DNA from: a virus
Direction: 5' to 3' (one strand)
DNA length: 64,000 nucleotides
IMG/VR virus record: IMGVR_UViG_3300005096_000137
Location: 1 to 64,000 of that record
In this document: positions 1 to 64,000 of the stretch, in pieces
How positions within the stretch are numbered: position 1 is the stretch's first letter
How the letters are laid out: every line of letters starts with the position of its first letter
Notes under the pieces: generated by a model
What the model saw: only the letters and a program-made list of their open reading frames with translations
The model's database searches: none
Told to the model about the DNA's origin: nothing
Made by a program: the position numbers and the translations under genes

Positions 1-2
1 GT

Positions 3-938
3 GATGTCGACATTGCCACGGAACTTGAGAATGGTGACACACTTGATGGTGTCACACTCGCCACCGGTGACCGGGTGTTGCTTAAAGATCAAGTAGCCCC
101 CGCCACAGATGAAGTTCAAACTATCGAACAGTCTCCGTTGGGTTCCACCGGAGGCACATGGACTCTCGAACTCCATCTTAATGGACTCTCGCAAATTGAT
201 GTTTCGGGTCTCGCTTTTAATGCGTCAGTGGTGGCCCTCGAAGGCGCCATTGATACTGCCTGTAATGGTGTAGTGCCAGGGTGGACCAACGGGGACATTA
301 CTGTCTCGGGTACAAATGCCAATGCCTCTGGAGGTTTGACGCTAACATTTGATGGTACCAGTGTAGCTGGTGCCAACCATGGTGAGGTTACGGCAACAGG
401 TTTTGGAAGTGGTGGATCTATCTCAGGAGCGGGCTTCCCGTATACCTTTGTACCGACCACCGACGTTGAAGGTTCGACTGCAAATTCAATCGGAAACGGT
501 GTTTACATTGTTCAAGCCACCGGAGCTGCTGTTCGAGCTACCGACTGGGCAGCAGCCGCATCCGCCGCCAACTACGCCCTCTTCGTTGAAGAAGGTACCT
601 GCGGCGATCAGGCTTACACTGTTACGAATGATGTTCCAGATGATGTCATTGCAACTGACAGTCTTGTCTTCAGCCAGTTCGCTGGCTCTGGTCAAATTCC
701 ACCGGCTCACATCTATGGTGAAGCTCCAACGGTGACTAATGGTGTTGCATTTGTAACACTAGCAACTGTCCCAATGACAGGCGGAACTGAACGAGTGTAC
801 CTCAATGGTATTCTCCAAGTTGCAGGTGGTTCAAACGATTACACGCTTGTGGACACAACGGGTGTCATCACTTTCACGTTCAATCTGAAGAGCAACCCTG
901 GTCAACTTGACATCGTTGTAGTCGATTACGACAACTAA
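3..938 (+). CDS. Virion structural/fibre-type protein, 5'-truncated by window
   Basis: Frame open from base 3. DGVTLATGDRVLLKDQ...NGVY motif and C-terminal RVYLNGILQ..DYT module typical of phage fibre/decoration proteins; carries an inserted EVQ domain. Confidence 0.75.
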   Translation, partial: DVDIATELENGDTLDGVTLATGDRVLLKDQVAPATDEVQTIEQSPLGSTGGTWTLELHLNGLSQIDVSGLAFNASVVALEGAIDTACNGVVPGWTNGDITVSGTNANASGGLTLTFDGTSVAGANHGEVTATGFGSGGSISGAGFPYTFVPTTDVEGSTANSIGNGVYIVQATGAAVRATDWAAAASAANYALFVEEGTCGDQAYTVTNDVPDDVIATDSLVFSQFAGSGQIPPAHIYGEAPTVTNGVAFVTLATVPMTGGTERVYLNGILQVAGGSNDYTLVDTTGVITFTFNLKSNPGQLDIVVVDYDN

Positions 939-947
939 ACGACTTTT

Positions 948-978
948 GGATGAGGGTAGAAATACCCTCATCCCATTT
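948..978 (+). terminator. Hairpin/intrinsic terminator
   Basis: GGATGAGGGTA-gaaa-TACCCTCATCC 11-bp stem, short T tract. Confidence 0.6.
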
Positions 979-1000
979 AATACAATACAAAGGTGAACAC

Positions 1001-1576
1001 ATGCCACGAACCCAAATCACTGGCGAGCAGGTCCTCGACGGTGACATTCAACGGGTAGACATGGACATTATTACCCCAGGGCAAGCGATGATCAGGAAGG
1101 TCATCGCGGGCGCAGGGATGGTCATCCTGAACTCTACGGGAGTTGACGAAGGCACAGGTGACGTGACTTTGGGTGCAGTTGTGAACCCCACCATTTCCTC
1201 ATCCGTTCAGGCATTGTCCACCAAGGGTGTCCCAGGTGGTGGGTTCCTGATGCTATCCCATAGTGGTGTGATACCCTACAGCAAAGTCCCTTTGGTGGTG
1301 TTTTCCCCCATCATTTTAGATAGTATCTCCATCTCCGTAGGCAGTCCAGACCTCACGAGGAGTTTTAACATCAATCTCTATAGTGATCCGGACACTGTAC
1401 CCCTATTTGATCAGACACTATTGGTGTTACCAGCAGGTCAGACTATAACTGAAGTGTCGAACTCAAATATACCAATTGCCCCAGGTAAGTATGGTATTGC
1501 ACTCGAACGTGTTGGTTCTTTGGGGTCCTCCACTTTCAAGGATGTCGTCGTGAACGCTATCATAAGGACAAACTAA
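1001..1576 (+). CDS. Virion protein, paralog array A (1/4)
   Basis: AAGGTG RBS then ATG 1001; C-terminal G.YG..L.R.....S.F motif shared with next three genes. Confidence 0.7.
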   Translation: MPRTQITGEQVLDGDIQRVDMDIITPGQAMIRKVIAGAGMVILNSTGVDEGTGDVTLGAVVNPTISSSVQALSTKGVPGGGFLMLSHSGVIPYSKVPLVVFSPIILDSISISVGSPDLTRSFNINLYSDPDTVPLFDQTLLVLPAGQTITEVSNSNIPIAPGKYGIALERVGSLGSSTFKDVVVNAIIRTN

Positions 1577-2244
1577 TGGCGACCATCCGTGGCACCTTAG
1601 AGAATATCACAAGCCCGCCTACCGACGTGTTTATCTTTGGACTAGGATGGAAGCTCCCAGCCGGTTATACAGAGTCGATCATCGCTGACGTCGCAGTGCT
1701 TCAAGACCTATACCAGGCTGAAGACGAACTCGAAGCCCTAATGGCTGCGTCTAAGATTGAAATCCGAAATTCAGCAGGGACCCTTGTTATTCCCGGAGGA
1801 GTCTATGCTTGGCTCAATGATTCCAGTTCCTCCGGAATCATTTCTCCAACACACATTGTCTCCTTCCACATTAGCAACTGCATCACATCTCAGGGAGAAC
1901 GCTGGTTCCAATGGGTTCCTAACATAACACACCTCGAAGTACCATGGCCTATCAATTCTCAATTCACAATCCTACGTGTTGCACTTGGTGTTGACAAAAT
2001 TGATTCCAGTAATACTTATGGTATTCATATGTATTCAAATACAGACCTGTTTACCCCTGTATTTGAGACTGGTGTGGTTCTACCACTAAACTCCAAGTCA
2101 TCTGGTAAGGATTTTCCCTTTGCTCCAACCCCTCAACAATTTCCTGGGGGTGACTACTTGTTCTCATGCTACCGTGTGAGTGGTTCAGGCAGATCAGACT
2201 TTGACAAGGTAATGCTGACCATATACTACCTGAGGCAAGAATAA
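1576..2244 (+). CDS. Virion protein, paralog array A (2/4)
   Basis: TAATG coupling; N-terminal GTLENI motif. Confidence 0.7.
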   Translation: MATIRGTLENITSPPTDVFIFGLGWKLPAGYTESIIADVAVLQDLYQAEDELEALMAASKIEIRNSAGTLVIPGGVYAWLNDSSSSGIISPTHIVSFHISNCITSQGERWFQWVPNITHLEVPWPINSQFTILRVALGVDKIDSSNTYGIHMYSNTDLFTPVFETGVVLPLNSKSSGKDFPFAPTPQQFPGGDYLFSCYRVSGSGRSDFDKVMLTIYYLRQE

Positions 2245-2963
2245 TGGCAATCTATGGTACGCTCAAGAATATCTCAGGGAGTCCCCTCCTACTCCCTGAA
2301 TGGTCAATTAAACTTGCCGACCAAGAAGTGGTTGACATTGATACTGACGCTTGGGACAACGCCACACTAGTCCGGTCTCAACCAACCTTAGAAGCATTGT
2401 TACTATCTGTTGATATTGAAATTACACAGAATGGTACAGCTATCACCCTGGGTGGGGTCAAAGATTGGTTGGATGTCAATATCCACACACCTCCTGGTAA
2501 TGGAGGTGGTTCGGGAAATGGTCTCATAAAGTACTCTTCGTACATTAAATTCAATGGATCCAAGCATCTCAAGTTCTTTGAGCATCCCCGCGAGTTAAGC
2601 CACACTGATATTGGGCTGTATATCCCCTACCCGGCCACCATGACCCTAAGTGACTTAATCCTTGATGAATACAGTTATGAGGATGATGACGATGACGATG
2701 ATGACGATGATGACGAGGGCTATGGAGGTGTCGGAGATACTAACCAGTATGAGTGGGCACTCTATACCACCCCAACAACCAACCCTGTAGTTGTTCAGGG
2801 TTCCGAAGTCTCTTTCAGCCCAGTAGACGGGCGAGTGATCGTCACTCAACACACATTGACATTACCTGTGGGCGAATATGGGGTTGGGTTGAAGAGGACT
2901 CAAAAGAACACAGGTCAACATTTCAAACATATGGTTGCTAACTTTTGGATTACAATGCCATGA
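2244..2963 (+). CDS. Virion protein, paralog array A (3/4), poly-Asp tract
   Basis: N-terminal GTLKNI; GAT/GAC run near 2680-2717. Confidence 0.7.
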   Translation: MAIYGTLKNISGSPLLLPEWSIKLADQEVVDIDTDAWDNATLVRSQPTLEALLLSVDIEITQNGTAITLGGVKDWLDVNIHTPPGNGGGSGNGLIKYSSYIKFNGSKHLKFFEHPRELSHTDIGLYIPYPATMTLSDLILDEYSYEDDDDDDDDDDDEGYGGVGDTNQYEWALYTTPTTNPVVVQGSEVSFSPVDGRVIVTQHTLTLPVGEYGVGLKRTQKNTGQHFKHMVANFWITMP

Positions 2964-3607
2964 GAGGCTCTTTAGAGAATATATCACTAGCACCCCTACT
3001 GGTCAGACCCTTGGGTATCATATTACCTGTAGGCGGGATCGAGTACATTGATGATTCCGCGACTATGGAGACATGGAGGGGTATTGTACCTAAGTTAAAG
3101 GTATTAGTTGGTGCAGGGAATTTAGATATCAAGGACCGAAATGGTGTGTCAATCACCTCCGGAGGTCTTCAAGAGTGGATTAACCTTGAGTGGGGTGTTG
3201 GAAATAGTTACCTATTGGAACTTACCTGTGGGCACATTGGTTCCAGCATCACTGAACCCTCTGTGTGGATGGATCACGAGGATGGGGGCAGTCACAAGAC
3301 CCTTGGATTCTTGGCCCCACAGAAACTCAAGGTGCGGACAGTACTCATTGTTGTCAATGCACCTGATGTCGCCAACCAGTGGTCCCTCAAGTTACACGCG
3401 GACCCCATGGGTTTATTCGGAGGACCTTACTACATAAACACCCCGGTGACGCTCGAACCCGGGTCCATGAGTGGTTCAGTTACGGACCTCTCGCTTATCC
3501 TCACTGCGGGTTACTACGGACTTACCCTGGACCGCACAACCGGCGAAGCCCCTTCAGCATTCACTGAAGCACGAGTCAAGATATTCGTCGAACCTCTCTA
3601 CTTCTAA
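2960..3607 (+). CDS. Virion protein, paralog array A (4/4)
   Basis: ATGA overlap; N-terminal GSLENI. Confidence 0.7.
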   Translation: MRGSLENISLAPLLVRPLGIILPVGGIEYIDDSATMETWRGIVPKLKVLVGAGNLDIKDRNGVSITSGGLQEWINLEWGVGNSYLLELTCGHIGSSITEPSVWMDHEDGGSHKTLGFLAPQKLKVRTVLIVVNAPDVANQWSLKLHADPMGLFGGPYYINTPVTLEPGSMSGSVTDLSLILTAGYYGLTLDRTTGEAPSAFTEARVKIFVEPLYF

Positions 3608-3626
3608 AACCCCTCCGGAGAAACAT

Positions 3627-3932
3627 ATGGCCACGAATACCCAAGACCAACTGGTCTATATGGTTGATGGTAAACTGCGCCCACTTGGGTACCAACAAAA
3701 CAACTTGCTGAACACTGTCCAAGGGTTAAGCCCACCTCCAAATTCAAGAGTCTGCATAATCCAGGCAGCCACTCAAAACATACGTTGGCGGGACGATGGG
3801 ATTGACCCAACCGCCAACTCAGGTATGATACTGGCTGCTGGTCGTGACATGCTTTATACTGGGGACCTTGCCAAAATCCGATTCATCGAAGAAGCTGCAT
3901 CATCGGAACTCAACATTGCTTTCTATGCGTAA
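3627..3932 (+). CDS. Small phage structural-module protein
   Basis: GGAG RBS, ATG 3627; PLGYQQ...IRWRDDG.DPT..G motif. Confidence 0.7.
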   Translation: MATNTQDQLVYMVDGKLRPLGYQQNNLLNTVQGLSPPPNSRVCIIQAATQNIRWRDDGIDPTANSGMILAAGRDMLYTGDLAKIRFIEEAASSELNIAFYA

Positions 3933-3942
3933 AGGCTAATCA

Positions 3943-4452
3943 ATGCCAAATCCAAATCAGAACTTGAACCGACGAATTCAAAACATCCTGTACTCCTTGA
4001 AAAGGCAGTATGGAGGTAGTTTTGACTTCTACCGGCGTGGATCAGGGGGTAGTACGGATTACAAGACTGGAAAGGTGACGGTTGACAAGGAGGTCTACAA
4101 TGTCAACTATGGGATAATCCTCCCCGCCAAGGTTATCACGGATGTCACGCAGTCACTGTCTGTGATCTCGGCCAACAAGGCATTTGTCTATGGTGGGACA
4201 TTTGACAGCAGCACACGTATGTTTATCGTTGATCGGAGAGATATCCCTGAATTGGATTTGAAAGACTTTGAGGTTAATCCTGAAGACTGGATTGTGTACA
4301 AGAATCGCAAGTACGAAATCAAAGCATTCCAAGAGTTTGAGTTTGATACTGCTTGGGTGTTTACCGCCAAAGCAGTACTGGGAGATGCCCCTGAACAAAT
4401 CTACAAACTGGCTGCGGACAACCTAATACGCCCTGAACAATCCGCCAACTAA
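3943..4452 (+). CDS. Putative head-closure / head-tail joining protein
   Basis: Position; D.IVY..RKYEIK beta-rich pattern. Confidence 0.55.
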   Translation: MPNPNQNLNRRIQNILYSLKRQYGGSFDFYRRGSGGSTDYKTGKVTVDKEVYNVNYGIILPAKVITDVTQSLSVISANKAFVYGGTFDSSTRMFIVDRRDIPELDLKDFEVNPEDWIVYKNRKYEIKAFQEFEFDTAWVFTAKAVLGDAPEQIYKLAADNLIRPEQSAN

Positions 4453-4610
4453 GATACAAAGAATCAACTAAGATACGAAATACGAGGCAGTGGACACCCA
4501 CTAGACTATCTCGTTAGTGTGTGGGGTACGGTTGCAGAAACATCCCCCGATGTACCTGCATTAGTGTTTGAAACAGGTGTAGCTATTAACGCCAACAATG
4601 GAGGTATATA

Positions 4611-5129
4611 ATGACTGCACCTAATCCAAACTGGAGCCGGTGGATTATTTCATCTATCGCGGAGTACTACAGTGTAAACGTCACGACCCCACTTGGTCTG
4701 CCCCTTCTCGTCGCTGGGATAGATGACCGGGACGCTGCTTTTGAGCAATCGCCCGACCGTGCGGAAGTGCGTGTCAATGGACCTTTTACTACTGAACAGA
4801 GTAAAGGCTATTGGTACATCCAAGTTGACATCAACATTCTAATCTCGTCGAACATGGGTGGGGAAGTCAAACATCGTTACACACTGGAAAATAACACTGG
4901 GAAGTTCCATGAATATGCAGACACCTGCATCCCCATATTCAGGTATGGTGATCCCACTCAGACTCCCGAGAATGATGGCACGCAGCTTGGCTATCTGTCG
5001 CCAAAGACGGGGAAGAATGACAGCGTACGAAGCCTCTACTTTGGGCAGATGAATTCGGTTGACCGAATTCGCCAGTCTCAAATTGATGCTAAGTATATCA
5101 TGTACGTATGTACCTCACTAAACAACTAA
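4611..5129 (+). CDS. Putative tail terminator/neck protein
   Basis: Size and position immediately before the major tail gene; GGAGG RBS. Confidence 0.5.
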   Translation: MTAPNPNWSRWIISSIAEYYSVNVTTPLGLPLLVAGIDDRDAAFEQSPDRAEVRVNGPFTTEQSKGYWYIQVDINILISSNMGGEVKHRYTLENNTGKFHEYADTCIPIFRYGDPTQTPENDGTQLGYLSPKTGKNDSVRSLYFGQMNSVDRIRQSQIDAKYIMYVCTSLNN

Positions 5130-5150
5130 CCCATTTTGGGAGATAGTACT

Positions 5151-6263
5151 ATCGCCAGGATCGAACTTCGGGACGCGACCATCACAATCAAAGATGGTCT
5201 TTCGGGGACAGGTCTCATCAATGAGGCCACCCCCGGCGCAACCGACACTGATGTTAACATTGACGCAGTCTCTGTTAACCGACCAAACACGTTGAAAGTA
5301 CCTGTAGGTGCCCGCTTCACAGTGGGCACTGCTGGGAACACAACGAAATACACCGTCACTGCCCGGGCACTTAGTGTCGGGATTGACGAAGTTCAAACAA
5401 TCACGGGGACGGGTGCAACGACGGGTGGTGTTGACATCACCTTAACCATTGCACCAAACCCTGCCTTACCCTCGGCAACACCTATTGTTGTTGGACCAAT
5501 CACAGTTACCTTTGATGCAGCATCAGCGGCAATCCAAACGGCAATTGATAATGCCGTAGGCGCATTACTCAACACGTATGTCGCGGGTGACATTACGGTA
5601 GCTGGTGGTGCCCTGAATACTTCACCTGTGACTCTTACCTATGATGGCAATAGTGTTACGAAAGCCAACCATAGTATACTTACTGTCGGAAGTGGTGGTT
5701 ATGATGGTACCGTTTCTGGTATTGACACCACTGAAGGTGAGTTTGCTGACCAAGTCATGAACATCACATTCTCGCCAGCTTGGGGAACCCCCACGCCAGT
5801 CGATGATGATGTCATCACCTTCCTACCCATCGAAGTCGAAGTGAAGATTGGTGATGGTAATCTAACCTACACCGAGAATGTCGAACTCGAATATGAGTTG
5901 GACCGGGGTGTCTTGGACTCCGTGAAGAAGGGTGATGAACAACCTCTCGAAGTCACAATTGACTTCATCTATGAGTTTGTCACCACGGGCACCGGCGAAG
6001 CTATCACACCTGTGGATGCCCTCAAGGGTATTCGGGGTGCGGCTGAATTCACCAGTTCGTCAACAGACGCTTGTGAACCTTTTGCTGTGGACCTTGAAAT
6101 TAACCATGATCCAGGAACCTGTGGTGGTTTGGTTGAAACCGAACTCACACTGTTCCCTGATTTCCGGTATGACTCACTTGAGTTTGACCTGGATGAAGCA
6201 GCTATTTCGACAACAGGACGTTGTAATGCAACTGAGCCAACCATCACGCGGGTTAGTCCCTAG
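5151..6263 (+). CDS. Major tail (tube) protein with inserted EVQ domain
   Basis: Position before chaperone and tape measure; followed by a terminator; GGAG RBS points to ATC 5151 (alternative TTG 5136). Confidence 0.7.
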   Translation: MARIELRDATITIKDGLSGTGLINEATPGATDTDVNIDAVSVNRPNTLKVPVGARFTVGTAGNTTKYTVTARALSVGIDEVQTITGTGATTGGVDITLTIAPNPALPSATPIVVGPITVTFDAASAAIQTAIDNAVGALLNTYVAGDITVAGGALNTSPVTLTYDGNSVTKANHSILTVGSGGYDGTVSGIDTTEGEFADQVMNITFSPAWGTPTPVDDDVITFLPIEVEVKIGDGNLTYTENVELEYELDRGVLDSVKKGDEQPLEVTIDFIYEFVTTGTGEAITPVDALKGIRGAAEFTSSSTDACEPFAVDLEINHDPGTCGGLVETELTLFPDFRYDSLEFDLDEAAISTTGRCNATEPTITRVSP

Positions 6264-6286
6264 TAAGTTTGACTCAACAGTTTTCA

Positions 6287-6319
6287 TGGTGGGTCGGAAG
6301 GATCTGACCCACCACTTTT
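6287..6319 (+). terminator. Intrinsic terminator
   Basis: TGGTGGGTCGG/CTGACCCACCA stem then CTTTT. Confidence 0.75.
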
Positions 6320-6341
6320 AACAACAATGGGAGATTATGTT

Positions 6342-6875
6342 ATGCCTATCAAAATTGCAGGCAAAGAGGTGACAAAAGTCACACACGAAGATGTTCTGGT
6401 ACTGCCCCGAGGCGAGGAGGCAATTGCTCTCCGTGCTAAAGCCATCCAGGACTTTGATGAGTTCAGTAAGATTTGCCCTGACCCGAAAGCGCCTGGGAAG
6501 CTTACAAAGAACGGATGGGCACTCGACGAGACTGACCCAACCTACAAGGGCAGTCTTGAAAAGCACAACGAACGGCGAATTGGCTGGATGGTTGTGCGGT
6601 CTCTTCAGGAGATTGATTGGGACAAAGTTGATGCAGAGAAGCCCAAGACCTGGGAACTCTGGAAAGACGACTTTCTGGATTCTGGTTTTACGACCATTGA
6701 ATGCAACCTGGTACTTGACCTGGTCATTTCGGTCAATGGTCTTAATGAGGCGAAACTCAAGGAGGCGCGCGAGTCTTTTATACGTGGTCAGGAAGCAGAA
6801 GCAAAGCGATTAGCTTCCCTGACTACCGAACAGGAGAATACGCCGTCTGGCAAGCATGTGAACGTCTCGGCATAA
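6342..6875 (+). CDS. Tail assembly chaperone (gpG-like)
   Basis: Between tail tube and tape measure; GGAG RBS; overlapping -1 frame. Confidence 0.7.
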   Translation: MPIKIAGKEVTKVTHEDVLVLPRGEEAIALRAKAIQDFDEFSKICPDPKAPGKLTKNGWALDETDPTYKGSLEKHNERRIGWMVVRSLQEIDWDKVDAEKPKTWELWKDDFLDSGFTTIECNLVLDLVISVNGLNEAKLKEARESFIRGQEAEAKRLASLTTEQENTPSGKHVNVSA

Positions 6876-7027
6876 CCCCGCCGGGTCTTTGGGCATCAGG
6901 TCGGGTCAACTGGGATGACCTGGGTGCCTTCCAACAAGCGAAGGTACTTGCTTACCATCAAATCGCTGAGTATGACGAACGTGAACTCCAGATAGCAATG
7001 GCTGGAGGGGTATCTAAGGGGAAGTAA
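6776..7027 (+). CDS. -1 frameshift extension of the chaperone (gpGT-like)
   Basis: -1 frame open 6749-7027 without an early start codon (YAVWQACERLGITPPG...), ends in TAATG coupled to the next gene. Confidence 0.65.
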   Translation, partial: FYTWSGSRSKAISFPDYRTGEYAVWQACERLGITPPGLWASGRVNWDDLGAFQQAKVLAYHQIAEYDERELQIAMAGGVSKGK

Positions 7028-7539
7028 TGAAATTCACAGCAACATTCAATCTTCCCACAGAGTCCCCTGCAAAATGGAAAAAGCAGGTTGCCCTCAAGAT
7101 GCAAGATGCTCTAGAGCGGGGCGTCATTGCCTGGTTAAATGCTGCCACTGCTCCAGTCCCAGTCTGGAGTGGTGCATCATTAGCCACCTTCAAACCACTT
7201 GCAAGCCGTGTGAACTTTGCAATCTCAATTACACCAACCCCACTCGGGACTCGGCGTGGACAAGGACCTGGAGCTGGATCTTCTAAGAGCACGGGTAAGC
7301 TTCTCATCAACAAGAAGGCGGGTACCTACTTCGCTGAGTACTCTACCAGTCTGAAACACTTAATCTTCAACGAATTTAATAACGCCAACACGGGTGGTGA
7401 TCCATCTGTATGGGGACGTCTCCGAACCCCAGGTCCCTATAATTTCCAGATAGCTGGGGCAGCAGCCTTCCAAGCAGCAATGAGCAGCGTCCGCTTACCT
7501 TTACCTAAATTGACTTCCAAGAAGAGGATAACCATCTAA
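7027..7539 (+). CDS. HK97 gp10-like neck/tail completion protein
   Basis: Basic protein with PV.SG motif (PVDTG-like). Confidence 0.5.
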   Translation: MKFTATFNLPTESPAKWKKQVALKMQDALERGVIAWLNAATAPVPVWSGASLATFKPLASRVNFAISITPTPLGTRRGQGPGAGSSKSTGKLLINKKAGTYFAEYSTSLKHLIFNEFNNANTGGDPSVWGRLRTPGPYNFQIAGAAAFQAAMSSVRLPLPKLTSKKRITI

Positions 7540-10500
7540 TGGCTGAGGAAGTAAAACAGATAATTGGTATAGATGTATCCGGAGCTATAGCTGCGGTTAC
7601 TGCGCTAGAAAAGAAGCTGGCTGGGTTTGGAACTAAGCTGTCTTTGCTGTCGAAGAAGATGAAGTCCTTCAACAATGCTGCTAACAAGGCATTCAAGTTT
7701 GGAAATGCCGGGAAGGATATCGATAAAGTCAAACGGTCTGTGGACGCACTGGGTCGCAGTGCATCCCAATTGAAGGCACTAAAAGGCTTTAAGGACATCT
7801 TCAAGGGTATAGCTCCAACAGGGGGAGGTCCCGCAGAATCTCTCAAGCAGATACCGGAGGTTACAGCTAAGGCAACGACAGCACTTGGTAAACTTAGCCA
7901 GGCGGCAAAGAGGTTTGGAACAACCAGTGCCTCCAGCTTTGGGAAAGCCACATCCACTGTACAGAGTATGGGCAAAGCGACCATTGCGGCCCTCAAGCCC
8001 ATGACGATTGGGTTCCAGACTCTTGGGCGCATTATTTCAACACAATTGATCATTCGAGGTATCTCCGCGATTGGGCAAGCGTTCTCGTCGGCCGTTGGTG
8101 GAGCCATCGAGTTCCAGCTCCAGATGTCTGAAATCCAGTCTATCTCACAGGGTGCGTTTAGTGGCTTTGAAAAAGCGGCAAGTGACGTCCGAGGGATATC
8201 AGATGCCTTTAATACACCGTTGGGTGAAGCCGGAGAAGGTCTGTACCAGATTATCTCGAACCAAATCAAAGGTGCAGCAAACCAGGTTGATGTCCTCAAG
8301 CAGTCGGCCATTCTTGCAAAGGTTGGTGTCGCGGAACTGGGCTCCACTGTGGAACTAGTCACTGGTACCATCAATGCGTTTCAATTGGCCCACTCGGATG
8401 CTGCCCGAGTCTCAGCCGTCTTCTTTGAGACGGTTCGACTTGGTAAGACTCGTATCTCTGAATTGAACCAAAGCTTTGGTCAAGTGGCTACGCTTGCCAG
8501 TGAAGCTGGGGTGAGGTTCGAGGAACTTGCGGGTGCCTTCGCCACAGTGACCGTGAATGGTATTAGTACAGCCCAAGCTCAGACACAGCTCAAGGGGGTT
8601 ATCAATGCACTCCTGAAGCCTACCAAAGAGATGACTGAGGCCTTGAACAAAGCTGGCTTTGCCAGTGGTCAGGCAGCTCTCAAGGGTATTGGATTTGCTG
8701 GGGTTATGAGGCTGTTGCAGGATGCAACTGGTGGAAGTGCTGCGAAACTGGCTAAGTTAATCCCACGTGTACGTGGTTTAGCCGCTGGTATGATCCTAGG
8801 ACGGAATGAAACAAAGCAACTGACCGAAGCCATTGCTGCCATGGATGCAGCGGCTAGTGACTTAGCTGCACAGAAGTTTGAATTACGTTTGGAGACCAAC
8901 GCAGAACAGGTACAGACCCTACTAAATAAACTCAAGAACACCATGGTTGTGGATGTTGGGCAAGCTATTCTCAAGGTTATTGCACAGTTCCTTGAGTGGA
9001 CCCAGGTGGGTGAGGGGTTAAACAATATCCTCAAAAGCCTGGCGGACGCCATGCCGATCATTGCAGTTGCTATTGGGAGTATTGGGATTGCCGCAGGACT
9101 TGCTCTGCTGACACTTGTCCCATTTGGGGCCATACTTGGAGGTATCGTAGCCCTGCTTGCGTCCCCGGCGATTGCGTTGGCTGCGGGTATTGCGGCCGTC
9201 GGGGCCGCAGGTGCAGTGGCGGTGATAGGTATGAATGTGGCGGAGAACCACGCGAAGGGAAGCTTTGGGCGGGTTGTCGCCGCTGCTGAAGCGGCTGCGG
9301 CCAAAGAAGTCGCAGCAGAACGTAAGCTCCGGGCACAAATAATTGGTATTCGTGAGAAACGCTCCCGGGAAACCCAGACGATTGTCGCTAAAGCGATTGC
9401 CGAAGAGCGGGCCGCAATATCTGAATTAACAGTGGCCTATGCAGTGGAAAACGATAAGCGCCTTAAAGATATCCAGACAACCATGAGTGGTATTGGTAAG
9501 CTCAATGCGGATTTGCTGGACAACTTGAAATCAGAACGGGAAGGTGCTACTGAAGCAGCCATCTCAGGTGAAAAGAAGGTTGGGACATTGCAAGCCCAAT
9601 TGGCTGATAATCAGTTCAACTTTGCTAATAAGCAGAAATCTGCAAGAACCCAAGCACTTAACGCAGAAAAGCGGGCTGCTGATTTGGGACAGCAAGCTGC
9701 TACTGCTTTGGCATCTGCTAGGACGGACGAACAGCGACAAGCAGCCAATGCTTTGGCACAACGAGCTGCGGGGTTCCAACAGCAAGCGGCTGCGGCTGCG
9801 GGTCAGACAAAGGACCTAGGACTCATTAACCGAATCCAACAGTCTGGTGTTCAATTGCAGCAACAGGCCATCAGTGCGACTCAACAGCAAGTTGCTCTTC
9901 AAAAGAAGATTGCGGCTGACATCGCAAAGGTAGAGAAGGTTGAACAAGCCAGGGTTGCAAAGCTACAAGCAGGGATACGTAAAGTTACTGAAATAGCAGA
10001 TAAGCTCAAGTTCGGAGAACCCGGCGACCGGAAGAAGTTGATCAAGGATTTACAGAAAGCCACAGCCGAAGTTCGGAAACTCTCGAAACCTGCCTCAGGT
10101 AGTAAGACTCTTGGTGAAACGCTGGCTCTGGAGAAGTTTATATCTGACTCGAAGAACTTTGAACAGTCCCAAAAGCAGAAGGGGATCAGTATCTCAGGGA
10201 CTATTAACGCATCTGATTTCGTGAAGATGGAAGAGGAATTTGTAAAAGCCCTCACGGCTGGGTACGACCGAGCTGTTGCTGCGTTCCAAGCCGCAGGGTT
10301 TACCATTGATGTCAAACTGGATGCTGAGAACTTAAAGCTCATCCAGGGTGGGGGTGCTGAGGCCATTGGAGCATTGGACAACTTGGCAGATGACGTCACC
10401 ACACAGGCTGAGGCAGGGCGGACACAACTCCAAGCGGCTGAGTTACAGAAGAGGAACAGCGAGGACTTCTCGGCAACTCTGAAGGGTTTGAAGGAGGGGC

Positions 10501-11405
10501 AAGCTAGCCCTATCAATGATACTAGAGATGTCCTAGGCGTCGTAGCATCATCTGTAAAGGGTCTCGCGGGTACATTCATAGATTCCATCAGTGAGGTTGC
10601 TGAATTTACTGGTCTCAAGGATGAGACCGAGAAAATAGGGTCTGGTCAAGGCCGGGTGAATGCTGAACTCGTTACTCAGGGAGCCATAGATCTCGTTCAA
10701 ACGATGAGCGATATTAACGATATTGGCCCGCCGAGCGCCGAGGCATTAGCGAAGATCGTCACAGGGTTAAACTCCCTAATAGATCTTCGTAACGAGACCG
10801 TAACGAAAGCGACGTTTGGGGGAGGAAACTTGAATGCTATCCCACAAGCGGGGGCAGATGATGCGTTACAAAAGGCTATTGACGCGCTTGAGAAACTACG
10901 TGGCGGGGAAGCTACTGAGCTGATTGACCCAAATGCCCCAGCTAAAGCCGCAGCAGTTAACCAGGCACTCACCCCTATCCCTGGGACCCTGTCGGCAGCG
11001 ACTACCCAGGCAAGTGCCTTGAGAAGAGAAATCGAAGGAGCAGTTGCTGCCGCTAACAAACTCACCCTTGGTGGTGGAGGTGCAGCAGCCAATGCAGCCA
11101 TAGGTCGTTTCTTTCCTAAGTACCTAGCTGGCGGTGGATTTGCCGCCCGAGGCTCTGACAAAATTCCGGCAATGCTTTCTCCTGGTGAATTTGTTATCAA
11201 CTCCAGGAGCACCAAGAAATTCTACTCCCAACTTCAATCAATGAATGCGGGTCAGCAACCAATCTACCGTCAGGAAGGCGGACCTGTCACCAACGTTGGT
11301 GACATCAATGTATCTGTTGGAAGTGGTAAGGATGCCACCCTCACAGGTCGTACTATCGCACGGACCCTTCGTCGGGAACTGCGACGAGGATCCTCTTCAC
11401 TCTAA
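7539..11405 (+). CDS. Tape measure protein
   Basis: 1288 aa, Ala/Gln-rich helical, TP901-type core, hydrophobic segment, C-terminal SDKIPAMLSPGEFVIN. Confidence 0.93.
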   Translation: MAEEVKQIIGIDVSGAIAAVTALEKKLAGFGTKLSLLSKKMKSFNNAANKAFKFGNAGKDIDKVKRSVDALGRSASQLKALKGFKDIFKGIAPTGGGPAESLKQIPEVTAKATTALGKLSQAAKRFGTTSASSFGKATSTVQSMGKATIAALKPMTIGFQTLGRIISTQLIIRGISAIGQAFSSAVGGAIEFQLQMSEIQSISQGAFSGFEKAASDVRGISDAFNTPLGEAGEGLYQIISNQIKGAANQVDVLKQSAILAKVGVAELGSTVELVTGTINAFQLAHSDAARVSAVFFETVRLGKTRISELNQSFGQVATLASEAGVRFEELAGAFATVTVNGISTAQAQTQLKGVINALLKPTKEMTEALNKAGFASGQAALKGIGFAGVMRLLQDATGGSAAKLAKLIPRVRGLAAGMILGRNETKQLTEAIAAMDAAASDLAAQKFELRLETNAEQVQTLLNKLKNTMVVDVGQAILKVIAQFLEWTQVGEGLNNILKSLADAMPIIAVAIGSIGIAAGLALLTLVPFGAILGGIVALLASPAIALAAGIAAVGAAGAVAVIGMNVAENHAKGSFGRVVAAAEAAAAKEVAAERKLRAQIIGIREKRSRETQTIVAKAIAEERAAISELTVAYAVENDKRLKDIQTTMSGIGKLNADLLDNLKSEREGATEAAISGEKKVGTLQAQLADNQFNFANKQKSARTQALNAEKRAADLGQQAATALASARTDEQRQAANALAQRAAGFQQQAAAAAGQTKDLGLINRIQQSGVQLQQQAISATQQQVALQKKIAADIAKVEKVEQARVAKLQAGIRKVTEIADKLKFGEPGDRKKLIKDLQKATAEVRKLSKPASGSKTLGETLALEKFISDSKNFEQSQKQKGISISGTINASDFVKMEEEFVKALTAGYDRAVAAFQAAGFTIDVKLDAENLKLIQGGGAEAIGALDNLADDVTTQAEAGRTQLQAAELQKRNSEDFSATLKGLKEGQASPINDTRDVLGVVASSVKGLAGTFIDSISEVAEFTGLKDETEKIGSGQGRVNAELVTQGAIDLVQTMSDINDIGPPSAEALAKIVTGLNSLIDLRNETVTKATFGGGNLNAIPQAGADDALQKAIDALEKLRGGEATELIDPNAPAKAAAVNQALTPIPGTLSAATTQASALRREIEGAVAAANKLTLGGGGAAANAAIGRFFPKYLAGGGFAARGSDKIPAMLSPGEFVINSRSTKKFYSQLQSMNAGQQPIYRQEGGPVTNVGDINVSVGSGKDATLTGRTIARTLRRELRRGSSSL

Positions 11406-11418
11406 CTGAAAGTTAAAC

Positions 11419-12054
11419 ATGAGTGCTTCAAAACTAAATGCACGTAGTAGTGCATCTGCACAGTTGGTCCGTGCTGGCAATCGAGTCCAAGCCACGAACC
11501 TCAACCCTACTGAGCCCTCCAAGACGTCCCTCTCAGGTCGATACATTGTGCAACACTGGCGAGCTGGTCGCCGTCACAATGAATACCACTTCAACAACGG
11601 TATTGTTGATGAAGGTAAGAACAAGCTGTTGAACGTCATGTTTGATGGTGCGACTCAAATCTCGACTTGGTATCTTGGTCTCATTGACAACAGTGGCTTC
11701 ACGGCCTTGGCTGCTGGTGACACGTATGATGACATCGACCAGGCTGGCAACGGCTGGGACGAGTTCAAGAACTACACGGATGGTAACAACGCTGACAACA
11801 CGACGACTCGACCCGAGTGGGGACCTGATGCGGCGTCTGCTCAGTCAATTACCAACAGTGTGGTAAGTGTTTATAACATCACTGGCTCCGGAACCGTCAA
11901 AGGCGTCTTCGCAGCGGGTGGTGGTGCTGCCCCGAATATCAAGGGTGACCATGCAGCAGACGCTACCCTGTGGGCAACCGCTCTGTTTACGAGTGGAGAT
12001 GTCACGGTTCAGAATGGCGATCAATTGAAGGTCACCTATACCGTCAGTGCCTAA
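11419..12054 (+). CDS. Tail-associated virion protein
   Basis: N.IV.EG.N.LL...WYLGLI...GD.L.VTY pattern of tail proteins. Confidence 0.6.
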   Translation: MSASKLNARSSASAQLVRAGNRVQATNLNPTEPSKTSLSGRYIVQHWRAGRRHNEYHFNNGIVDEGKNKLLNVMFDGATQISTWYLGLIDNSGFTALAAGDTYDDIDQAGNGWDEFKNYTDGNNADNTTTRPEWGPDAASAQSITNSVVSVYNITGSGTVKGVFAAGGGAAPNIKGDHAADATLWATALFTSGDVTVQNGDQLKVTYTVSA

Positions 12055-12149
12055 CCTTTTGGTGTCCGCTGTATTTAACAGACACACTATTGCCCTCCTT
12101 GTTCAGCCCGCTGCTGGGCTCGGAGGCGGTAGATTGTGCCTTGGGTTTG

Positions 12150-12201
12150 TTGATGAACTAGTCTACCTGAAGTATAACACACGCGACTGGGGGGTTGTCA
12201 A
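12150..12201. promoter_or_regulatory. Overlapping opposed sigma70-like promoters
   Basis: + strand TTGATG-17-TATAAC (12150-12178); - strand TTGACA-19-TATACT (12201-12171). Confidence 0.45.
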
Positions 12202-12376
12202 GCAGACAACCTGTGTAAGACCTTTTCCTAGGTACGCTTTTGTACCGTTACGTCACCCCAGTAACAAGTAACCCACCCGAACAGGTGCGAGCGTAATCTC
12301 CCGCACCGGGGACCAGGTTGGCTAGGGACGGCCGCCTGCTCTCTTTTCTTACCCTGAACCCCACCCTGGAGTCCCA

Positions 12377-13294
12377 ATGGTACGTCGCGAACGACTGGCG
12401 AATAACGCCGAAACAGTACTCGCCTCAGCGGTGGTACCCGCAGATGGCACCATCACGGTCGCCAACCCTACCAACTTCCCCACCGAAGGAGACTTCAGGA
12501 TTGCCATCGATAACGAACTGATGCTGGTGACATCAGTCAGTGGGAGCACTTTCACAGTGACCCGAGCTATCGAAGGTACGACAGCCTCTAATCACACCGA
12601 ATCAACCCCTCTCGCCGCCATCCTAACCAAAGAAGGAATGCAACGCCTCATTAGTGAGAGTGTTGATCCATTTGCCTTCTCCCGCAACCCTTATCGCATC
12701 CAAGACACCAACGGAAACCTTCTTACCGCATCAGATTTCACAGCCCTCACAGGCTCCAACACTACAGTGGTTGATAATTCTGATGGTTCGATTTCTGTTC
12801 GATTCCTAGCCCCGTCCGCAACCGAACGACTCCCCCGGTTTGTCCGCACGGCCCCCAGCACACCCTACACCATCACGATGGCAACCAAGCTGACAGCAAT
12901 TTCGGCTGGTACCGTTAGTGGTCCAGTGTTTGGACCTATCTTCCGTGACAGTGTCAATGACGAAACCCTACTGTTCCGTTTACGACCATTTGCTGACCTT
13001 AGTGATAGGCTCTCCGTGAATCATCTGGCTGCGGAGGTCTTCCAAGCCACGTTATTCACACGCCTAAGAGCAGAGCCGTCTCCGAGTGCAACCATCTGGT
13101 GGCAAATCGAGGATGATGGGACTAATCTCTTCTGGAGAATCTCTGCAAATGGTGTGGACTGGGTTGAGGTCCACACAGAGGGTCGCACTGCGACCATGAC
13201 GGGCGCCCCGGACCAAGTTGGCTTTGCAATCGACAATGCGAATGTGACACTGTATGATGCTATTGGAACTCTTATGGCGTATGATGGTGAATAA
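12377..13294 (+). CDS. Putative fibre/receptor-binding protein, array B (1/5)
   Basis: N-terminal FP.EG.FRI.ID.E.MLVT..RG.EGT.A..H module plus ConA-like C-terminus (W..I.DD.TNL....S.DG..W). Confidence 0.75.
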   Translation: MVRRERLANNAETVLASAVVPADGTITVANPTNFPTEGDFRIAIDNELMLVTSVSGSTFTVTRAIEGTTASNHTESTPLAAILTKEGMQRLISESVDPFAFSRNPYRIQDTNGNLLTASDFTALTGSNTTVVDNSDGSISVRFLAPSATERLPRFVRTAPSTPYTITMATKLTAISAGTVSGPVFGPIFRDSVNDETLLFRLRPFADLSDRLSVNHLAAEVFQATLFTRLRAEPSPSATIWWQIEDDGTNLFWRISANGVDWVEVHTEGRTATMTGAPDQVGFAIDNANVTLYDAIGTLMAYDGE

Positions 13295-14193
13295 TGGTTA
13301 CACAAGAACGGTTTGTTAACAACGCCCAAACCACCCTGACGTCCAAGTCCCTCTCAGCGGATGCAACGATCACCGTCATCAACGCAGTGGACTTCCCCAC
13401 TGAGGGTAACTTCCGTGTCATGGTTGACACTGAGATTATGCTGGTGACAGCCGTCAGCACGAACATCTTCACCGTCACAAGAGGGGTGGATGGGACAGCA
13501 GCCTTCGACCATGTGGCAGGTTCACAGGTAATGGCAATTGTCACACGAGATAGCCTATCAAGGATGATTGCTGAGCACACACAAGTCCTTGAAGTACCTC
13601 CATTCCGACTCGCTGATTCGAGTGGTAATGTACTGACATCCGCTGACTTCACGACACACAATGCGGGCACACTCACAGTTACGGATGACCTGTCTGGACC
13701 TATTACACTGGGTCAAACGGGAGTTGGTTCCACTACCCTGGCTAAGATTCTGCGAACAGCCCCGACAGCTCCTTACACAATTGTTGGTGCCTACACACTC
13801 AACGTGATGTCAGCCGGTGCCTCCCCGGGTGGGACCTATGGACCCTTCTTCCGTAGGTCGTCCGCAGATGAAATCCTCTTATGGAGGCATGCCCCTTGTG
13901 ATGTTCTGGCTCAGAGGTGGCGTGTAAGTCACTATTTAGGCGATGTGTTTCAAAGTGGTATCACAAACCTCTCCAGGTTTGAACCAAGCCCGTCTGGAGT
14001 TGTGTGGTTCAAGTTGGTGGATGATAACACCAACCTGGAAATGTGGCTCTCAAATGATGGTATCAACTGGACACTAATGTACCAGGCAGGTCGGTTGGTT
14101 ACACTCGGAAGTGCCCCGGATCAGATAGGCATCTCAATCAACAACATCAGTTCAAAGTCTGGCTTCGTACATCTTTTAGCGTGGCAGGAGTAA
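13294..14193 (+). CDS. Array B (2/5)
   Basis: Full-length paralog. Confidence 0.75.
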   Translation: MVTQERFVNNAQTTLTSKSLSADATITVINAVDFPTEGNFRVMVDTEIMLVTAVSTNIFTVTRGVDGTAAFDHVAGSQVMAIVTRDSLSRMIAEHTQVLEVPPFRLADSSGNVLTSADFTTHNAGTLTVTDDLSGPITLGQTGVGSTTLAKILRTAPTAPYTIVGAYTLNVMSAGASPGGTYGPFFRRSSADEILLWRHAPCDVLAQRWRVSHYLGDVFQSGITNLSRFEPSPSGVVWFKLVDDNTNLEMWLSNDGINWTLMYQAGRLVTLGSAPDQIGISINNISSKSGFVHLLAWQE

Positions 14194-14197
14194 ACCA

Positions 14198-15088
14198 ATG
14201 GCACGAGAACGACTTGAGAATGGATCAGTTTCAAACCTGAACGGGACAATCAATGACACCACGACCACTGTCGCGGTGGGTGACGCTGGGGTGTTCTCCT
14301 CGGTGCCTCAGTTCCGTATCATCATTGATTCAGAGATTATGCTGGTCACGGCTATCGCGGGTAACAACTTCACAGTGACCCGAGGAGCCGAAGGCACCAC
14401 AGCCTCAGCACATACTAATGGTGCTGTGGTTGCTCAGATTATCACCCGCGAAGGACTGCAACGGTATCACCGAGACTGGTCGCCTGCGTTCGATGATTCG
14501 GCGAGGTCACCCTTCCAACTCCTTGATCAGAGTAACAACACTCTGGAGGTCGCCAACTTCACCTGGCAGAACCAGGATGGCGCCACCGCCGTGGACATGA
14601 ATAGTGGTGGGATCATCCTCACGGACCCAACCAAAGCAACCGATGGTCTGTCATCTCTGATCAGAACAGCTCCGTCTGCCCCATACACCATAACTGCTGC
14701 ATTCATCCCCATGTGGAAGAACTTAAACACCCCAAGCTTTGGTGTGGTTGTGAGGGAATCCGGCACTGGTAAGTTATCGAACATGTCCTGGAGTAAAGGC
14801 TCAAACCTGGTTGCGAGTAACTATACAAATGACACCACCTTCTCAGCGGACATCAAAGCCTCCGAGGAATGGAGTTCCCCAAGTGGACCTGTCTGGCTTA
14901 GGATCGAGGATGATAATACCGATCTCAATTTCTCGATGTCAATGGACGGGATTCACTTTATCCAATTTGCAACCCAAGGTCGCACGTCTTTTATGGCTGG
15001 AGGGCCAGACCAGGTCGGTGTGGTCATCAACAACCTGAACTCGGGTATTGACGCTAAAGTCACCTTACTCGCTTACCTTGAGGAATAA
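14198..15088 (+). CDS. Array B (3/5)
   Basis: Full-length paralog. Confidence 0.75.
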   Translation: MARERLENGSVSNLNGTINDTTTTVAVGDAGVFSSVPQFRIIIDSEIMLVTAIAGNNFTVTRGAEGTTASAHTNGAVVAQIITREGLQRYHRDWSPAFDDSARSPFQLLDQSNNTLEVANFTWQNQDGATAVDMNSGGIILTDPTKATDGLSSLIRTAPSAPYTITAAFIPMWKNLNTPSFGVVVRESGTGKLSNMSWSKGSNLVASNYTNDTTFSADIKASEEWSSPSGPVWLRIEDDNTDLNFSMSMDGIHFIQFATQGRTSFMAGGPDQVGVVINNLNSGIDAKVTLLAYLEE

Positions 15089-15090
15089 TC

Positions 15091-15981
15091 ATGGCTCGAA
15101 GAGAAACATTCGTCAACGCCGCGATTACCGAACTGGCATCCAGCCTGACTGATGTTGCCACAACGGCTACTGTCGTTGATGGAAGCACCTTCCCCTTGAC
15201 TGGGGATTACCGGATTGTCATTGGCGAAGAGCTGCTCATGGTCACTTCCCGAACAGGGGATGTGCTGACCGTCGAGCGGGGGCTGGAGAGTACAACGGCT
15301 GTTGCCCACAATGCGGGTGACCAAGTCAATGCTATCCTCACGAGGGGTGCCATTGAAGACTATACCAAACAAAACACATGGCATGGGAACTCATCCCCTC
15401 CCCTGCAAAACTACATTCTGGCAACGGGCGCCCCCGCAATTGCGTCAGACTTCACTTGGGTTAATCAAGGAACTGCGTCCGCCACTGATCGTGGAGGGCG
15501 CGTTGTTTTGCAGACCCCACCAGATGCCGGCGACCAGATTCGAGGGCTGTTTCAGGCAGCCCCCTCAGCCCCTTATGAAATTATCCTTGCGTGCCATGGA
15601 TCTGGTGAGTCATCCGGGAATGGGCAGATCGGACTGGCATTCCGGGAGTCAGGGACCGGGAAGATTATGACTCTCGCCAACTTCCTGACCAATGATATCG
15701 AAGTCGCCAAGTACACCAGCCCGACTGCATTCAGTGCATTGCTTGGAACAAAGAAGCCCTGGGATGTGGGGCAGTCTGTGACCTGGCTCAAGATTGCAGA
15801 TGACAACACAAACCTGAAGTTCTATGTTGGTCCCAATGGGCAGGATTGGATTGAAGTTGGTTCCGAAGGTCGCACAGTCTTTATGGCTGGGGGTCCTAAT
15901 GAAGTTGGTTTCCACACCAACCCTGATGGCTCCAACACATATGACATCCTAATGGAAATCTTCCACTTCGGAAGTGTGTAA
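15091..15981 (+). CDS. Array B (4/5)
   Basis: Full-length paralog. Confidence 0.75.
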   Translation: MARRETFVNAAITELASSLTDVATTATVVDGSTFPLTGDYRIVIGEELLMVTSRTGDVLTVERGLESTTAVAHNAGDQVNAILTRGAIEDYTKQNTWHGNSSPPLQNYILATGAPAIASDFTWVNQGTASATDRGGRVVLQTPPDAGDQIRGLFQAAPSAPYEIILACHGSGESSGNGQIGLAFRESGTGKIMTLANFLTNDIEVAKYTSPTAFSALLGTKKPWDVGQSVTWLKIADDNTNLKFYVGPNGQDWIEVGSEGRTVFMAGGPNEVGFHTNPDGSNTYDILMEIFHFGSV

Positions 15982-15995
15982 CAAGGAGAAGTCTA

Positions 15996-16913
15996 GTGGG
16001 TAACGCAGTTTCACAAATAATCAACAATGCCATCACAACATTGGCATCCGTAATGGACAACAGCCAGACCACGGTTGTTGTTGCTACTGCTGCCCCCTTC
16101 CCACTTGAGGGGGACTTCTACATTCTGATTGGAACGGAATCAATGCTGGTGACAGCCGTAGCCGGCACCTCGCTCACGGTCGCTCGCGCGGTTGGGGGGA
16201 CATCCGCTGCTGAGCACGGGGCTGGAGCCCTGGTGAAGGCTGTCACCAGCAAAGAATCACTTGGGGACTTCTTCCGGGCACAATGGATCCGGAATGAACA
16301 GATGTCCATTACAAAACCTGTAACTCAAATCCGAGCCACTGTCTCGGATTTCACTTGGGTAAACCAAGGTGCTGCAACAGCAACAGATAGAGAAGGGAAG
16401 ATTGTCCTGAAGGTGCCCTCGGATGGTGCTGGAGACCAGTTGCGTGGGATGGTGATACTGTCTCCAACTGCTCCTTACAACGTCGTACAGGCAATTTCCT
16501 TGCACGCCGAGACAGGTGGTGCAGGCACGGGGATGACACCCTTCCCTCAAGGGGTGTTGATGTTCCGGGAGTCTGGGACCAGTAAGCTATTTACACTGGG
16601 AGTGTTACCCCGCTCGGATGGCCACACCGTCCAAGTCAAGACAATGACCAATGAGACGACTGAATTGGCCAGTAAGGTTCACATACCGTGGCAGTTCGGG
16701 AAGGGTCCAATCTGGCTCAAGATTGAAGACACCAACACAGACCTGAAGTTCTATGTTGGTCCCAACGGGATTGACTGGATTCAGATTTACAGCGAAGGGC
16801 GTACAACCCATATGGCTGGAGGACCCGATCAGGTTGGATTTGGATTCAATCAGAATGGGGTGAACAATAATGAGGCTTTTATAGAGCTTCTTCAATTTGG
16901 ACTGGGGGCATAA
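15996..16913 (+). CDS. Array B (5/5)
   Basis: Full-length paralog; AAGGAG RBS, GTG start. Confidence 0.75.
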   Translation: MGNAVSQIINNAITTLASVMDNSQTTVVVATAAPFPLEGDFYILIGTESMLVTAVAGTSLTVARAVGGTSAAEHGAGALVKAVTSKESLGDFFRAQWIRNEQMSITKPVTQIRATVSDFTWVNQGAATATDREGKIVLKVPSDGAGDQLRGMVILSPTAPYNVVQAISLHAETGGAGTGMTPFPQGVLMFRESGTSKLFTLGVLPRSDGHTVQVKTMTNETTELASKVHIPWQFGKGPIWLKIEDTNTDLKFYVGPNGIDWIQIYSEGRTTHMAGGPDQVGFGFNQNGVNNNEAFIELLQFGLGA

Positions 16914-16915
16914 CT

Positions 16916-18007
16916 ATGGCTTTGCTTTTCATGGAGGGGTTTGACTGGCTTGACAATGGCACCACCTCCACAAGTCTTCAGACAGCCATTTCTCAGAAAT
17001 GGGGACCAGAATACGAGGTCCTTTCAGGTACAGATGCGAATATCATTGCAGGGTGTGGTGGGAATGGACAAGCCTTAGCACTCCGAGAGACCAGTCACTA
17101 TGTCCGATTCCACTTACCAAACACCCCTCTGGCGACTGATGAAGTAGGAGTGTCGTTCTGGTTTAAGTATAACCAGGGGACAGGCGTTCTTGGTTCTGGG
17201 GTCATGATGAAGTTTCTTGACACAAACAATACAACATACCACCTCAACCTAAGAATGTCCACGAAGGGGCAGCTTCAACTGTATCGATGGAATACCTTAC
17301 TTACCACATTTACAGATGTCACATTTGGAAATGATCAATGGTACCACATCGCTATGAAATGTGTTATCAATGACACCACAGGTTCTTGGCAGGTCAAGAT
17401 TGATGATGTGACGGTGGGCTCCGCCTCGGGTACTGACACCAGAGATGGGACTGGGAACAATGGGATCATTGGGTCACTCGAAGTAAATGGTATACAGAAT
17501 GGATCAGCTTCAAATGATGATGCCTCCATGTATGACAGCATTGTGTGCTGGAATGACAACGGGGGTGATTTAGTTGACTTCCCTGGTAAGACGCATGTCC
17601 GCACAAAACACCCTGATGTGGACGGGGACGACGAGCAGTGGGCTCTAAGTAGTGGAGTTGATAGTTATGCCCTAGTCAACGAGACATACCCTTGGGATGA
17701 TGACAGCGATTATCTCGAAGACAGTACAACCAGTAATAGAACCCTCCTCAACTACGAAGCTGTCGAGACCCGAACTGCCTATCATGGGATACAGGTCAAT
17801 TCAGTTGTGCGTGAAACTGACGGAACAGACTTCACACATATTAACACACTCAAGCAGAACAGTGTCCTGTACCCCCAGTCAGGACAAGCCATTGCTGGAC
17901 AGACCTACGAGAATTTGTATGATGTCCTTGACCAAGATCCAAACACCAGTTTAGCCTGGACCGAATCAGGGCTCAATGCCCTCCAAGTAGGAGTGAAAGT
18001 AGGATAA
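16916..18007 (+). CDS. LamG/ConA-like virion protein, array C (1/3)
   Basis: MALLFMEGFD N-terminus, WYHI.MK strand, DP.T..AWT...N..Q.GV C-terminus. Confidence 0.75.
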   Translation: MALLFMEGFDWLDNGTTSTSLQTAISQKWGPEYEVLSGTDANIIAGCGGNGQALALRETSHYVRFHLPNTPLATDEVGVSFWFKYNQGTGVLGSGVMMKFLDTNNTTYHLNLRMSTKGQLQLYRWNTLLTTFTDVTFGNDQWYHIAMKCVINDTTGSWQVKIDDVTVGSASGTDTRDGTGNNGIIGSLEVNGIQNGSASNDDASMYDSIVCWNDNGGDLVDFPGKTHVRTKHPDVDGDDEQWALSSGVDSYALVNETYPWDDDSDYLEDSTTSNRTLLNYEAVETRTAYHGIQVNSVVRETDGTDFTHINTLKQNSVLYPQSGQAIAGQTYENLYDVLDQDPNTSLAWTESGLNALQVGVKVG

Positions 18008-18008
18008 C

Positions 18009-19109
18009 ATGTCTTTACTATTTCTTGAAGGTTTCGATCAATATGACTCTTCCTTGACTTCTGCAAATCTCGAAGCCAATTTGAAGAAGAGCTGGGGTCC
18101 AACTAATATCACAACCGGTAGCCCAGACGGTGAGATTGTGGCTGGACGACATGGTGGTCAAGCTATAAACGGACGAGTTTCAACCCAGTACCTTACAACC
18201 AACCTTCTACGTGACTCATCTGTGGAGGCCGAGGTGTTCTGTGGGTTTGCTTTCAAACTAATCCCCGATCAGCCTCTATTCGCGAATGCGTATCCAATTT
18301 ATATCATGGCTGGTGACCAGTTACAGTTTTCATTCCGAATAAACCAGTCTGGTACACTGGATGCGTACAGGAGTACAAATGCGTTTCTCGCGACGAGTCC
18401 CACCCCAATCTTCCAAGCGAATATGGGTTGGGGTTACTTGGAGTTCCGTGTGAAGATACACGATACAGTAGGCAGTTGGACAGTTAAACTAGATGGAGTA
18501 ACTGTGTGGGATTCGGCTGCAACCTACGATACCCGTGTTGACAGTCAGAGTGTTTATTGGGATTCAATACGGTTCTTCCCCGGAGCAATTGCCCTAGATT
18601 CTGTCCTGGATGATATTTATATCTGTGATAGTATCGGAGCAGCAAATAACACCTTTCTAGGAGATGTGGTTGTTGAGAACATCAACCCCACAGCAGAAGG
18701 GGACACGAACGCCTGGACACCTAGTACAGGGGTAGACAACTCTGCACTTGTGGATGAAGCCCAGAACATTACAACTGCTGGCTTATCAGAAACTGACTAC
18801 GTGGATTCCAATACACCTGGTGACCTTGACCTATACCAATATGCGAACCTTAGCACACTGGCAAGTGCCTCTGCTATCCATGGTGTGCAAGTAAATACTT
18901 GGCGTCGGATTACTGCTGAGCAACCAATGGACTTAATCATCAAGGCTAAGACAGGTACAACTGAGGCAGATATAACCGAGACAGTTAGGCATGATGACTC
19001 GGCACCTGTATTCCAACGCCATGCCATCTTTGAACTGGATCCCGATACTGCTGTTGCCTGGACTCCCAGTGGAGTGAATGGGGCACAATTTGGAGTGGAG
19101 GTTGGCTAA
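18009..19109 (+). CDS. Array C (2/3)
   Basis: MSLLFLEGFD; DDIYICD..G..NNTFLGD. Confidence 0.75.
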   Translation: MSLLFLEGFDQYDSSLTSANLEANLKKSWGPTNITTGSPDGEIVAGRHGGQAINGRVSTQYLTTNLLRDSSVEAEVFCGFAFKLIPDQPLFANAYPIYIMAGDQLQFSFRINQSGTLDAYRSTNAFLATSPTPIFQANMGWGYLEFRVKIHDTVGSWTVKLDGVTVWDSAATYDTRVDSQSVYWDSIRFFPGAIALDSVLDDIYICDSIGAANNTFLGDVVVENINPTAEGDTNAWTPSTGVDNSALVDEAQNITTAGLSETDYVDSNTPGDLDLYQYANLSTLASASAIHGVQVNTWRRITAEQPMDLIIKAKTGTTEADITETVRHDDSAPVFQRHAIFELDPDTAVAWTPSGVNGAQFGVEVG

Positions 19110-20218
19110 TGGCTCTTCTTTGGGCAGATGGTTTTGACTGGATTAACCCTACGAGTGATGGGACGGAAACCCCCCAAGCCCTCATAACAAAGTATACTGG
19201 TGGTTATTCTCTTAACACATCGGTTGTCGCTGAGACTGGACGGGGTGGCAAGGGTGTCGCATGGAATGGAGGCACCAGTTCAGGCAACTTTATAACTACC
19301 CCAGCTATACGGAATCCCGAGTCTGGAAACACCTGTATTATAGGGTTCGCTTGTCGCCCTGGTTCCCCCTTTATCAATAGCATTGCCTTCCTGAGAGTCA
19401 ATCAAGGTGATAACACCCAGGTTGCTTTGAGGTATGACACTTCCAGTAATACAATAGGGCTGTACTGGGGAGACTCAAGCTTACGCGAAAGTAGCCCCAG
19501 TGTAGTTGGGTTGATTGACGCAGACAAATGGGCGTATCTTGAATTCAAACTGGTTATTGATGATTCAGTTGGTAATGTGTCTATGAGAATCAATGGGAAA
19601 CCATTCTGGACATCAGCAAACTATGATACAAAACGTTATGAACTATTGTGGGATAATATATTCATTCGACCACGTGGTATTGCGAGTAATACACATATGG
19701 ATGATTTGTACATATGTGATACTTTGGGTGACACAAATAATGATTTCTTAGGTGATGTTATTATTGAGGCACAAGGACCCAGTATTGATGGGAGTTACAC
19801 TGAGTTTAGCCCGAGTTCGGGTTTATCACATGTGAACCTTGTGAATGACTACGTTCTCCAGGGTACGCCTGCGGAAACCACATACGTTGATTCTCTGGTT
19901 ACGGGTGAACGGGAACTATTCCAGTTTGCTGACCTCCCAGAAAGGATACCAAACCCGAACCCAAAGGTACTCGGAGTTGTGGTTGAGCCTCTCTGGAGAA
20001 TTACGGAAGAGACACCTCGACAAACACGAGGTGTGGCACACCTAAATCGGCAATCAGTCGAAGTGACGTCCAAGGCAGGTGATCCACTCAATGTGGGGAC
20101 TCTAAGAAAAGACTACCTCACCCACACTCCTCTGGTCATAGAGAGTGATCCAAATGGGGAACCCTGGACCTCACGCACTGTTAATAAGTCCCAGTTTGGT
20201 GTCAAGATAGAAACGTAA
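19109..20218 (+). CDS. Array C (3/3)
   Basis: MALLWADGFD; DDLYICD..G..NNDFLGD. Confidence 0.75.
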   Translation: MALLWADGFDWINPTSDGTETPQALITKYTGGYSLNTSVVAETGRGGKGVAWNGGTSSGNFITTPAIRNPESGNTCIIGFACRPGSPFINSIAFLRVNQGDNTQVALRYDTSSNTIGLYWGDSSLRESSPSVVGLIDADKWAYLEFKLVIDDSVGNVSMRINGKPFWTSANYDTKRYELLWDNIFIRPRGIASNTHMDDLYICDTLGDTNNDFLGDVIIEAQGPSIDGSYTEFSPSSGLSHVNLVNDYVLQGTPAETTYVDSLVTGERELFQFADLPERIPNPNPKVLGVVVEPLWRITEETPRQTRGVAHLNRQSVEVTSKAGDPLNVGTLRKDYLTHTPLVIESDPNGEPWTSRTVNKSQFGVKIET

Positions 20219-20231
20219 AGGCAAGGTCAGA

Positions 20232-23200
20232 ATGGCTATTCGTTTAACTGCCCAATACATCGAAGTTGCTGTCAGCGGAAACGCTGTTGGTGGTCTCCGC
20301 GTCGAAGCACAGAATGCTGCTGTGGGTGGTACTGTTGACCTGGGCCCTAACCTGCGGATTGAAGCCCAGAATGCTGCTGTGGGTGGTACTGTTGACCTCG
20401 GACCTAGCCTACGTATTGAAGCACAAAACGTGGCTGTTGGTGGTACAAACCCCGGTCAGACACCTGTGCTGCTTGACAGCCTATTCATTAGTGTAGTCCG
20501 CCCTAATGACCATCGCGGCTTGACCAGTGTCCTGGGTACTCTTGGTTCCGGATTAGCGACTGAGACATTGCAGCTCGGTGCTGGCGCCCAGGGTCCTTCA
20601 TACATTGAGCCTGAGAACACAGGCATGGTGGGTACCCGCAGCTCCATGGCTGGTGTCTTCCTGGTCCCAGGTAAATCTCTGACTGGAGGGGCCCTAAGTG
20701 ATACAGGTCAGATCGGTGTCACTGATGCCGTCCTGAACCAACACCATATCCTAGCGTTTGGTGCTAATGTGTTGCCACCTGGTGATAGGTTCGGCGATGG
20801 TACATCGACCCTAGCTTTAGTAAGTCAAGCTGATGTTGCTGTGGCCATTACTCTACCTGCTGTAACGGACATGGATATTGATGGTACTTGGTCAGTGGAA
20901 ACTGTTTCCAGCATCAAGTCCCGCAGTGCTACCAACACTATCGCCCTGGGTTCGGTCACAGACCATAACTGGAAGTTCGCCGACGCAGAGAATACGATCC
21001 TGGTCACCCAAGTTGGGAGTCCGGGGCTCTTTACGTTATACACATCTAGTTCCCTTATTCTGAGCGGGTCCGACTCCGATTCGGGCATTAGTGACGGTGA
21101 TGCAAACAACAACCTGTTCCTGGTCCAAGAGACAGACAAATTCACAACCATTCTGACTGTTGGTGCCGAGACGATCATCCCTGAGATGATCGTCACAACC
21201 GAAGACCAGTCGATTAACCTATCGGCTGAAAATACACTCACCCTGACCCAAGACGAGAATGTTGCTGGTCCCAAGACTGGCGATTCGTCGAGTACCATCC
21301 CCATCACCGTTGTTGCCGACGGAACGGTGAACATCTTTGGTAGGGTGGCTGAGAGTGACCTGGACATTAGTGCAACCAACCCCAATGGTGGGGAGGTCAC
21401 CAGTAATATCCACAACTTGCTTGCGACGACGCCTGATCCCCAGTCTGACCCCATAGAATTGATTAGTGGATTTACGGATAACTGGACCGTCTTTGCACGT
21501 CTGGCAGATACCTTCGATGTCGAAGCTGCGAACATCCTTGAATTGGATCAATCTCTGCCACAACCGACAGGTAAGCGAAGTGTTGATGCTGAGAACACAC
21601 TTGAGATATTGGACTTTGCAGATGATATTGCAAAGCGTCGAGCAGTAACATCCACGATTGTGGTCACACAGTCGGCGGACGCCTCCCTCGTCCATTCAGC
21701 AGTTAGTACTCTTGGAATCACCTCAGCAGTTGTAGAAGGGTTTGTGAACCTGAGTGCTGAAAACACTCTGACCATCCAACAATTCAGCCGCGCCAAGGAG
21801 TTAATCCGGGATTCCAACACTACACTTGAACTGACCCAAGAAGTCCAATCCAGTATCCGGATGTTGGACGCCACCAGTACCATTGATGTCACGCAAGACA
21901 TTGACGTGCGACGACCATGGTACCGTAATGCTGTTGTAAAGGTCGGAAGAGTCTCTACTGACCTGGGTGATGGGGTCCTGTTGATCTCCGAAACAGAGGA
22001 AGTGGAACAGTTACTGGGTGGTGGACCTACTGAGGGTGCTGATCCCATAGCCCCATTTGATCTGGACCCCACGGCTAGTGATATCCTTCAGGGTTTAGAA
22101 ATCAGCATTCTCCAAGAAGCGAGTGTGGTGATCAATGGGGTCCGCAACCCAACGTCAGTTATTCAAGTAGGCTCCGTGGCAACCGCTGTTCTCATAGACA
22201 GCAATGCAATAGGTTTAGAGGCAACGACATTCGTTGGCTTAACCCAGAGGGTTAATCGGAGTATTACAGCAGAGGCTGAAACCGTTATTGACACACTGAG
22301 TGTGTCAGCTATCGGAAACACGAACACCGTGGACCTGTCCAACACTTTGGACACCCTTGGCCAAGAGGTAGTGGTTCAAATAACTCATGCACCCGAGAGT
22401 GTGGATAGTCAGATTGACTTGAAGCATGCTCTGGGGTATTCGATCACGCGCGACACTACTGATTGTGACTACACCCCCTTTATCTCAGAATCGGATGCAG
22501 ACACCACACCCCCGCGTCCCATATTACCCGAAGCTTACCACTCGGCTGCACTTGAAGGTGTGCGATTCAGGCTCGTGTACCCAGCGTTTGATACCGGGGC
22601 TACTATTGACTCCCTTAACCTGCGGGCTCCAGAGTTCGGGAACCGGGAAGGAATTTCGGCAACCCGTATCGTCCGGGAGAGCATGGGTGGGACACTCACA
22701 GTATTCGCGGACCCAGACTGGCCTAAAGTTCACACCCTCACCATGTCATTTGCCGCCTTGAAACAAACCCAAGCCAGAGATCTGTTGGATTTTATGGAGA
22801 GATGGTTAGGTCAGGAAATCGGGATATACGATTATGAAGGTCGTATTTGGAAGGGTGTTATTACTAATCCAACGGAAGCTGTGACCCAAGATGGTCTTGA
22901 GAGATACTCGGTAAATCTGGAAATTGAAGCGGAACGGGTTCACCAGTTAAACCGGAGCGCATTGTCGAACCTCGGACTCGCTGTGGAATCCGAACAGGAT
23001 GAGGCTTTGGCATTCAGCAGTGTGACAATGGGTAGTTTGGCAGATTATTCGCTAGATCCCGTACAATCTGGGATTTCTACCCTTGACCTTGCCGATAATG
23101 CCGATTATAATAGAGTTCCGGTACATCCTGGTTCAAACCATCTTTCAGTGATTGGACGGGCGAGTCGAAACAGCTTCTACTACCGGGTCGCCGAGTCAGG

Positions 23201-23930
23201 TATCAGTCTGGGTGACAGTGGGCGATTTATCGAATTCGATGATTTCGGCAACCTAGTGCATAACTGGGATGCCCGTTCCATCCTTGACGCTGATGGTGAT
23301 CCCATCTCGTTGTGGTCTGACATCGCTGGAACCGTGAACCTCTCCAACCTTGGGTTGGCACGTCCGACCTTTCGAGAGAATGTATTGAATGGGCAGCCGG
23401 TAGTTGAGTTCCGACACAGTGTTGCTGTGCAGCGGATGCTCAGTAATACTCCAGACTCAGTATTCAATAACACCACTAAGACGGGTACAATCTTCATTGT
23501 ACTTGTCACACGACAAGCGATGACCAACGAAAACAATCTGGTATTTGGTACGAACCCTGGGTCGCCAGACTCGACTGTTCTGTGGCTTGGTGGTGATGCG
23601 TCATCCGAACGACCTGTGGCATACAAGTCACCTGAGGGGTTGGTAGGGTTGGAAACTCCCGCGTCAACTATTGGAACCAATTCAGCACAGGTATTGGTCT
23701 GGCAGCGGAACAACAATCAGGTCATACTCAGGAGAAACCGTGTGACGCAAGTTGGACACACATTATCAACGAATCCCGTCCCATTATCTGATGATCTCTA
23801 TGTAGGTGGTCTTGGAACTGGTAACAGTGCCGATATGGATATTGCTCAAATCTTGGTCTACGATGACATCATGGACTTGGCTGACGTCAAATCCATTGAG
23901 GGTATCATCGGTTCTATCTGGGGAGTCTAA
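20232..23930 (+). CDS. Large tail protein: repetitive beta shaft, Dit-like domain, C-terminal LamG-like domain
   Basis: AENTL-type repeats; PEFGN..R.S.GG..YEGRIWKG..TNP domain; HNWDA..W.D / IAQILVYD motifs. Confidence 0.7.
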   Translation: MAIRLTAQYIEVAVSGNAVGGLRVEAQNAAVGGTVDLGPNLRIEAQNAAVGGTVDLGPSLRIEAQNVAVGGTNPGQTPVLLDSLFISVVRPNDHRGLTSVLGTLGSGLATETLQLGAGAQGPSYIEPENTGMVGTRSSMAGVFLVPGKSLTGGALSDTGQIGVTDAVLNQHHILAFGANVLPPGDRFGDGTSTLALVSQADVAVAITLPAVTDMDIDGTWSVETVSSIKSRSATNTIALGSVTDHNWKFADAENTILVTQVGSPGLFTLYTSSSLILSGSDSDSGISDGDANNNLFLVQETDKFTTILTVGAETIIPEMIVTTEDQSINLSAENTLTLTQDENVAGPKTGDSSSTIPITVVADGTVNIFGRVAESDLDISATNPNGGEVTSNIHNLLATTPDPQSDPIELISGFTDNWTVFARLADTFDVEAANILELDQSLPQPTGKRSVDAENTLEILDFADDIAKRRAVTSTIVVTQSADASLVHSAVSTLGITSAVVEGFVNLSAENTLTIQQFSRAKELIRDSNTTLELTQEVQSSIRMLDATSTIDVTQDIDVRRPWYRNAVVKVGRVSTDLGDGVLLISETEEVEQLLGGGPTEGADPIAPFDLDPTASDILQGLEISILQEASVVINGVRNPTSVIQVGSVATAVLIDSNAIGLEATTFVGLTQRVNRSITAEAETVIDTLSVSAIGNTNTVDLSNTLDTLGQEVVVQITHAPESVDSQIDLKHALGYSITRDTTDCDYTPFISESDADTTPPRPILPEAYHSAALEGVRFRLVYPAFDTGATIDSLNLRAPEFGNREGISATRIVRESMGGTLTVFADPDWPKVHTLTMSFAALKQTQARDLLDFMERWLGQEIGIYDYEGRIWKGVITNPTEAVTQDGLERYSVNLEIEAERVHQLNRSALSNLGLAVESEQDEALAFSSVTMGSLADYSLDPVQSGISTLDLADNADYNRVPVHPGSNHLSVIGRASRNSFYYRVAESGISLGDSGRFIEFDDFGNLVHNWDARSILDADGDPISLWSDIAGTVNLSNLGLARPTFRENVLNGQPVVEFRHSVAVQRMLSNTPDSVFNNTTKTGTIFIVLVTRQAMTNENNLVFGTNPGSPDSTVLWLGGDASSERPVAYKSPEGLVGLETPASTIGTNSAQVLVWQRNNNQVILRRNRVTQVGHTLSTNPVPLSDDLYVGGLGTGNSADMDIAQILVYDDIMDLADVKSIEGIIGSIWGV
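20295..20447 (+). repeat. 60-bp coding tandem repeat, about 2.5 copies
   Basis: LR(V/I)EAQNAAVGGTVDLGP units. Confidence 0.9.
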
Positions 23931-25714
23931 TGGCTTTTACACTCGTTGCACCAGTACCACTAACCGAAACCACCGTCCAGCTCCCTAACCCAACCTTTGG
24001 TGACTCAGAGGCAGGTACGGGGGAGGTCACGGTATACCGGACCCTTGATGGTGCGCGTCGAACATACGTGACGTCGAAGGGGCGGAGGAAATTGAATTGG
24101 ACGTTCCGCCTCACTCGGAATAAGGCACTTGAACTTCAGGCTTTCTATCGTTCGTATAATGCTAAGAAAGTCCGTATTACTGACCACAACGGGCAAGTAT
24201 GGTTGGGGAACTTCACCAATAACCCGTTTGAAATTGAAATGGTGAAGCGTGGACTCCCTACCCGTCAGGGGTGGCCGGTTGGTGAAACATCAACCGCTAC
24301 CATTGAATTTGAGGGTGTGTCGGAAACGATATTCCGTGACCAGACCAAGATATTCACACCCCTTGCTGGTTCCGTTATTAGTGACCTGAGTCAGATGGTA
24401 GGATCTGAATCTATATTTCCTGACTTTGGGAGTTTGAAACACAACTGGGACGCCAACCAAATAGTCGCTCAACATGGGGATGACCTCCAAACCTGGCAGG
24501 ATAATGGTCGAGGGGAGAATGACCTCATTGGGCGTATTGGTGATGTGGCCAACCCACTTATTGACCGAACCCCTACTTACATCAAGTCCAGTGTCCTGAT
24601 GCAAGGGCGACCAACTGTTTCCTTTGGAGATGTGCAAAATCAGCAAGGATCAACGACAGCAGCGATGATCACCACCAGTGATACTTCGCTCTTTCCGAAT
24701 CGGCGGGGTACCATCTTCTGGGTTTTAGCCACGACTATCAACAGTCAAGCATATGCCAACTACCTGTTGGCAAGCAAGTCCCCCGGTAAATTTGACTTGG
24801 GCATGGCTACCCAGGCTTTAGAGGAAGCCCGGGAAACCCCTGAGCAACCTAACGACGAAATTGAAAGAGCTGTCTGGGGATTGCAAAACACTCAGGGCAC
24901 TGACCTCGTCGAACAGGTACATTTTGCAGGGTCAAGCAGTATTCTGACACCCGCGAACATCCGCTACCAACCGTCGTTGGGTGCCTCCGGGAACCTCACC
25001 GAAGCAGGCGTATTGCTCTCGGATACAGGTCAGGCTGTGATTGATACCACTATCGCTTCGGATTTAGCGAATAGTCTCTTAGCAGCCGCCAATCAATCTG
25101 TTACCATCGCGGAGGCTGACCTTCAGGATGCCCTGACCAGGCAAGCGACCGCCGTCGCGTCTAACGATCCAGATCAGGTTGTGGAAGCAGAAACTCAGGT
25201 GGCTATTGCCGAACAGGCACTTGTGGAAGCGGAAGCTGCGGCTGCTGCTGCGGAAGTCCGAGCTACTGAGGCGGAGACCACAAAGGTACAAGCAGAGATC
25301 GACCATGCTGAGAGCATTGCGAGCCTCGATGAAACTACACTCATCGAGGAAGATAACGCAGGACTCCAAGGTCTAAGTTTAGCCACCACAAACAATGGAA
25401 GTATCACCACATTAGCAACTGGGCTGTATATGCTCTCCCGGGATAAAGATGACCACCTTCGATTTCGTATGAATGGAATTGAACAGAGTGGCGTAGATAT
25501 CCGTAACAACCCCGGGCGAGTCGGTAAATTCGTTGTTAACGATCAGTTTTGGGTACCTGCCTTCAACACTAAGATAACTGGGGAGTGGGGGCAGATTCTA
25601 GTCTACGAAAAGGCATTGACAACTGCGCAAATTGAAGATGTGGAAAGATACCTCCGATTACGGTGGGGTATTGTACAGGGTCCAGTAATTCTTGAGGATG
25701 ACATCAATGGCTAG
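23930..25714 (+). CDS. Distal-tail-like protein with LamG-like domain and Ala/Glu coiled insertion
   Basis: PTFGD..RTLDG..HNGQVWLG..TNNP; HNWDA and GQILVYE motifs. Confidence 0.65.
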   Translation: MAFTLVAPVPLTETTVQLPNPTFGDSEAGTGEVTVYRTLDGARRTYVTSKGRRKLNWTFRLTRNKALELQAFYRSYNAKKVRITDHNGQVWLGNFTNNPFEIEMVKRGLPTRQGWPVGETSTATIEFEGVSETIFRDQTKIFTPLAGSVISDLSQMVGSESIFPDFGSLKHNWDANQIVAQHGDDLQTWQDNGRGENDLIGRIGDVANPLIDRTPTYIKSSVLMQGRPTVSFGDVQNQQGSTTAAMITTSDTSLFPNRRGTIFWVLATTINSQAYANYLLASKSPGKFDLGMATQALEEARETPEQPNDEIERAVWGLQNTQGTDLVEQVHFAGSSSILTPANIRYQPSLGASGNLTEAGVLLSDTGQAVIDTTIASDLANSLLAAANQSVTIAEADLQDALTRQATAVASNDPDQVVEAETQVAIAEQALVEAEAAAAAAEVRATEAETTKVQAEIDHAESIASLDETTLIEEDNAGLQGLSLATTNNGSITTLATGLYMLSRDKDDHLRFRMNGIEQSGVDIRNNPGRVGKFVVNDQFWVPAFNTKITGEWGQILVYEKALTTAQIEDVERYLRLRWGIVQGPVILEDDING

Positions 25715-28547
25715 AGACATATCCGATAAAAGCCTGCAAATCATTAACCAATCACATGGAACAGAGCCCATTTCAATACTGGGGGTTACCTGGGTGGCTG
25801 GTGGCAAGGAGTCCTGGTATGCAACCAAGACGATCAACGCCCCCAGTACAGCTACTGGGAACCCGGTCGTCGTAGAAGGACGAATCATCGAACTTAGCAA
25901 CATTGACTCAGTTGTGGCAGTTTCATTCAATGAAACATCAGAGGAATTCGACCTGGTATTAGATGATACCCCAGGTGACCTAAAAGCTATCCTTGATGTC
26001 AATGATATTATGCTACGGGACGTAAAACTCTATCAATGGTTTGAGGGGTTAGACTGGGAAGATAAGTTCCTTGTGTTTCAAGGGAAGATTAACTCTCCGA
26101 TATCTTGGAGCGAAACTGATAGATCATTGAAGCTCTCAGTAGTCTCCCAACTAGAAGATCGAGACGTTGGATTCTCCCCTGAAGAAGGTGTGTTCCCAGA
26201 TTTACCCGAGGATATGATCGGCGAACTGTGGCCAGAATGTTTCGGAACAAGTATCTACCAGCAGGCGGTCCAAGTTGATTACAAACATACAGGATCACTT
26301 GGTACCGCTGTATCAATTCCCGACTTCACTATCTGGGCTTCAATCCTGGCGTTAGGACCTATCCAGCAACGAATTGCTGATAAGGTCACCATTCAGAATA
26401 AGATTGCCGCCCAGAATCTCTTTCCCATCGACAACCCAGAATGGTCGGAGGCTAATGAGAAGAGGAATGAGTTAAATCACCAGATTCTGGGGTATGGGAT
26501 TCAACAACAGAATCTCGCCAGTAAATATGCTGCACAAGCATCCCAAGCACGGCGGAGTCTTCGGATTATAGGCGGCGAACGATTCCCTCGGACTGGACTC
26601 AAACTTGATATTGGTGGAGCTATATTCCATGGACGCTTCAAACAAGTTCCCGAAGGCGAAGACCCCAGTGATATCTTTGAAGTATCGCGGGCTGATCATC
26701 CCGAACTCAAGAACTATGTAGTCAAGTCCTGGAATCAAGCGCCCTCCAAAACACACAAGGTTATGCCATTCCCGGAATATGAGAGGGTGGTGGAGGAGCA
26801 CGACGAAGAAGCCCACATTGAAGCTTCAGGGGGACATGTGTCTGCCTTTGGACATGCGGATGAGGTTACATCCAAACCAACCGGAAGTATAGGAGGTGAT
26901 CAAGCTGGTCCTTTCTTTGCACAAGCTGGGGCAGCCGTTACAATTTCCAGCAATGAGAGACTTCGATACTTTGTCAGCATTACCCCAGGGGAGGTGCTTG
27001 GAATCGCTGCATTCACTACTTTTGCAAATGGTGAAAAGACCCTCATTGATGTACCTCGGCACCGGTACTCGGTTTTCGTACAAAGTTATGGCAGTATCAG
27101 TGTAACTGTGGTACAGATGAAAGAGGCACTTTCAAAACTAGATGTACCCTATAATGATACTATCTATGTAAACTTCAAATCATCAATTGGTCCCAACCCA
27201 ATTGATATCATGACCTACTTGATTGGGAAATACTCCAGTCTGAGTTATGATAAAGCCTCCTTTGCAAAAGTGCGCGGATTCTTGCAAAACTACCCGATGC
27301 ACTTTTGCTTAAAACAGAAGAAGAACATTATCACGGTGATGAAGGAATTGGCCTTTATGTCCCGGACGGCAATCAGCATAAGGTCAGGAAAGTTCTACAT
27401 CAGGTACCTACCAGAGGAACCGACTTCCATATTCACATTTACTGAGTCAAACGTCCTTGAACAAAGTATGCAACTTGACTTCACGCCCACGGAAGACCTG
27501 ATTACAAAGTACACCGCAAAATGGAGAAGTAGTGGGGCTCAGGAGAAAGATCACAATTCCATCCAGAAAGCAAATGTCGCCAAGTATGGAATACATGAAG
27601 AAACCATTGACATGTATGCCTACAATTACCTGCCAATTGTTAAGAAGGTGCTGACCTTTTGGCTAATCCGGAAGGCAAACACTTGGAAGAAACTGACATT
27701 CAAAACAGGTATTGATGCACTCAATGTGGAGACACTAGATGGGGTGACATTGGATTTTGCTGGTCAGTTTGCCTCGAATGGTCCAGTATTGGGTACAGTT
27801 GAGGCAGGGGAATTCAACCCAAATGACCGCACCCTAACGTTCACTGTGTGGACGGGGGTCCGCTCCGGAGAAATGGAACCTTATGACTTTGCGTACCCTC
27901 AGAATGTGTCTGCGTTTACCAGGTTCCCCACGACCGAGGATGTGAACAAGGGGAATGCAGGGGGTATGGGTCCAGGAGAAAAGGCGGCTGGGTTTATTGA
28001 AGCCAAACTGCACCCTTTTCAGAAGGGGCAAACAACGAACCCAAATCCTTACGATGATTTTGTCATTCAACGAAATCGTGGATCAACAAAACCATCTGAT
28101 CAGAATGACAAGAACCCGGGCATCACTGTACCCGAGGGTACGGGGCAAGCCGAACGGGGTTTTCAACCAGATGGCACACCTGTCCATACACCATTGCTCA
28201 CAGGTACGAAGCTCCGTCACCAAGAGAATATCCACATCATTGATATTCGTAAAACCCCTATTGTTGATTCAAGCAACCAACGAGATGTAAGTAGACCTCG
28301 TATTACGCTTGATTCATTCTTTCGTGAGATCACAGATGGGAAACTTAAAGCTAGGACGGACGCCATTTGGAAGAATTCAGAGGATAAATCGTCTGCATTC
28401 ATAGATGGTGCGGAGACGGGTGTAGAAAGGACAGAACCTACGGAGGACACATCAAAGAGACGAGAGGGTGTCTTTGACTTCAAGTGGGACAAAGACGCCG
28501 AGCAGTTTGGAGCAGGTACAGCATTCTTGAAAGACGACGAAGAGTAA
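25707..28547 (+). CDS. Tail tip / baseplate hub protein
   Basis: Position after Dit-like genes; F.G.I, NPIDI..YL and S..KYG..E motifs. Confidence 0.65.
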   Translation: MARDISDKSLQIINQSHGTEPISILGVTWVAGGKESWYATKTINAPSTATGNPVVVEGRIIELSNIDSVVAVSFNETSEEFDLVLDDTPGDLKAILDVNDIMLRDVKLYQWFEGLDWEDKFLVFQGKINSPISWSETDRSLKLSVVSQLEDRDVGFSPEEGVFPDLPEDMIGELWPECFGTSIYQQAVQVDYKHTGSLGTAVSIPDFTIWASILALGPIQQRIADKVTIQNKIAAQNLFPIDNPEWSEANEKRNELNHQILGYGIQQQNLASKYAAQASQARRSLRIIGGERFPRTGLKLDIGGAIFHGRFKQVPEGEDPSDIFEVSRADHPELKNYVVKSWNQAPSKTHKVMPFPEYERVVEEHDEEAHIEASGGHVSAFGHADEVTSKPTGSIGGDQAGPFFAQAGAAVTISSNERLRYFVSITPGEVLGIAAFTTFANGEKTLIDVPRHRYSVFVQSYGSISVTVVQMKEALSKLDVPYNDTIYVNFKSSIGPNPIDIMTYLIGKYSSLSYDKASFAKVRGFLQNYPMHFCLKQKKNIITVMKELAFMSRTAISIRSGKFYIRYLPEEPTSIFTFTESNVLEQSMQLDFTPTEDLITKYTAKWRSSGAQEKDHNSIQKANVAKYGIHEETIDMYAYNYLPIVKKVLTFWLIRKANTWKKLTFKTGIDALNVETLDGVTLDFAGQFASNGPVLGTVEAGEFNPNDRTLTFTVWTGVRSGEMEPYDFAYPQNVSAFTRFPTTEDVNKGNAGGMGPGEKAAGFIEAKLHPFQKGQTTNPNPYDDFVIQRNRGSTKPSDQNDKNPGITVPEGTGQAERGFQPDGTPVHTPLLTGTKLRHQENIHIIDIRKTPIVDSSNQRDVSRPRITLDSFFREITDGKLKARTDAIWKNSEDKSSAFIDGAETGVERTEPTEDTSKRREGVFDFKWDKDAEQFGAGTAFLKDDEE

Positions 28548-28576
28548 GGTAACAAGTCACCTAAAGGAAACTAGCC

Positions 28577-29155
28577 ATGACGAAGAAGCTACCATTTGAT
28601 AGTGACTGGGTTGACGCATACTTTGACCATGGAATTGACGTGGAAAACCGACGGGTATTCATTGGTGATATTACCGATGAATCGGTGGGGTGCGCCATCA
28701 AGGGTCTTTATCTCATGGAGACCGCCTCCCGGGAAGAACCATGCGAGATGTTCATCTCCTCCTATGGGGGCTCCATCTATGACGCCTTGGCTCTCTATGA
28801 CGTCATGAACACCCTCACCTGTCCCATCCACACGTTTGCGTATGGGAAGTGCATGTCAGCGGCTCCGTTGCTCCTGGCGGCTGGTACAGTGGGTCAGAGG
28901 TGGGTCTCACCCCATGTTGCCTTCATGCACCATGACTGGGCCGACGATATTGCCGGCAAGGGGATGGAACTTCAAGCTGCCGTCAAGCACAGCGAAGACA
29001 TGGGGAAGACATGGACGAAACTGCTCGCCGAACACTCCACCAAGTCCTTCAAGTGGTGGGACGATCGAGGTAAAAGACCTGCGGACTTCTACTTCTCATC
29101 AGATGAGTCTCTCAAATGGGGACTCGCTGATGAAATCTGGGTTCAGAAACAATAA
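28577..29155 (+). CDS. clpP: ClpP-family serine protease
   Basis: ISSYGGS, ALYDVM, G.CMSAA (Ser), FMHH (His), DFYFS..E..KWGL.D (Asp). Confidence 0.9.
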   Translation: MTKKLPFDSDWVDAYFDHGIDVENRRVFIGDITDESVGCAIKGLYLMETASREEPCEMFISSYGGSIYDALALYDVMNTLTCPIHTFAYGKCMSAAPLLLAAGTVGQRWVSPHVAFMHHDWADDIAGKGMELQAAVKHSEDMGKTWTKLLAEHSTKSFKWWDDRGKRPADFYFSSDESLKWGLADEIWVQKQ

Positions 29156-29163
29156 GGTAAATC

Positions 29164-30807
29164 ATGGCTGACAGTAAAACCCCATTCAAACGTCAAGGTG
29201 ATAATTCGTGGCAGGCAATCCTAGACCTTGTCAATGAGGAGCTTGAAAGCCCTCCACTGGGTTGTGATCCAATTGAACCCATTGAGGATGTTGATGAGTG
29301 CCATCGCTGGTCGAAATCGGACATCCAAGAGGTTTATGACAAGCTTGACGAAATGCCGGGTGGATGCTTTGAATGGGATGACATCCCAGATATCTGGAAA
29401 GTGTCTGTGGTGGAAGACATTGAAACCCAACTCGAAGACAATGCCTGGTGTGAATGTGATGACCTCTGTTGTGAGCCATGCGTAAATGCTGGACCAACAT
29501 TTATACGACAATTCTTAGGAAGTTATACCTCTGAAAACCTGTGTGTTTGGTGTGGTAGTATTGTTGATGGCTGTACATCTAGTGAGTGTCAGTTAAGCTG
29601 TAATGAGGCTGCTCATGGTACTGAATCCGATAAATTGACATATATAGCCGAGAATATTATTATCGACAGCATAAGTATAGAAATCAGCAACCTTGAAAAC
29701 GAGATTGAAGTCCTGGAAAAAGCTATCGAATCTAATAGTCTTCAACAAGTTCAGCTTGAGGAGGATTTATTAGATTGCCCTCCAGGGAGTGCAGGTAACA
29801 CCTGCCGGGCACTTATTGACGCAGAACTCGCCGAACTTGAGGAAGAGAGAATCAGGATACAAGAAGAGATTGATGAGAAAGAGGCCGAGAAACTTCAGAA
29901 AGAAGAAGAACGGCAGGTTCATCAAGTATTAGCAGATGCTGTCGCTGGTATTGAAAACCATAGATTGAGATATATCGACGAGAGTATCGTTTCCTGTCGG
30001 ATAAGTGGAGAAATCAAAACCCTTGAAGACGAGATTGAAGTCCTGGAAGAAGCTATTGAAGCTAACAGTCTTCAACAAGTTCAGCTTGAGGAGGATTTAT
30101 TAGGTTGCCCCCAGGGTGACTCAGGTAATCCATGTCGGGAAGCTATTATCAAGGCACTCGCTGAACTTGAGAAAGAGAGAATCAAGAAAGAAGATGAGAA
30201 GGTAGAGAAAGAAGACGATAAACTTCAGAAAGAAGAAGAACGGAATACCCATCAAGAAGCGGCGGATACTGCGTACACAAAGATGGTTTCTAAAGCCAAT
30301 GCGTTCCGTGCCTGTTCAAAGGCATGTTGTGGCATAGCACCAGTCTGTACTCAATGTATTATGGGTATGCTACCTATTACAGGGTCAATCCCTGATCCCT
30401 TATGTGTGTGTGATCCCGAGAAGATTGCAACACATGACTGCTGTAATAACTGGTGCTGGGAGGGGTGTAACGGGTCATTCAACATCCAAACAAGACTACC
30501 AGCATCGTCCAACTTCTTCTCTCGCGTCTGGAGATCAATCGTCAGTGGATATGTGTATGGGGGTGTAAATCTCCCCTTTCAATCAGATGGTACTTCTTGT
30601 TTGTGTTTTGGTGATGTTGGGTGCTGTTGTTCAGCCGAGGATGTCACACTCTGTTCTGGTTGCGCAACTGGGGTCTGTGTTAACGCTCCGGAACCCCTGT
30701 TAAGAGAATTTCAAATAATCACGAGAGGTCCCCGTATATTTGATCCCTTTAACTGTGAGAACGGACTACCCTGTGGTGAAGAGGGGGAAGCCGTACCAGT
30801 ATTCTAA
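29164..30807 (+). CDS. Cys-rich protein with duplicated coiled coil
   Basis: About 39 Cys in 547 aa; 110-aa internal repeat. Confidence 0.75.
   Translation: MADSKTPFKRQGDNSWQAILDLVNEELESPPLGCDPIEPIEDVDECHRWSKSDIQEVYDKLDEMPGGCFEWDDIPDIWKVSVVEDIETQLEDNAWCECDDLCCEPCVNAGPTFIRQFLGSYTSENLCVWCGSIVDGCTSSECQLSCNEAAHGTESDKLTYIAENIIIDSISIEISNLENEIEVLEKAIESNSLQQVQLEEDLLDCPPGSAGNTCRALIDAELAELEEERIRIQEEIDEKEAEKLQKEEERQVHQVLADAVAGIENHRLRYIDESIVSCRISGEIKTLEDEIEVLEEAIEANSLQQVQLEEDLLGCPQGDSGNPCREAIIKALAELEKERIKKEDEKVEKEDDKLQKEEERNTHQEAADTAYTKMVSKANAFRACSKACCGIAPVCTQCIMGMLPITGSIPDPLCVCDPEKIATHDCCNNWCWEGCNGSFNIQTRLPASSNFFSRVWRSIVSGYVYGGVNLPFQSDGTSCLCFGDVGCCCSAEDVTLCSGCATGVCVNAPEPLLREFQIITRGPRIFDPFNCENGLPCGEEGEAVPVF
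29671..30270 (+). repeat. Intragenic direct repeat, 330-bp period
   Basis: 29671-29940 matches 30001-30270 (e.g. AGTCTTCAACAAGTTCAGCTTGAGGAGGATTTATTAG). Confidence 0.9.
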
Positions 30808-30827
30808 CCAATGGAATGATTCGACAC

Positions 30828-31343
30828 CTAAAATCTATCGATTAAATCCTCGATGGTGTATTCACTGTATGCCTTCATGTGAATCTGCATGTCGTTAGTT
30901 GTGATCCCTTTGTCACCTTTTTCCGCTAATTTAGCTGCCCACGCATCCAACTCATGTTTATTGGTGGAGGGTTCCTGTAAAAGCTCGCGGACAGTGGACC
31001 ACCATTGTGTATCTGGGTGAAGCAATTCAATATCGTAACCGTACCTCTCCATAAGGAACGCTGCAACTTTCCAGGTGGCTGGTTGAAGGTAGTTGTCCTG
31101 ATCAATGTAGATAGGAGTTGCACCAGCATCCGCTAAACGTTTCAAGGAGACCCACCACCAGTGTGTGCGTCTCCGTAACGCTCCTGAATCAAAACTATAT
31201 TCAGTGGGAGAATGAGGTGCATGGACTTGGTAGAAGAAGTTCTCCATGTGGAGGGCAACCCCTCCTGAGTCCTTGGCCTTCTGAGCAGCAAAGGTGGTCC
31301 TGCCACACCCAGGTATTCCTTGTATTAGATATGCAATACTCAT
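30828..31343 (-). CDS. P-loop kinase (AAA_33 / polynucleotide kinase-like)
   Basis: LIQGIPGCGRTT (Walker A with Lys to Arg), IYIDQDN, P.TQWW. Confidence 0.7.
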   Translation of the reverse strand: MSIAYLIQGIPGCGRTTFAAQKAKDSGGVALHMENFFYQVHAPHSPTEYSFDSGALRRRTHWWWVSLKRLADAGATPIYIDQDNYLQPATWKVAAFLMERYGYDIELLHPDTQWWSTVRELLQEPSTNKHELDAWAAKLAEKGDKGITTNDMQIHMKAYSEYTIEDLIDRF

Positions 31344-32137
31344 GATTTGTTTCTCCTGTGGTTAGCCTGCTCAATACTCTCGGCGACTGGACAAGCTTTA
31401 CAGATACTCCGGGTTACTTTGGACTGGAAGGCTTCAGCAGCAGAGTTGTTACACATAATACCCTTATTGCAACTACTACACCCAGATGGTGATGTTGGTT
31501 GCTGGTCTGGTTGATGTCCGGGGGCATGTTCGATCCTGTGGATACATGGGACCCATCGCAATTGGATCTTACGTCTATTACGTTCATGTACGGGATCATT
31601 CAGAAGAGGTGGCGCTGTTTCCATCTCCTTTTGAAATAAAGCCTCTTCCAGGGCATCAAGGTCGTCTGAGTGGAACCCAAATAGTGGGTGCTCATAGTGT
31701 ATGGTTGGTTTGCCAGCTTCTAAATCTGCTTCCCAAGGGCGGGTGAGCAAATCGTCCAAGGTGACTCCTTTGGGGAGTTTTGGGTTGGCGGGTACTGTAG
31801 TGAAAACCTTACAGTCTTGGCAAGTCTTGATGGGGATGGGTTCGCCTAGCTCATTGTACTTGATGCACAGTATATTAAACTGAGGGGGCGCCCCTCTAAA
31901 GACTTGAACATCAACACGCCTATGTTTACAGTCGGGCCAGTCTGGTATCCAACGATTCCCCCCAATGTTGACCCAACCCTCAGGTATCCATTCAGGAGGA
32001 GGTTTACGAACACCTGTTGATACGATTTCACAGGTTTCAGTATTGACTTTTAGATTGTAACCGGAGTGCCGCTTAGTCTCAGGATCATATGTGCCTGACT
32101 CGGGGGTGTTGAATACATCCTCACGTTCTTTGCTCAT
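31340..32137 (-). CDS. Hypothetical protein with two W..C.HR..C..CxxC modules
   Basis: WPDCKHR...CQDC and WVPCIHR...CKAC. Confidence 0.65.
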   Translation of the reverse strand: MSKEREDVFNTPESGTYDPETKRHSGYNLKVNTETCEIVSTGVRKPPPEWIPEGWVNIGGNRWIPDWPDCKHRRVDVQVFRGAPPQFNILCIKYNELGEPIPIKTCQDCKVFTTVPANPKLPKGVTLDDLLTRPWEADLEAGKPTIHYEHPLFGFHSDDLDALEEALFQKEMETAPPLLNDPVHERNRRKIQLRWVPCIHRIEHAPGHQPDQQPTSPSGCSSCNKGIMCNNSAAEAFQSKVTRSICKACPVAESIEQANHRRNKS

Positions 32138-32745
32138 AGGTCAAACTCCATCAACTTCCGGTACACTTCAGCTTCGGCTCGGGCATCAGCGAGGGCGTCA
32201 TGGGGGCAGTCATTCACTACATCCAATTGCCGGCACAAGTCCTTGAGCCCAACTCGTGGGAATGGTCTCGGCTGACATCGCCAGTACGCCTTATCATTCA
32301 GGTAGATGGCAATTGACATAGTGTCTCGGGGATGGAAGTAAAAGAATGAATCGAACCCCTCAACCCCAAGCCAGGCTTTCAGGAACCCGGATTCAAACGA
32401 CCAGTTCTGCGCGAGCGGAATGATCTTCTTGCCGAAAGGCAAGTCCAGATTATCGAACCATTCCCCAAGCCAATCCTCCACTTGCCACTTGGTTGGGGCA
32501 TGGATCATCAACTCATCCAAATCAATACCATGGACGCTCGAAGACCGCTTATCTTCGTTCTCCCGCTTCTCGGGCTTCATGGTCATATAAAATGGGCTGA
32601 TGCCTTTGATGGGTTCGATATTCGAGTCAAGTGGCACAATTGCAATTTGAATCACATCGTGAAGAGCCGGATCCGTCCCAGTTGTTTCTACGTCCACGGC
32701 ACAAAGTACGTGCCCATTCCAATCTACAAATCCTGGTTGAACCAT
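32134..32745 (-). CDS. DEDDh 3'-5' exonuclease (DnaQ/RNase T-like)
   Basis: VDVETTG, QNWSFE, RDT, HDALADA. Confidence 0.92.
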   Translation of the reverse strand: MVQPGFVDWNGHVLCAVDVETTGTDPALHDVIQIAIVPLDSNIEPIKGISPFYMTMKPEKRENEDKRSSSVHGIDLDELMIHAPTKWQVEDWLGEWFDNLDLPFGKKIIPLAQNWSFESGFLKAWLGVEGFDSFFYFHPRDTMSIAIYLNDKAYWRCQPRPFPRVGLKDLCRQLDVVNDCPHDALADARAEAEVYRKLMEFDL

Positions 32746-33614
32746 TATTTAGCCTCCCCATGACCATTGCGATCCCGGTAGGCAGCCTCATCGAAAAGCT
32801 GATTGAAATCGTCGATGGAATCCGTGAAAAACGCATTAGCGGGTGGACGGTCATCCCCATCAGGGTGGCTATTCACAAAGTGACGGAGCATGAGTACATT
32901 AGCCATCACATGGTCGAGGTGGTGTTCCCCTGACTCAGGGTCAATATCTTCACCGAGATAGAACCACTTGAAGAGATGACGAAGCGTACAATCGAACGCA
33001 CTACTCCAAGCCATACCCTTGGCCCAATTCCAGGGCCTGTATTTGATCTTCCCCCCCATCAATACACGAGCTGTACCCGCAAGGAGGTGCAACGGAATTA
33101 GGGATAATGCAGCTTTCCCACCGTTGCGGCGGGCGCCCGAGCCCTTTTTATCGCTGTTTAGGTTACCAATGGAAACATCACCATCAGACTTACCCTCGCG
33201 TGAATCCAATTCACGGTGGAGCGAATCTCTGTCAATGGGTCTATCGATATTGGGTGGACCAGCAGTATCACCAGAGGGGTTACCTACCCAGTCAGGGCGA
33301 ATCTGAATAGGTCGCACCCGAGGGGGTGGTCCCATGGGTAGCTTAACAAGGTCCCCGGGGTCTGGTGGGATACCACCAGGGGGCATTGGGTCGCCTGGAT
33401 GCTGAAACACAGCGTTGGGTTCAATATGGAGACTTGGTTGAGGTGGCTGAGATGCTGCCTTCAACATATCCGCCAATTCATCCCGCTGTTTGCCCAGGAT
33501 GTCGTCCTGTTGAGTGTTCAGTTCAAGCTGCTTTATTCGTTGGGCTCCCATATGGCTGGCATCCCGTTGTTGGATACGCCGGTCATCTGCATCTTGTCGT
33601 TCATTCTCGTTCAT
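32745..33614 (-). CDS. dATP/dGTP diphosphohydrolase domain protein (DUF5664) with disordered N-terminus
   Basis: GK..LSLIP..VL..G..KY...NW.KG..RHL..W..GED.DPESG..HL.H. Confidence 0.85.
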   Translation of the reverse strand: MNENERQDADDRRIQQRDASHMGAQRIKQLELNTQQDDILGKQRDELADMLKAASQPPQPSLHIEPNAVFQHPGDPMPPGGIPPDPGDLVKLPMGPPPRVRPIQIRPDWVGNPSGDTAGPPNIDRPIDRDSLHRELDSREGKSDGDVSIGNLNSDKKGSGARRNGGKAALSLIPLHLLAGTARVLMGGKIKYRPWNWAKGMAWSSAFDCTLRHLFKWFYLGEDIDPESGEHHLDHVMANVLMLRHFVNSHPDGDDRPPANAFFTDSIDDFNQLFDEAAYRDRNGHGEAK

Positions 33615-33667
33615 CTTGTATCCTCTACCGTTGTCTACCTGACTGGGAGGGCCCCAGTCAATTATCC

Positions 33668-33696
33668 AGTATAACCTAACCTTTCAATTAAAACAA
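33668..33696 (-). promoter_or_regulatory. sigma70-like promoter
   Basis: TTGTTT-17-TATACT upstream of 33614. Confidence 0.6.
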
Positions 33697-33705
33697 GCGA
33701 TATTC

Positions 33706-36513
33706 TTACTTCTTTGATCGCCGCCCCAGGGGTTTAAGCTTCAGACGCCCCTTGACAACCTCCAGGTATTGCCCAGTGGTCTTTGAATCAGCACTCCATG
33801 AGATATTGCCGACATAAGTACCACCCTTCCCTCCGGACTTGCCGGTAACAAAAGGACGAGGGAGGCGGAGGGAGAACTGCTTCTGGCTCCAGTACTCTTC
33901 GTCATCAGCCGAAAGGGTAACCCGAAAACGGTCATAGACTTCGCCAAACAAAACCTTTGCGCCGGGGCACTCGAAGGCAGTCTCCGTGAAGAACCGAGCG
34001 ATAGGATCCATCGTCAGGGCTTCAACGGCTTCCTTCTCGCGAGTTGCCATCACAGGGATCCGAAGTCGACCGGACGCTGGTGGTATGTCCCAGTCCATTA
34101 GTGTCCGCATGAAATGGGGAGCTTCAGCTTCAAGAGACTTCTTGAGGAGGCTCTTCGGAATCTCATCATCATAGTCAATCTCTGACACGTACAGCATGGT
34201 GACTCGGGTGTCCCCGTGCATGATGGGGCAATAGGACCGGTCATTGGCACAATGAACAAAGTGGAGACTGTTCCGGAGCATGTAGGTGTCCGTCCGCATC
34301 TGCCGAATGGCGATGTAATCGGATGTAATCCAATCCTTCATTCGGTTAAGAGCACGTTCCCCGTTCTTCCCATTTAGGTTGGTCTCTTCGACAACTGCAA
34401 GCACTGCATTTGCCAACTCCCCGTTGTGCTCGCCAGTTGTCTTTAGCGGGTTATCTGCTTTACAGTAACCCCCCGTGAACAACTGACGTGCTGCTTCGTG
34501 GAAGATGGATTTACCGGAATTCTCAGGACCATGCAGAAACAAGTAGGGCAGTGGCTCAAATGGCTCACGGAGCATGGCGGCGATCCAAAGCTGAAGGTAT
34601 TGGCGACCCGTCTTAACGTTGTACTTGTTCGCCCAGATATCGTCTACTAGAACCTCACCCAAGTCCTTTCCAATGTGGTCAAGAATCATATCCCAGTGGG
34701 GGTGGACTGGTTCCTCTTTGTCACCCAGGATTGCTGGGGCATAATTGAGCTGAGGGGCTTTGTGATTCCACTGCCGATTGCCTGGGAATTCAGGCTGGAA
34801 CGGCATGTTCACAAGCCGCCACCGTTTCTTCAAAATCGTACCCATGATGTGTTCAGCATCACCCTTGGCAACAAAGTCACTCTGGAGCATAAGCTTGATG
34901 TTGTTGGATGGGTGCATATCCCATTCCTTCTGGGAAGCATCCCAGGCTGCCCACCCTGCCTGGTCACCAGCCGTTGACATCAGGACGCGATACATCCCAT
35001 CGTACTCAGGATAATCCACGTTCTTCATCTCGCGGGGATCACACTCCACCTCAAACATCCGTTCCCAGAAAGTCTTATTCAGAATCCAGTGGTGGCTGGG
35101 CTTGGCGTCACTCTCGTGCTTTTCCACCCTTACCGATAATTCGTTGGACTTCAGCTCATGTTTTAGGATGACCTTCCGGTCCCCCTCAGCCCACTGCTTG
35201 ATATCATCCATCTGGGTTGCCTTGACCCCAAGTGCGGTCATTGCCTGCATGGCATGCCGAACACATGTAAAGTAAAAACTCCCATCCTTGGATTTGGCCG
35301 CCTGCATCGAGAGTGCAGCCGCCTTCAGATTTGGACGACAATTGAAGAATGTGGTTGTGTACCCACGTCCATCCTGGTCCCAGGTCTCATGCTCGTGATG
35401 ACCCTTACTGAATCGGTAAACCTTCCAACCGCCATCAGCCATTGGGAACGCGAAGGCATTTGGTTCGGCTAGATTGTTACCATCAGAGTTGGTCTCAAAG
35501 AACCCTGCGTACTTATCAGGATGTGTTTCCCTTAGTTGTGCGAACCCAGCCGTGTGCGTCTGCAACAGATTGTATTCGGGAATCCAGACAGTTGTACAGT
35601 TGCATTCCTCCGAAAGTGCCTCGATGATTTCATGATGGACTTCGTCCAGAGAAACCATATCCCGGGCGCTTGCCATCACATCGAAAGCTTCGTCTTCCTT
35701 GGTGGGGATACCCCGAACCTTGATCTTCGTTCGCTTTCGAGTCACCACATCAATGTGGTCACGCCAGTTGATTGGAAGATCACTAAGTGTTAATTCCTGA
35801 GTACTATCCTGGATAACCGCCAGCCCTTCATTCTGGGCAGTTGCATCACGATGCCAAATCCACATGTTTCCACCACAGGCATCAATAGCTGAGGCAAAGT
35901 TGAACCCGGACTCTTGGCTCATCTTGCTGAGGATACAACGACCCAGCCCTTGATGGATGGTGTGGTTCTCGGTAGGGATGCCAGCATCATCGAAGTACAC
36001 GTACATGTGGTAACCTTTACCGCGTGTACTCTTCCGGGTCTGAACCCAGGGGATCCGCATTGCTGCTTCCCGGACCTGCGAGAGCTGAACTTCATCGACT
36101 CCGACACCGGGTGCATGCCCAGTGATGGCATCAAAGTCAAATGCCACCCACCGTGAGACTCGGTGGCACCAGTCCCACCCTGTCATACCAACCGCTTCTG
36201 CGTTCATTGACAATGACCAAGGCAGCACCTTGTCCTCGAAATGGGGGAAGTCGGTCATGGCGTCGGCCGGGATGCGGATGTTCCAAAACTGGACACCGTC
36301 TTTGGTCCAAGTGTTTCGTCGCCCTTCGACTGCCTCAGCGCCACTGCCCGAGACGTTGACTTGAACTTCCATGTTGATTGAGAACCGCTCCAGCATATCT
36401 GGATTGTTCACCAGGGGCCGCTTCTGGCCTTTGGGCTCCATTGGGTTTCGTGGGAGGTTGCCAGCAGCAGCGGCGTCCAAGAATGATTTGATTACTTCGC
36501 GAGTCGTCTTCAT
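33706..36513 (-). CDS. Primase-helicase (AEP/prim-pol N-terminus plus SF3/D5-type helicase)
   Basis: AFDFD, STRGKGYH, Walker A GPENSGKS, VVEE, CAND; AAAGG RBS favours ATG 36513. Confidence 0.85.
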   Translation of the reverse strand: MKTTREVIKSFLDAAAAGNLPRNPMEPKGQKRPLVNNPDMLERFSINMEVQVNVSGSGAEAVEGRRNTWTKDGVQFWNIRIPADAMTDFPHFEDKVLPWSLSMNAEAVGMTGWDWCHRVSRWVAFDFDAITGHAPGVGVDEVQLSQVREAAMRIPWVQTRKSTRGKGYHMYVYFDDAGIPTENHTIHQGLGRCILSKMSQESGFNFASAIDACGGNMWIWHRDATAQNEGLAVIQDSTQELTLSDLPINWRDHIDVVTRKRTKIKVRGIPTKEDEAFDVMASARDMVSLDEVHHEIIEALSEECNCTTVWIPEYNLLQTHTAGFAQLRETHPDKYAGFFETNSDGNNLAEPNAFAFPMADGGWKVYRFSKGHHEHETWDQDGRGYTTTFFNCRPNLKAAALSMQAAKSKDGSFYFTCVRHAMQAMTALGVKATQMDDIKQWAEGDRKVILKHELKSNELSVRVEKHESDAKPSHHWILNKTFWERMFEVECDPREMKNVDYPEYDGMYRVLMSTAGDQAGWAAWDASQKEWDMHPSNNIKLMLQSDFVAKGDAEHIMGTILKKRWRLVNMPFQPEFPGNRQWNHKAPQLNYAPAILGDKEEPVHPHWDMILDHIGKDLGEVLVDDIWANKYNVKTGRQYLQLWIAAMLREPFEPLPYLFLHGPENSGKSIFHEAARQLFTGGYCKADNPLKTTGEHNGELANAVLAVVEETNLNGKNGERALNRMKDWITSDYIAIRQMRTDTYMLRNSLHFVHCANDRSYCPIMHGDTRVTMLYVSEIDYDDEIPKSLLKKSLEAEAPHFMRTLMDWDIPPASGRLRIPVMATREKEAVEALTMDPIARFFTETAFECPGAKVLFGEVYDRFRVTLSADDEEYWSQKQFSLRLPRPFVTGKSGGKGGTYVGNISWSADSKTTGQYLEVVKGRLKLKPLGRRSKK

Positions 36514-36972
36514 TTCTGACCTTTCGTGTTTAATCTTGTATGTCCCGAGTATACTTGAAATTGGACAACGAACTAGGGCAAAATGGAATAATCCTGACAA
36601 GGGTCGATCCAAAACCTATCGACCTTCCACTTAACCTGGGATTGGCATTGGAGTTACGTCAATTGTTAAGACTAATCCTCTTTTCTTACCTTATCCTCTA
36701 TATGAAGTTTTCTCTCTCTCTAAAAACATATAAGTACTAAGGGACCTAAGGGTATTGACCCTTTTTATTCGTAACCTGTTGATACGATTGAGGTTACGTG
36801 GGAAGGGATAGACCCTCGTGGACCCCATGATTAACTACCTCTTAAGGGTGCCAGTATAGATCGTAAGGGTTGTCCAGATTCCAATGGGTCATTATTTCAG
36901 AAACTTTCCACAAAATCGACAAAATCCCAATAATTCCAACCCGTTAGGTCGTGAGGCTTGGTACAATATAGT
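36514..36972. other. AT-rich divergent control region / candidate origin
   Basis: Strand switch; TAAGGG x4; inverted repeat CGTAACCT/AGGTTACG; extended -10 TGgTACAAT before 36973. Confidence 0.45.
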
Positions 36973-37914
36973 ATGGACGTATCTACTGTACCAATTGAAA
37001 TGATTGACCCACCTAATCCGATTCTCCGGAGATTCTCTGAGAATTCGGTTCAGTTCCTAGAACTTGTTGACCAAATCAAGTCCTGTGGTGGGGCATTACA
37101 AGCCCCACCCGCACGCCCTGTTGAGAGGGGTCGGGTTCAGCTATGTGATGGTTATCGCCGCTATCGGGCAACCATTAAAGCAGGTCTCTCCCACATGAAC
37201 CTGGTTATTCAGGAGATGGATGATGTCGAGTACCTGGCAAACCAGATGCTCTGCAACTCTATGCACGAAGAAACGGACTGGATCGATTACGCAAAACACC
37301 TTGATCGCCTTCGGCATCTTAATAACACCGAGATGACGTTGCGAGACCTGGCAGGTTACTGTAGTCGGTCAACCCAGTGGGTACGCCAGGTTTTGAACCT
37401 CAACCACCTCCATCCCCACTTTGCTAAGATGGTGAAGAATAACGAAGTCCCAATTGGTAACGCCAAGATGTTGGCTCGATTACCATTGAGTGAGCAGGTA
37501 CACTTCATTGATGATGCCCAAACCATGGGGTCCATGGAATTTGTACGGGTGGTTCGCCGGGCTATCAATGATTACCGGGAAGGTATCAAGCAGGGCAGGC
37601 TTCTGAAACTGGGGAAGGACAATTTCCGCCCAGTTATGCGTGACCTCCGGGTTGTTGAAGAGGAATTGCGATCCCCTTCCCATCTCCCTGCACTCATTGT
37701 CGCAGCGGGTATTACTAACGTGGCGGAGGCCGCCCAGCTTGCTCTTCAGTGGGCGTTCCGGGTTGATCCTAAGACTCTCGCAGAGCGTCAGGAGAGTGTC
37801 CATGCCAACGAAGTCCAGCACCTCCAAGATACTGAATATCGCAAGCACGCACGAAAACTTATACAATTTGCTGAAGAATCCCAGACACGCTCTTGTCCAA
37901 AGGGCGAGCTTTGA
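36973..37914 (+). CDS. ParB/Spo0J-like protein
   Basis: ParB N-domain (DGYRRYRA) followed by HTH (TLRDLAGYCSRSTQWV). Confidence 0.85.
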   Translation: MDVSTVPIEMIDPPNPILRRFSENSVQFLELVDQIKSCGGALQAPPARPVERGRVQLCDGYRRYRATIKAGLSHMNLVIQEMDDVEYLANQMLCNSMHEETDWIDYAKHLDRLRHLNNTEMTLRDLAGYCSRSTQWVRQVLNLNHLHPHFAKMVKNNEVPIGNAKMLARLPLSEQVHFIDDAQTMGSMEFVRVVRRAINDYREGIKQGRLLKLGKDNFRPVMRDLRVVEEELRSPSHLPALIVAAGITNVAEAAQLALQWAFRVDPKTLAERQESVHANEVQHLQDTEYRKHARKLIQFAEESQTRSCPKGEL

Positions 37915-38053
37915 TTACACTGGTCGATAGAGCAGTTGACTTTGTCATATCGTTTGATCGGTTAGCCCGTTTGACCTACCACTTGATGGTGGTTGGTGTT
38001 GAGGTTCACAATCGTTGAACCCATGTTATGTTTCGAGAAGAAAGTACAGAGTA

Positions 38054-38767
38054 ATGAGTAACGACATGATCCCCACAGATGTTTTCGGTGAAATCTCCAC
38101 AGAGGTTGATGACGACAAAGACTTCGCAGACATGAGTTCGTCCCCGTTTCTACAACGGCTCGAACTAAAATCTAAAGGAGCCCTCATCGATTCCGGGAAA
38201 GTTCGCCCGGGAGGTTATGCTATTATCAAATCGTCGGATGATGCTGTTGACCTTGGGTCCTCAGTTGACATTCTCCCCCTTGCACGACGTGCAAAGGCGA
38301 TTGATATGAGTGACAAGAAGAACGTTGTGGTTTCATATGACCGTAGCAGTGACGTTTTTGCGAGTATCGAAAAGCGATCGTCGCAGCAAGACAGCCACTG
38401 CCAATTCGGCTCCAGTTTCTTGGTGGTCGAACGTCGTACAGGTAAGATGTACGAGCTGTTCCTCGGTTCCAAATCAAACCGCCGAGAGACTGGTACCATC
38501 TCCAACTACTTACCTCAGGTGGTCAATGGAGAACGTGTCCAGCCCCAGCCTTTGACATTGAAGTCAAAGCACATTAAGAATGAGGAGAAAGGGTACTCTT
38601 GGTTCGTTATTGTTCCGACGCCCTGCTCGAATCCATTCACGAAGGACCAGATTCCTGATGGGGACCTGATTCGCGCTGAAATAGAGAAGTTCAAGGCTCC
38701 CGCCGAAGGTGGTGATGCCATTGAGGTCGAGAAGACTCCTGAGACTTCAAAACGACGCGCACGCTAG
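38054..38767 (+). CDS. Putative ssDNA-binding/replication protein
   Basis: Beta-rich with acidic ends, replication context; inference. Confidence 0.45.
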   Translation: MSNDMIPTDVFGEISTEVDDDKDFADMSSSPFLQRLELKSKGALIDSGKVRPGGYAIIKSSDDAVDLGSSVDILPLARRAKAIDMSDKKNVVVSYDRSSDVFASIEKRSSQQDSHCQFGSSFLVVERRTGKMYELFLGSKSNRRETGTISNYLPQVVNGERVQPQPLTLKSKHIKNEEKGYSWFVIVPTPCSNPFTKDQIPDGDLIRAEIEKFKAPAEGGDAIEVEKTPETSKRRAR

Positions 38768-38801
38768 GGTTGAGTTCAGCCCCATCATTGGGGCCCTTTC
38801 G

Positions 38802-38836
38802 AGCCCAGCAGGTATCCCCTACCTGTTGGGCTTTTT
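38802..38836 (+). terminator. Intrinsic terminator
   Basis: AGCCCAGCAGGTA/TACCTGTTGGGCT then TTTT. Confidence 0.85.
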
Positions 38837-38868
38837 ACTGAAACACAAGAACCACACGAGACAAACCA

Positions 38869-39129
38869 ATGGGTTGGATAAACGAAAACGGCGAGTACAT
38901 TGACCAACTTGGTGACATGGATAACAGCCACTTGTTGTTCTTTGCCCAGAGGATGGTAGACGTCTTCAGACATCACCAGGACGAGTGCTTGTTCCGGATG
39001 CTGAAGGGCAGCGAATTCGACGAAGACCACGCTTGTCATATGCACAAACCGTTGGTATTTACTTACCCCTTGACTGAACTTGTGGCGGAGTGTCAGAAAC
39101 GCGGGCTTCCTTTGAATACTTCCAGATAA
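38869..39129 (+). CDS. Hypothetical protein
   Basis: W...NG...MD.SHL motif of small phage proteins. Confidence 0.65.
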   Translation: MGWINENGEYIDQLGDMDNSHLLFFAQRMVDVFRHHQDECLFRMLKGSEFDEDHACHMHKPLVFTYPLTELVAECQKRGLPLNTSR

Positions 39130-39136
39130 ACATTAT

Positions 39137-39208
39137 TGCGGGATGGTCGCTGGTGACCCAGCAGGTCTCATAAGCCTGCCTTCGGTGGTTCGATTCCACC
39201 TCCCGCAA
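39137..39208 (+). tRNA. tRNA-Met(CAT)
   Basis: Cloverleaf, loop CT-CAT-AA, GGTTCGATTCC. Confidence 0.85.
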
Positions 39209-39210
39209 CT

Positions 39211-39276
39211 TGGCGTATAGTCGGTGACCCCAGGACTCATGAGCCGGGGAGGTTGGTTCAACTCCAACTGCGCTAT
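39211..39276 (+). tRNA. Aberrant tRNA-Met-like (CAT), minimal D arm
   Basis: TGGCGTA/TGCGCTA acceptor, GTTGG-TTCAACT-CCAAC T arm, imperfect anticodon stem. Confidence 0.5.
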
Positions 39277-39342
39277 TCGTTAATTGTCCCGCCAGACATT
39301 TGTCTGCAAACCAGCTTCGGCTGGCGCGGGCCGGAAACAGAT

Positions 39343-39426
<84 letters not shown>

Positions 39427-39440
39427 CTTTAGACAGCTTC

Positions 39441-39525
39441 GCTCTCTTGGTGGAATTGGGATACACATCAGGTTTAAGCCCTGACGCCCGTTGAGGGATT
39501 GAAGGTTCGAGTCCTTCAGGGAGCA
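39441..39525 (+). tRNA. tRNA-Leu(TAA)
   Basis: Class II cloverleaf, TCAGG-TT-TAA-GC-CCTGA. Confidence 0.92.
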
Positions 39526-39550
39526 CTTTACTTTACTTTTGGAGAACACT

Positions 39551-39757
39551 ATGAACGAGAGACCCGAGTTTATTAGCCCACCAGTAGATGCTCTACAGGC
39601 ATCTGAGGCACTCCAAGCAAACCTCAAAAAGGGTCTCGAAGATCTCATCAAACTAGGGGGCTCTGACGCTGACATCCAGGCACATCAGACAGCCCTTGAT
39701 GCTTTAAGAAAGTCCGATGTGTCTTTAAGAGAGTCTGGTGAGGCAAAGACCCCATGA
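39551..39757 (+). CDS. Hypothetical protein
   Basis: GGAG RBS; ATGA coupling to next gene. Confidence 0.6.
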   Translation: MNERPEFISPPVDALQASEALQANLKKGLEDLIKLGGSDADIQAHQTALDALRKSDVSLRESGEAKTP

Positions 39758-40110
39758 AACTAGTACGACAACCACCTTGTTCAAATCTATGTGGTCAGGC
39801 CTGCATTGCCACAGTTCTAAACATCACCTTGGACGAATCAATCGAGTTGATGGGTACCAAAGGTAAAACGGATACTCGGCAACTCAAGGACGCCTTGGAT
39901 GCCCATGGTGTTGAGCATGGCGACCGGCGTATCCGGGGCTTTCCTACCTCTGGGTCTGCTATTCTCTGGTTTACCAGTGATTTTGGTAAGCATTGGGTTG
40001 TCTGGCACAACAAGAAGTATTATGATCCAATTGCAGGGGTTCATCGGAAGCTCCCCAACCACTTGGAGACTGCCCGAGTTACCTCCCACTTACCAGTGAT
40101 AATCAAATGA
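39754..40110 (+). CDS. C39-like cysteine peptidase
   Basis: Q.....CG.ACIA, HWVV, YDP catalytic pattern. Confidence 0.8.
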   Translation: MKLVRQPPCSNLCGQACIATVLNITLDESIELMGTKGKTDTRQLKDALDAHGVEHGDRRIRGFPTSGSAILWFTSDFGKHWVVWHNKKYYDPIAGVHRKLPNHLETARVTSHLPVIIK

Positions 40111-40595
40111 CTCAGGAATCAGCGGAAGCGTTCTATGACAAACTTGAGCGACACCTCGACTATTTCCGCAAGGAATTCGATTTAACCTACTTTGAGCTGG
40201 TGGGTGCATTGACGCACATGGCTCACACTCTTTCCAGCGAGGCTGAAGCCCTTGACGAAGAATCAACCGAATACGAAGACGAAGACGAAGACGAAGACGA
40301 AGCCTATGGCACGGGCTTCGACGAAGGGTTCCAAGAAGGGTTCAAAACCTGCCAAGAGGAAGGTAACGGCACCGTTGACCGAGGCCTCCGTGCAGGACAC
40401 AAAGAAGTCCTCGAAGATGGGCACGGGTCACCGGACCAGTTCGACGCAGGTCACAGAACCGGGTACGAGTACGGTCTCGAAGAAGGCCGGGACAAAGGCT
40501 ACAACGAGGGCTACAAGGACGGGCTCCAAGAAGGCCAAGACAAAGGAACCCGTGATTCCAATAGAGTGGATGAGGGCAAAGAAGGACCAGACTGA
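40107..40595 (+). CDS. Acidic protein with ELVGAL domain and GxxxG repeats
   Basis: (ED)n hexamer repeat; GY.EG repeats. Confidence 0.7.
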   Translation: MTQESAEAFYDKLERHLDYFRKEFDLTYFELVGALTHMAHTLSSEAEALDEESTEYEDEDEDEDEAYGTGFDEGFQEGFKTCQEEGNGTVDRGLRAGHKEVLEDGHGSPDQFDAGHRTGYEYGLEEGRDKGYNEGYKDGLQEGQDKGTRDSNRVDEGKEGPD

Positions 40596-40803
40596 CTGTT
40601 CTAAGAGGCGGAAATGGATGTCTCGGTGTGGTCGGTTCAAAGTGGTGGAGTGCATCAGCCTACTGGGTTTGAACACAATCTACTATGCCATAAGGTTTCA
40701 ACGAATGGATGACGGGCGAGTCCAAGAGTACATCATCAGTCGGCATCGGAAACGTAATCCAGCAGAAAAGGCGTGTGACAAATGGCAACGGAAGCGGAAG
40801 TAA
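40570..40803 (+). CDS. Small basic hypothetical protein
   Basis: W.S.CGRF..ISRHRKR..AEKAC. Confidence 0.55.
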   Translation: MRAKKDQTDCSKRRKWMSRCGRFKVVECISLLGLNTIYYAIRFQRMDDGRVQEYIISRHRKRNPAEKACDKWQRKRK

Positions 40804-41117
40804 AATCAAGAGAAGTCAGGCTGACTGCTGATTGGAAGTTCAAGATTGGTCTGCGGAAACGGCTGCGGGAATCATTGAAGAAATACGACGGGTCAGTGTT
40901 CGAGATGATTGGGGCTTTGACTGCCCTAGCGTCTCAGATTTCTGTGTTATCAGAAGGTTGGACGTCCCAGGCGGGTGGTGAAGTCTATATTGATTTGGCT
41001 GACTTTCTAACTGAAGCTCGGGTGGATAAAGACTTGACCCTTCCGACCATAGTAGGTATCTTGAATATCATGGCGTTGGATATTAACCGTCTGGGGTTTA
41101 CAGTTGCCACATCATGA
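40782..41117 (+). CDS. IGAL-repeat family protein
   Basis: EMIGALT and IVGILN helices. Confidence 0.65.
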   Translation: MATEAEVKSREVRLTADWKFKIGLRKRLRESLKKYDGSVFEMIGALTALASQISVLSEGWTSQAGGEVYIDLADFLTEARVDKDLTLPTIVGILNIMALDINRLGFTVATS

Positions 41118-41473
41118 GTCGTACATCAGAGCGGGTTATGTCAAGTCAGAATTTCTACAAAGACTTACAAGTTCTTGCCCAGCGTGTGGGTGAGGCCCAA
41201 GGTCTGGATTTCTCAGAACTAATTGGGGCCTTAATTACAGTTCGCCAATACTTGGCTCCAGGTTGTGGGCATACCACACTAGGTCTCCAGGCTGCCACAC
41301 GTAAGATGCTGAGGGAAGTCACTGATCTTATTGACCAACATAGCGTCAATCTGGATCAGGTTATCGGTTCAATCACGATATTGGTTGCAAAGATTACATC
41401 TGTTGGATTAGAACAGGAGTCAACAGCTTGGATATCAGCAAAGAAGGAGAATCCTAATGGCTACCCCAATTAA
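41114..41473 (+). CDS. IGAL-repeat family protein
   Basis: ELIGALI and QVIGSIT. Confidence 0.65.
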   Translation: MSRTSERVMSSQNFYKDLQVLAQRVGEAQGLDFSELIGALITVRQYLAPGCGHTTLGLQAATRKMLREVTDLIDQHSVNLDQVIGSITILVAKITSVGLEQESTAWISAKKENPNGYPN

Positions 41474-41756
41474 ATCCTTCTATGCTGAATTAGCAGACGC
41501 TTTGGAATCAGTGATTGATGCTGGGGACCTGGACTATGTGGGTATCCTGGGGCTCCTTACGCTCGTCCAACATCATTGTCTCCACGTAAATGACACCCAG
41601 CTCCCTATCATGGATGAGGTCGCGGATCTATTTTCCGTAACGGTTGGGAGGCTACAATTTGAACACAAGGTCACCCAGAGCCAGGTCGTCGGGGCTTTGA
41701 CGCTGTTGAAAGCCCAAACGGCTGAGATTGGCATGAGTGTCTGGGGACAGCAATGA
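41457..41756 (+). CDS. IGAL-repeat family protein
   Basis: ILGLLT and QVVGALT. Confidence 0.65.
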   Translation: MATPIKSFYAELADALESVIDAGDLDYVGILGLLTLVQHHCLHVNDTQLPIMDEVADLFSVTVGRLQFEHKVTQSQVVGALTLLKAQTAEIGMSVWGQQ

Positions 41757-42625
41757 ACAAACCACAAATGACTAAGGAACAACTCCTCAAGGCTCTGAGC
41801 GGCGTTTCTAAGCTCGTTGAGTGTTCACCCTGGTGGGAGAAGAATATGCTTGAAGAAGCGTCCAAATCGACCTGTGACGAGCCCAGACGACCAGTTCCTC
41901 GCGGCACCCTCAAGGCAGAACGAGTCCCTGAGGTGAATGCAGCCCAAGACGGGCTTCTCAAGAAGTTGGAGAAGGTCGCGGAGTTAGTGGCAAAGCGACC
42001 CCTGTGGCAGAGGGGTCTCCTTGACGACTGCAATAAAGCGACGTATGATAGACCTGTGGACTATGGTCCCGATGAGTGGCTGACCCTCTACAAAGACCTG
42101 GTCTCTGCCCACGGGTGGGGTTCAGAACAGGCTGAAGAGTTCAAGGCAAACTATTCTGGGAATGATAGGTTCAGTCACATGGTTGGAGAATTTGAGAAGG
42201 CTGAGCGTGGCAGTGTCCCTAAGTCAGATGAGCATGGACCCACTGAGTGGCTGATTATCTACAAGGCCTTCGTCTTTTCGTATGGTCTGGGTTCCGAGAC
42301 GGCTGAGATTTACAAAGGTACCCACTCAGACAATGATTGCTTCAACTACATGGTAGGACTCTTTGACCAGGCTGAGCGGGGCGAACTTGATGAGCCAGAT
42401 GATCAATGTGATGGATTGGATGAACCTGAACCTGAGCCTCCTAAACCAGGTGAGGCCCAACCCATTATCCTGACTTATGCGAAGCTGATTCATGACTATG
42501 GGTACAGGTCCCCTCAAGCTGAGAACTTCCGTATCCACTACGAGGATGATGCAACCTTTCTTCATCAGGCACAGACACTTGAATTCCACATGATGGACTC
42601 CCCTAGAACAAGGTATTCGGAATGA
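41753..42625 (+). CDS. Y-x6-G-x2-S-x2-A-x2-F repeat protein (3 repeats)
   Basis: Internal repeats; ATGA coupling. Confidence 0.75.
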   Translation: MNKPQMTKEQLLKALSGVSKLVECSPWWEKNMLEEASKSTCDEPRRPVPRGTLKAERVPEVNAAQDGLLKKLEKVAELVAKRPLWQRGLLDDCNKATYDRPVDYGPDEWLTLYKDLVSAHGWGSEQAEEFKANYSGNDRFSHMVGEFEKAERGSVPKSDEHGPTEWLIIYKAFVFSYGLGSETAEIYKGTHSDNDCFNYMVGLFDQAERGELDEPDDQCDGLDEPEPEPPKPGEAQPIILTYAKLIHDYGYRSPQAENFRIHYEDDATFLHQAQTLEFHMMDSPRTRYSE

Positions 42626-43374
42626 CATCTGAACCAATGACAGACATGGAACGGTTCACGAAGTACCAGGAGCTGGTCAATGAATTTGGCTTTGAGTCAA
42701 ATCAGGCTAAGGAGTTCAAGCACCAACACCCCGGGGGTAGCTTCCAGGAATTGGTGGTATACTTTGATACTGCCTATGGGGTCAACCTGACGCTATTGTC
42801 CGAGTATAAAGATTGGGTGACTAGGTTTGGAATGTTCTCGGATGGTGCCAAGGGGTTCAGAGCCTGCCATATTAGCAACCGCGCACTGGGTGACATGATG
42901 GCTTGCTTCGATGACAAGAATAGGGCTGATCTTTGGAAGTCTCAATACCAGTCCCTCGAACATCAGCAGAAGGGCGACCTTGTTACCTACACCCAGATGA
43001 TCCAACAACATGGTGTTGATTCAACGGCGGCATACGGGATCCGGTTCCTCTACCCAGATGATCACGAATTCCACAACCTCTGTCAGCAACTAGATGACCA
43101 GCACAACAAGTCCCGGGAATTGGTTAAAGCGGTGTGCGAGGACCCGTTCGCGGGCGACGAACCTTCTGAGGATACCGAACCTTCTGAGGATACCGAACCT
43201 TCTGAGGATGACCAGCCCCTAATCCTGGAGTACGCCAACCTCCTCTATGAACATGGGTTTCAGTCCTATTATGCTGAGGCGTTCTACAAGGAACATGCGG
43301 ACGACACTCTGTCCGGCCACGTATTTGAACACCAGGCTGCGGCGATTGAATTCTACGCGGGGTTTCGACGATGA
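42622..43374 (+). CDS. Same repeat family (4 repeats)
   Basis: Internal repeats. Confidence 0.75.
   Translation: MTSEPMTDMERFTKYQELVNEFGFESNQAKEFKHQHPGGSFQELVVYFDTAYGVNLTLLSEYKDWVTRFGMFSDGAKGFRACHISNRALGDMMACFDDKNRADLWKSQYQSLEHQQKGDLVTYTQMIQQHGVDSTAAYGIRFLYPDDHEFHNLCQQLDDQHNKSRELVKAVCEDPFAGDEPSEDTEPSEDTEPSEDDQPLILEYANLLYEHGFQSYYAEAFYKEHADDTLSGHVFEHQAAAIEFYAGFRR
43159..43209 (+). repeat. 18-bp tandem repeat, about 3 copies (EPSEDT)
   Basis: GAACCTTCTGAGGATACC units. Confidence 0.9.
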
Positions 43375-44030
43375 GTAAGGTCATGCTATTTTCACTGTTA
43401 TTCCGGAAACTACCCTCAGCCCCCACGTCAGCCCGGGCACTCTTGGCTGCTTCCATGTTGGATATCCCACCCACTGACTTACTGTTTGAGAAATACTGTG
43501 ATTTATTGATTCGTAAGCGTGGGCACACCCCTAACGCTGCCCAGTCCTTCAAAGAGCAGCACTCGGATAACGCTGACTTCATGCAACGGGTAACCCAGTC
43601 TGAACTAAACGAACTCCAACGTATCAAGCGGGTAAAAGATGACTATGTGAAGACTCAGCAAGCCGCTCGTCAAGCAGAACAGTTGGCGGCATACTCCCTC
43701 GCTCTGAAGAGGGGTGTGGGTTCCAAAGAAGCGGCTTGGTTCCGGGATTCCCATCGGGACGACCTTGACTTTCAGAAAGAGTGTGCTAGACTTGAGCATT
43801 GGGATGTCGAAAGAGTGCATGCCCTCCAGGTGGAGGCCCAGGTTATCGAGGACGCACAGAACCGACCCTTAATACTGGTGTATGCCACCCTCCTATACGA
43901 GCATGGCGCCCAGTCACAGAAAGTCCAGTACTTTCGCAACCAACACAAAGACAACGAAGCTTTCATGTTCCAGGCAGGAATACTTGAGGGGTTCAACGAC
44001 AACCCTGAAACAACACGGATAGGCGTCTGA
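43371..44030 (+). CDS. Same repeat family (3 repeats)
   Basis: Internal repeats. Confidence 0.7.
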   Translation: MSKVMLFSLLFRKLPSAPTSARALLAASMLDIPPTDLLFEKYCDLLIRKRGHTPNAAQSFKEQHSDNADFMQRVTQSELNELQRIKRVKDDYVKTQQAARQAEQLAAYSLALKRGVGSKEAAWFRDSHRDDLDFQKECARLEHWDVERVHALQVEAQVIEDAQNRPLILVYATLLYEHGAQSQKVQYFRNQHKDNEAFMFQAGILEGFNDNPETTRIGV

Positions 44031-44638
44031 TGAACTGGAAAGCTGTAACCAGGTATGAAGGAATCTATGAGGTGAGTGAATGTGGTTGCGTTCGCTCGTT
44101 GGACCGGCAAATCTTCCCAAAGGCAGGCCCAACTTACTGGCTCAAAGGTGTGGTGCATAAACAATGTAAGAATCGGCGTGGTTATTTCAAGCTGAGTCTA
44201 TTCAAGAACAACAAAGAGAAGACCTTCGAGACCCACCGGTTGGTGATGATGGCGTTTGTTGGACCATGTCCTGAGGGTATGGAGATCCGACACCTGGACG
44301 GGACTCGGGACAACAACCATGTGGATAACCTGACATATGGGACATTGAGCGAGAACCAGCAGGACCGGAAGACACACGGCACAGCTTGCCTCGGAGAGAA
44401 CAGCCCAGTGAGTAAACTCACGGATGTACAATGCCATGAGATAGTTGACCAGTATGCCACTGGCAAGTATACTATGAGGGAAGTGGGCACCCAGTTTGGT
44501 GTGACTGCCGGTAACGTGTGTCGGGTTGTTAATGGACAGCGGGGTCTCGTTGATGGTACTCGTGTACCTGAGAAGAGAATTGCATTCAGACGGAGTGGGC
44601 AGAAAGGTGCCAACAATGGCCAAGTTAAATCGAGCTGA
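44030..44638 (+). CDS. NUMOD4-HNH homing endonuclease
   Basis: WK....YEG.YEVS..G.VRS; HRLV..AF.G, HLDG...NN...NL. Confidence 0.93.
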   Translation: MNWKAVTRYEGIYEVSECGCVRSLDRQIFPKAGPTYWLKGVVHKQCKNRRGYFKLSLFKNNKEKTFETHRLVMMAFVGPCPEGMEIRHLDGTRDNNHVDNLTYGTLSENQQDRKTHGTACLGENSPVSKLTDVQCHEIVDQYATGKYTMREVGTQFGVTAGNVCRVVNGQRGLVDGTRVPEKRIAFRRSGQKGANNGQVKSS

Positions 44639-44990
44639 TGTCAAGTTTGACACCATGCGGGGATCCGGACCCGGTGGACAGCACAGAAATCGTACTGATT
44701 CGTGTGTACGTGCCACCCATAAGCCTACTGGTATCTCAGTCACAATTGACGGGAGAAGTCAGGGAAAGAACAAGGCACTTGCCCTCAAGGAGCTTCAGAA
44801 GCGTCTCGACGAACGGGAAAACGACGCCAAAGAGCAAGCCAAGAAAGCAACCAGAGACAAGCGTATCAAGGAAGAAAGAGTTATCAAGACCTACAGTTTT
44901 GTACGCGGAGTTGTGACGGATCATCGAACCGGCAAGGTCGCCTCCCTGAAAGATGTCCTTACTAAGGGTAAGATTGAGAAGCTACGATGA
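44616..44990 (+). CDS. Peptide chain release factor-like GGQ protein (no codon-recognition domain)
   Basis: RGSGPGGQH.N.TDS.VR..H.PTGI, RSQ..NK..A, IKTY.F...VTDHRTG. Confidence 0.9.
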   Translation: MAKLNRADVKFDTMRGSGPGGQHRNRTDSCVRATHKPTGISVTIDGRSQGKNKALALKELQKRLDERENDAKEQAKKATRDKRIKEERVIKTYSFVRGVVTDHRTGKVASLKDVLTKGKIEKLR

Positions 44991-45035
44991 GTGCAGTTGA
45001 TATTCGTTATCTCGACCCAATAAGGAACACCTCCA

Positions 45036-45266
45036 TTGAGTGATAACCCTTCCGACCTGCTGTGGATTCGGACAGACGAGTTCAGTCCTCACTTGACAGT
45101 GGAGCAACTCCGGCGTACACTTGAGGGCTTAGACCCTAAAACACCTATCCTCATTGGAGTGCTTGGTGCCTTTGGGTTTATCGAAGACATAAGTATAGCT
45201 ACTCCCGCCCTAGGGGGTACCTACCCATCTGAGCCAACCCTTGTAATCTCTATGGACCAGCTATGA
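45036..45266 (+). CDS. V.EL..L mini-protein family
   Basis: LTVEQLRRTLEGLDP. Confidence 0.65.
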   Translation: MSDNPSDLLWIRTDEFSPHLTVEQLRRTLEGLDPKTPILIGVLGAFGFIEDISIATPALGGTYPSEPTLVISMDQL

Positions 45267-45505
45267 CCGAACCACCCTACGACTTATGGCAACAATGTCA
45301 CAGTCAGACACCCCGCTTGACTGTCGGAGTCCTTCAAGCTATACTAGAAGGTAAGGACCCAGAGATGCCCATTCGCGTAGGTCCAGAGGGTACCGAGGGA
45401 GACGTTGAGAACGTCTGCATTGATACTCCTGACCCTTTGTGGCCATATACCCGCGAACCCACAATCATGATTTCATGTCCCAGAACTTACCCGGATAGCT
45501 ACTAA
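45263..45505 (+). CDS. V.EL..L mini-protein family
   Basis: LTVGVLQAILEGKDP; paralog of previous gene. Confidence 0.65.
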   Translation: MTEPPYDLWQQCHSQTPRLTVGVLQAILEGKDPEMPIRVGPEGTEGDVENVCIDTPDPLWPYTREPTIMISCPRTYPDSY

Positions 45506-45506
45506 A

Positions 45507-45788
45507 ATGAATACTGCTCAGAGAAACGAAACAGGTAACCTCATGTCACCCCTGGAAAATGTACCCATCTTCACAGATGCTGTGTGGCTGGGGTCCTCCT
45601 GTCTCCACGACAACCTGTACGAGGTCTTCCGAGTTACCACCACTCAAGAGGATCGACTCCGACTCAATGCCGGAGAACTCGTGGTTCTCAATCAGCGCCA
45701 GTACGTCCTCCAAGGGTCATTGTTATCGCCAGAGTCCTACAAGACTGATGACCTACTCTTTGTTCAAAACCTCGGAGTCCCATCCTAA
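45507..45788 (+). CDS. Hypothetical protein (N.RQY..LFV family)
   Basis: Similar to 45788 and 49688. Confidence 0.6.
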   Translation: MNTAQRNETGNLMSPLENVPIFTDAVWLGSSCLHDNLYEVFRVTTTQEDRLRLNAGELVVLNQRQYVLQGSLLSPESYKTDDLLFVQNLGVPS

Positions 45789-46048
45789 TGAATCAATCTT
45801 GGTGCGACCCCACCTCAACCCCATCTAAATTCACAGAGGCAGAATTCCTGTGCGAGATTGTGCTGGAGAGCAAGGTGTATTTGGTGTTCCAAGTCCTCTC
45901 AGGTCACGGCAGAATTCAAGGACTCCACCGCGAGACCGTCATCATTATCAATGATCGGAAGTACACCTTCAAGGACTCCCTTGACCTAGGTCCGACTAAG
46001 CCTGGGTCTTCCGACCATGAATACCAATTGTTTGTCCAGCCTGCTTAG
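45788..46048 (+). CDS. Hypothetical protein (N.RKY..LFV family)
   Basis: Paralog motif. Confidence 0.6.
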   Translation: MNQSWCDPTSTPSKFTEAEFLCEIVLESKVYLVFQVLSGHGRIQGLHRETVIIINDRKYTFKDSLDLGPTKPGSSDHEYQLFVQPA

Positions 46049-46056
46049 GCCACATA

Positions 46057-46218
46057 ATGAAAGTCCACGAACTCCGTGCCCTACTCAACGACTGGGCTGA
46101 TGATGCTCTCATCGAAATTGTCGACGAATGCGGACAAATCCATTCAATCGCTGATGTGTACGAAGGGTATACACCTCAGGGTGTTACCCGGTACTTAATC
46201 GATATGGATCCACAATGA
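46057..46218 (+). CDS. V.EL..L mini-protein
   Basis: MKVHELRALL; below ORF-track cutoff. Confidence 0.6.
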   Translation: MKVHELRALLNDWADDALIEIVDECGQIHSIADVYEGYTPQGVTRYLIDMDPQ

Positions 46219-46625
46219 CTGACTACACCCCTGTACAATACGAACTGGTCTGGGACAACCCCAACTATGAACCTGTGTCTGTGGACACCTTGCAGGCTGC
46301 CCTGAGCACATGTGACCCCAGTTCTCTGGTTGGCTTTGACGCAGGGGGTAACTACGCCTCAATCATCCAGAACATCTACACCATAAAAGATGTGGTGGTT
46401 ATCGAGCCACTACTCCTGTACACCGACCAGTGTGCCTGGGCCAAGGAATGCTCTCGCCTTTGGACCAACGAGGTTCGGAAGGTTCTGACTGTTGACGAGC
46501 TTCAAGGGTTGCTGAGCCTGTATCCCTACAACAATCAAGTGTCCACAAACCCCAACGATAGCAATGGTCGCCCAATGGGGATTTACCAGCGTCCAGGTTT
46601 CACTTTCATTAAGGTGGTTCGATGA
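46215..46625 (+). CDS. V.EL..L family, two domains
   Basis: SVDTLQAAL and TVDELQGLL. Confidence 0.6.
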   Translation: MTDYTPVQYELVWDNPNYEPVSVDTLQAALSTCDPSSLVGFDAGGNYASIIQNIYTIKDVVVIEPLLLYTDQCAWAKECSRLWTNEVRKVLTVDELQGLLSLYPYNNQVSTNPNDSNGRPMGIYQRPGFTFIKVVR

Positions 46626-46816
46626 CAGTCATTTGGCACGAGGACGAGGATACTGAGATTTGGGGTGGTCTCACGGTGGGCGAACTCCAAGGGCTCCTAC
46701 ATGGTCGCCCCTCCAATACCATTGTCCGTATTGGGTTTGAGGGTACTAAATACCCTGTCACCCTGGTTGATGAAGAGTCAGCAGGGTCTATCACATTGGA
46801 AAGGTTCGACGCTTGA
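46622..46816 (+). CDS. V.EL..L mini-protein
   Basis: LTVGELQGLL. Confidence 0.65.
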   Translation: MTVIWHEDEDTEIWGGLTVGELQGLLHGRPSNTIVRIGFEGTKYPVTLVDEESAGSITLERFDA

Positions 46817-46974
46817 ACATCCGCGAATTGCGAAAAGTCCTAGACACATTCGACGATTTGGACGCCATCCAGGTTTATGACCGCAATGGCTGTTTGGTTG
46901 ATATTACGGAGCACTACCAAGATCGGGAGCCAGATGGTTCCAGGACTTGTGTGCTCATACCAGGCGGTAACTAA
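46813..46974 (+). CDS. V.EL..L mini-protein
   Basis: TTG start, NIRELRKVL. Confidence 0.55.
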   Translation: MNIRELRKVLDTFDDLDAIQVYDRNGCLVDITEHYQDREPDGSRTCVLIPGGN

Positions 46975-47163
46975 CGACACCCCTCTGGGCGGCGATAACA
47001 CCAGGAACCCAACTTACGGTGGGTGGGCTCAGGGGAAATCCTTGAGTATGCTAAGGACGACGAGGTTGTGGAGATTCTCTATGAGACCCACGCACGTCGC
47101 GATGTGCTCAATGTTACACGAGAACCCAAGACAGGAAAGCTTGTTTTGGAGGCACATGACTGA
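46974..47163 (+). pseudogene. Frameshifted V.EL..L family member
   Basis: ACG in place of ATG; LTVGGLR continues as EILEYAKDDEVVEI only in the +1 frame at GGGG 47032-47035. Confidence 0.55.
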
Positions 47164-47224
47164 TGAGTGCCTCTGAAAACACCAACCGTTTCTGGGTCAA
47201 GATTATAGTAATAAGTGCCACCAG

Positions 47225-47509
47225 GTGGGCAATGGACGTAACGTCTCAACAACCAACCAGTGGGCTCGCCGTAAGGTCAACCGAAAACGCCGCAAACATC
47301 TAGCCGATGATTTGGAAGCACAACTCAGGGAGGAAGAGAATGAAGAACGTGGAACACACCGGTCAATTCACCGTGCATGGACAGAACAGTGTGAAGTGCA
47401 TCGGCCTGGGGAACAACCGGAAATCCTCAGTCATCAACGCAAAGGTAAGGCAGGACTCGAACACAAAGAGACGGCAGTATCTCAAGAAAGACCTGGAGAA
47501 GCAAATTGA
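47225..47509 (+). CDS. Possible basic hypothetical protein
   Basis: ARRKVNRKRRK; overlaps another ORF, boundaries uncertain. Confidence 0.35.
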   Translation: MGNGRNVSTTNQWARRKVNRKRRKHLADDLEAQLREEENEERGTHRSIHRAWTEQCEVHRPGEQPEILSHQRKGKAGLEHKETAVSQERPGEAN

Positions 47510-47563
47510 CGATACGCCGGTAGAAACGCCGGTAGAAACCAGGTGATGAAGAGGGGCAGCTAG

Positions 47564-47707
47564 ATGAACATTGGTGAATTGAAACAGATGATTGATGGGC
47601 TCCCCAATGACATGCCCTTGATTGTCGTGAATGATAACTATGCGTTCGGTTGTATCGAAGATGTTGGTGTGGACCTCCCCAATTGGGGGAAATGTTGTGG
47701 CAATTGA
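47564..47707 (+). CDS. V.EL..L mini-protein
   Basis: GAGG RBS; MNIGELKQMIDGLP.DM. Confidence 0.6.
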   Translation: MNIGELKQMIDGLPNDMPLIVVNDNYAFGCIEDVGVDLPNWGKCCGN

Positions 47708-47748
47708 CGTTTTGCATTTGGACGATATTTACCTGGAGACCCCACTTG

Positions 47749-48306
47749 ATGATACGACTCTACTATGACACTTCGGCTCAGCGAACCATTGCGGTGAAAG
47801 GTTCTCACCGACTCAAGATTCGCGATACCTCGCCAAGGTGTTACCCCGTGGTTGCTGAATACTTAAAGTGTCTGAGTGCCCACCTCGATAAAGTTGTGGT
47901 TTCCCCACTGGATCACTTTGCCCCTCAAGGTTTGAATCTCCCGGCACATGGGCAATGTGACCCCTGGGATGCTGTTGGTCGGGTGGGATATACACTTGAG
48001 CGACTACAGCGATTGCAACGGGACCCCAAGATGTGTCTGAGTTGGTGGGAAGGAGATTCCGATGCCTGCAAATCTTACTTCCACCTACTACAGGGTAGCC
48101 TCCTAAGATTTGACCCCGAGGAGAAACATCGGGCCCAGTGCATCGGTGGTCCCTATGCAGGAGATGTTCACGGAATACGGATTGCCGATCATCGACATGT
48201 ACTTGACTGCAATCACGACATCCCGGCGTGTGTTTATGAGGGTCGTTCGGTTGACGGCAACACCCCCGAGAAGATTTACTTCGTCCGTGAAATAAACTCA
48301 CGCTGA
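47749..48306 (+). CDS. Hypothetical protein
   Basis: GGAG RBS; CIGGP..G C-terminal motif. Confidence 0.55.
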   Translation: MIRLYYDTSAQRTIAVKGSHRLKIRDTSPRCYPVVAEYLKCLSAHLDKVVVSPLDHFAPQGLNLPAHGQCDPWDAVGRVGYTLERLQRLQRDPKMCLSWWEGDSDACKSYFHLLQGSLLRFDPEEKHRAQCIGGPYAGDVHGIRIADHRHVLDCNHDIPACVYEGRSVDGNTPEKIYFVREINSR

Positions 48307-48327
48307 CGCCTATTTTGAGAATTCCAC

Positions 48328-48355
48328 TTGACCAATCACGTTTTGGAGGTATACT
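48328..48355 (+). promoter_or_regulatory. sigma70-like promoter
   Basis: TTGACC-16-TATACT. Confidence 0.55.
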
Positions 48356-48357
48356 TA

Positions 48358-48519
48358 ATGCAGAAGACACTTGGAGACTTGAAGCGGGACTTGGCAAAGA
48401 TATCGGAGAAGTTCTCGGATAATGCCCTGGTGGAACTACTGTGTCCCGAGGATAAGTCAGTGGGTCACTTGACCGACGTATTTGAACAATTCGGAATCAT
48501 CTTCCTGGAATCAAAATGA
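48358..48519 (+). CDS. V.EL..L mini-protein
   Basis: GGAGG RBS; TLGDLKRDL. Confidence 0.6.
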   Translation: MQKTLGDLKRDLAKISEKFSDNALVELLCPEDKSVGHLTDVFEQFGIIFLESK

Positions 48520-48992
48520 GTGACACCCCGTACATCAGTGGATTCGAGTTTAACAACACACCAGAGCAAGCCCGCGAATTGGTAGCTCAAGCACTGGAGT
48601 CTGGGGACTATGTGCAGGGTTATGGGTACCTCGAACTTCAAGTAGACGGGGGTTGCACAAACTGTTGCCTCGGGGTGGCATGTCGGGAATTTATCAAACA
48701 CGAGAACGATGTCCACGCTATACCGGCTGAGTTGTTTCATGATGGGACAACATCCTTTGATGGGGAACGGAGTAAACTCCCGTACTATATCCAGGGGTGG
48801 TTGGGCTTTAATGATTCGAGTGGCTCCTATGACGGGGGCTGCCTAACAGAAGACAACGACGGGGATCTAACCCCCAATCCCGTTAAACGTAGTGAGGACC
48901 ATGCACGTGAAGCTTGGCTGTATTCTGGTGATAAGACGTTTACTGGAATCGCCAACCTATTCCGTAACCCACCAAAGGGACTGCTGGAATGA
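48516..48992 (+). CDS. Conserved phage protein (AL.SG.Y.QG..CCLGVAC), copy 1
   Basis: Motif; tandem paralog. Confidence 0.75.
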   Translation: MSDTPYISGFEFNNTPEQARELVAQALESGDYVQGYGYLELQVDGGCTNCCLGVACREFIKHENDVHAIPAELFHDGTTSFDGERSKLPYYIQGWLGFNDSSGSYDGGCLTEDNDGDLTPNPVKRSEDHAREAWLYSGDKTFTGIANLFRNPPKGLLE

Positions 48993-49426
48993 TCAACACA
49001 CCAGAGCAAGCCCGAGAATTGGTTGCCCAAGCCCTGGAGTCGGGTGAGTACACTCAGGGTTATGGTCAGTTGGAACGAAACACACCTGAAGGTTGTACGA
49101 ACTGCTGCCTTGGTGTAGCATGTCGGCAATTTGAAAAGCACGAAGGTACTGTCTACGCATACAGGGAAGAGGACGACGCCAATACATGTTTTGAGAAGGA
49201 AGTAACCAAGCTCCCATATCGCGTGCAGCAATGGTTGGGTTTTTCAAACGCTAGCGGTGGTTATGACACAGGTTACCTAACTGAAGACAATGATGGCGAT
49301 GTCGTCAGGAACCCGGACAAGGGTCTCAAGTTGGACGAGAATAACCAACTTGTGTATGCCGGCGGTAAGTCATTCACTGAAATTGCCGAACTCTTCCGTA
49401 ACCCTCCCGAAGGATTACTCGAATGA
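48989..49426 (+). CDS. Same family, copy 2
   Basis: NTPEQARELVAQALESG identical to copy 1. Confidence 0.75.
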   Translation: MINTPEQARELVAQALESGEYTQGYGQLERNTPEGCTNCCLGVACRQFEKHEGTVYAYREEDDANTCFEKEVTKLPYRVQQWLGFSNASGGYDTGYLTEDNDGDVVRNPDKGLKLDENNQLVYAGGKSFTEIAELFRNPPEGLLE

Positions 49427-49695
49427 GACGACCCAGAGTATGTGATATAACGATCCAGGTCCTAAAGGACACAGGGAACGAAGCGGTCATGTACGGCGAC
49501 GAAGGTCTCATGCACTTGATTGCCATGGAACTCCACTGGAAGATTCCCAGTGATATCCCAGGCTGGGACAAACTGTATCAGCGTCTCCTGAACGCCCTCA
49601 CAAAGACACCAGGTGATTTGATACACAAGTTCACACAAAATGGGCGTGGACGGTTGGTGCGGATATTCCGTTTACCGGAGGAAGACAGTGCTTGA
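49423..49695 (+). CDS. Hypothetical protein
   Basis: ATGA coupling. Confidence 0.6.
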   Translation: MRRPRVCDITIQVLKDTGNEAVMYGDEGLMHLIAMELHWKIPSDIPGWDKLYQRLLNALTKTPGDLIHKFTQNGRGRLVRIFRLPEEDSA

Positions 49696-50311
49696 ATTCA
49701 AAGGCAAAGCGTATCGACCCGAGTGTCCCTTCCACATGTGTGGCGAGGATACTTCACTGTTCAAGGTTCAGATTACAGCGGAACCACCCTGGGTGTTGGT
49801 GAGTGGCGACCCCGTCATGGTCAATGATTACCAATACACCATCATCGATTGGCTACCCATCGACCGGTCAAAGAACGAATACTATCTCTTCGTGAGCGGT
49901 GAGAGTTTTCTGCAATTCGCTCAGAAGTATGTGGACGGGTATCTGAATGCTGAGCTACCCTGTCTGAATACAGTCATGGACTGGATGACAGATGCACCAG
50001 TTGATTATTACACCTACGAGTGTGAAGTGGATGACAGGGTTGCAAACTGGGAGGTACTAATGGAGGACACTCTCCGCTTTTCACTCAGGGAGCTGATGCA
50101 GGATTTGATTGCGTATCATCGCCAGATTGTGTTCGCCTGCACAAATCCTCGCAGCGATGGGGCATACCGACTCCGGCTGACCTGTGACTTACCAATTGCG
50201 TACAGTGTTCGTCCCACCGACGAACCGCATGTGTACGACCACATTATTGAAGTTGCCATCGTGGCAGACCCAGGTAAGAAATGCTCACGACCAGACTGGA
50301 TCGCGGAATGA
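49688..50311 (+). CDS. Hypothetical protein (N.YQY..LFV domain)
   Basis: GGAGG RBS, GTG start. Confidence 0.6.
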   Translation: MLEFKGKAYRPECPFHMCGEDTSLFKVQITAEPPWVLVSGDPVMVNDYQYTIIDWLPIDRSKNEYYLFVSGESFLQFAQKYVDGYLNAELPCLNTVMDWMTDAPVDYYTYECEVDDRVANWEVLMEDTLRFSLRELMQDLIAYHRQIVFACTNPRSDGAYRLRLTCDLPIAYSVRPTDEPHVYDHIIEVAIVADPGKKCSRPDWIAE

Positions 50312-50454
50312 ACGTCTTTGATTTACGAGACATAGTACAGGCAGCCATTGACAGCGGTCAAGGGCTCGCCGAGGTTACCATGTGGGTCAACGGTAGAGAC
50401 AGCCCTATCATGAGTACTGACCTAACTGAGGGTGAGTTGAGTCTCGAAGAATAA
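50308..50454 (+). CDS. Mini-protein (MNVFDLRD)
   Basis: 48 aa; near-duplicate of next gene. Confidence 0.65.
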   Translation: MNVFDLRDIVQAAIDSGQGLAEVTMWVNGRDSPIMSTDLTEGELSLEE

Positions 50455-50469
50455 TGATTGGAGCGCAGA

Positions 50470-50616
50470 ATGAACGTCTTTGCTTTACGAGACCGGTTAC
50501 AGGCAGCCATTGACAGCGGTCATGGAGACTGTGAGGTTATAATGTCTGTTCCAGGTGATGAAATACCGGCTAGGGACACTGAAATCATAGATGGTGAATT
50601 CGTCATCGAAGACTGA
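50470..50616 (+). CDS. Mini-protein (MNVFALRD)
   Basis: GGAG RBS; 48 aa. Confidence 0.65.
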   Translation: MNVFALRDRLQAAIDSGHGDCEVIMSVPGDEIPARDTEIIDGEFVIED

Positions 50617-50628
50617 GGTTAGGAATAC

Positions 50629-50777
50629 ATGACGTTAAACGAATTGCTGACTGTGGTGGGAGATGCTGTTGCCGTCCTGGATGAAACCACCAGCTCAAAG
50701 ACCTGGAGGGCCCGTACATAACGGACGTCACCCAGGGTGCCAGCGAATGTATTATCTTTGTTGACGACGTTTATTAG
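50629..50777 (+). pseudogene. Frame-broken mini-protein (MTLNELL)
   Basis: Family-like C-terminus ITDV..IIFV lies in the -1 frame. Confidence 0.4.
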
Positions 50778-50786
50778 GAGTGAACC

Positions 50787-50945
50787 ATGATTGTAGACGA
50801 ATTGATTGCTCATCTTGAGCGACTGTCGGACGATGGTTTCGGACGCCATGAAGCTCAGGTCGAGGGACATGTCGGCGAACTCAGTGACATTGAGAGCGTC
50901 GAAGTTTGCGATGATGAAGTATTCATTATCACTGACCACTTGTAA
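50787..50945 (+). CDS. Mini-protein (MIVDELIAHL)
   Basis: AGGAG RBS; family motif. Confidence 0.7.
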   Translation: MIVDELIAHLERLSDDGFGRHEAQVEGHVGELSDIESVEVCDDEVFIITDHL

Positions 50946-50955
50946 GGAGAGACGA

Positions 50956-51138
50956 ATGACACAGAAGATTGTACTGGGCCAACTGATTGAGAAGTTACAG
51001 AAACTCGCTGAGGATGGTCACCAGTACACACCAGTCCACGTGCAGGATGGTTCGTCCGGTATAAAAGTCATCACCGGTATTGCTGTTGCTGATGACTACG
51101 AAAACGTGGAAATCCTTACTGAGTATCCGGAGGATTGA
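50956..51138 (+). CDS. Mini-protein (LGQLIEKLQ)
   Basis: AAGGAG RBS. Confidence 0.7.
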   Translation: MTQKIVLGQLIEKLQKLAEDGHQYTPVHVQDGSSGIKVITGIAVADDYENVEILTEYPED

Positions 51139-51140
51139 GA

Positions 51141-51317
51141 ATGAGACTTGGACAATTACTTGCTCAGGTGAAGGAAGCAGTTGACGCCGGGCACGGGCAC
51201 ATGGACGTCATACTCTGGTGCAACGGAGCTACGATACCTGCTGATCGCACTGACATTTGTGACGGTGAATTCATCATCGACGTATATCCAAAGGTGACGA
51301 CATGCCCCGACAAATGA
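51141..51317 (+). CDS. Mini-protein (MRLGQLLAQV)
   Basis: GGAGG RBS. Confidence 0.65.
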   Translation: MRLGQLLAQVKEAVDAGHGHMDVILWCNGATIPADRTDICDGEFIIDVYPKVTTCPDK

Positions 51318-51487
51318 TACTCGGCGAACTGGTCGAGAAGTTACAGGCACTCGTGGCTGCGGGTCACGGGTACACACCCGTTCAGGCTGTGAGTCGGCTG
51401 ACGGAGATGGTAGTTGTGGATGTTGCAGCCGACGATGAGGACGAATACGTGAATCTCTATGTTGAACCTCAAGGAGTAGGCAAATGA
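51302..51487 (+). CDS. Mini-protein (ILGELVEKLQ)
   Basis: Paralog of 50956. Confidence 0.7.
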   Translation: MPRQMILGELVEKLQALVAAGHGYTPVQAVSRLTEMVVVDVAADDEDEYVNLYVEPQGVGK

Positions 51488-51630
51488 AAGTTAGTGAACT
51501 GATCCAACTGTTGATGAAGTATCCAGCGAGTGATGACGTGGAGTTTCTGGTCCCGGGGGACGACCCCTGGCCTATCGAAACGGTCACAGCAGATAGTCCC
51601 GGGGTGACATACATCATTGCCGATGATTAA
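51484..51630 (+). CDS. Mini-protein (MKVSELIQLL)
   Basis: AAGGAG RBS. Confidence 0.7.
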   Translation: MKVSELIQLLMKYPASDDVEFLVPGDDPWPIETVTADSPGVTYIIADD

Positions 51631-51631
51631 G

Positions 51632-51843
51632 GAGTAAACCATGATTGTTTCTGAATTGATTGAGAAGTTGCAGATAGTAGCCAGTCATGGTTATGCTGAC
51701 TCTGATGTGCGGGACCTTGTGACGGACAACTTGATGTTGGAGGTTGTGGTGGTGGCTGGCAGTTTGTATCTTATCGCGGGGGTACCTGAGGTGAACGAGG
51801 AGAGTAAACCATGATTGTTTCTGAATTGATTGAGAAGTTGCAG
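51632..51843 (+). repeat. 42-bp identical direct repeat covering RBS and gene start
   Basis: 51632-51673 equals 51802-51843. Confidence 0.9.
51641..51814 (+). CDS. Mini-protein (MIVSELIEKLQ)
   Basis: AAGGAG RBS. Confidence 0.7.
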   Translation: MIVSELIEKLQIVASHGYADSDVRDLVTDNLMLEVVVVAGSLYLIAGVPEVNEESKP

Positions 51844-51969
51844 GAGGCTGACGCGAATAACGAGGTTGACATTGAATTACCAGGTGGTGTGGAACTTGAT
51901 GTTTCAGGAATTCACTTCTACCTCTACCGTGTAGCCATCCAAACCACAACGAAGCATAAGACATACTGA
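51811..51969 (+). CDS. Mini-protein (MIVSELIEKLQ)
   Basis: ATGA coupling. Confidence 0.7.
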   Translation: MIVSELIEKLQEADANNEVDIELPGGVELDVSGIHFYLYRVAIQTTTKHKTY

Positions 51970-51975
51970 ACAAAT

Positions 51976-52046
51976 GGGCTGTTAGTATAACGGGATTACC
52001 CCGGTTTTGCATACCGGAAATCAGGGTTCGATTCCCTGATGGTCCA
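51976..52046 (+). tRNA. tRNA-Ala(TGC)
   Basis: G3:U70 pair, CCGGT-TT-TGC-AT-ACCGG. Confidence 0.88.
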
Positions 52047-52049
52047 CTT

Positions 52050-52184
52050 TTAAGCGCGAAGACTGGTTCGACTCCAGTACGCTCGTCGAGGTTCGGTAGG
52101 GAAGTCAGGTTCGATTCCTGATGATTGAGGTCTGGGTGTAGGACACAGCTCCCAGGCTAAGGGTGGTCTCCAGGACGCGCTTAA
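52050..52184 (+). ncRNA. Structured RNA with two T-arm-like hairpins
   Basis: 9-bp closing stem TTAAGCGCG/CGCGCTTAA; ACTGG-TTCGACT-CCAGT and TCAGG-TTCGATT-CCTGA. Confidence 0.65.
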
Positions 52185-52227
52185 TCCCCGTAAGGGATGT
52201 GTCATTTTACAACTGAAAGGGTGCGGT

Positions 52228-52617
52228 ATGAACCACGACGACATGAATTTCCAAGGGTTTATTGCCGAGAGACTGACTGGGTTCCTGAGTAATCTACCGG
52301 TACCTATTCATCCAGATGCAGAATTACTGAGTGTGGGGAAGAACATCCCAGTTGATCCACGACTCGGCAAGAAGCACTTGCTCACTTACTACATCGCCCC
52401 AATGATTGAAGACCTAGTGGCACCAATTCGTGAGAAGAACGTTCCGGTTAAATTCGTGGATTTGCCGCCCCTTGAAGACGGGAGAACTGAAGTTCCGCTT
52501 GACACCTCACTGCCAATTCGGTACTGTGTAAAGTATGTTCCAGGGGAGCCCTTTGACACAGTGATTCATGTGCTTGAACTCAACGTAGTGTACCTGTACG
52601 CTAGGTGTGGAAGGTAG
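52228..52617 (+). CDS. Hypothetical protein
   Basis: Weak similarity to 53332 (MI.DL..P.RY). Confidence 0.6.
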   Translation: MNHDDMNFQGFIAERLTGFLSNLPVPIHPDAELLSVGKNIPVDPRLGKKHLLTYYIAPMIEDLVAPIREKNVPVKFVDLPPLEDGRTEVPLDTSLPIRYCVKYVPGEPFDTVIHVLELNVVYLYARCGR

Positions 52618-52621
52618 TCAT

Positions 52622-52708
52622 GGAAGGTAGGCAGATATTGGTTTGCTGCCCCTGTTTTGAAAACAGTACGTCGTAAAGGCGGTGCGAGTTCGATTCCCGC
52701 ACCTTCCG
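52622..52708 (+). tRNA. tRNA-Ser(TGA)
   Basis: Long variable arm, G73, loop TT-TGA-AA. Confidence 0.88.
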
Positions 52709-52709
52709 C

Positions 52710-52776
52710 TGTCGCTTACCAGTGGTAAGGGACTTACAAAGGCTTTCGCTGAGCCAGCCTGGTCAAATCAGCGATA
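52710..52776 (+). ncRNA. tRNA-like structured unit
   Basis: TGTCGCT/AGCGATA closing stem, internal hairpins, degenerate T loop. Confidence 0.35.
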
Positions 52777-52777
52777 C

Positions 52778-52860
52778 GAGAGGGAGGTAGATGTTGGCTT
52801 TGCTACACCTGTCCGTTAGACAGGGGCTTCGGTCTGTGGGTTCGATTCCCACCCCTTTCG
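52778..52860 (+). tRNA. Ser-type tRNA body with GTT anticodon
   Basis: Long variable arm, G73, D arm like flanking tRNA-Ser; loop CC-GTT-AG. Confidence 0.75.
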
Positions 52861-52865
52861 CTTTG

Positions 52866-52953
52866 GGAAGATAGTCAGATATTGGTTGGCTGTACCTGCT
52901 TGGAAAGCAGGCGGCGTTAATTCGCCGTGTGGGTTCGATTCCTGCATCTTCCG
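52866..52953 (+). tRNA. tRNA-Ser(GGA)
   Basis: CCTGC-TT-GGA-AA-GCAGG, long variable arm. Confidence 0.92.
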
Positions 52954-52956
52954 CTC

Positions 52957-53309
52957 GGGCAGGTATCTTGGTGAGGGGAGATGATCACCCTGGGGGTTCG
53001 ATACCCTCTACTTGTTCAGTGAGTGGGTTATGGACGTGACAGGCCTGACCGCCTGGGAGGTAAGATTCCTCGCCCACTTGCATGGAGGACCCTACGAGGT
53101 GGGGACGTACATGGGTAAAAGTCCATTATGGAAGAACTACCCGCGTGCGTCGAGGTTCGTAACCTTACTCCTCCGCTTTAGTTTATCAACTGAACCGGCA
53201 CCGGATGGTGTTCCTTCGTGACTCACCCACGATAGGTTGGTAAGCGTTAATGGGCGGTCCCCGCGACAAGTCTATACGACAAACCGTCTGGGGTACGACT
53301 CCCCGCCCT
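52957..53309 (+). ncRNA. String of tRNA-like mini RNAs (52957-53018, 53021-53080, 53084-53175, 53183-53243, 53252-53309)
   Basis: Each has a closing stem; four have a 3' T-arm-like hairpin. Confidence 0.55.
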
Positions 53310-53331
53310 TTGATACAAATGAGGTGGATGA

Positions 53332-53751
53332 ATGTTTGATGACTGGATTGAATTCGACGAGCAGATGGTAGCTGATGTTGTGGCTGGTAATCTCAGACAA
53401 CGGCTTGCGTCTAACCCGCCCATTGCTATGATCCCTGACGTCCGAATGATACGTTGCTTCATCGAGGAGGAAATCAAGAATCCTAAACCTCTGTGGGAAC
53501 AGTACGATGGTCCGGTAAGCACTTATGATTTTGTTGATCCACCTTGTGCATGTCTGAGGACCATGATAGATGACCTGTGGCGGGTCATAATTGAGTCTTC
53601 ACCCGAGTCTCTGACATTTTACCGTCCAGAACCACAGCCCCAGCTAGATGGGGTTGTTGCAGGCGGGCGGATACCCGTGAGGTACACACATTTTGGCACT
53701 GATAAGTGGGGTTCCCACTGCATCGAAGTTTATCTGAAGGAGCCCAGTTAA
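53332..53751 (+). CDS. Hypothetical protein
   Basis: GAGG RBS; TAATG coupling. Confidence 0.6.
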   Translation: MFDDWIEFDEQMVADVVAGNLRQRLASNPPIAMIPDVRMIRCFIEEEIKNPKPLWEQYDGPVSTYDFVDPPCACLRTMIDDLWRVIIESSPESLTFYRPEPQPQLDGVVAGGRIPVRYTHFGTDKWGSHCIEVYLKEPS

Positions 53752-54251
53752 TGCCTGATGGACACAGTTTCGTGATGTTGCTCACAATGGAGCATATCAC
53801 CCGACAAGTCCTGGAATCTGGACTTAATGCCGACACCCTCCTCGACTACCTATCTAGTGGTGAGATTTCTAGACACTGGAAACTCGCCGGCAACCGGGCA
53901 GAAGCTGATATCCGGGTGTTCAAAGAAACCTCCTCCCTCGAACATGATGAGCCCATTGCTGAGTTGATTCTCTGCCAAATGGGTTGTCGCTTTGCAATTG
54001 ATATCAAGCTTAACCTAGGTGACGACCTTGTTGTGAAGCTGCTGGAAGACCACACCCCCGTTTGGCTTGAGGGTTACCTGGCTCGCTGTGACTGGTCACT
54101 CCATAAGTCCTACAAGATTGAATCTAACCGTGACCGGAATATGGCGCTAAAGAAGCAGAAGCAGGCACTTCATAAGAAGTACTCTTCGACGGGCACCTAC
54201 TACGAGTATCGAAAACACGAATCATTTATTAACCCTGAGGCGACCGAATGA
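53751..54251 (+). CDS. Hypothetical protein
   Basis: C-terminus W..KSY..RD..EYRK shared with next gene. Confidence 0.6.
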   Translation: MPDGHSFVMLLTMEHITRQVLESGLNADTLLDYLSSGEISRHWKLAGNRAEADIRVFKETSSLEHDEPIAELILCQMGCRFAIDIKLNLGDDLVVKLLEDHTPVWLEGYLARCDWSLHKSYKIESNRDRNMALKKQKQALHKKYSSTGTYYEYRKHESFINPEATE

Positions 54252-54562
54252 ACAAGCGACACTGGGAGGACCTCCCCGACAAGGGCCCACCAATCCAGGA
54301 TACCCACAGACCTAATAAGAAGCGGGGCGGTGGTAAGAAGCCCTTTGGTATCGAATGCCGGCACATTATCAGTGAGGACCACTGGTCACGGAAACAGGGT
54401 AAAACCGTTTGGAGCTGGTTTTCCAAATGGCAAGAATGGCACATGTATCAGAAATACAAATTGGAGAAAGACCGTGATCAAGCTCTCACCACCCTTACAA
54501 GAAAAGCTGGACAGGTTCAGGCACTGGGACGCTCGTACTGGGAGTACCGAAAAGCTTCTTAG
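54248..54562 (+). CDS. Basic hypothetical protein
   Basis: W...QKY..EKDRDQA..WEYRK. Confidence 0.65.
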   Translation: MNKRHWEDLPDKGPPIQDTHRPNKKRGGGKKPFGIECRHIISEDHWSRKQGKTVWSWFSKWQEWHMYQKYKLEKDRDQALTTLTRKAGQVQALGRSYWEYRKAS

Positions 54563-54743
54563 TGTGATAGCCCACACCGTTGTGGGGATTTGCTTGTTGA
54601 TAGCCTCCTGGGTGTTCTTCAGCTATGTGCCTTTGAGTCTCGTCTTTGCAGTCATCATACTTTCCACGTCCTTCACGGCACTAGCGATGTTGCTTTACTG
54701 GTCATTCACAACCGTGTTCAAGTCTAAGGATCCAGAATGGTAA
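54474..54743 (+). CDS. Two-TM membrane protein, paralog 1/3
   Basis: GGAG RBS and GTG 54474; F..W motif; WSFTTVF. Confidence 0.6.
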   Translation: MIKLSPPLQEKLDRFRHWDARTGSTEKLLSVIAHTVVGICLLIASWVFFSYVPLSLVFAVIILSTSFTALAMLLYWSFTTVFKSKDPEW

Positions 54744-55009
54744 CCTCTACGCAAAATACACTGCACAAGTTCAGGAAGTGGTACGCTCTCACTGGGGGTC
54801 TCGGAACGCTTCGTAACATTGTGGCATATTCGTTCGTGGCGTTGTGTGTCCCGTTGTATACCCTATTTGCTCTCGGTCTTGCGATAGCCATCTACAATAA
54901 TTTGGCGGAGATCATCCAGGGGCTTCTGGCGATTATACTTCCAGTGGCGTTCCTGTTATTGGGTTTGTGGTCATTCACAACCGTCTTCCCTCCAAAGGAA
55001 TCAAGATGA
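54737..55009 (+). CDS. Two-TM membrane protein, paralog 2/3
   Basis: KFRKW..TLR; WSFTTVF. Confidence 0.7.
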   Translation: MVTSTQNTLHKFRKWYALTGGLGTLRNIVAYSFVALCVPLYTLFALGLAIAIYNNLAEIIQGLLAIILPVAFLLLGLWSFTTVFPPKESR

Positions 55010-55353
55010 CATTACCCTTAAAGACAGAGCTGGCGAAGTTCAAGAACTGGGACGACCAGACCAGTGCCCTTAAAACACTTCGTAGTTTGGGAGCAGGACT
55101 AATCGTTCTGGTGACGGTACTCACGGTCCTCTGGCTCCTGTACCAAGCCAGAATAGGGCTGCTCCTGATTGCAATGGCAGCCCTTATGACCTGTGCAATC
55201 ATTGGTGGTGGCGTCTGTATCCTCTACCTGATTGGCTGGGCGTTCAAAACCATCTATGCGATAATGTTCCCTGAAGGTCTGGGGGTCGAGGACGAGGACG
55301 AGGACGATTATGAATCTCATGCTGACTGGGTACGTCGAGATATGGAGCTGTAG
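55006..55353 (+). CDS. Two-TM membrane protein, paralog 3/3
   Basis: KFKNW..TLR; WAFKTI. Confidence 0.7.
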   Translation: MTLPLKTELAKFKNWDDQTSALKTLRSLGAGLIVLVTVLTVLWLLYQARIGLLLIAMAALMTCAIIGGGVCILYLIGWAFKTIYAIMFPEGLGVEDEDEDDYESHADWVRRDMEL

Positions 55354-55557
55354 ATGAGCAGAACGAATAGAGGTGAGAAGGGTCCAGGCTACGATTATTG
55401 GACGAGCCGGTTACCCGGACCCTGTGGGATGATACCCGGACGCCAGACAAAGAAGTGGACGGCTCGACACGAGCGACGTAAAGACAAAGACAAATGCCGA
55501 GACCCTGAGGAGGTTGATGATGTCGGAGGCGAGAGACCACCTGATGACAGTGATTGA
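55354..55557 (+). CDS. Small basic protein (MSRT..KGPG.DYW)
   Basis: GGAG RBS; Arg/Lys-rich. Confidence 0.65.
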   Translation: MSRTNRGEKGPGYDYWTSRLPGPCGMIPGRQTKKWTARHERRKDKDKCRDPEEVDDVGGERPPDDSD

Positions 55558-55775
55558 CACCTACCGGTTCTGTGAAGATGCCTGCGGCTGGTTTATGATC
55601 ACCATACCTCTATGGGCTATAGCCGTCGGTTTGTCTGTGGTAGTCAATGAGGTGTATGCGTGGCAAAGCAGATAATCTGGGACCTCCTGATGGTTAGTCT
55701 CTCAGTCACAGCGTTCGTGCTTGCCCTAAACCTAGTCATAGCAATGAGTTACGTTATATTCGACGCTTTCATACA

Positions 55776-55970
55776 ATGGATGGTATAATGGTACAGAAGC
55801 CTAAAGGACGTGAACACCATCCCAGTGACAGACCCTGGATGAAGTGGGTCAAGATATTCAGCAATCGGAAAGACCGACAGGCAACAAAACAGAAGATTCA
55901 TCACGAAGAGTACGAAGATATCCCTAAAGACCAGCCAACCAAAACGGAAGACCCGTGGGGTTGGGACTAA
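55776..55970 (+). CDS. Small basic protein
   Basis: K..SNRK.R..K pattern; start may be 55788. Confidence 0.55.
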   Translation: MDGIMVQKPKGREHHPSDRPWMKWVKIFSNRKDRQATKQKIHHEEYEDIPKDQPTKTEDPWGWD

Positions 55971-55985
55971 CCAAAGGAGACCCTA

Positions 55986-56711
55986 ATGGGACTTATCACT
56001 GACTTTCTTGCGAACGCTACGAGTATTGACACCACCCCTGAGATCACCGCGTTGGACCGCACTGTGGTGAAGGAGTTGAATGCCGCCATCAGTCGGGGCG
56101 ACCCCAACCTACAACCTGCCCTAGAGGGTACTAACGAGGTTCAAGCGCTGGCTCAGTATGCTGTGAATCACTCTGGAGGTACATTTGCCCTCTTGGTCAC
56201 ACTCGCGAACGGTGAATCGGTTACAACAGCAGCCATTGCCTTTGGTGCTGATGCTGCCACAATTGAAGCGGCGATTGACACTGCTGCCAATGGTAATATC
56301 ACCGGGTGGGTTGATGGCGATATCTCGATTGCTGGTGGTCCACTCACAGCAGCCGCCGCATCCGTGACCTATGATGGGGTATCAGTATCAGACACTAACC
56401 AGGTGTTGATCACCTTGGATGGCGCACTATTAACGGGCGGGACCACAGCCTCGCCTGCTACGACGATCACCACAGAAGGTCAAAGTGCCCGGCGTGCTTG
56501 GGGTGTTTTGGTAGTTCTGGGCATCATTGATATCAGTGAAGTTCCCGCCCAAGGCGTGGATCCAGGTATTCTGACTCTGGTCACAGCTCCCGGAGACAAT
56601 TCATACTACCCAACCGCAGCCACGATTCGTGCCCTGGCAGACGAGGTAGGTATCACAGATGATAGTGTTGCAGCTCGGGACGCAGTCTTGCGGGCAGCAA
56701 AGCTCCTGTAA
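55986..56711 (+). CDS. EVQ-domain protein (structural-like) outside the virion module
   Basis: AAGGAG RBS; domain shared with ORF 3..938 and the major tail protein. Confidence 0.8.
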   Translation: MGLITDFLANATSIDTTPEITALDRTVVKELNAAISRGDPNLQPALEGTNEVQALAQYAVNHSGGTFALLVTLANGESVTTAAIAFGADAATIEAAIDTAANGNITGWVDGDISIAGGPLTAAAASVTYDGVSVSDTNQVLITLDGALLTGGTTASPATTITTEGQSARRAWGVLVVLGIIDISEVPAQGVDPGILTLVTAPGDNSYYPTAATIRALADEVGITDDSVAARDAVLRAAKLL

Positions 56712-56719
56712 CAGTTAAG

Positions 56720-56791
56720 GCGACGTTGGTGTTAATGGTAGCATGACTGGTTTCCAACCAATTGGTGAGAGTTCAAATCCCTCACGTCGCA
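56720..56791 (+). tRNA. tRNA-Gly(TCC)
   Basis: GCGACGT/ACGTCGC acceptor, loop TT-TCC-AA. Confidence 0.88.
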
Positions 56792-56794
56792 CTT

Positions 56795-56878
56795 TACCGT
56801 CACGGTGTAACCGGCATCACACTAGATAGTACCTATAGGGCTATCTGGAGGAATGGGTTCGGGTCCCGAGGGCGGTAC
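56795..56878 (+). tRNA. tRNA-like RNA with extended anticodon arm
   Basis: TACCGTC/GGCGGTA acceptor; CTAGATAG/CTATCTGG stem; no canonical loop. Confidence 0.5.
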
Positions 56879-56880
56879 TT

Positions 56881-56957
56881 TGCCGTAGTGGTGTAAATGG
56901 CACAGCATACCAGGGCGTCCACCCTGGAGGCATGGGTTCGATTCCTGGGTGCGGCAC
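56881..56957 (+). tRNA. tRNA-like RNA, 8-nt anticodon loop (GCGTCCAC)
   Basis: TGCCGTA/TGCGGCA acceptor, GGTTCGATTCC. Confidence 0.6.
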
Positions 56958-56966
56958 TTTGAGTTT

Positions 56967-57073
56967 TGCAGCGGTGGTGTAAAAGTGATCTAGGGAGGCC
57001 TCTCTAGGTACCATAGGTGAACATTACTGGGTTAGATACCCGGAGATGGGGGTTCGACTCCCCCACGCGGCGC
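56967..57073 (+). tRNA. tRNA-like RNA (AGA) with D-loop hairpin insertion
   Basis: CTGGG-TT-AGA-TA-CCCGG; perfect T arm. Confidence 0.65.
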
Positions 57074-57082
57074 TTCGAGTTT

Positions 57083-57188
57083 TGCAGCGGTAGTGGAAAA
57101 GTGATCCCGGAAGGCCTTCTGGGGTCCCATAGGTAACATTCCAGGCCTTTTAGCCTGGCGACAGGGGTTCGAGTCCCCTACGCTGCAC
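57083..57188 (+). tRNA. tRNA-Lys-like RNA (TTT, 8-nt loop) with D-loop hairpin insertion
   Basis: TGCAGCG/CGCTGCA acceptor; tandem paralog of previous. Confidence 0.65.
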
Positions 57189-57189
57189 T

Positions 57190-57263
57190 GTAGCTATGGT
57201 GTATTTGGCCTGCACAAGCCCTGCGAATGTCTAGGAGATGGTTCAAATCCTCTAGTCACTCCA
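57190..57263 (+). tRNA. Degenerate tRNA-like RNA (GCG)
   Basis: D arm and GGTTCAAATCC present; weak anticodon stem; ends TCCA. Confidence 0.4.
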
Positions 57264-57271
57264 TATTCCTC

Positions 57272-57300
57272 TTGACTGTCAACGAATTCAAGGTTATACT
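57272..57300 (+). promoter_or_regulatory. sigma70-like promoter
   Basis: TTGACT-17-TATACT. Confidence 0.8.
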
Positions 57301-57306
57301 AGAAGC

Positions 57307-57468
57307 TCACGGCTTAAAGGTGTTGTCTGAGAAATGACACGCGCCCGCAACGTGCGGGTGCCATTTTATGAATCAGGACTTAAAGTGCCGCGATGGTGGC
57401 ACTCCACCAGAATAAACCTGGTGGTGTCACGTGGACCCAGGTTGTCGTGCATCGCATCGTGGGTCCGC
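57307..57468 (+). ncRNA. Multi-hairpin RNA between the promoter and tRNA-Pro
   Basis: Five consecutive hairpins, e.g. GCGCCCGCA/TGCGGGTGC, CCACCAG/CTGGTGG, GTGGACCCA/TGGGTCCGC. Confidence 0.5.
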
Positions 57469-57471
57469 TAC

Positions 57472-57545
57472 CTGGATGTAGCTCAGTTTGGTAGAGCGGG
57501 TGGTTTGGGACCATCAGGCCGGAGGTTCGAGTCCTCTCATTCAGA
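57472..57545 (+). tRNA. tRNA-Pro(TGG)
   Basis: Canonical cloverleaf. Confidence 0.95.
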
Positions 57546-57620
57546 CTTAGCTGACCTGCCATGTGTAGGTTCAGTAACGGTACCGTCAGGTGGCGGTACC
57601 AGCCTTTAACGGAGATCACA

Positions 57621-58034
57621 ATGAGACGACTTTTGATGCTGTTGGCTGTTGCTACGTTTACCTTGGTTCTCAGTGATATTGCTGAAGCTCGCCGGGCGCC
57701 CCATTCGGGTTCCCGACATAATTCCATCGAGTCCTTTCAACACTCCTCCCGAGACCATTCCAGCCGGCACCAGTGGTATCCACACTACCAACGCCATCAA
57801 TCCCGACATAATCAACCCCACCGTCCCCACTACCAGCATCAAGAACGTCATCAGTCCAGGCGTCACCACTATCGACCTTACCAGTATCATAGACCACTGG
57901 TTATTGCAAATCCCTATTTCCAATCCCAAGGGTCCTTCTTCCCTAGTGGTGTGCTTGCACCTCGGGGACCCCAGTTGATTGAGAATCCCTACTACCCAGA
58001 CTGGATTCCGTGGAACACCTGGTTCAGGTTCTAA
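57621..58034 (+). CDS. Signal-peptide, His/Arg/Gln-rich low-complexity protein
   Basis: GGAG RBS; MRRLLMLLAVATFTLVLSDIAEA signal; HQSRH repeats; I.NPY twice. Confidence 0.75.
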   Translation: MRRLLMLLAVATFTLVLSDIAEARRAPHSGSRHNSIESFQHSSRDHSSRHQWYPHYQRHQSRHNQPHRPHYQHQERHQSRRHHYRPYQYHRPLVIANPYFQSQGSFFPSGVLAPRGPQLIENPYYPDWIPWNTWFRF

Positions 58035-58214
58035 ATGAGAGACTGTCAATTTACAATCAAAGGTTGGTTCATGATTGTTCTGACGTTTGCCATCGGGTTT
58101 ATGTTCGGGCGGTATGAACACATGATAGCCGAGGTGTTGGAATGCCTGTTATCAATACTCTGGCATCATGTTTACCAGTATACGGATGGTGTGGCCTATG
58201 GGATGCCCGTATGA

Positions 58215-58306
58215 GGGTGGTGTTCCCAACGTTGGACTGTAAATCCAGCGTCCTTTAATCATGTTGGGAAGCATTGGGACAGGGGGTGCGATTCCCTCAC
58301 TGCCCA
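58215..58306 (+). tRNA. tRNA-Tyr(GTA)-like RNA lacking a D arm
   Basis: GGGTGGT/ACTGCCC acceptor; TTGGA-CT-GTA-AA-TCCAG; large variable arm. Confidence 0.7.
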
Positions 58307-58327
58307 CTTAACGAACGGAGAGTTGAG

Positions 58328-58678
58328 ATGGCGAAGTCAAAGTCAAAGTCAAAGTCAGAGTCAGAGTCGAAGTCGAAGTCGAAGTCGAAGTCGAAGTCAG
58401 CGGACGAGGCAAAGTCGAAGTTTCAAGTCATAGTGCAGCAGCGTGGTGTTCGCGTCCAAGTCTCAGAAGTTGAGGCGACCACTGAAGAGGAAGCTCTGGA
58501 GCTGGTATTGGCCCGCAACGTTGCAGTCCAACTGGTCTCAGATGTATTCGAGCCAACGGATGGGCATGAGACGGAGGTTGAAGAATGCCAAGATTCAGAC
58601 TCGAACGAGCCGAAACCGGAATCCGACACACCACCCACGAAGTCACCGCGCAAACCAAAGAAGAAGCCGAAGACCTAA
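58328..58678 (+). CDS. V.A..EEA family protein with (KS)n N-terminus
   Basis: GGAG RBS; AAGTC(A/G) hexamer repeats 58334-58399. Confidence 0.65.
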   Translation: MAKSKSKSKSESESKSKSKSKSKSADEAKSKFQVIVQQRGVRVQVSEVEATTEEEALELVLARNVAVQLVSDVFEPTDGHETEVEECQDSDSNEPKPESDTPPTKSPRKPKKKPKT

Positions 58679-58776
58679 TCTCCGATGATTTCGATGGCAC
58701 CATGGTGTCCGAGTACTTCAAGCAGTATGACTGTGAGAATGGGGACATCGAAGAAATCCCAATGGAGACAGACTGA
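58585..58776 (+). CDS. V.A..EEA family protein
   Basis: GGAGG RBS; ends ETD like next gene. Confidence 0.6.
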   Translation: MPRFRLERAETGIRHTTHEVTAQTKEEAEDLISDDFDGTMVSEYFKQYDCENGDIEEIPMETD

Positions 58777-58964
58777 TGCCTGAGTACACCATCTATAAGG
58801 GGAAAGTGGGCGTTTACAAGCAAGTATTCCGTGTCCATGCTAAGAACTCTGAGGAAGCAGACGCCTTGGTGGGCGCTGGTAATGCAGGTCCACCTGTGTC
58901 AGAGTACTTTGTCTGTGATGGCGGGCAAGTATTTACTTTCAACGAACCACCGGAGACAGACTGA
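58776..58964 (+). CDS. V.A..EEA family protein
   Basis: GGAGACAGACTGATGCCTG junction repeated. Confidence 0.65.
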   Translation: MPEYTIYKGKVGVYKQVFRVHAKNSEEADALVGAGNAGPPVSEYFVCDGGQVFTFNEPPETD

Positions 58965-59161
58965 TGCCTGCCTGTGATTCTAAAGACCGTCAACCAGTGC
59001 CCTTAAAAGAGGAACCACCACTGTCTGTTTTGGTGGTGTTGGGACTCAGCGTGGTGGGGCTTGGAGTCATCTTCCTACCAATAGTGATATTTGCTGTCCG
59101 GACCATGTTTAGATTGACTTGCCAAAATTGGTTCGATGTGTGGACATTGTTCTACTATTAA
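58964..59161 (+). CDS. Small membrane protein
   Basis: One hydrophobic helix; TGATG coupling. Confidence 0.55.
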   Translation: MPACDSKDRQPVPLKEEPPLSVLVVLGLSVVGLGVIFLPIVIFAVRTMFRLTCQNWFDVWTLFYY

Positions 59162-59317
59162 CGAAATTCCCTGGATCCGGAGAACGAAGAGTGATTTGGA
59201 AATTGAAACAATTGCTGCCCCTCTCATACTGGACGACGTACAGAACAGGGTCTGGTGAGAAGCGGTTTGCAATTTGGCGAATGTGGTTTGGACGTTGCTT
59301 CGATGTGACGGACGTCC

Positions 59318-59419
59318 GTGTCTAATTCTGCAATAAACAGAAAGGACAAACCAATTCCACCATGGTGGGACGTTGCTGTGGGCAGCGGTACAAGTGTGAC
59401 ATTCACACTCCCCAGACAT
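59318..59419 (+). ncRNA. Four-hairpin multibranch RNA
   Basis: GTGTCT/AGACAT closing stem; TTCTG/CAGAA, TTCCAC/GTGGGA, CGTTGCT/GGCAGCG, AGTGTGA/TCACACT. Confidence 0.4.
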
Positions 59420-59494
59420 CAGGTCGGTAAGCTTAAATTGGATAAAGCACTTGGTAGCTCCAAGGTTACGGAGGTTCGAGTCCTCCCCACCTGA
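59420..59494 (+). tRNA. tRNA-like RNA, 5-nt anticodon loop (TAGCT)
   Basis: Good D and T arms; bulged acceptor. Confidence 0.6.
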
Positions 59495-59499
59495 CTTAT

Positions 59500-59575
59500 T
59501 GTGCAGCAGCTTAAACCTGGTTCAAGCGACCACCTATCTGGTGGCTGAGTGGGGGTTCAAATCCACCCTGCACGT
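59500..59575 (+). tRNA. tRNA-like RNA with ATC anticodon
   Basis: Loop CT-ATC-TG (A34, U37). Confidence 0.6.
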
Positions 59576-59580
59576 CTCAT

Positions 59581-59655
59581 CGGACAGTGGCCAAGCCTGG
59601 TTAAGGCGTCTGCCTGATACGCAGAAGACCGGTGGTTCAAATCCATCCTGTCCGA
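59581..59655 (+). tRNA. tRNA-Ile(GAT)
   Basis: TCTGC-CT-GAT-AC-GCAGA; canonical arms. Confidence 0.9.
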
Positions 59656-59660
59656 CTTAG

Positions 59661-59733
59661 TGTGTAGTCGTTTAGATCTGGGAACAAGACACTCCGCATG
59701 TAGTAGAGAAGGGGTTCAAGCCCTCCCTACACA
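59661..59733 (+). tRNA. Degenerate tRNA-like RNA
   Basis: TGTGTAG/CTACACA acceptor, GGTTCAAGCC; weak anticodon arm. Confidence 0.4.
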
Positions 59734-59758
59734 GCCCTCAACTCTGAAAGGTAATGCA

Positions 59759-60133
59759 ATGCCAAAACTCAAGTTCAAATTCCATCCGCAGATTGTCAAA
59801 GACAAGAACGAGAAGAAAGACTTTATTGTCTACTTTGGCTCAAAGTTCTGAGGACCTTGTACTAAGATGGCTCCCCGTGTGGAAGCTATGGCAAAGACAC
59901 ATATTGTCTACAAGTTCTTGATGGAATCCAAGGATGAACCCACAAAGGCATTTATCAAAGCACTCCAGGTCCAGGGCGTACCCGTAATTCGGGTATTCAA
60001 AAACGGAACACCCATCGAGAGACGGTTCCCAGGTATTCAGGAGATAAAGGTGGTGCTGAAAGGTGTGAAAACCCGGAAGTCCCAAGAGAATTCAGACGGC
60101 TGGAATTGGCCGGACTGGTTGAAACTGTGGTAA
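59759..60133 (+). CDS. Thioredoxin with in-frame TGA (U-G-P-C): candidate selenoprotein, 124 aa
   Basis: FIVYFGSKF-TGA(59849-51)-GPC-TKMAP.VE...VQGVP....FKNG....R..G in one frame. Confidence 0.88.
59857..59894 (+). promoter_or_regulatory. Candidate bacterial SECIS hairpin
   Basis: ATGGCT-CC-ccgtgt-GG-a-AGCTAT starting 15 nt after the TGA; lower TTGT/GCAA pairing. Confidence 0.5.
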
Positions 60134-60245
60134 GTAGTTAGGTTTCTAGGGTACCCGCCTCGGCCTTGAAGCCACAGTTCAAATTCATTCCATAACAGAG
60201 GAGACTAGGGTAAATGTTCTGTTTGAGGTTTGTTTACAATTACCA

Positions 60246-60299
60246 ATGAAACGAGGAACACCACAATGCGATTTACGTGAATGTAGAGGTCCCCCTTAG
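60246..60299 (+). CDS. 17-aa leader peptide ending RGPP-stop
   Basis: MKRGTPQCDLRECRGPP*. Confidence 0.5.
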   Translation: MKRGTPQCDLRECRGPP

Positions 60300-60344
60300 G
60301 GTTGTTGTCCATACCCTTCCATTCCTTTTTGAAAGTACTGAACA

Positions 60345-60716
60345 ATGACTAATCAAAGTGAGACCAATTCTATGACCAACGACGACACTCGACGCGACCT
60401 TTTTAGCCCATACCGACGTCAGTTCCTGAAAGTGAAAATCAAGTCACTCTCTGAGGAATCCCGTATCATTAGGGCGGAAGAAAAGAAGGTGGCCAACGTT
60501 TATCTAATGGGTCAATTGCATTGGCATCGTACCAACGATGTCCGTATTGAGTCCCGGGCAGCTCAACTTGCCTATGGCTACCTTCGAGGGAAGACCCTCA
60601 AGCAAGTGGAGAAATCCGCCGATCGACCCGAATGGGTGGATAAGCGGGCTATTTCCATTGTAAAGAAGTTTGGCCGCCTTGAAGCCCGTGAGGGTTTTGT
60701 GGAGTGGCTTAAATAA
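60345..60716 (+). CDS. Conserved phage protein (LKVKIKSL..E.RIIR..HR..LAYG.LRG)
   Basis: Motif-rich basic helical protein. Confidence 0.75.
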   Translation: MTNQSETNSMTNDDTRRDLFSPYRRQFLKVKIKSLSEESRIIRAEEKKVANVYLMGQLHWHRTNDVRIESRAAQLAYGYLRGKTLKQVEKSADRPEWVDKRAISIVKKFGRLEAREGFVEWLK

Positions 60717-60726
60717 CCTGAAGACC

Positions 60727-60798
60727 GCGCGAGAGGCAACATGGTGTTGCGGCGGGCTTTCAATCCCGTTCTGGTGGGTTCGATCCCCATCTCGCGGT
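60727..60798 (+). tRNA. tRNA with 8-nt loop CTTTCAAT (Glu TTC or TCA register)
   Basis: GCGGG/CCCGT stem; 5-6 bp D stem; GTGGG-TTCGATC-CCCAT. Confidence 0.7.
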
Positions 60799-60838
60799 TT
60801 CAATTTCACCACCACCACCAATCTATGGAGAATGGATC

Positions 60839-61018
60839 ATGTTTCTTAGACTACGTATTGGCATTCTTAACCTCCGGGTTAACCGCTTGGCGAGACGAGT
60901 TATGCGTCTTAGCAAACGATTTGACCGTCTTGACATCCGTATGGAACGTTTACAAGATAAGTTGAACGCTAAGCAAGCACGTAAGAAAGCCAAGTGTTGC
61001 GATCACGACTGTAAGTAA
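60839..61018 (+). CDS. Basic coiled-coil mini-protein (59 aa)
   Basis: GGAG RBS; MFLRLRIGILNLRVNRL...CCDHDCK. Confidence 0.55.
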   Translation: MFLRLRIGILNLRVNRLARRVMRLSKRFDRLDIRMERLQDKLNAKQARKKAKCCDHDCK

Positions 61019-61023
61019 TGACT

Positions 61024-61199
61024 AATTGACCGCTGGAGTGGCATGACACATTTCATGCTGACGAGACGTATTCTCGCCTCCGGGAGCCTAAATCACACCG
61101 TGTATACAAGTCACCCCTGTGTCATCTGGGGTGGCAGGGTCGCTTCTCTCAACGACACATTGAGCTGAGGTACGGGGTTAGTGAAGCCAGCGGTCGATT
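61024..61199 (+). ncRNA. About 175-nt structured RNA with loop-loop complementarity
   Basis: 13-bp closing stem AATTGACCGCTGG/CCAGCGGTCGATT; four internal hairpins. Confidence 0.7.
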
Positions 61200-61220
61200 T
61201 TATATACATAGGATGTCTGT

Positions 61221-61454
61221 ATGCGGAAACTTCGCAAACAACCAACTGCTTTCCTCAATCCTTGGAATCAAGGCTTTGAGGTCGGAGACCGGGCATACAC
61301 TTTTGTGGCTGGTGGCTATCACATATACGATTTAGTCGAGAGTCGCGGTCAGAATAAACGGGATGCAGGTGAACTTACTCCAACCTGTGTGAAGAAGAAT
61401 GGGTATCCACGTCGTGCTATCAAGCAAGGTGGTGTGTGGTACTGGGAAGACTAA
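61221..61454 (+). CDS. Hypothetical protein
   Basis: AGGA RBS. Confidence 0.55.
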   Translation: MRKLRKQPTAFLNPWNQGFEVGDRAYTFVAGGYHIYDLVESRGQNKRDAGELTPTCVKKNGYPRRAIKQGGVWYWED

Positions 61455-61527
61455 TCCTAGGTAGCTCAACTGGAAGAGCGGGTGGCTGTTAACCACCAGG
61501 TTGCAAGTTCGATCCTTGCTCTAGGAG
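61455..61527 (+). tRNA. tRNA-Asn(GTT)
   Basis: Canonical cloverleaf. Confidence 0.93.
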
Positions 61528-61529
61528 CT

Positions 61530-61593
61530 TCAAGGTGATTTAATGGTAAAGTGGACCCACAGCAGAGAATTGGGTTCAAATTCTACCCTTGAT
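61530..61593 (+). tRNA. tRNA-like RNA without anticodon stem
   Basis: TCAAGG/CCTTGA stem, AATGGTAAA D loop, GGTTCAAAT T loop. Confidence 0.4.
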
Positions 61594-61596
61594 AAT

Positions 61597-61668
61597 GCCA
61601 CTGTGGCAGAATGGTTATGCACCTGTTTTGTAAACAGGATTATGTGGGTTCGAGTCCCACCGGTGGCC
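61597..61668 (+). tRNA. tRNA-Thr(TGT)
   Basis: Canonical cloverleaf. Confidence 0.93.
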
Positions 61669-61677
61669 CTATGTGCA

Positions 61678-61760
61678 ACCCCAGGGATAGTATCCTTGGG
61701 CCTAATGCCTCCCTTGCGGGAGGTGTTTCTTGAGTCCTTCGTGGCTCATACTGATGGGGT
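61678..61760 (+). ncRNA. Cloverleaf-shaped RNA without tRNA consensus
   Basis: ACCCC/GGGGT closing three hairpins. Confidence 0.4.
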
Positions 61761-61782
61761 CCTCCGTGGCTCTTAATAATTT

Positions 61783-61811
61783 ACCCCTAGTTCTTCGGAA
61801 CTAGGGGTTTT
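61783..61811 (+). terminator. Intrinsic terminator
   Basis: ACCCCTAGTTC-TTCG-GAACTAGGGGT then T run. Confidence 0.9.
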
Positions 61812-61815
61812 CTGC

Positions 61816-61844
61816 TTGCCCTACCTGGCAATTTAGATTAGAAT
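61816..61844 (+). promoter_or_regulatory. sigma70-like promoter, leaderless transcript
   Basis: TTGCCC-17-TAGAAT, ATG 7 nt downstream. Confidence 0.6.
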
Positions 61845-61851
61845 AGAGTTT

Positions 61852-62376
61852 ATGATACCTCGTTCCACATTTGTGTCGCAACCCGCCGTTGCCTTCTCGG
61901 AGTTATTGTCGGCTTGCAACGAGATATTAGATCATTCGGTCACGACTTCCGTGGACAGTACTGTCAAGAAGCTCAGCGATTCCGAGAGATTCCTGTCGAT
62001 ACTGTCTGCGATGCGTGACAAGAATGCCCCCGCCTGTTTACCTCCTCACTTGTTGACGCATATCTCCTTCTCAGTCCTCATACTTTCTAATGAGAATGAT
62101 ATGCTTGACATCTTGGAGGCCTGTGGTGGAATGCCCTTTACCTACGCAGAAACGAAGCGGAGTGGTATCCTGGTAGCTGTAGTGACCGGGAATGTCCAGC
62201 AGTGGCGTGATGCCATTGTGACTGGCACTCAGCACAAACATTCTGAGCTTCGAGAAGGGTTTAATCAGATGCACAATCTCTTTGTAGAGGTTGGTCTGCA
62301 CCAAGTCTGGGAAGACTTTGAACAGAAGCCACAGGATGATGGAACCTACTTACTCGTGGAGTTCAAGCCATCCTAG
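61852..62376 (+). CDS. Degenerate ThyX/Thy1-like protein
   Basis: L.H.SFS and VVTGN..QWR motifs; RHR-x7-S motif absent. Confidence 0.45.
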   Translation: MIPRSTFVSQPAVAFSELLSACNEILDHSVTTSVDSTVKKLSDSERFLSILSAMRDKNAPACLPPHLLTHISFSVLILSNENDMLDILEACGGMPFTYAETKRSGILVAVVTGNVQQWRDAIVTGTQHKHSELREGFNQMHNLFVEVGLHQVWEDFEQKPQDDGTYLLVEFKPS

Positions 62377-62411
62377 GAACAGATCATTACATTAAGCATA
62401 TACTCACCCTG

Positions 62412-62603
62412 GTGCCTCTGGCGGTCAAGGTTTCCTTTCGAGGCTGCATCTCTGAGATGAAATATGCTTGGGAGAACACACCTGGTCAACCCGAATCAGA
62501 AGCTGACCGTGCCCACAGGGTCCAGGCAGCACACGACTCCAAGTTTGCTGACATCATGGCAGCCAAAGCCCGTTCCGAACGTATCAAGAATCAAACTAAC
62601 TGA
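62412..62603 (+). CDS. Hypothetical protein
   Basis: Short ORF; start uncertain. Confidence 0.35.
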   Translation: MPLAVKVSFRGCISEMKYAWENTPGQPESEADRAHRVQAAHDSKFADIMAAKARSERIKNQTN

Positions 62604-62640
62604 GCCCAAACTAACTGAGCCCAAAATAACTGAGAGCCAA
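62592..62640 (+). repeat. 15-bp tandem repeat x3
   Basis: CAAACTAACTGAGCC units. Confidence 0.85.
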
Positions 62641-62643
62641 TCA

Positions 62644-64000
62644 ATGTCCAAGACCGAACGCCGTATCCTTGAAACCCAATTGTATGTTGACCTAAACGGG
62701 GGTCTCCGAGCCAAGTACCCTGTTACGATGGCAGTTAGTCCTACCACAATTGAATTCCAGAGATCACCCTTCCAGCTCAAGGATGAGATTAAAGCGCTCA
62801 AGGGCGCTAAGTGGATGGGCTTCCACCCCACAGAGCCTAAGAAGGTTTGGACAGCGGATAACTGTGCGAGGAACTGGTTCCAGCTCAAGTACCTAATGGG
62901 GCAGAATCCCTATGAGTGGTTCGACCGCGAGTTGATCAAGCACGAGTTTCGAGACTTTCCCTCTGTTTTGGATAAGAAAGGGAAGCCCTGTAAGCTGATG
63001 AGCCATCAAGCTCACATGGTAAACGTTGGGTTGACCTACCATTACCAGATTTGGGGTGCAGAAATGGGCACGGGCAAAACCTTATCCGCCCAGACCCTCA
63101 TGGAGATGTCTGGTCAGGAAACTTGGTTCTGGGTTGGTCCCCTCAAATCTCTGGAAAACATTGAGCGCGAGTTCGAGAAGTGGGATTGCCCGTTATCCTT
63201 GTGCATTCCAAAGGATGGGGCGAGTCTGTTGTCAGCAGTCCGCGCAAATGAACACAACATCTACATGACCACTTACGAGCGACTTCTCCGGTACATGGCT
63301 ATCAAAGAACCAGATGAGCGTGTTCCCGGTGGTGTTATCTTCGATGAGTCTTCACGTCTGAAGACCCCAACCGCTCAGCGGACGAAGGCTGCCATGCAGC
63401 TCGCCGATGACATTCGCACAGAGTACAAGGAAGACGGTTTTGTCATCCTGATGTCTGGCACCCCCTCGCCGAAGTCCCCCCTAGATTGGTGGAGCCAATG
63501 CGAAATAGCCTGGCCTGGCTACCTGCGGGAGGGTTCCAAAGGTCAGCTCCAAAAGACATTGGCATTCATGGTGTTGCATGAACTCCCGGACAACATCGTC
63601 AATGTTCAGATAGGTTGGAAAGACAACGATAAGAAGTGCGCCAAGTGTGCTGACATGAAGGGTGAGGGTGCCCACGTTTATGATCCAGATAACCCAGATC
63701 AAGACAGGCACGTCTTCGTGAAATCCAAGAACGAAGTCGCATACATGTACGACCGGTTGGCAGGGTTAGCAACCATCATCCACAAGAAGGATGTGCTGGA
63801 CCTTCCGCCAAAGGTCTACGAGATTGACATCTGCGAGCCATCTGCATCAACAATGCGGGTCGCCAAACATCTGGCGGCTTCTGCACCCAATGTGATGACT
63901 GGTATCACCTGGCTACGTGAACTCAGTGATGGCTTTATGTACAAGGAGATTGCTGATGGTGTTCGCCAGTGTCCCACTTGTGCTGGCTCACCTGAGGACG
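62644..64000 (+). CDS. SNF2-like SF2 helicase, 3'-truncated by window (absent from ORF track)
   Basis: HQ, EMGTGKT, TTYE, IFDES, MSGTP motifs read in frame from ATG 62644. Confidence 0.9.
   Translation, partial: MSKTERRILETQLYVDLNGGLRAKYPVTMAVSPTTIEFQRSPFQLKDEIKALKGAKWMGFHPTEPKKVWTADNCARNWFQLKYLMGQNPYEWFDRELIKHEFRDFPSVLDKKGKPCKLMSHQAHMVNVGLTYHYQIWGAEMGTGKTLSAQTLMEMSGQETWFWVGPLKSLENIEREFEKWDCPLSLCIPKDGASLLSAVRANEHNIYMTTYERLLRYMAIKEPDERVPGGVIFDESSRLKTPTAQRTKAAMQLADDIRTEYKEDGFVILMSGTPSPKSPLDWWSQCEIAWPGYLREGSKGQLQKTLAFMVLHELPDNIVNVQIGWKDNDKKCAKCADMKGEGAHVYDPDNPDQDRHVFVKSKNEVAYMYDRLAGLATIIHKKDVLDLPPKVYEIDICEPSASTMRVAKHLAASAPNVMTGITWLRELSDGFMYKEIADGVRQCPTCAGSPED

Follow-up and report, generated by a model that had tools for sequence, protein, structure and literature searches.

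Phage tRNAs that evade nucleases through changes in the anticodon loop are by now an established idea (PMC10264068, PMC11555353, PMC11464382), and three further groups of described tRNAs bear on the locus reported here. Allo-tRNAs are bacterial or phage-associated and carry mostly non-serine anticodons, and a subset with G3·U70 is a substrate of AlaRS in E. coli (PMC5389517). The nematode nev-tRNAs (Hamashima et al. 2012, PMC3333845; 2015, PMC4300185) are class II tRNAs with the anticodon of an amino acid that is otherwise served by class I tRNAs. A yeast tRNA-Ser that mistranslates at toxic levels can be made tolerable by second-site changes that lower its activity, U33G and A38G among them (PMC6827378).

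The candidate tRNA that we describe, which has a class II body and an Asn anticodon, lies in the tRNA array of a large uncultured phage. Its record (IMGVR_UViG_3300005096_000137) is 148,427 bp in full, is complete according to CheckV and encodes a tape-measure protein, a primase and an SNF2 helicase; the window, that is, the whole stretch of DNA that was analysed, comprises its first 64 kb (64,000 nucleotides). No cultured relatives of the phage were found. The closest relatives of its helicase in the protein database (P0003–P0026) are 65–70% identical. Its relatives in prokaryote genomes (loci L106–L122) come almost entirely from Planctomycetota metagenome-assembled genomes (MAGs; Pirellulales, Thermoguttaceae, Planctomycetaceae and Aureliella), with three copies on a single 4.2-Mb Thermoguttaceae chromosome. 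The host phylum is therefore probably Planctomycetota. A curated cut-off for asnS is exceeded in four of five Planctomycetota genomes with related prophages, so that direct charging with Asn would be available in the probable hosts.

Judged by its gene content, the phage invests in RNA repair and surveillance, encoding RtcB (135839–137167) and a Ro60/TROVE protein (76205–77092). The synthetase families PF00587 (tRNA-synt_2b, SerRS-type) and PF00152 and the CCA-enzyme family PF01743 had no match in the phage, and on this basis we rejected a phage-encoded synthetase or CCA enzyme of these families serving the candidate. Asn codons make up 4.1% of all phage codons, an ordinary usage, and tRNA-Asn(GUU) is the tRNA most often retained among the relatives of the phage. 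Because a single GUU tRNA suffices for AAC and AAU, codon matching does not account for this retention, and with Asn usage unremarkable we also rejected a codon-supply rationale for a second GUU tRNA.

The candidate gene and its neighbourhood

The candidate is a real and complete gene for an 83-nt class II tRNA with a 7/5 cloverleaf (Table 1). Infernal with the Rfam model RF00005 placed it at 52778–52860 on the plus strand with 31.8 bits (cut-off 29, E = 1.6e-5) and zero non-standard pairs flagged, a score much like those of the flanking tRNA-Ser genes (34.6 and 31.9 bits), although it was reported only when the search region was small and was missed by larger filtered searches. Every pair in the acceptor, D, anticodon and T stems is standard (in the acceptor stem, 52778–52784 with 52853–52859: G-C, A-U, G·U, A-U, G-C, G-C, G-C), and the minimum-free-energy fold is this same cloverleaf. 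ARAGORN called a tRNA-Asn(gtt) at 52780–52861, in a register that begins 2 nt later and contains an A·C mismatch. We take the Rfam register to be the better of the two, because it yields a 7-bp acceptor stem (GAGAGGG/CCCTTTC) and is shared with the homologous tRNA-Ser genes; its coordinates match those of the initial annotation of this DNA.

That annotation had set the gene between two tRNA-Ser genes and had reported a normal tRNA-Asn further on, and all three neighbours were recovered. The candidate lies 68 nt downstream of tRNA-Ser(UGA), and only 4 nt separate it from the tRNA-Ser(GGA) that follows, in an array on a single strand. Beyond G73 there is no encoded CCA; CTTT comes next and is followed by tRNA-Ser(GGA) from 52866. 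No match to a promoter or terminator of the candidate's own was found on the plus strand.

Table 1 Positions of the candidate tRNA, its parts and the other tRNA genes discussed (coordinates of the window, or of the named locus)
Feature	Position	Strand	Basis or remark
Acceptor stem, 5′ strand GAGAGGG (positions 1–7)	52778–52784	+	Rfam alignment and sequence
G3	52780	+	Sequence
A8 G9, D arm and A26	52785–52807	+	Sequence, Rfam alignment
D stem GTAG	52787–52790	+	
D loop, 12 nt, ATGTTGGCTTTG, with GG	52791–52802	+	Sequence, Rfam alignment
D stem CTAC	52803–52806	+	
A26	52807		
Anticodon arm, stem CCTGT/ACAGG	52808–52824	+	Sequence, ARAGORN, Rfam alignment
Anticodon loop CCGTTAG	52813–52819	+	
C33	52814		
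Anticodon GTT	52815–52817		
G38	52819		
Variable region, 11 nt, GGC-UUCG-GUC hairpin plus U	52825–52835	+	Sequence
T arm GTGGG / TTCGATT / CCCAC	52836–52852	+	Sequence, Rfam alignment
Acceptor stem, 3′ strand CCCTTTC, plus G73	52853–52860	+	U70 at 52857, G73 at 52860
Flanking tRNA-Ser(UGA), 16-nt variable region	52622–52708	+	34.6 bits
Flanking tRNA-Ser(GGA), 18-nt variable region	52866–52953	+	31.9 bits
Canonical class I tRNA-Asn(GUU), U1-A72, G73, loop CUGUUAA	61455–61527	+	61.6 bits
U33-replaced tRNA-Thr, L009	8194–8266		
U33-replaced tRNA-Thr, L017	8006–8078		
U33-replaced tRNA-Thr, L108	18761–18835 and 18848–18922		
C33 tRNA-Ile, L016	10283–10356		
C33 tRNA-Asn, L035	18436–18511		
C33 tRNA-Asn, L084	14158–14232		
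C33 tRNA-Asn, L121	16991–17065		

Searches for orthologs returned no counterpart. A class II GUU tRNA was found neither in 53 related viral records, covered by loci anchored on the helicase and by tRNA searches of whole records, nor in 17 helicase-anchored genome loci; the closest relative in IMG/VR (71% helicase identity) has four tRNAs, none of them class II. Pattern scans of viruses gave only a mycobacteriophage tRNA-Tyr, a chance hit and ordinary tRNA-Ser, and the metagenome pattern scan gave only two ordinary tRNA-Ser. No relatives were found of the flanking proteins encoded at 52228–52617 and 53332–53751.

Several other RNAs surround the candidate. The spacer that separates it from tRNA-Ser(UGA) (52712–52776, plus strand) contains a conserved two-hairpin RNA with no match in Rfam, which keeps 84–91% identity between phages whose helicases share only about 50%. 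Copies were found in L086 (G003, about 54517–54594), L085 (G004, minus strand) and L093 (1262–1345), and in these relatives the RNA does not adjoin a tRNA; hairpin 1 has compensatory changes at four pairs and hairpin 2 (TCGCTGAGCCAGCCTGG..AATCAGCGA) is invariant. Downstream of tRNA-Ser(GGA), 52957–53310 (plus strand) holds several abutting tRNA-like units with acceptor-like closing stems and T arms, the anticodon arms of which are missing or odd (for example, one unit of 93 nt has an 8-nt loop, GTAAAAGT). These units were found by ARAGORN at relaxed settings only, and over the whole genome such settings give mostly false positives within genes. A match to the DUF3800-IX RNA of Rfam (53181–53249, plus strand; 45.6 bits, cut-off 36.8) lies at the end of this run. 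A further tRNA-like gene at 60727–60798 (plus strand), about 600 nt downstream of a thioredoxin-like gene, scores 28.3 bits in Rfam, slightly below the cut-off, and its anticodon loop of 8 nt (CTTTCAAT) includes the UGA anticodon TCA.

Frame, variable arm and identity signals

Comparison with phage tRNA-Ser genes supports a serine-type frame for the candidate in its acceptor stem, D arm, anticodon stem and G73. A serine body had been proposed at the outset, and each of the three stems indeed matches or nearly matches a phage tRNA-Ser: the acceptor stem with G73 is one base (A3 to G) from that of the L104 and L105 genes (GAAAGGG...CCCTTTCG, that is, GAAAGGG/CCCTTTC), the D stem GTAG/CTAC is identical in the tRNA-Ser(GCU) of L096, and the anticodon stem CCTGT/ACAGG is identical in the tRNA-Ser(GCU) of L097 and the tRNA-Ser(UGA) of L096. 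A metagenome scan with the D-loop, anticodon-stem and T-loop pattern, in which the anticodon loop was left free, recovered only L096 UGA and L097 GCU, ordinary tRNA-Ser, and a scan with the T arm and the 3′ acceptor strand recovered two phage tRNA-Ser genes, those of L104 and L105. A8 G9 and the D-loop type are common to all ten aligned phage class II tRNAs. Overall identity is similar in two directions, at 59–68% to tRNA-Ser genes and 70% to the tRNA-Tyr of cluster L mycobacteriophages. We rejected descent from tRNA-Tyr, because Tyr-like character is confined to the variable arm, whereas the three stems named above and G73 are of the serine type. Also rejected were a tRNA-Sec or allo-tRNA, on the basis of the 7/5 acceptor/T branch and an anticodon other than UCA, and a single-base sequencing error, given four differences between this loop and those of tRNA-Ser(GCU). 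As a separate observation, A8 replaces the usual U8 in 10 of the 10 aligned phage class II tRNAs (the candidate, eight tRNA-Ser and the tRNA-Tyr of phage LeBron; at 52629, 52785 and 52873 in the window), and U8 is present in the tRNA-Ser(GCU) and tRNA-Ser(UGA) of the Thermoguttaceae genome.

The variable arm had been called long, which holds for its kind but not for its length. It has 11 nt and a 3-bp stem, as opposed to 16 and 18 nt in the two neighbours and at least 15 nt (15–21) with 4–6 bp in all 13 tRNA-Ser compared, namely those of the phage and its relatives together with four from the Thermoguttaceae chromosome with related prophages. The arm resembles that of a tRNA-Tyr; the tRNA-Tyr arm of the same Thermoguttaceae genome has 13 nt and a 3-bp stem. 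The variable arm is the main serine determinant (PMC9976931) and its length is critical for SerRS (PMC6827378, PMC9976931), to the point that a yeast tRNA-Ser that loses a single variable-arm base pair by deletion has no detectable function (PMC6827378).

For comparison of identity signals we used the tables of Giegé and Eriani (PMC9976931), in which the asparagine set is defined in E. coli. From the SerRS set the candidate has G73, C72 (in G1-C72), R4-Y69 and G30-C40, whereas G2-C71 is replaced by A2-U71, C11-G24 by U11-A24, and a large variable region is missing; both replacements have parallels among phage tRNA-Ser, A2-U71 in L104 and L105 and U11-A24 in the tRNA-Ser(GCU) of L096. From the TyrRS set it has G34 and U35, with G73 and GUU instead of A73 and the anticodon GUA, and G73 is an antideterminant for TyrRS and LeuRS (PMC9976931). 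From the AlaRS set it has G3·U70 (52780 G with 52857 T), with G73, A2-U71 and A4-U69 in place of A73, G2-C71 and G4-C69. The initial annotation had overlooked both G3·U70 and A2-U71. Among 81 unique tRNAs of the phage and its relatives, G3·U70 is found in two, the candidate and a true tRNA-Ala; it confers alanine acceptance on tRNA-Tyr, a class II tRNA (PMC9976931), and on long-armed allo-tRNAs in E. coli (PMC5389517).

The AsnRS set (GUU plus G73) is present whole and is the only complete identity set in the candidate. Bacterial Asn identity consists of the anticodon and G73, and is transplantable, as shown in tRNA-Lys (PMC9976931). All of the 20-odd tRNA-Asn of the group have a class I shape (4–5-nt variable loop) and U1-A72; the candidate instead is class II with G1-C72. 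AsnRS is a class II enzyme that approaches the tRNA from the variable-region side, and an extra arm may clash with it; we know of no class II-shaped tRNA-Asn.

Charging by SerRS had been deduced from the body of the tRNA and from the disregard of SerRS for the anticodon, and the latter premise is sound (PMC9976931). The serine ancestry of the frame favours the deduction, but the 11-nt variable arm counts against it, G2-C71 and C11-G24 are replaced, if by pairs that some phage tRNA-Ser share, and we consider the step from the body to charging by SerRS a weak one. With a full asparagine set and the alanine pair G3·U70 also present, Ser is just one of three candidate amino acids: the signals of the candidate point at once to Asn, Ser and Ala, and the amino acid is unreadable from sequence.

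Anticodon loop and position 33

The loop CC-GTT-AG with C33 and the discriminator G73, both noted initially, are read directly from the DNA. The anticodon had further been described as one change from the GCT of tRNA-Ser. This is true of the GTT triplet but not of the 7-nt loop, which differs at four positions from TTGCTAA, the loop of all four tRNA-Ser(GCU) seen. By contrast, only one base (A38 to G) separates it from CCGTTAA, the loop of otherwise canonical tRNA-Asn in the related loci L035 (60 bits), L084 (63 bits) and L121. In two phage or prophage tRNA-Asn (L084, 14158–14232; L134, G054:C1:1507455-1507545) we also observed a T loop TCCGAGT, in which C replaces the universal U55.

Six of 80 unique ARAGORN tRNAs from the phage and related loci have C33 in place of U33: the candidate, the tRNA-Asn of L035 and L084, the tRNA-Thr(UGU) of L009 and L017 and the tRNA-Ile(UAU) of L016. 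The five besides the candidate score 49.6–69.4 bits in Rfam, and the tRNA-Thr of L009 and L017 have diverged from each other and both keep C33. Planctomycetota prophage loci add the CCGTTAA tRNA-Asn of L121 and, in L108, a C33 tRNA-Thr(UGU) and a G33 tRNA-Thr. Every U33-replaced tRNA found decodes ANN codons, although the enrichment of C33 among ANN decoders is not significant (6/48 versus 0/32, Fisher p = 0.076). Because CCGTTAA recurs in related tRNA-Asn, and C33 also occurs in related tRNA-Thr and tRNA-Ile, we read the C33 of the candidate as a habit of the clade, not as random damage or a sign of decay. Bacterial Tgt needs a U33-G34-U35 motif, so queuosine-34 should be absent from a tRNA with C33. 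According to a review of t6A, U36-A37-A38 is its universal determinant and C33 an anti-determinant for bacterial enzymes (PMC9654439); with C33 and G38, the candidate should therefore lack t6A37 as well.

G38 is unique to the candidate, which is also the only one of the 80 surveyed tRNAs with the C32-G38 combination. In a nearest-neighbour model this pair forms and leaves a loop of only 5 nt (−7.4 versus −3.9 kcal/mol, pair probability 0.98), a prediction that is a warning and not proof, as the same model over-pairs normal unmodified loops. In place of a standard U33 and an open 7-nt loop, the candidate thus has C33 and a loop that C32-G38 can close.

Possible roles and comparison with known systems

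Our preferred reading, to which we assign a probability of roughly 0.35, is that the candidate is a remodelled and under-modified second reader of Asn codons, most likely Asn-charged, in a phage that faces tRNA-targeting defence. The gene would be transcribed within the tRNA array and would have descended from a phage tRNA-Ser gene by rewriting of its identity signals; the class II shape and G73 would have been kept, the variable arm cut to a tRNA-Tyr-like 11 nt, pairs 2-71 and 3-70 changed, and the anticodon loop would have adopted the C32-C33-GUU-A37 form that is also used by ordinary tRNA-Asn of related phages. The product would be a structurally different reader of AAC and AAU, backing up the canonical tRNA-Asn at 61455. 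C33 and G38 should leave the loop without t6A37, and C33 should leave it without queuosine-34; such an under-modified loop on an unusual body should be poorly handled by host enzymes that recognise the normal tRNA-Asn loop or cut it. The amino acid carried would most likely be Asn, because GUU plus G73 is the sole full identity set and AsnRS is found in the probable hosts, with Ser and Ala as alternatives. C33 and the possible C32-G38 pair would make the tRNA a weak decoder. We lean towards function because the oddities fall at identity and loop positions and because the loop copies a variant that occurs in otherwise canonical tRNA-Asn of the clade.

This reading is weakened by the negative ortholog searches, by the predicted C32-G38 closure, by the possible clash of an extra arm with AsnRS and by the many other aberrant tRNA-like units in the phage, which could equally mean a graveyard of decaying copies. 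Nearly as probable, in our view, is that the candidate is a neutral relic of a class II tRNA, once tRNA-Ser(GCU) or similar, which is transcribed and processed with the array and has no selected function. Those aberrant units fit such an origin, as do the predicted C32-G38 closure and the status of the candidate as a singleton without an ortholog in any relative searched. Its slot would suit a lost GCU gene, as the phage has no tRNA-Ser(GCU) despite AGY accounting for 33% of its Ser codons, and the relatives G003, G004, L096 and L110 carry one; even as only a relic, the candidate would still mark this slot. However, its deviations lie at 2-71, 3-70, the variable arm, 32, 33, 35 and 38 with no stem pair broken, and the loop agrees at six of seven positions with a recurrent and apparently functional tRNA-Asn variant of the clade. 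All that the intact stems indicate is that a loss of function, if there was one, was recent, since every compensatory change could have come before it. The predicted 6-bp stem with a 5-nt loop, favoured by 3.5 kcal/mol, would also suit a non-decoding mimic, in which the acceptor/T half and class II shape serve processing and stability and the closed or odd loop keeps the RNA off the ribosome. The neighbourhood at 52957–53310 is full of tRNA-like units unable to decode, and the phage encodes Ro60 and RtcB, but we regard such a mimic as unlikely and are just as doubtful about its supposed role as a decoy, sponge or partner of a tRNA-binding factor (for example, an anticodon nuclease, a modification enzyme or Ro60). 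A decoy makes a poor strategy against an enzyme that turns over, and phages are known to respond with resistant replacement tRNAs (PMC10264068, PMC11464382); a perfect GUU-A37 in the Asn form of the clade would be needless for a pure mimic.

The remaining readings concern an amino acid other than Asn. The initial annotation had proposed that the tRNA is charged by SerRS and either mistranslates Asn codons as Ser or acts as a non-ribosomal Ser donor. The serine-type acceptor stem, D arm, anticodon stem, G73 and G30-C40 agree with this, SerRS would disregard the anticodon (PMC9976931), and C33 and G38 could be natural dampers. We nevertheless consider the proposal improbable, as the variable arm (11 nt and 3 bp) falls short of that in 13 of 13 tRNA-Ser, SerRS needs arm length (PMC6827378, PMC9976931), the phage has no SerRS-type enzyme (PF00587 unmatched) and strong mistranslation would hurt the phage itself at 4.1% Asn codons. 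Charging by AlaRS through G3·U70, which would make the candidate an Asn-to-Ala mistranslator or an Ala-tRNA-like species, seems more improbable still: the pair occurs otherwise only in genuine tRNA-Ala among the 81 unique tRNAs and can give alanine acceptance to tRNA-Tyr and long-armed allo-tRNAs (PMC9976931; PMC5389517), but the supporting A73, G2-C71 and G4-C69 are absent, and a single transition would turn the A3-U70 of tRNA-Ser into this pair, which could be there by chance. More broadly, it is doubtful that a class II tRNA from which SerRS, TyrRS and LeuRS determinants were removed reads Asn codons while bearing an amino acid other than Asn (Ala through G3·U70, or residual Ser). If this were true, it would amount to programmed low-level mistranslation of Asn codons during infection with C33 and G38 as built-in dampers, and to the first natural 7/5 class II missense tRNA in a virus.

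If functional, the candidate would represent a natural crossing of a long-armed tRNA to an amino acid served only by short-armed tRNAs, and its signals towards three synthetases allow the reading of tRNA identity to be tested in compact form. Alongside the C33 that recurs in tRNA-Asn, tRNA-Thr and tRNA-Ile of related Planctomycetota phages, it suggests that these phages routinely alter the near-universal U33, and the clade-wide change may reflect escape from t6A or queuosine modification or from loop-directed nucleases.

Among described systems, allo-tRNAs (Mukai et al. 2017) share with the candidate the long arm, a serine-type G73, mostly a non-serine anticodon and, in some of them, G3·U70, but their defining features are an acceptor/T branch of 8/4 or 9/3 and a D arm like that of tRNA-Sec, whereas the candidate has a 7/5 branch (an eighth acceptor pair would set A8 opposite C65) and a short variable arm. 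Like the candidate, nev-tRNAs are class II and carry the anticodon of an amino acid served by class I tRNAs; they are, however, eukaryotic, of leucine identity and conserved phylum-wide, whereas the candidate is a phage singleton with a serine-type frame and without leucine identity. The sole near-full-length match among 50,697 phage genomes is the tRNA-Tyr(GUA) of cluster L mycobacteriophages (LeBron gene 106; 79.5% over positions 6–77), which has a UUCG-capped short variable arm of the same design (GC-UUCG-GC) but differs from the candidate in having A73 (not G73), the loop CUGUAAA (not CCGUUAG) and an acceptor stem unrelated to the serine-type one of the candidate. Mistranslating tRNA-Ser variants, whether engineered or natural (for example, yeast tRNA-Ser(UGG), PMC6827378), likewise combine a serine frame with a non-serine anticodon, and their activity is damped by changes at U33 and A38, two positions also altered in the candidate; they retain the full variable arm that SerRS needs, and the candidate does not. 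Closest in working are the nuclease-evading phage tRNAs (van den Berg et al. 2023; T5 against Retron-Eco7 and against PARIS), with which the candidate shares its place in a phage tRNA array, a loop altered at 32, 33 and 38 with the anticodon kept, and accompanying RNA-repair genes. Those tRNAs preserve both the usual body and the amino-acid identity of the tRNA they stand in for, whereas the candidate has the body of the other tRNA class, U33 itself is replaced and its resistance is only putative; if escape worked through U33, nuclease evasion by phage tRNAs would reach a position that was thought untouchable.

Follow-up and report, generated by a model that had tools for sequence, protein, structure and literature searches.

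Tandem tRNA-derived genes in a phage tRNA array carry a putative fifth arm within the D loop

What kind of RNA is encoded by two neighboring phage genes that resemble tRNAs and hold a hairpin inside the D loop? These genes, hereafter T1 and T2, lie in a tRNA array within the window analyzed here, a stretch of 64,000 nucleotides that forms the first 64 kb of a complete uncultured viral record (148,427 bp, approximately 50% G+C). The phage encodes a siphovirus-type tape measure protein, and related prophages were found in genomes of Pirellulales, Thermoguttaceae, and other Planctomycetota. Because its relatives are prophages of this bacterial phylum, Planctomycetota are the probable host, and an archaeal host was rejected on the same grounds. 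A preliminary description of the sequence had offered a new tRNA architecture and a D-loop intron among the possible readings of the two genes. Our analysis supports the former, since the insert sits in an otherwise canonical D loop and its pairing is kept in both paralogs and in close relatives.

T1 (56968..57073) and T2 (57084..57188) are both on the + strand and score 125.8 and 114.5 bits, respectively, with covariance model R1. As first described, they are tandem paralogs: they align unambiguously over 106 columns with a mean column identity of 86%, and outside the insert they have diverged by 26%. The acceptor stem of each twin has seven positions, running from G1-C72 to G6-C67 and closed by a G7·A66 mismatch. 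T1 has a second mismatch (A3·G70) and a discriminator G at 57072, the T2 stem reads GCAGCG/CGCUGC with a discriminator A at 57187, and neither gene encodes CCA. An extra A that had been placed between the T stem and the acceptor is more plausibly A66 opposite G7, that is, a mismatch within a 7-bp acceptor. Both twins contain the elbow and core nucleotides U8, A14, G18, G19, and A21, a D stem composed of G10·U25, U11-A24, G12-C23, and position 13:22, and a variable loop of 4 nt. The T loop is UUCGA on a perfect 5-bp stem in T1 (57048..57064, + strand, GGGGG-UUCGACU-CCCCC) and in T2 (57163..57179, + strand, AGGGG-UUCGAGU-CCCCU). All elements of the cloverleaf core (7-bp acceptor, D stem, UUCRA T arm, and elbow nucleotides) were found in both genes.

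The anticodon-like arms depart from this regular picture. T1 forms 5 bp with a 7-nt loop, UUAGAUA (A34 G35 A36, followed by U37; 57027..57043, + strand), whereas T2 forms 6 bp (CCAGGC/GCCUGG) with a 6-nt loop, CUUUUA (57141..57158, + strand). An alternative drawing of the T2 arm has 5 bp and an 8-nt loop, CCUUUUAG; ARAGORN draws the 6-nt version. The anticodons had been given as AGA and TTT. AGA does lie in the 7-nt loop of T1, but TTT does not occupy a normal 7-nt loop in T2, where the loop is of 6 (or 8) nt. A standard anticodon loop, with 7 nt, U33, and a purine at position 37, was found in neither twin: T1 has U33, but with A34 and U37.

The + strand array that contains the twins (56720-57546) consists, in order, of tRNA-Gly(UCC), two odd tRNA-like elements, T1, T2, a weak tRNA-like element, a promoter-like site, and tRNA-Pro. 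At its head, the canonical tRNA-Gly(UCC) (56720..56792, + strand) is called by ARAGORN and scores 51.4 bits in Rfam; it is the closest ordinary relative of T1 and T2, with 67% and 58% identity, respectively, once the insert is deleted. Of the two odd elements, the first (56797-56878, + strand) is a paralog of the tRNA-Gly-type family whose anticodon stem is 8 bp long and whose loop has 11 nt. The second (56882..56956, + strand) is a tRNA-Gly-type paralog that has no D-loop insert and has an 8-nt loop, GCGUCCAC; its Rfam tRNA score of 24.4 bits falls below the gathering score, and it is 61% identical to T1 and 67% to T2 without their inserts. Position 7:66 is a purine-purine pair in both of these elements too. 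Downstream of T2 lie the weak tRNA-like element (57189-57262, + strand) and, between it and tRNA-Pro, the promoter-like site at 57272. Altered anticodon arms are also seen in other tRNA-like elements of the array. These identities assign T1 and T2, as tandem paralogs, to the tRNA-Gly(UCC)-type lineage of the phage itself.

Several other features near the array were recorded. The ORF at 55986-56711, which directly precedes the array, is present as a single copy in this phage and has many relatives, which show no synteny to tRNAs; in the closest viral relative (L045:4894-8066), three paralogs of this ORF family are interleaved with tRNA genes. A further tRNA-like sequence at 60727-60798 of the window has an 8-nt anticodon loop, CUUUCAAU, which ARAGORN reports as 'ttca' under relaxed settings, and it lies near a thioredoxin-like gene; a search with this thioredoxin-like neighbor as sole query found no relatives. 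Just past tRNA-Ala, the window holds two isolated T-arm-like hairpins (CTGGTTCGACTCCAG and TCAGGTTCGATTCCTGA; 52050-52130) with no other recognizable tRNA parts, and between the tRNA clusters, at 53181-53249, there is a match to the Rfam DUF3800-IX RNA (45.6 bits; gathering score, 36.8).

Standard tools do not detect the twins. Neither is called by ARAGORN under default settings or matched by Rfam at gathering score, and the tRNA model RF00005 (gathering score, 29 bits) gave no hit over either gene even at E<=10. In E-value mode, Rfam matches their T arms alone, weakly, to tmRNA models. When the insert was deleted in silico, ARAGORN at default settings called both twins as tRNAs of 74-75 nt (75 nt for T1). 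The insert is the sole obstacle to detecting T1 and T2. Because its deletion restores the tRNA calls and the genes then align with their local relatives, the insert represents a clean addition to the canonical D loop of a local tRNA-Gly-type paralog.

Both inserts are 31 nt long, in keeping with the original estimate of about 30 nt, and the hairpins quoted at that time were exact. In T1, aligning the insert-free gene with tRNA-Gly and the 56882 element places the insert between A17 and G18 (56985..57015, + strand), so that the D loop runs from A14 to A17, continues through the 31 extra nucleotides, and resumes with G18 G19 U (G) A21. The T1 arm core (56988..57009, + strand) is a 9-bp stem with a GGCC loop at 56997-57000, ATCTAGGGA-GGCC-TCTCTAGGT. 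The T2 insert (57101..57131, + strand) has its arm core at 57103-57126 and its GGCC loop at 57113-57116; the hairpin itself spans 57104-57125 (+ strand) and reads ATCCCGGAA-GGCC-TTCTGGGGT. Each arm starts with GUG/CAU, followed by a 2-nt bulge on the 3' side, 9 bp, and the GGCC loop, for approximately 12 bp altogether. RNAalifold, which was not supplied with this layout, predicted the arm (pairs 18-20/45-47 and 21-29/34-42) and a D stem enclosing it; the 3' strand of the enclosing D stem in T2 is ACAU at 57136..57139 (+ strand, positions 22-25), a placement that relatives of the phage also support.

Thermodynamic predictions for single sequences were mixed. The five-arm fold lies above the minimum free energy by 2.5 kcal/mol in T1 and 4.3 kcal/mol in T2, and in the minimum-energy fold, the 5' D strand pairs instead with CCAU within the insert. 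T2 folds more stably than expected (z-score of -2.9; 0 of 200 shuffles fold as well), whereas T1, with a z-score of -1.3, does no better than its shuffles.

The claim that compensatory changes preserve the stem and the GGCC loop held up: all nine arm-core pairs are standard in each paralog, although three have changed on both sides (U-A/C-G, A-U/C-G, and G-C/A-U) and two on one side (G-C/G-U). The T stem adds one further compensatory pair. When eight random changes were simulated in an 18-nt stem, all nine pairs survived in 0.05-0.5% of cases at realistic transition fractions and in 7.6% with transitions only; the changes observed in the arm stem comprise six transitions and two transversions. 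Between the twins, strong divergence of the arm stem and of the anticodon hairpin has left both as hairpins, and hardly any changes are found in the unpaired D-loop flanks, the AGGCCU apex, or the elbow nucleotides. Diverged stems that stay paired, together with near-invariant flanks, apex, and elbow, point to a structured RNA under selection. Each arm stem holds two G·U pairs, which implies that the hairpin forms on the + strand only.

The same pattern extends to close relatives. Contigs from three public runs, belonging to three studies, carry the twins at roughly 90-97% identity, and all seven of the substitutions listed within the genes fall in stems, where pairing is kept or improved. The public runs listed for this phage include no RNA run. 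In the T1 arm, 56990 C>T turns a C-G pair into U·G, and 56991 T>C together with 57006 A>G converts U-A to C-G, a new compensatory pair. In the T stems, 57063 C>T (T1) and 57178 C>T (T2), which occupy the same column, each yield G·U. The relative from run X3 has two changes in the T2 D stem: 57136 A>C replaces G13·A22 with a G-C pair, in support of the enclosing D stem, and a U·G pair results from 57138 A>G. Together, the comparisons between twins and with close relatives indicate that pairing of the fifth arm is maintained by compensatory change. In the relative from one run, 56796-56926, containing the upstream odd elements, is swapped for 127 unrelated letters and tRNA-Gly and the twins are kept, so the array turns over around them.

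Beyond these relatives, the design was not found. Covariance model R1 detected no third copy in the phage genome, and searches with R1 found the design neither in 80 viral loci identified through the SNF2 helicase encoded 5 kb downstream (helicase identity, 45-71%), nor in 30 of those viral records searched whole, nor in 11 Planctomycetota genomes with related prophages. All R1 matches in the searched relatives were ordinary tRNAs, apart from three tRNAs whose inserts occupy a different site. At the DNA level, exact and degenerate versions of the arm pattern had 0 matches in viral contigs; an arm-type pattern had at least 120 matches in metagenome contigs, and those among the matches listed proved on inspection to be due to chance. 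Among INPHARED phages, a distant search matched tRNA-Pro only and a near search matched nothing. The expectation that homologues retain the hairpin is borne out for the close relatives of the three runs and fails for the 80 loci, 30 records, and 11 genomes covered by the covariance-model search. Conservation covers very close relatives and the two paralogs, and since the design is absent from these loci, records, and genomes, it appears to be young or narrowly distributed.

Other explanations for the hairpin were considered and rejected. A dispersed palindromic or miniature mobile element is at odds with the copy number, as GGCC-capped hairpins of at least 8 bp occur only twice in the 148 kb (both strands scanned), both times in the twins, and with the G·U pairs (G·T in DNA), which restrict pairing to the + strand. 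A terminator is likewise rejected, since no U tract follows the hairpin and no terminator is predicted there; a Shine-Dalgarno mimic fails because GGAGG is present in T1 only; and pairing between the anticodon loops of T1 and T2 amounts to 4 bp, which is not above chance. A kissing-dimer module, also proposed in the preliminary description, is a separate and speculative case: the conserved AGGCCU apex is self-complementary, but loops of 4 nt make poor kissing partners, and palindromic tetraloops arise by chance in 1 of 16 cases.

We tentatively favor the reading that T1 and T2 encode functional RNAs derived from tRNA, which have kept a fifth arm and act as tRNA mimics or non-standard tRNAs in the conflict between phage and host over tRNA; their function we infer from structure and context. 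The twins would be transcribed with the array and excised by RNase P and 3' processing, and CCA would be added by the host, as no CCA enzyme was found in the phage. The folded RNAs may then be L-shaped, and the arm would project from their elbow. The 6-nt CUUUUA loop of T2 could imitate positions 32-37 of the tRNA-Lys(UUU) loop, and the twins could serve either as competitive decoys for host tRNA-cleaving defense nucleases or as cleavage-resistant surrogates, with the bulky arm at D-loop position 16/17 altering or blocking recognition by a nuclease that reads this spot. A setting of tRNA conflict is suggested by the tRNA-like elements with altered anticodon arms and by two RNA ligases, RlaP, and Ro60 encoded in the same phage.

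Work on other phages provides a precedent. Changes in the loop allow phage tRNAs to evade anticodon nucleases (PMC10264068), the PARIS nuclease AriB cleaves tRNA-Lys(UUU) (PMC12409363), and the tRNA-Lys(UUU) of T5 resists AriB (PMC11464382, PMC12409363, PMC10264068). An AlphaFold 3 model by the authors of one of these studies places D-loop residues U16-U17 in contact with the second AriB subunit, a U16C change impairs AriB cleavage, and viral tRNAs have been suggested to act as competitive nuclease inhibitors as well (PMC12409363). That the arm is located exactly at position 17, in the D-loop region of the AriB contact, is why we prefer a mimic or decoy. The parallel is by analogy with E. coli, and a corresponding defense nuclease in the host is only supposed. 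Like the nuclease-evading phage tRNAs, in which the anticodon stem-loop and D-loop position 16 are altered, T2 has a Lys(UUU)-like loop. The twins differ in having gained a whole helix and in their non-canonical loop sizes, whereas the known evaders carry point substitutions and can still decode. Several features of T1 speak against the mimic reading: its loop is unlike any known nuclease target, its fold z-score is -1.3, and its acceptor contains two mismatches.

The strongest competing possibility, although unlikely, is that the twins are genuine five-armed decoders. T2 would be charged by LysRS (UUU, A73) and read AAA, possibly as a tRNA with an 8-nt loop, T1 would read UCU or another codon, and the arm would be tolerated or protective. 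Acceptor, T arm, and elbow nucleotides are intact. ARAGORN found no tRNA-Lys(UUU) elsewhere in the phage, AAA makes up 32% of its Lys codons, and its remaining tRNAs mostly read A-ending codons. An 8-nt loop alone does not rule out decoding; yeast mitochondrial tRNA-Thr1 decodes with a loop of this size. However, a C-G pair closes the T2 loop to 6 nt, and T1 combines A34, U37, G73, and two acceptor mismatches with the lack of a serine-type long arm. Moreover, a matching synthetase is absent from the phage, in which none of the families PF00152, PF00749, and PF00587 is encoded, and an arm beside G18/G19 may clash with ribosomal elbow contacts. Given the abnormal anticodon hairpins (6 bp with a 6-nt loop in T2; A34/U37 and two acceptor mismatches in T1), T1 and T2 most likely do not take part in ordinary decoding.

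It is improbable that the twins are decaying tRNA pseudogenes, in which a palindromic DNA element entered a tRNA-Gly paralog that was then duplicated in tandem and left to drift. Decay could account for the failure of standard finders on both genes, for the abnormal anticodon loops and the T1 acceptor mismatches, for the other degenerate-looking tRNA-like elements in the array, and, through fast turnover, for the replacement of the upstream elements in one relative. Drift is nevertheless hard to reconcile with genes that differ by 26% outside the insert while compensation has kept every arm pair and nearly every core pair, with almost invariant unpaired D-loop flanks and elbow nucleotides, and with relatives whose substitutions all preserve pairing. 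The G·U pairs and the lack of another genomic copy argue against a DNA palindrome at the origin.

A role in RNA repair or RNA quality control must be weighed because of the gene content of the phage, which encodes Ro60 (TROVE plus vWA_Ro60), RtcB (345 bits), an Rnl-type RNA ligase (PF09414), and RlaP, an RNA-repair nucleotidyltransferase (L044:16166-17740; L245:1318-2853; L301:6644-7723; L301:9491-10399). With these proteins, the phage possesses an extensive set of RNA-repair and RNA quality-control functions. The twins could be partners or substrates of a Ro60/Y-RNA or RNA-repair module, with the arm as a protein docking site, or they could regulate RtcB. Y-like RNAs occur in the phage together with these proteins, the apex of the arm is conserved in sequence while its stem covaries, and bacterial Y RNAs of the YrlA class mimic tRNA (PMC4201824). 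We nonetheless regard this reading as doubtful, since the Ro-binding motif GNCGAA(N)G is absent from both twins, the Rfam YrlA model (RF02553) does not match them, they end at the acceptor stem, unlike YrlA, and the Ro60 gene and RtcB are about 19 kb and about 79 kb away, respectively. The sole RF02553 match in the region is a 19-nt piece of tRNA-Pro (15 bits).

Other unusual RNA genes were noted in this phage and its relatives. An HD_4 protein is encoded just upstream of Ro60. Outside the window, at 73543-73950 of the genome (L044:13543-13950), there are two tandem units of a tRNA followed by a Y-like RNA of about 66 nt. The tRNAs of these units carry a 52-59-nt insertion in the anticodon loop and score 52.6 and 47.4 bits with the Rfam tRNA model, and the RNAs of about 66 nt, near 73.7 kb, show the Y-RNA hallmarks GCCGAAG...GUUAUCU...CACUUGCC and a weak match to the nematode sbRNA family RF01656. 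In tRNA genes of related phages, an inserted hairpin of about 45 nt separates the D arm from the anticodon arm (L080:14594-14715; L048:about 15170-15295; L052:5187-5292), a site that differs from that of the twins; one of these genes has a GUU Asn loop. A 109-nt tRNA-like sequence is conserved between two further related phages (L050:318-426 and L054:7996-8104); its acceptor and T arm are perfect, its D arm contains GG, and about 59 nt stand in place of the anticodon arm. Planctomycetota MAGs contain arrays of 30-39 tRNA genes (L292:1587-1682; L294:3283-3375(-) and 1837-1928(-); L296:2823-2915), in which several class I tRNAs (Pro GGG, Gly UCC, and Val) are 92-96 nt long; the extra length is a shared hairpin of about 22 nt (CGACCA...UUCG/UGCG...GGUGCC) after the anticodon arm.

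Hardly probable is the intron first suggested for the D loop, in which a hypothetical endonuclease would cut out the 31-nt insert and the phage RtcB or Rnl-type ligase would seal the D loop to give ordinary tRNAs of 74-75 nt: precise excision would leave a canonical D loop of 9 nt and a tRNA of standard length, the phage does encode a ligase for 2',3'-cyclic phosphate/5'-OH ends (RtcB, 345 bits) as well as a second RNA ligase, and hairpin inserts occur at other positions in tRNA genes of the phage and its relatives, but the host phylum is bacterial, the tRNA splicing endonuclease domain (EndA, PF01974) is absent from the phage (the control matched archaea only), and the predicted junction combines an internal loop (4x5-6) with a helix of 3 bp and, on the 3' strand, a bulge of 2 nt, which does not amount to a bulge-helix-bulge (3-4-3) or a relaxed version of it. 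Self-splicing fares no better, as 31 nt compares with a catalytic core of at least 200 nt in group I/II introns and no Rfam intron family is found there. Furthermore, the apex and flanks are conserved in the manner of a functional domain, the anticodon loops would stay abnormal after removal, and tRNA repair explains the phage RtcB well enough. Archaeal tRNA genes with non-canonical D-loop introns are found in Crenarchaeota and Asgard archaea (PMC3241643, PMC4090602), and the twins resemble them in having a short D-loop insert whose removal would restore a canonical tRNA; they differ in lacking a bulge-helix-bulge and EndA, in their bacterial host, and in an insert conserved as a retained domain. 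Were the hairpin a true intron, excised by such an endonuclease and resealed by RtcB or the Rnl-type ligase, an outcome that we hold to be very remote, it would be the first case of protein-dependent tRNA splicing in a bacterial virus, and the same pathway might handle the hairpin inserts elsewhere in the tRNA genes of this phage group.

Returning to the retained arm, how do the twins compare with known RNAs? They share with canonical class I tRNAs (RF00005), such as tRNA-Gly(UCC), the 7-bp acceptor, the 4-bp D stem, G18G19 and A21, the 4-nt variable loop, the 5-bp T stem with its UUCGA loop, and the absence of an encoded CCA, and they differ in the 31-nt D-loop hairpin, the abnormal anticodon loops, the 7:66 mismatch, and their sub-threshold scores. 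Like the twins, class II tRNAs (Leu, Ser, and Tyr) have a fifth helix and tRNA-Sec has an elongated D stem with a 4-nt loop. However, the extra helix of class II tRNAs is the variable arm, whereas that of the twins is inside the D loop and their variable loop is 4 nt long. Similarly, tRNA-Sec has an 8/5 or 9/4 geometry, a long variable arm, and UCA, none of which is found in the twins, which have a 7/5 geometry and AGA or UUU(U). Phage T4 offers another comparison in its stable RNAs C and D, which derive from its tRNA cluster, are tRNA-shaped, and are not known to decode. The YrlA Y RNAs of bacteria and phages (PMC4201824) share the tRNA shape; their genes accompany those for tRNAs or RNA repair, tRNA enzymes act on them, and no decoding role is known for them. 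YrlA combines a closed acceptor with ends located in a Ro-binding stem, while the twins keep the tRNA topology, have no Ro motif, and do not match RF02553. In the literature on D-loop insertions or arms in bacterial or phage tRNAs, we found no description of a D-loop hairpin arm.

Few RNA designs are as conserved as the four-armed cloverleaf, to which a helix maintained in the D loop would be a natural exception. Since the twins are invisible to gene finders and Rfam, phage tRNA repertoires are under-counted. The elbow, where the arm is situated, is recognized by RNase P, the ribosome, and modification enzymes and, reportedly, by at least one antiphage tRNase. If the arm protects from such nucleases or baits them, it would reveal a new structural route of phage counter-defense that goes beyond point mutations in the anticodon loop.

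Follow-up and report, generated by a model that had tools for sequence, protein, structure and literature searches.

A phage tRNA-Tyr-like gene with a predicted pseudoknotted core in place of the D hairpin

The tRNA-Tyr-like gene analyzed here is located at positions 58215-58306 (plus strand, 92 nt) of the window, the 64,000-nt stretch that makes up the first 64 kb of a 148,427-bp IMG/VR record rated as complete. The record is that of a tailed phage, whose genes include those for a 1,288-aa tape-measure protein, a primase and a helicase. When 3 kb around the gene was searched by megablast for close relatives among 50,697 deposited phages, no match was found. The gene exactly occupies an intergenic gap and begins one base past the stop codon at 58212-58214. 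The features of the locus are as follows, where D5 and D3 denote the two strands of a long-range helix, V5 and V3 those of the variable stem, L2 and L3 the segments between them, and "members" refers to the gene family described below.

58035-58214: small upstream ORF, its stop codon abutting the start of the tRNA gene
58215-58222, plus strand: 5' strand of the acceptor stem, 8 nt with G1 first, pairing with 58298-58305
58223-58224, plus strand: connector of two U (positions 9-10), T in 75 and 79 of 90 members
58225-58230, plus strand: D5, the 5' half of the long-range helix standing in for the D stem, contiguous with the anticodon stem
58231-58249, plus strand: anticodon arm, 6-bp stem and 7-nt loop, GTA at 58239-58241
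58250-58253, plus strand: V5, 5' strand of the variable stem, pairing with 58277-58280
58254-58262, plus strand: L2, A/U-rich linker from V5 to D3, 7-15 nt and A/U-rich in all members
58263-58268, plus strand: D3, 3' strand of the long-range helix, inside the variable-arm loop, a perfect complement of D5
58269-58271, plus strand: N-A-G motif (here A-A-G; N-G-G in most members), the proposed equivalent of G18-G19
58272-58276, plus strand: remaining five bases of L3, an insertion relative to the family model
58277-58280, plus strand: V3, 3' strand of the variable stem, the complement of V5
58282-58297, plus strand: T arm, 4-bp stem (58283-58286 with 58294-58297) and 7-nt loop (58287-58293)
58298-58305 and 58306, plus strand: 3' strand of the acceptor stem and discriminator A, followed by C-T-T; CCA is not encoded
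58329: likely ATG of the downstream gene, 22 nt past the end of the tRNA gene

The downstream gene starts with about 12 tandem hexamer repeats (58329-58400), which encode alternating Lys/Glu-Ser. ORFs from the mechanical listing overlap 58215-58306 on both strands, and a scan for promoters and terminators revealed nothing that exceeded the shuffled background.

An earlier note, made from the sequence alone, had described the locus as a D-armless tRNA-Tyr with a pseudoknot, and all of the parts that it named were found in place when the sequence was checked. These are the Tyr anticodon arm with its 7-nt loop and GTA, the 4-bp GTCC/GGAC stem formed by 58250-58253 with 58277-58280, and an 8-nt segment (58223-58230) that is 100% complementary to 58263-58270. 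The gap between the acceptor stem and the anticodon arm measures only 8 nt and contains no local hairpin, so that a D stem-loop is indeed absent; the acceptor stem, however, has 8 bp rather than 7, as its G8-C pair covaries in homologues. Of the proposed 8-bp long-range pairing, the inner six pairs (58225-58230 with 58263-58268) are conserved, whereas the two outer U-A pairs are specific to this copy: the two U of the connector can lengthen the helix to 8 bp in the window copy, but this extension is not conserved. The anticodon loop carries U33, GUA and A37, the T loop carries T54, G55 (58288), C56 and A58, and L3 is 2-5 nt longer than in the other members.

The gene was not called by ARAGORN at 58215-58306, nor was it matched by RF00005 at the Rfam gathering threshold (curated threshold 29 bits). 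The best match within the Rfam clan was tRNA-Sec (RF01852), with 22 bits and an E value of 0.03. Assignment to tRNA-Sec was rejected given that this score lies below the threshold of 47 bits, that the anticodon is GUA instead of UCA, and that the 6-bp D hairpin is absent. An intron, a split gene and a permutation of the whole gene were likewise rejected, as the two halves of the acceptor occur in the usual order and none of the helices hints at a place for splicing.

Within the whole 148-kb genome, 12 tRNAs were called by ARAGORN, none of them Tyr. Neither TyrRS (PF00579) nor a CCA-adding enzyme (PF01743) was found in the phage genome, and the tRNA would therefore have to depend on the host enzymes. 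None of the 13 tRNA genes of the window (39137-61669) encodes CCA, and in all 13 the discriminator is immediately followed by C and then by a T-rich sequence (mostly C-T-T). The trailer of the knotted gene (discriminator, C, T-rich sequence, no CCA) thus has the form of those of the other 12 tRNA genes of the phage.

To gather homologues, IMG/VR and the GTDB genomes were each scanned twice with sequence patterns, by which at least 92 distinct family members were collected from uncultured phages and from the tRNA arrays of bacterial assemblies, mostly Planctomycetota. The first IMG/VR pattern, in which D5 and the anticodon loop were fixed, returned eight true homologues amid chance matches; the second, in which only the anticodon loop, the T loop and the unusually long spacing were fixed, returned at least 64 distinct genes with the same layout. 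Since the search patterns prescribed the anticodon loop and most of the T loop, the invariance of these loops is no evidence. The genes are 83-94 nt in length, and their D5 and D3 strands vary widely yet always match each other. A covariance model (R1; 86 model positions) was built from 87 members with the window copy excluded. With this model, the window copy scored 70.6 bits (E value 3.4e-20) across all 86 model positions, a value near the bottom of the range of the training members (69.5-97 bits), and the next-best match in the window, an ordinary tRNA-Ser, scored 17.9 bits. One copy was found in the genome by the R1 search.

Of the 120 pattern matches listed for prokaryote assemblies, 22 were family members, many of them from Planctomycetota, including a Kuenenia MAG, and these copies sit in arrays in which as many as 35 tRNA genes are packed into 8 kb. 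Such arrays reportedly correspond to the tRNA array units in the survey by Tran et al. The possibility that the gene is the cell's own tRNA-Tyr in Planctomycetota was rejected because it lies inside dense arrays of 30-35 tRNAs that are typical of mobile array units; in one assembly, a normal Thr-Tyr-Gly-Thr cluster was found 4.5 kb from the array. As judged from its genomic setting, the knotted gene belongs to phages and mobile arrays and is not the housekeeping tRNA-Tyr of the cell. When three members were compared by blastn, which has low sensitivity for queries of ∼90 nt, with the deposited cultured phages, the fold was not found. Two promising matches in Aeromonas phages 25 and P19, each in an unannotated gap of a tRNA cluster, were considered and rejected, as each is a cloverleaf Tyr gene with an odd D arm (R1, 23-28 bits). 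In Aeromonas phage 25 (NC_008208; L650:1466-1592), this unannotated tRNA-Tyr(GTA) encodes CCA, lies between tRNA-Asn and tRNA-Gly and is overlapped by a 'hypothetical protein' on the opposite strand; ARAGORN misses it and calls its P19 homologue.

To the earlier note's proposal that the D helix is rebuilt by pairing with the loop of the variable arm, covariation is directly relevant. The window copy and 64 homologues (65 members) were aligned by MAFFT without structural information, and the pairs of each helix were counted as follows; the covariation counts are inflated by relatedness among the sequences.

Acceptor stem: 8 pairs, 8 with compensatory change, 98.8% of cells paired
D5:D3: 6 pairs, 6 with compensatory change, 99.2% of cells paired
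Anticodon stem: 6 pairs, 6 with compensatory change, 99.5% of cells paired
V5:V3: 3 pairs, 2 with compensatory change, 92% of cells paired
T stem: 4 pairs, 2 with compensatory change, 86% of cells paired

The eighth acceptor pair covaries (GC in 48 members, UA in 8 and AU in 7), and the outer pair of the T stem is unpaired in 32 of the 65 members. The observed pairing scores were reached in none of 500 shuffles, and pairing fell to 40-55% when the 3' partners were slid by 1-3 columns. Moreover, all five helices were recovered, with the same pairs ranked at the top, when APC-corrected mutual information was calculated for 90 members in anchor-based columns. The highest mutual information in the molecule was that of D5:D3, and the acceptor pairs were also among the top. 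Since the variable stem shifts its position in alignments, it was tested by permutation instead. An exact complement of a member's own first three V5 bases was found between the post-D3 motif and the T stem in 87 of 92 members, compared with 34 on average and at most 49 when the partners were reassigned.

Given that D3 lies between V5 and V3, the D5:D3 and V5:V3 helices cross, and a pseudoknot results. Both crossing helices covary across the homologues, in agreement with the rebuilt D helix that had been proposed, and where the earlier note had named a lack of covariation as the finding that would speak against it, the opposite was observed: all 6 core pairs showed double compensatory changes. 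On this comparative sequence evidence, the two helices, the pseudoknot topology and the membership of the window copy in the family can be regarded as established.

A further dependence was found between the middle base of the post-D3 motif and position 55 of the T loop, which covary with no exception in 92 members: GG occurs with U55 in 85, AG with G55 in 6 and AG with C55 in 1, the T-loop variants having been sought by separate pattern searches. The members with G55, all of which carry N-A-G, are the window copy, L215, L229, L447/L503 and L524, and the sole C55 member, L406, also carries N-A-G. The mutual information between the two columns equals the full entropy of both. When these two columns were omitted and the near-identical L447 and L503 were counted once, the nearest relative of each variant lineage was a G/U55 member, which indicates that the switch at position 55 arose several times. 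These results point to an elbow contact in which the post-D3 bases would do the job of G18/G19 and touch positions 55 and 56 of the T loop. The G55 of the window copy is then most simply read as a compensated state, not as damage.

In the cloverleaf, nucleotides 22-25 form the D-stem strand that is continuous with the anticodon stem, and their partner, strand 10-13, heads for the elbow and leads into the D loop bearing G18-G19. According to the connectivity of the knotted RNA and to established tRNA structure, D5 would stand in place of the canonical 22-25 and D3 in place of 10-13, and the N-G-G (here N-A-G) after D3 would dock on T-loop positions 55-56 to form the elbow. The D arm would in effect be opened at its loop and re-closed at its other end via the variable arm. 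The acceptor strand would enter at the top of the helix via the two U, not down the helix groove, and a helix of 6 bp, compared with 3-4 bp, may compensate for the short connector to the GG.

We consider it likely that the gene gives rise to a functional tRNA-Tyr(GUA) of the phage, the core of which is a pseudoknot and not a cloverleaf. All of 90 members carry A73, and 87 of the 90 carry G1, features that the search patterns did not require; most members also encode CCA. The 12-bp acceptor/T branch (8+4) has the length that is read by EF-Tu (Mukai et al. 2017, PMC5389517). With the 8+4-bp branch, A73, G1-C72, GUA and the variable stem all kept, the host machinery could use the RNA, from RNase P, the CCA-adding enzyme and TyrRS to EF-Tu and the ribosome. 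The genomic context is consistent with this role. Ordinary tRNA genes lie beside the knotted gene at 82 of 91 family loci, and 42 of the 46 loci with at least 10 tRNAs have no tRNA-Tyr called by ARAGORN. Across the 91 loci, every other isotype was called in 31-49 and Tyr in 6, while none of the 91 knotted genes was called. Going by these gene inventories, the knotted genes fill the otherwise empty Tyr slot of the tRNA arrays, and in the present phage, which has no other tRNA-Tyr, the RNA would supply Tyr decoding. That it accepts tyrosine and decodes UAY we infer from GUA, A73, G1-C72 and the filling of this slot.

Alternatively, the RNA may fold as described and act as a non-decoding decoy or sponge, aimed at a tRNA-Tyr-cleaving defence nuclease, an RNA-repair or Ro60-type system, or a tRNA-sensing regulator. 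This is improbable in our view, yet it deserves consideration, given that the phage carries many aberrant tRNA-like units, some of them probably non-decoding, and that tRNA-Tyr nucleases cutting in the variable arm exist and are neutralised by phage tRNA-Tyr genes (PMC13096335, PMC11555353). However, a decoy need not keep the 12-bp acceptor/T branch, A73, G1-C72 and an encoded CCA, as the family does, and the gene occupies the otherwise empty Tyr slot in near-complete tRNA sets. A sister gene with a GCA anticodon (see below) has, in addition, switched its discriminator to U, as would be expected of a charged tRNA.

It is very unlikely that the window copy alone has lost the family fold, either to a nested fold or as a decaying pseudogene. 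RNAfold assigns its minimum (-34.6 kcal/mol) to a nested alternative in which 58224-58228 pairs with 58275-58279 and 58261-58274 forms a small hairpin, as compared with -30.7 kcal/mol for the family fold restricted to its nested helices; this alternative draws on a second, partial 6-nt complement at 58274-58279. The variable stem contributes about -3.9 kcal/mol more, however, which brings the family fold level with the alternative, and none of the other members has the second complement or the hairpin. Decay could be suspected from the long L3, the G55 and an R1 score at the bottom of the family range; nevertheless, all five family helices are intact, the long-range one with six (up to eight) perfect pairs, G55 is matched by an A in the post-D3 motif, a base that six further members also carry there, and the gene is the only Tyr decoder of the genome. 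Chance complementarity in a degenerate tRNA remnant or a coding sequence, for which an unremarkable RNAfold z-score (-1.42) and the mechanical ORFs on both strands might be cited, is already refuted by the compensatory changes found in every helix across 92 distinct homologues, and it also conflicts with an E value of 3e-20 against the window-free model and with the exact fit of the gene between the stop codon at 58212-58214 and the likely start at 58329.

The working pseudoknotted tRNA-Tyr, which we favor, was compared with known systems. Full-text literature searches found no description of such a pseudoknotted tRNA lacking the D hairpin, and by its sequence features it is a new structural tRNA variant, widespread in uncultured phages and tRNA arrays. 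In identity its closest counterpart is the class II tRNA-Tyr of bacteria, in branch geometry the (8/4) tRNAs and allo-tRNAs, in the absence of a D hairpin the mitochondrial D-armless tRNAs, and in the use of a pseudoknot the viral tRNA-like structures (TLS) and tmRNA. With canonical class II tRNA-Tyr(GUA) (RF00005), it shares GUA in a 7-nt loop, A73, G1-C72, the variable-region stem, the T-loop consensus and a place in phage tRNA clusters. Its 5' connector and C-rich strand resemble the start of the D stem of bacterial tRNA-Tyr, as in E. coli tyrT. In contrast to the cloverleaf, the strand that follows the acceptor has its partner 3' of the anticodon arm, the helices cross, the branch is 8/4 instead of 7/5, and the GG that contacts the T loop follows the 3' strand of the helix, inside the variable loop.

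The (8/4) tRNAs and allo-tRNAs have the same 8-bp acceptor stem and 4-bp T stem, 12-bp branch and long variable region, and they also occur in phage tRNA clusters and are weakly matched by tRNA-Sec models. Previous work has shown that they fold as cloverleaves, retain a standard D arm and belong to the Ser, His, Cys or Sec identities; that study reports no Tyr species of the knotted kind, and the word pseudoknot is absent from it (Mukai et al. 2017, PMC5389517). The knotted RNA differs from them by the absent D hairpin, the GUA anticodon and A73. Mitochondrial tRNAs that lack the D arm, such as mammalian mt-tRNA-Ser(AGY) and those of nematodes, work in translation; they are truncated, with a short unpaired replacement loop and with elbow contacts lost or reduced, and the review that describes them mentions neither phages nor pseudoknots (PMC7609411). 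Unlike these, the knotted tRNA is longer than normal (83-94 nt), its helix is rebuilt at long range with covariation, its elbow contact appears to be kept, and its setting is that of bacteria and phages. TYMV-type 3' TLS and tmRNA are likewise tRNA-shaped, use pseudoknots and are handled by tRNA enzymes. The pseudoknot of the plant-virus TLS, however, builds the acceptor stem at the end of a genomic RNA, and tmRNA has no anticodon arm, whereas the knotted gene apparently yields a free decoding tRNA with the knot in its core.

A link to phage defence may be considered. The PtuAB nucleases of Septu and retron-Eco7 cut tRNA-Tyr in the stem of the variable arm and thereby stop phages (PMC13096335, PMC11555353), and the tRNA-Tyr genes of T5 and T6 counter the PtuAB of retron-Eco7 and Septu (PMC11555353, PMC13096335). 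These counter-defence tRNAs are cloverleaves that act by sequence differences or dosage (PMC11555353, PMC13096335). The knotted gene is phage-borne like them, and the variable arm, the site of nuclease cutting, is the very part that is rebuilt in its fold. The knot could be an anti-defence design, a tRNA-Tyr that PtuAB-like nucleases would not cleave, its variable arm being tied up with the core, and that TyrRS, EF-Tu and the ribosome would still accept. We regard this as speculative, somewhat doubtful at present; if true, it would explain why phages and mobile arrays carry the knotted gene in place of an ordinary one, and the link to tRNA-Tyr-targeting defences described since 2023 is testable.

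To our knowledge, the cloverleaf is treated as universal outside organelles. If the proposed role is correct, a second, non-cloverleaf tRNA architecture would be used on the ribosome in bacteria and phages; a decoding tRNA with a pseudoknotted core would represent a second solution to the L-shape, with the elbow contact preserved. It would bear on the true requirements of RNase P, the CCA-adding enzyme, the modification enzymes, TyrRS, EF-Tu and the ribosome, and the coupling between the post-D3 motif and position 55 offers a ready mutational test. The family also marks an annotation blind spot, as phage and array tRNA sets that seem to be without Tyr would have a Tyr gene after all, and the fold may provide a natural scaffold for tRNA engineering, possibly orthogonal or nuclease-resistant.

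Several related genes were observed. An array in the Kuenenia MAG contains, at L289:1057-1142 (minus strand), a gene on the knotted scaffold with the anticodon GCA (Cys) and discriminator U, which scored 77 bits with R1. It has the 8-bp acceptor stem, D5:D3, T-G-G and V5:V3, and the Tyr version is present in the same array. U73 is a CysRS determinant, and the gene looks like an identity switch on the knotted scaffold; with the Cys anticodon and U73 found together in this array, the knotted fold may be a transferable scaffold. No recurrent knotted Cys version was found in viral contigs among the 119 pattern matches listed. Three further genes, at L524:5048-5132, L180:727-826 and L319:1610-1700 (all minus strand), have the D5:D3 layout with scores of ∼50 bits; the anticodon loop contains UCU in one of them, is enlarged by a 16-nt insert in another, and combines GTA with C33 in the remaining one.

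Knotted Tyr genes at L109:3445-3530 and L126:1430-1513 (both minus strand) carry C1-G72 in place of G1-C72 and do not encode CCA; C1-G72 is the typical first pair of tRNA-Tyr in archaea and eukaryotes. Next to the knotted Tyr gene, two contigs carry a compact GTA tRNA gene (66-72 nt) in which the D arm is minimal or absent (L185:6092-6157 and L145:5355-5426, both plus strand), so that two unusual Tyr designs coexist in some phages. About ten viral contigs (L214, L216, L217, L219, L220, L223-L225, L227 and L228) share an element with a T loop that has G55, the 3' strand of an acceptor stem and a gene-encoded CCA, with no obvious anticodon arm where the pattern matched; judging from these matches, this recurrent element may be another irregular tRNA-like family.

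Other irregular units were found in the window itself. The unit at 52780-52861, which lies between two tRNA-Ser genes, has a class II Ser-like body with GTT at the anticodon and C33; it was called Asn by ARAGORN and received no Rfam call, and a normal tRNA-Asn is located at 61455-61528. A 68-nt tRNA-like unit missed by ARAGORN, at 60729-60796, matched the tRNA-Sec model with 33.5 bits, below the threshold; its D stem measures 6 bp, and both UUC and UCA occur in its 8-nt anticodon loop. Four tRNA-like units (56872-56956, 57133-57187, 59421-59493 and 59503-59573) have good T arms and acceptor stems together with irregular anticodon loops or D regions. With RF00005 (threshold 29 bits), scores of 24.4 bits at 56882-56956 and 27.7 bits at 59421-59493 were obtained. 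Within the same tRNA region, a DUF3800-IX RNA (RF02968) was detected at 53181-53249 with 45.6 bits, above the threshold of 36.8 bits.

What the first reader, a model, noticed from the sequence alone, without database searches (positions are those of the whole stretch)
59759..60133. Candidate phage-encoded selenoprotein: thioredoxin with U-G-P-C
Seen: the ORFs ending at 59851 and starting at 59867 are in frame. TTC-TGA-GGA-CCT-TGT puts TGA exactly at the attacking Cys of the (W)CGPC motif, between the FIVYF strand and the KMAP helix, with the GVP cis-Pro loop and FKNG downstream. A bulged hairpin with a G-containing loop starts 15 nt after the TGA. TGA is an ordinary stop elsewhere, so recoding would be site-specific. 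Known: UxxC Trx-fold selenoproteins and 3'-adjacent SECIS/SelB decoding exist in bacteria. Inference: the phage uses host Sec machinery; to my knowledge phage selenoproteins are little described.
Basis: partly seen in the sequence, partly recalled or inferred. Interest (0 to 1): 0.95.

Follow-up and report, generated by a model that had tools for sequence, protein, structure and literature searches.

The report
Phage thioredoxin-like gene with conserved recoded TGA
A small thioredoxin-fold gene of a large uncultured phage has a TGA "stop" exactly at its catalytic cysteine position, and all eight diverged phage relatives with DNA in hand keep that TGA, so it is most likely a phage-encoded selenocysteine protein, a kind I could not find reported.

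Summary
Window 59759-60133 (+) is one 124-codon thioredoxin-fold gene, interrupted only by TGA at 59849-59851. That TGA is the first position of a U-G-P-C motif.

The decisive evidence is comparative:
- About 24 metagenomic protein clusters form a specific family (41-50% identity).
- Gene callers start all but one of them at the Met just after the motif.
- For all 8 distinct relatives with retrievable DNA, the upstream frame is open and conserved. The interrupting codon is TGA in 9 of 9, while the terminal stop is TAA in 8 of 9.
- Neighbouring invariant Tyr, Phe and Cys codons vary synonymously.
- Both sides of the TGA are under purifying selection.
- A distant phage homolog has Cys (C-W-A-C) at the TGA column. 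One family member has lost both redox residues (His and Asn).

Other points:
- A small hairpin over the M-x-x-R-V-x-x codons is more stable than synonymous recodings in the family, but not in the window copy alone.
- The phage has no selA, selB, selD or true tRNA-Sec, and the host is unknown.
- An odd tRNA that can be read as UCA lies 600 nt downstream. It forms an independent module with an unknown ORF and is a weaker rival decoder.

Verdict: programmed UGA recoding is nearly certain, and selenocysteine is the most likely residue (about 0.55). This scan noted a similar phage case before, on other DNA.

The parts
59746..59751 (+). Shine-Dalgarno-like GAAAGG, 7 nt before the ATG at 59759
   Evidence: Read from the sequence. 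Relatives have GGAGG, AAGGA or GAGGA before their own start codon (MHP... N-terminus), and no such site before the internal Met.
59759..60133 (+). Complete thioredoxin-fold gene: 124 codons including one in-frame TGA, with terminal TAA at 60131-60133
   Evidence: Purifying selection acts on both sides of the TGA: pN/pS 0.28 before it and 0.45 after it, with pS saturated at 0.8-0.9.
59849..59851 (+). In-frame TGA at the attacking-Cys column (candidate Sec codon, U31)
   Evidence: TGA stands at this alignment column in the window and in 8 distinct relatives: L001, L003, L004, L005, L007, L010, L011 and L013. It is never TAA, TAG or a Cys codon.
59858..59860 (+). TGT, the resolving Cys of U-G-P-C
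   Evidence: This column is invariant Cys, written TGT five times and TGC four times across the family. The one family member without the TGA (P0176) has Asn here and His at the TGA column.
59867..59889 (+). Hairpin over codons M-A-P-R-V-E-A-M: 8 bp, one bulged A, loop CCGUGU. Candidate SECIS-like element, 15 nt after the TGA.
   Evidence: A hairpin at the homologous codons is present in all 9 sequences. Mean z is -1.72 against synonymous recodings, compared with 0.03 +/- 1.2 in 45 control windows. This copy alone scores z -0.38.
59581..59656 (+). tRNA-Ile(GAU) directly upstream. The gene lies inside the phage tRNA cluster.
   Evidence: The same tRNA-Ile precedes the gene in L003, L005, L010, L011 and L013.
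60345..60716 (+). ORF-X, 123 aa, unknown function. It is always directly 5' of the odd tRNA. Context only, possibly unrelated to the finding.
   Evidence: It is 56-57% identical to L001 717-1037, L010 9130-9453 and L013 3213-3632. No Pfam or PHROG match.
60727..60798 (+). Irregular tRNA gene: 8-bp acceptor with a 4-bp T stem, 5-bp D stem, 8-nt anticodon loop CUUUCAAU (UCA or UUC), short variable loop, U73. Possible rival decoder of the UGA.
   Evidence: Rfam tRNA-Sec 33.5 bits, below the gathering score of 47. Found by relaxed ARAGORN only. The cloverleaf has 6 compensatory pairs among 4 orthologs. Model R1 finds it in L001, L010, L013, L029, L032 and L034.

Best explanation
The gene encodes a small cytoplasmic thioredoxin-fold oxidoreductase whose attacking residue is selenocysteine (U-G-P-C here, U-x4-C in most relatives). 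The ribosome reads UGA 59849-59851 as a sense codon at this one site. The most likely route uses the infected host's Sec machinery (tRNA-Sec, SelA, SelD, SelB). SelB would be recruited by the short hairpin that begins 15 nt after the UGA and whose G/U-containing loop starts 23 nt after it. Shown: the gene is a single gene, the TGA is conserved under selection, and it lies at the redox position. Inferred: that the residue is Sec, that SelB and the hairpin mediate insertion, and that the host can make Sec.
For: (1) The TGA lies at the first Cys of the CxxC motif in a confident thioredoxin fold.
(2) The family is specific. 23 of 24 protein clusters are called from the Met three residues after the resolving Cys, which means each has a stop upstream.
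(3) In all 8 distinct relatives with DNA, the upstream frame is open from its own start codon and ribosome-binding site, and it is conserved (MHPxIK..KKNxIxYFGT). The interrupting codon is TGA in 9 of 9 sequences, while the true stop is TAA in 8 of 9.
(4) Synonymous sites are saturated (pS 0.8-0.9). The invariant Tyr, Phe and Cys codons nearby toggle 5:4, yet the TGA never becomes TGT or TGC. This is expected if no other codon can specify the residue.
(5) There is a Sec/Cys pair: the distant phage homolog P0007 has C-W-A-C aligned on U-G-P-C.
(6) P0176, the only family member without the TGA, has lost both partners (His and Asn). This fits a U...C redox pair.
(7) A local hairpin with a G/U-containing loop follows the UGA in every member. 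Its loop starts 23 nt after the UGA in the window and about 26-30 nt after it in the relatives. It is more stable than the protein sequence requires, and 4 of its 6 pairs show double changes.
(8) TGA is otherwise the commonest stop of the phage, so the recoding is site-specific.
Against: - No selenium chemistry can be seen in sequence.
- The host is unknown, so whether selABCD is available is untested.
- The phage encodes none of selA, selB, selD or a true tRNA-Sec.
- The hairpin is short, it is not in one register in all members (classes with loops CGUGU, GGUCG and GGUC), and RNAalifold finds no consensus.
- Folding energy of the 72 nt after the TGA is not better than in control regions.
- In the window copy the hairpin is at chance level.
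- The U-x4-C spacing of most relatives is unusual for thioredoxin-fold redox motifs.
- A tRNA that may read UGA lies nearby in 4 of 7 informative contigs.
Confidence: 0.55

Rival explanations
1. The UGA is decoded by the phage's own irregular tRNA (60727-60798) read as anticodon UCA. Host CysRS would charge it (U73, C35, A36), as for the selC*-type 8/4 tRNA-Cys(UCA) of deltaproteobacteria. The product would then be an ordinary Cys-x-x-Cys thioredoxin whose synthesis depends on the phage tRNA. In a combined form, the tRNA would be a Cys back-up for a Sec codon.
For: The tRNA is real and conserved: 6 compensatory pairs, with all four helices kept. It has an 8-bp acceptor and a 4-bp T stem, a long D stem with a small loop, U73 in 6 of 7 copies, and a loop containing UCA. 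It lies 0.3-0.9 kb downstream of the TGA gene in the window, L001, L010 and L013. Mukai et al. (PMC5389517) showed that 8/4 tRNA-Cys(UCA) can insert Cys at UGA.
Against: - The tRNA and ORF-X are missing from the syntenic place and from the rest of the contig in L005, L007 and L011, which keep the TGA.
- The same tRNA/ORF-X module occurs in three other viral records that show no member of the thioredoxin family, though these records are only 43-68% complete.
- The L013 copy has loop CUUCUAAU (UCU or CUA) while its thioredoxin keeps TGA.
- The 8-nt loop can equally be read as UUC (Glu).
- There is no cysS*/selB*-like gene in the phage.
- If Cys were inserted, nothing explains why TGA never drifted to TGT or TGC over saturated divergence.
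- A general opal suppressor would also read through the phage's commonest stop codon.
Confidence: 0.17
2. The UGA is a leaky or regulatory stop. Most ribosomes terminate after a 30-residue peptide. Occasional near-cognate readthrough (Trp, Cys or Arg), or re-initiation at the ATG 15 nt downstream, makes small amounts of a C-terminal product.
For: UGA is the leakiest stop. An ATG follows within 6 codons in every member. Gene callers do call the 88-aa product.
Against: The 88-aa product lacks the first beta strand and the whole redox motif of the fold. There is no ribosome-binding site before the internal ATG. The N-terminal 20-30 codons are under purifying selection. Trp or Arg at the attacking position would give an inactive enzyme. 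The paired loss of both redox residues in P0176 argues that the column is functional.
Confidence: 0.1
3. The gene is a pseudogene, or the TGA is an assembly error in this genome.
For: A single TGT/TGC to TGA transversion would create it. I could not look at reads.
Against: The same TGA appears in 8 independent assemblies from different samples and sources (Logan, ENA, JGI). There are no other lesions, and selection acts on both sides.
Confidence: 0.03

Closest known systems
Bacterial thioredoxin-fold selenoproteins with a UxxC motif (Sec-containing Trx, Grx-like, Prx-like and DsbA-like families found by Sec/Cys homology searches). Recalled from the Zhang and Gladyshev surveys; the criteria are as restated in PMC12013277.
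   Same: The TGA is at the attacking Cys of the CxxC motif of a thioredoxin fold. A Cys-containing homolog exists. The flanks are conserved. A small stem-loop lies directly 3' of the UGA. Gene callers split the gene.
   Different: It is encoded by a phage (148 kb, inside its tRNA cluster) that has no Sec machinery of its own. It forms a sequence family of its own (MHPxIK N-terminus, GVKT...PDWLKLW C-terminus). The word-index searches found no close relatives outside the family; beyond it, the exhaustive HMMER search gave only generic thioredoxin-fold hits of about 25-40% identity. Most members have U-x4-C rather than U-x2-C.
Selenoproteins of eukaryotic viruses (for example the glutathione peroxidase homologs of molluscum contagiosum and fowlpox viruses). 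From my own knowledge; reviewed in PMC8310308, listed.
   Same: A virus carries a Sec-UGA gene and depends on host Sec machinery.
   Different: Those use a eukaryotic 3'-UTR SECIS and a GPx fold. Here the setting is bacterial, with a hairpin inside the coding sequence.
selC*-type (8/4) tRNA-Cys(UCA) and allo-tRNAs (Mukai et al. 2017, PMC5389517)
   Same: The neighbouring tRNA has an 8-bp acceptor with a 4-bp T stem, mostly U73, and a possible UCA anticodon. The paper also notes 8/4 tRNAs in phage tRNA clusters.
   Different: It has an 8-nt anticodon loop and no adjacent selB* or cysS*. It occurs without the TGA gene, and the TGA gene occurs without it.
Stop-codon-reassigned phages (TGA to Trp, TAG to Gln) with suppressor tRNAs
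   Same: An in-frame stop codon in a phage gene, with a nearby tRNA that may read it.
   Different: Here only one site in the genome is affected, and TGA remains the commonest terminator.

Membership tests
Thioredoxin fold (Pfam PF00085) | Profile match above the curated cut-off | tested here: met
   44 bits against a cut-off of 23.5, E 2.4e-11, residues 11-92.
Thioredoxin fold (Pfam PF00085) | Beta-alpha-beta core with the redox motif at the N-cap of helix 1, and a cis-Pro loop | tested here: met
   AlphaFold model, pLDDT 84.9: strand 22-27, U31-G-P-C34, helix 32-47. P75 is invariant. Best PDB matches are thioredoxins at Foldseek probability 1.00, TM 0.6-0.7.
Bacterial-type selenoprotein gene | In-frame UGA conserved at one column among diverged homologs | tested here: met
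   TGA in 9 of 9 distinct sequences at 41-50% protein identity.
Bacterial-type selenoprotein gene | Cys-containing homolog aligned at the UGA column | tested here: met
   P0007 (109 aa, 39% identity, phage-like contig) has C-W-A-C on U-G-P-C. Only this one distant example was found. Within the close family, no member has Cys there.
Bacterial-type selenoprotein gene | Coding conservation on both sides of the UGA | tested here: met
   pN/pS 0.28 upstream and 0.45 downstream, with saturated pS. No other stops or frameshifts.
Bacterial-type selenoprotein gene | SECIS stem-loop immediately 3' of the UGA with a G/U-containing apical loop | tested here: inconclusive
   A hairpin is present in all 9 sequences, with the loop starting 23-30 nt after the UGA. 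Family mean z is -1.72 against synonymous recoding, and 4 of 6 pairs show double changes. But the register is not shared by all, there is no RNAalifold consensus, and the window copy is at chance. bSECISearch was not available.
Bacterial-type selenoprotein gene | selA, selB, selC and selD available in the translating cell | not testable with these tools
   The host is unknown. The phage itself has none of them.
Bacterial-type selenoprotein gene | Selenium in the protein | not testable with these tools
   Needs 75Se labelling or mass spectrometry.
tRNA-Sec (Rfam RF01852), for the tRNA at 60727-60798 | Score above the gathering threshold; long variable arm for SerRS | tested here: not met
   33.5 bits against 47. 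The variable region is 4-5 nt.
selC*-type 8/4 tRNA-Cys(UCA) | 8-bp acceptor plus 4-bp T stem, and U73 | tested here: met
   Covariation supports the 8-bp acceptor and the 4-bp T stem. U73 is present in 6 of 7 copies; L029 has G73.
selC*-type 8/4 tRNA-Cys(UCA) | UCA anticodon in a 7-nt loop; partner selB*/cysS* genes | tested here: not met
   The loop has 8 nt (CUUUCAAU) and can be read as UUC or UCA. L013 has CUUCUAAU. The phage has no EF-Tu-like or CysRS gene.
Genome-wide TGA reassignment (codes 4 or 25) | Many genes with in-frame TGA, and TGA rarely used as a terminator | tested here: not met
   TGA ends 89 of 197 long ORFs. No other convincing in-frame TGA junction was found.

The most novel reading that the evidence does not exclude
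A family of large phages encodes a true selenoprotein and also carries a conserved, irregular 8/4 tRNA with an expanded UCA-containing anticodon loop, together with a dedicated small protein (ORF-X). These would help decode that UGA, either as a phage-supplied Cys back-up when selenium or host Sec machinery is lacking, or as a new SelB-independent route of site-specific UGA recoding.
Probability: 0.12. Interest if true: 0.92.

Novelty: new variant of a known kind. Interest (0 to 1): 0.72.

Why it matters
Selenoproteins are known from bacteria, archaea, eukaryotes and a few eukaryotic viruses. In four full-text searches I found no report of a bacteriophage-encoded selenoprotein.

If confirmed, the finding would show three things:
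- Phages can exploit the host's selenocysteine machinery for an auxiliary redox enzyme.
- Such a gene gives a marker for host range, because only Sec-competent hosts could express it.
- Phage annotation pipelines systematically cut such genes. All 23 TGA-bearing family clusters in a 5.8-billion-protein collection are truncated at the TGA.

The U-x4-C spacing and the nearby irregular tRNA/ORF-X module are also directly testable questions about recoding in phages.

Tried and rejected
- Close relatives by word-index search of the single protein: only the window's own fragment was found.
- The search for related loci with the protein or family alignment in viral, metagenome and genome contigs: no family member.
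- Megablast of the locus against isolated phages: no match.
- tblastn of the primase and of the SNF2 helicase against isolated phages: only matches of 22-28% identity, so no host could be inferred.
- Rfam around the gene: no cis-element match.
- Whole-region folding energy after the TGA against synonymous recodings: not better than control regions. RNAalifold: no consensus.
- Search for further in-frame TGA genes in the phage: the other candidates look like adjacent genes.
- Pattern scan for the tRNA in bacterial genomes: the 17-base pattern was too short for 596 Gb. About 70 chance hits were expected. None of the 80 loci scanned held the tRNA under model R1, so this scan says nothing about the host.
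- Sample accession numbers were not found in the paper library.
- ORF-X: no Pfam, PHROG or Atlas lead.
- Pseudogene, code-4 and frameshift readings were rejected, as set out under the rival explanations.

Full report
**What is in the window**

Between tRNA-Ile(GAU) (59581-59656) and a 123-codon unknown ORF (60345-60716) lie two in-frame ORFs. They are separated by a single TGA at 59849-59851.

Read through, 59759-60133 gives 124 residues. They run: MPKLKFKF-HPQIV..., strand DFIVYF, G-S-K-F-U-G-P-C-T-K-M-A-P, and further on G-V-P, F-K-N-G and a Trp-rich tail. A GAAAGG sits 7 nt before the ATG.

- Pfam Thioredoxin matches at 44 bits, against a cut-off of 23.5.
- PDB thioredoxins and protein disulfide isomerases align their W-C-G-x-C on F-U-G-P-C.
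- An AlphaFold model (pLDDT 84.9) has strand 22-27 leading into U31 at the N-cap of helix 32-47. Its best structural matches are thioredoxins.
- The 88-residue product that gene callers report (P0002) would therefore lack a core strand and the whole active site.

**The genome**

The genome is a single 148,427-bp virus record with 50% G+C and 12 standard tRNAs, none of them Sec. TGA is its commonest terminator, ending 89 of 197 long ORFs. I found no other convincing in-frame TGA junction. A changed genetic code is therefore excluded.

**The comparative test**

An exhaustive HMMER search returned, among ordinary thioredoxins, a set of 78-93-residue proteins. They match only residues 37-124 of the query and all begin at the Met just after the motif. 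Profile searches raised this set to 23 clusters.

For every member whose DNA could be fetched, I translated upstream. This covered 8 distinct sequences from Logan, ENA and JGI assemblies: L001 (=L002), L003, L004, L005 (=L006), L007, L010, L011 (=L012) and L013. In every case:

- The frame stays open back to its own start codon and ribosome-binding site.
- It encodes a conserved N-terminus (M-H-P-x-I-K ... K-K-N-x-I-x-Y-F-G-T-R/K-x).
- It is interrupted by exactly one codon, TGA, at the same column as in the window.

The genes end with TAA in 8 of 9 sequences. Synonymous sites are saturated (pS 0.8-0.9) while pN is 0.25-0.36 on both sides of the TGA. The invariant Tyr, Phe and Cys codons around it are split 5:4 between their two synonyms, yet the TGA never varies.

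A distant homolog on a phage-like 16.7-kb contig (P0007, 39% identity) has C-W-A-C on U-G-P-C. The only family member without the stop (P0176) has His at the TGA column and Asn at the partner Cys column. The two redox positions were thus lost together.

These results rule out a pseudogene or an assembly error. They establish programmed decoding of this UGA at the attacking position of a redox pair.

One unexpected feature is the spacing. The window has the classical U-x2-C, but the eight relatives have U-x4-C (for example U-K-S-R-A-C).

**Which residue is inserted**

The standard criteria for a selenoprotein gene are a conserved UGA, a Sec/Cys pair, conserved flanks and a stem-loop directly downstream (restated in PMC12013277). 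Three of these are met.

The fourth, the stem-loop, is only moderately met:
- All nine sequences can form a 4-8-bp hairpin over the codons M-x-x-R-V-x-x, with G/U-containing loops (CCGUGU, CGUGU, GGG, GGUCG, GGUC). The loop starts 23 nt after the UGA in the window and about 26-30 nt after it in the relatives.
- These hairpins are more stable than synonymous recodings of the same peptides. Mean z is -1.72, against 0.03 +/- 1.2 in 45 control windows.
- In a fixed register, 4 of 6 pairs show compensatory changes and few shuffles do as well.
- Against this, three sequences use a shifted register, RNAalifold finds no consensus and the wider 72-nt region is unremarkable.
- The window's own hairpin is not better than chance.

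The strongest argument for Sec rather than a standard amino acid is evolutionary. Over saturated divergence, a codon that merely gave Cys through suppression should have drifted to TGT or TGC. It never did.

Against Sec: the phage has no selA, selB, selD, EF-Tu-like or CysRS gene and no true tRNA-Sec. Everything therefore depends on a host I could not identify.

**The nearby tRNA**

Rfam's tRNA-Sec model gives a sub-threshold hit (33.5 bits, gathering score 47) at 60729-60795, which standard ARAGORN misses. The gene spans 60727-60798.

It is a real, conserved, irregular tRNA with these features:
- an 8-bp acceptor and a 4-bp T stem;
- a 5-bp D stem with a 5-nt loop;
- a short variable loop and U73;
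- an 8-nt anticodon loop, CUUUCAAU.

Six compensatory pairs among four orthologs support the cloverleaf. The window copy has a G.G mismatch at the top of the acceptor stem.

The shape recalls the selC*-type 8/4 tRNA-Cys(UCA) of Mukai et al. (PMC5389517), which can insert Cys at UGA. That makes it a serious rival decoder. The link is weak, however:
- The tRNA always travels with an unknown ORF (ORF-X, 56-57% identical).
- The pair is missing from L005, L007 and L011, which keep the TGA.
- The same pair occurs in three other viral records that show no thioredoxin of this family.
- The L013 copy has a different loop (CUUCUAAU) although its thioredoxin keeps TGA.
- The 8-nt loop can also be read as UUC (Glu).

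I therefore treat the tRNA/ORF-X pair as a separate module of the phage tRNA cluster. I give it about one chance in six of being the decoder.

**Comparison with what is known, and novelty**

The gene works like the known bacterial UxxC thioredoxin-fold selenoproteins. It passes the sequence-level membership tests, apart from a clear SECIS and a known Sec-competent host.

What is new:
- The carrier is a large phage, with the gene inside its tRNA cluster and syntenic with SET-domain and SNF2-helicase genes in relatives.
- The family itself is unannotated and universally truncated in databases.
- Most members have the U-x4-C variant.

Four literature searches found no phage-encoded selenoprotein. 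Absence from that library is not proof.

This scan has noted a similar candidate before, in a different phage and a different family (e1-3445121). A sequence look-up with the relative P0157 (L001) found no look-alike among earlier findings.

**Verdict**

Programmed UGA recoding at the catalytic position has probability about 0.9. Selenocysteine through host machinery is the best explanation (0.55). Decoding by the phage's irregular tRNA comes second (0.17). Leaky or regulatory termination (0.10) and a pseudogene or error (0.03) are unlikely.

Noticed in passing
window 60345-60798; also L001 717-1119, L010 9130-9536, L013 3213-3714, L029 ~4900-5279, L032 ~11561-12300 (-), L034 ~10760-11244 (-): A conserved two-part module: an unknown ~106-aa helical ORF (motifs FLKVKIKSLAEE, HRTWDVR, IVKKFG) followed within about 10 nt by an irregular 8/4 tRNA with an invariant 8-nt anticodon loop, CUUUCAAU. 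It is found in at least seven phage contigs, with or without the TGA thioredoxin. Function unknown.
   Followed up: partly
L013 3641-3714: The ortholog of the irregular tRNA has loop CUUCUAAU (readable as UCU or CUA) on the same body. The anticodon of this tRNA family therefore varies between phages.
   Followed up: no
protein P0176 (ENA, 41-kb contig; no DNA fetched): A full-length member of the thioredoxin family with His at the Sec column and Asn at the partner Cys column. Probably a redox-dead derivative.
   Followed up: partly
window 59419-59494: A weak tRNA-like match (Rfam tRNA 25 bits, below threshold) just upstream of tRNA-Ile. Several more sub-threshold tRNA-like hits lie at 52957-53017 and 56881-57187. 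The phage tRNA region seems rich in degenerate or irregular tRNAs.
   Followed up: no
L005 5176-9141: In a related phage, the SNF2-type helicase downstream of the thioredoxin carries an intein with a LAGLIDADG endonuclease (precomputed Pfam hits). A SET-domain gene precedes the helicase in L005, L007, L010 and L013.
   Followed up: no
G000 end (about 148330-148427): The genome record ends in tandem copies of a ~21-nt unit (CCATCCAATCCGGACAGT...), seen when printing the last 100 bases.
   Followed up: no
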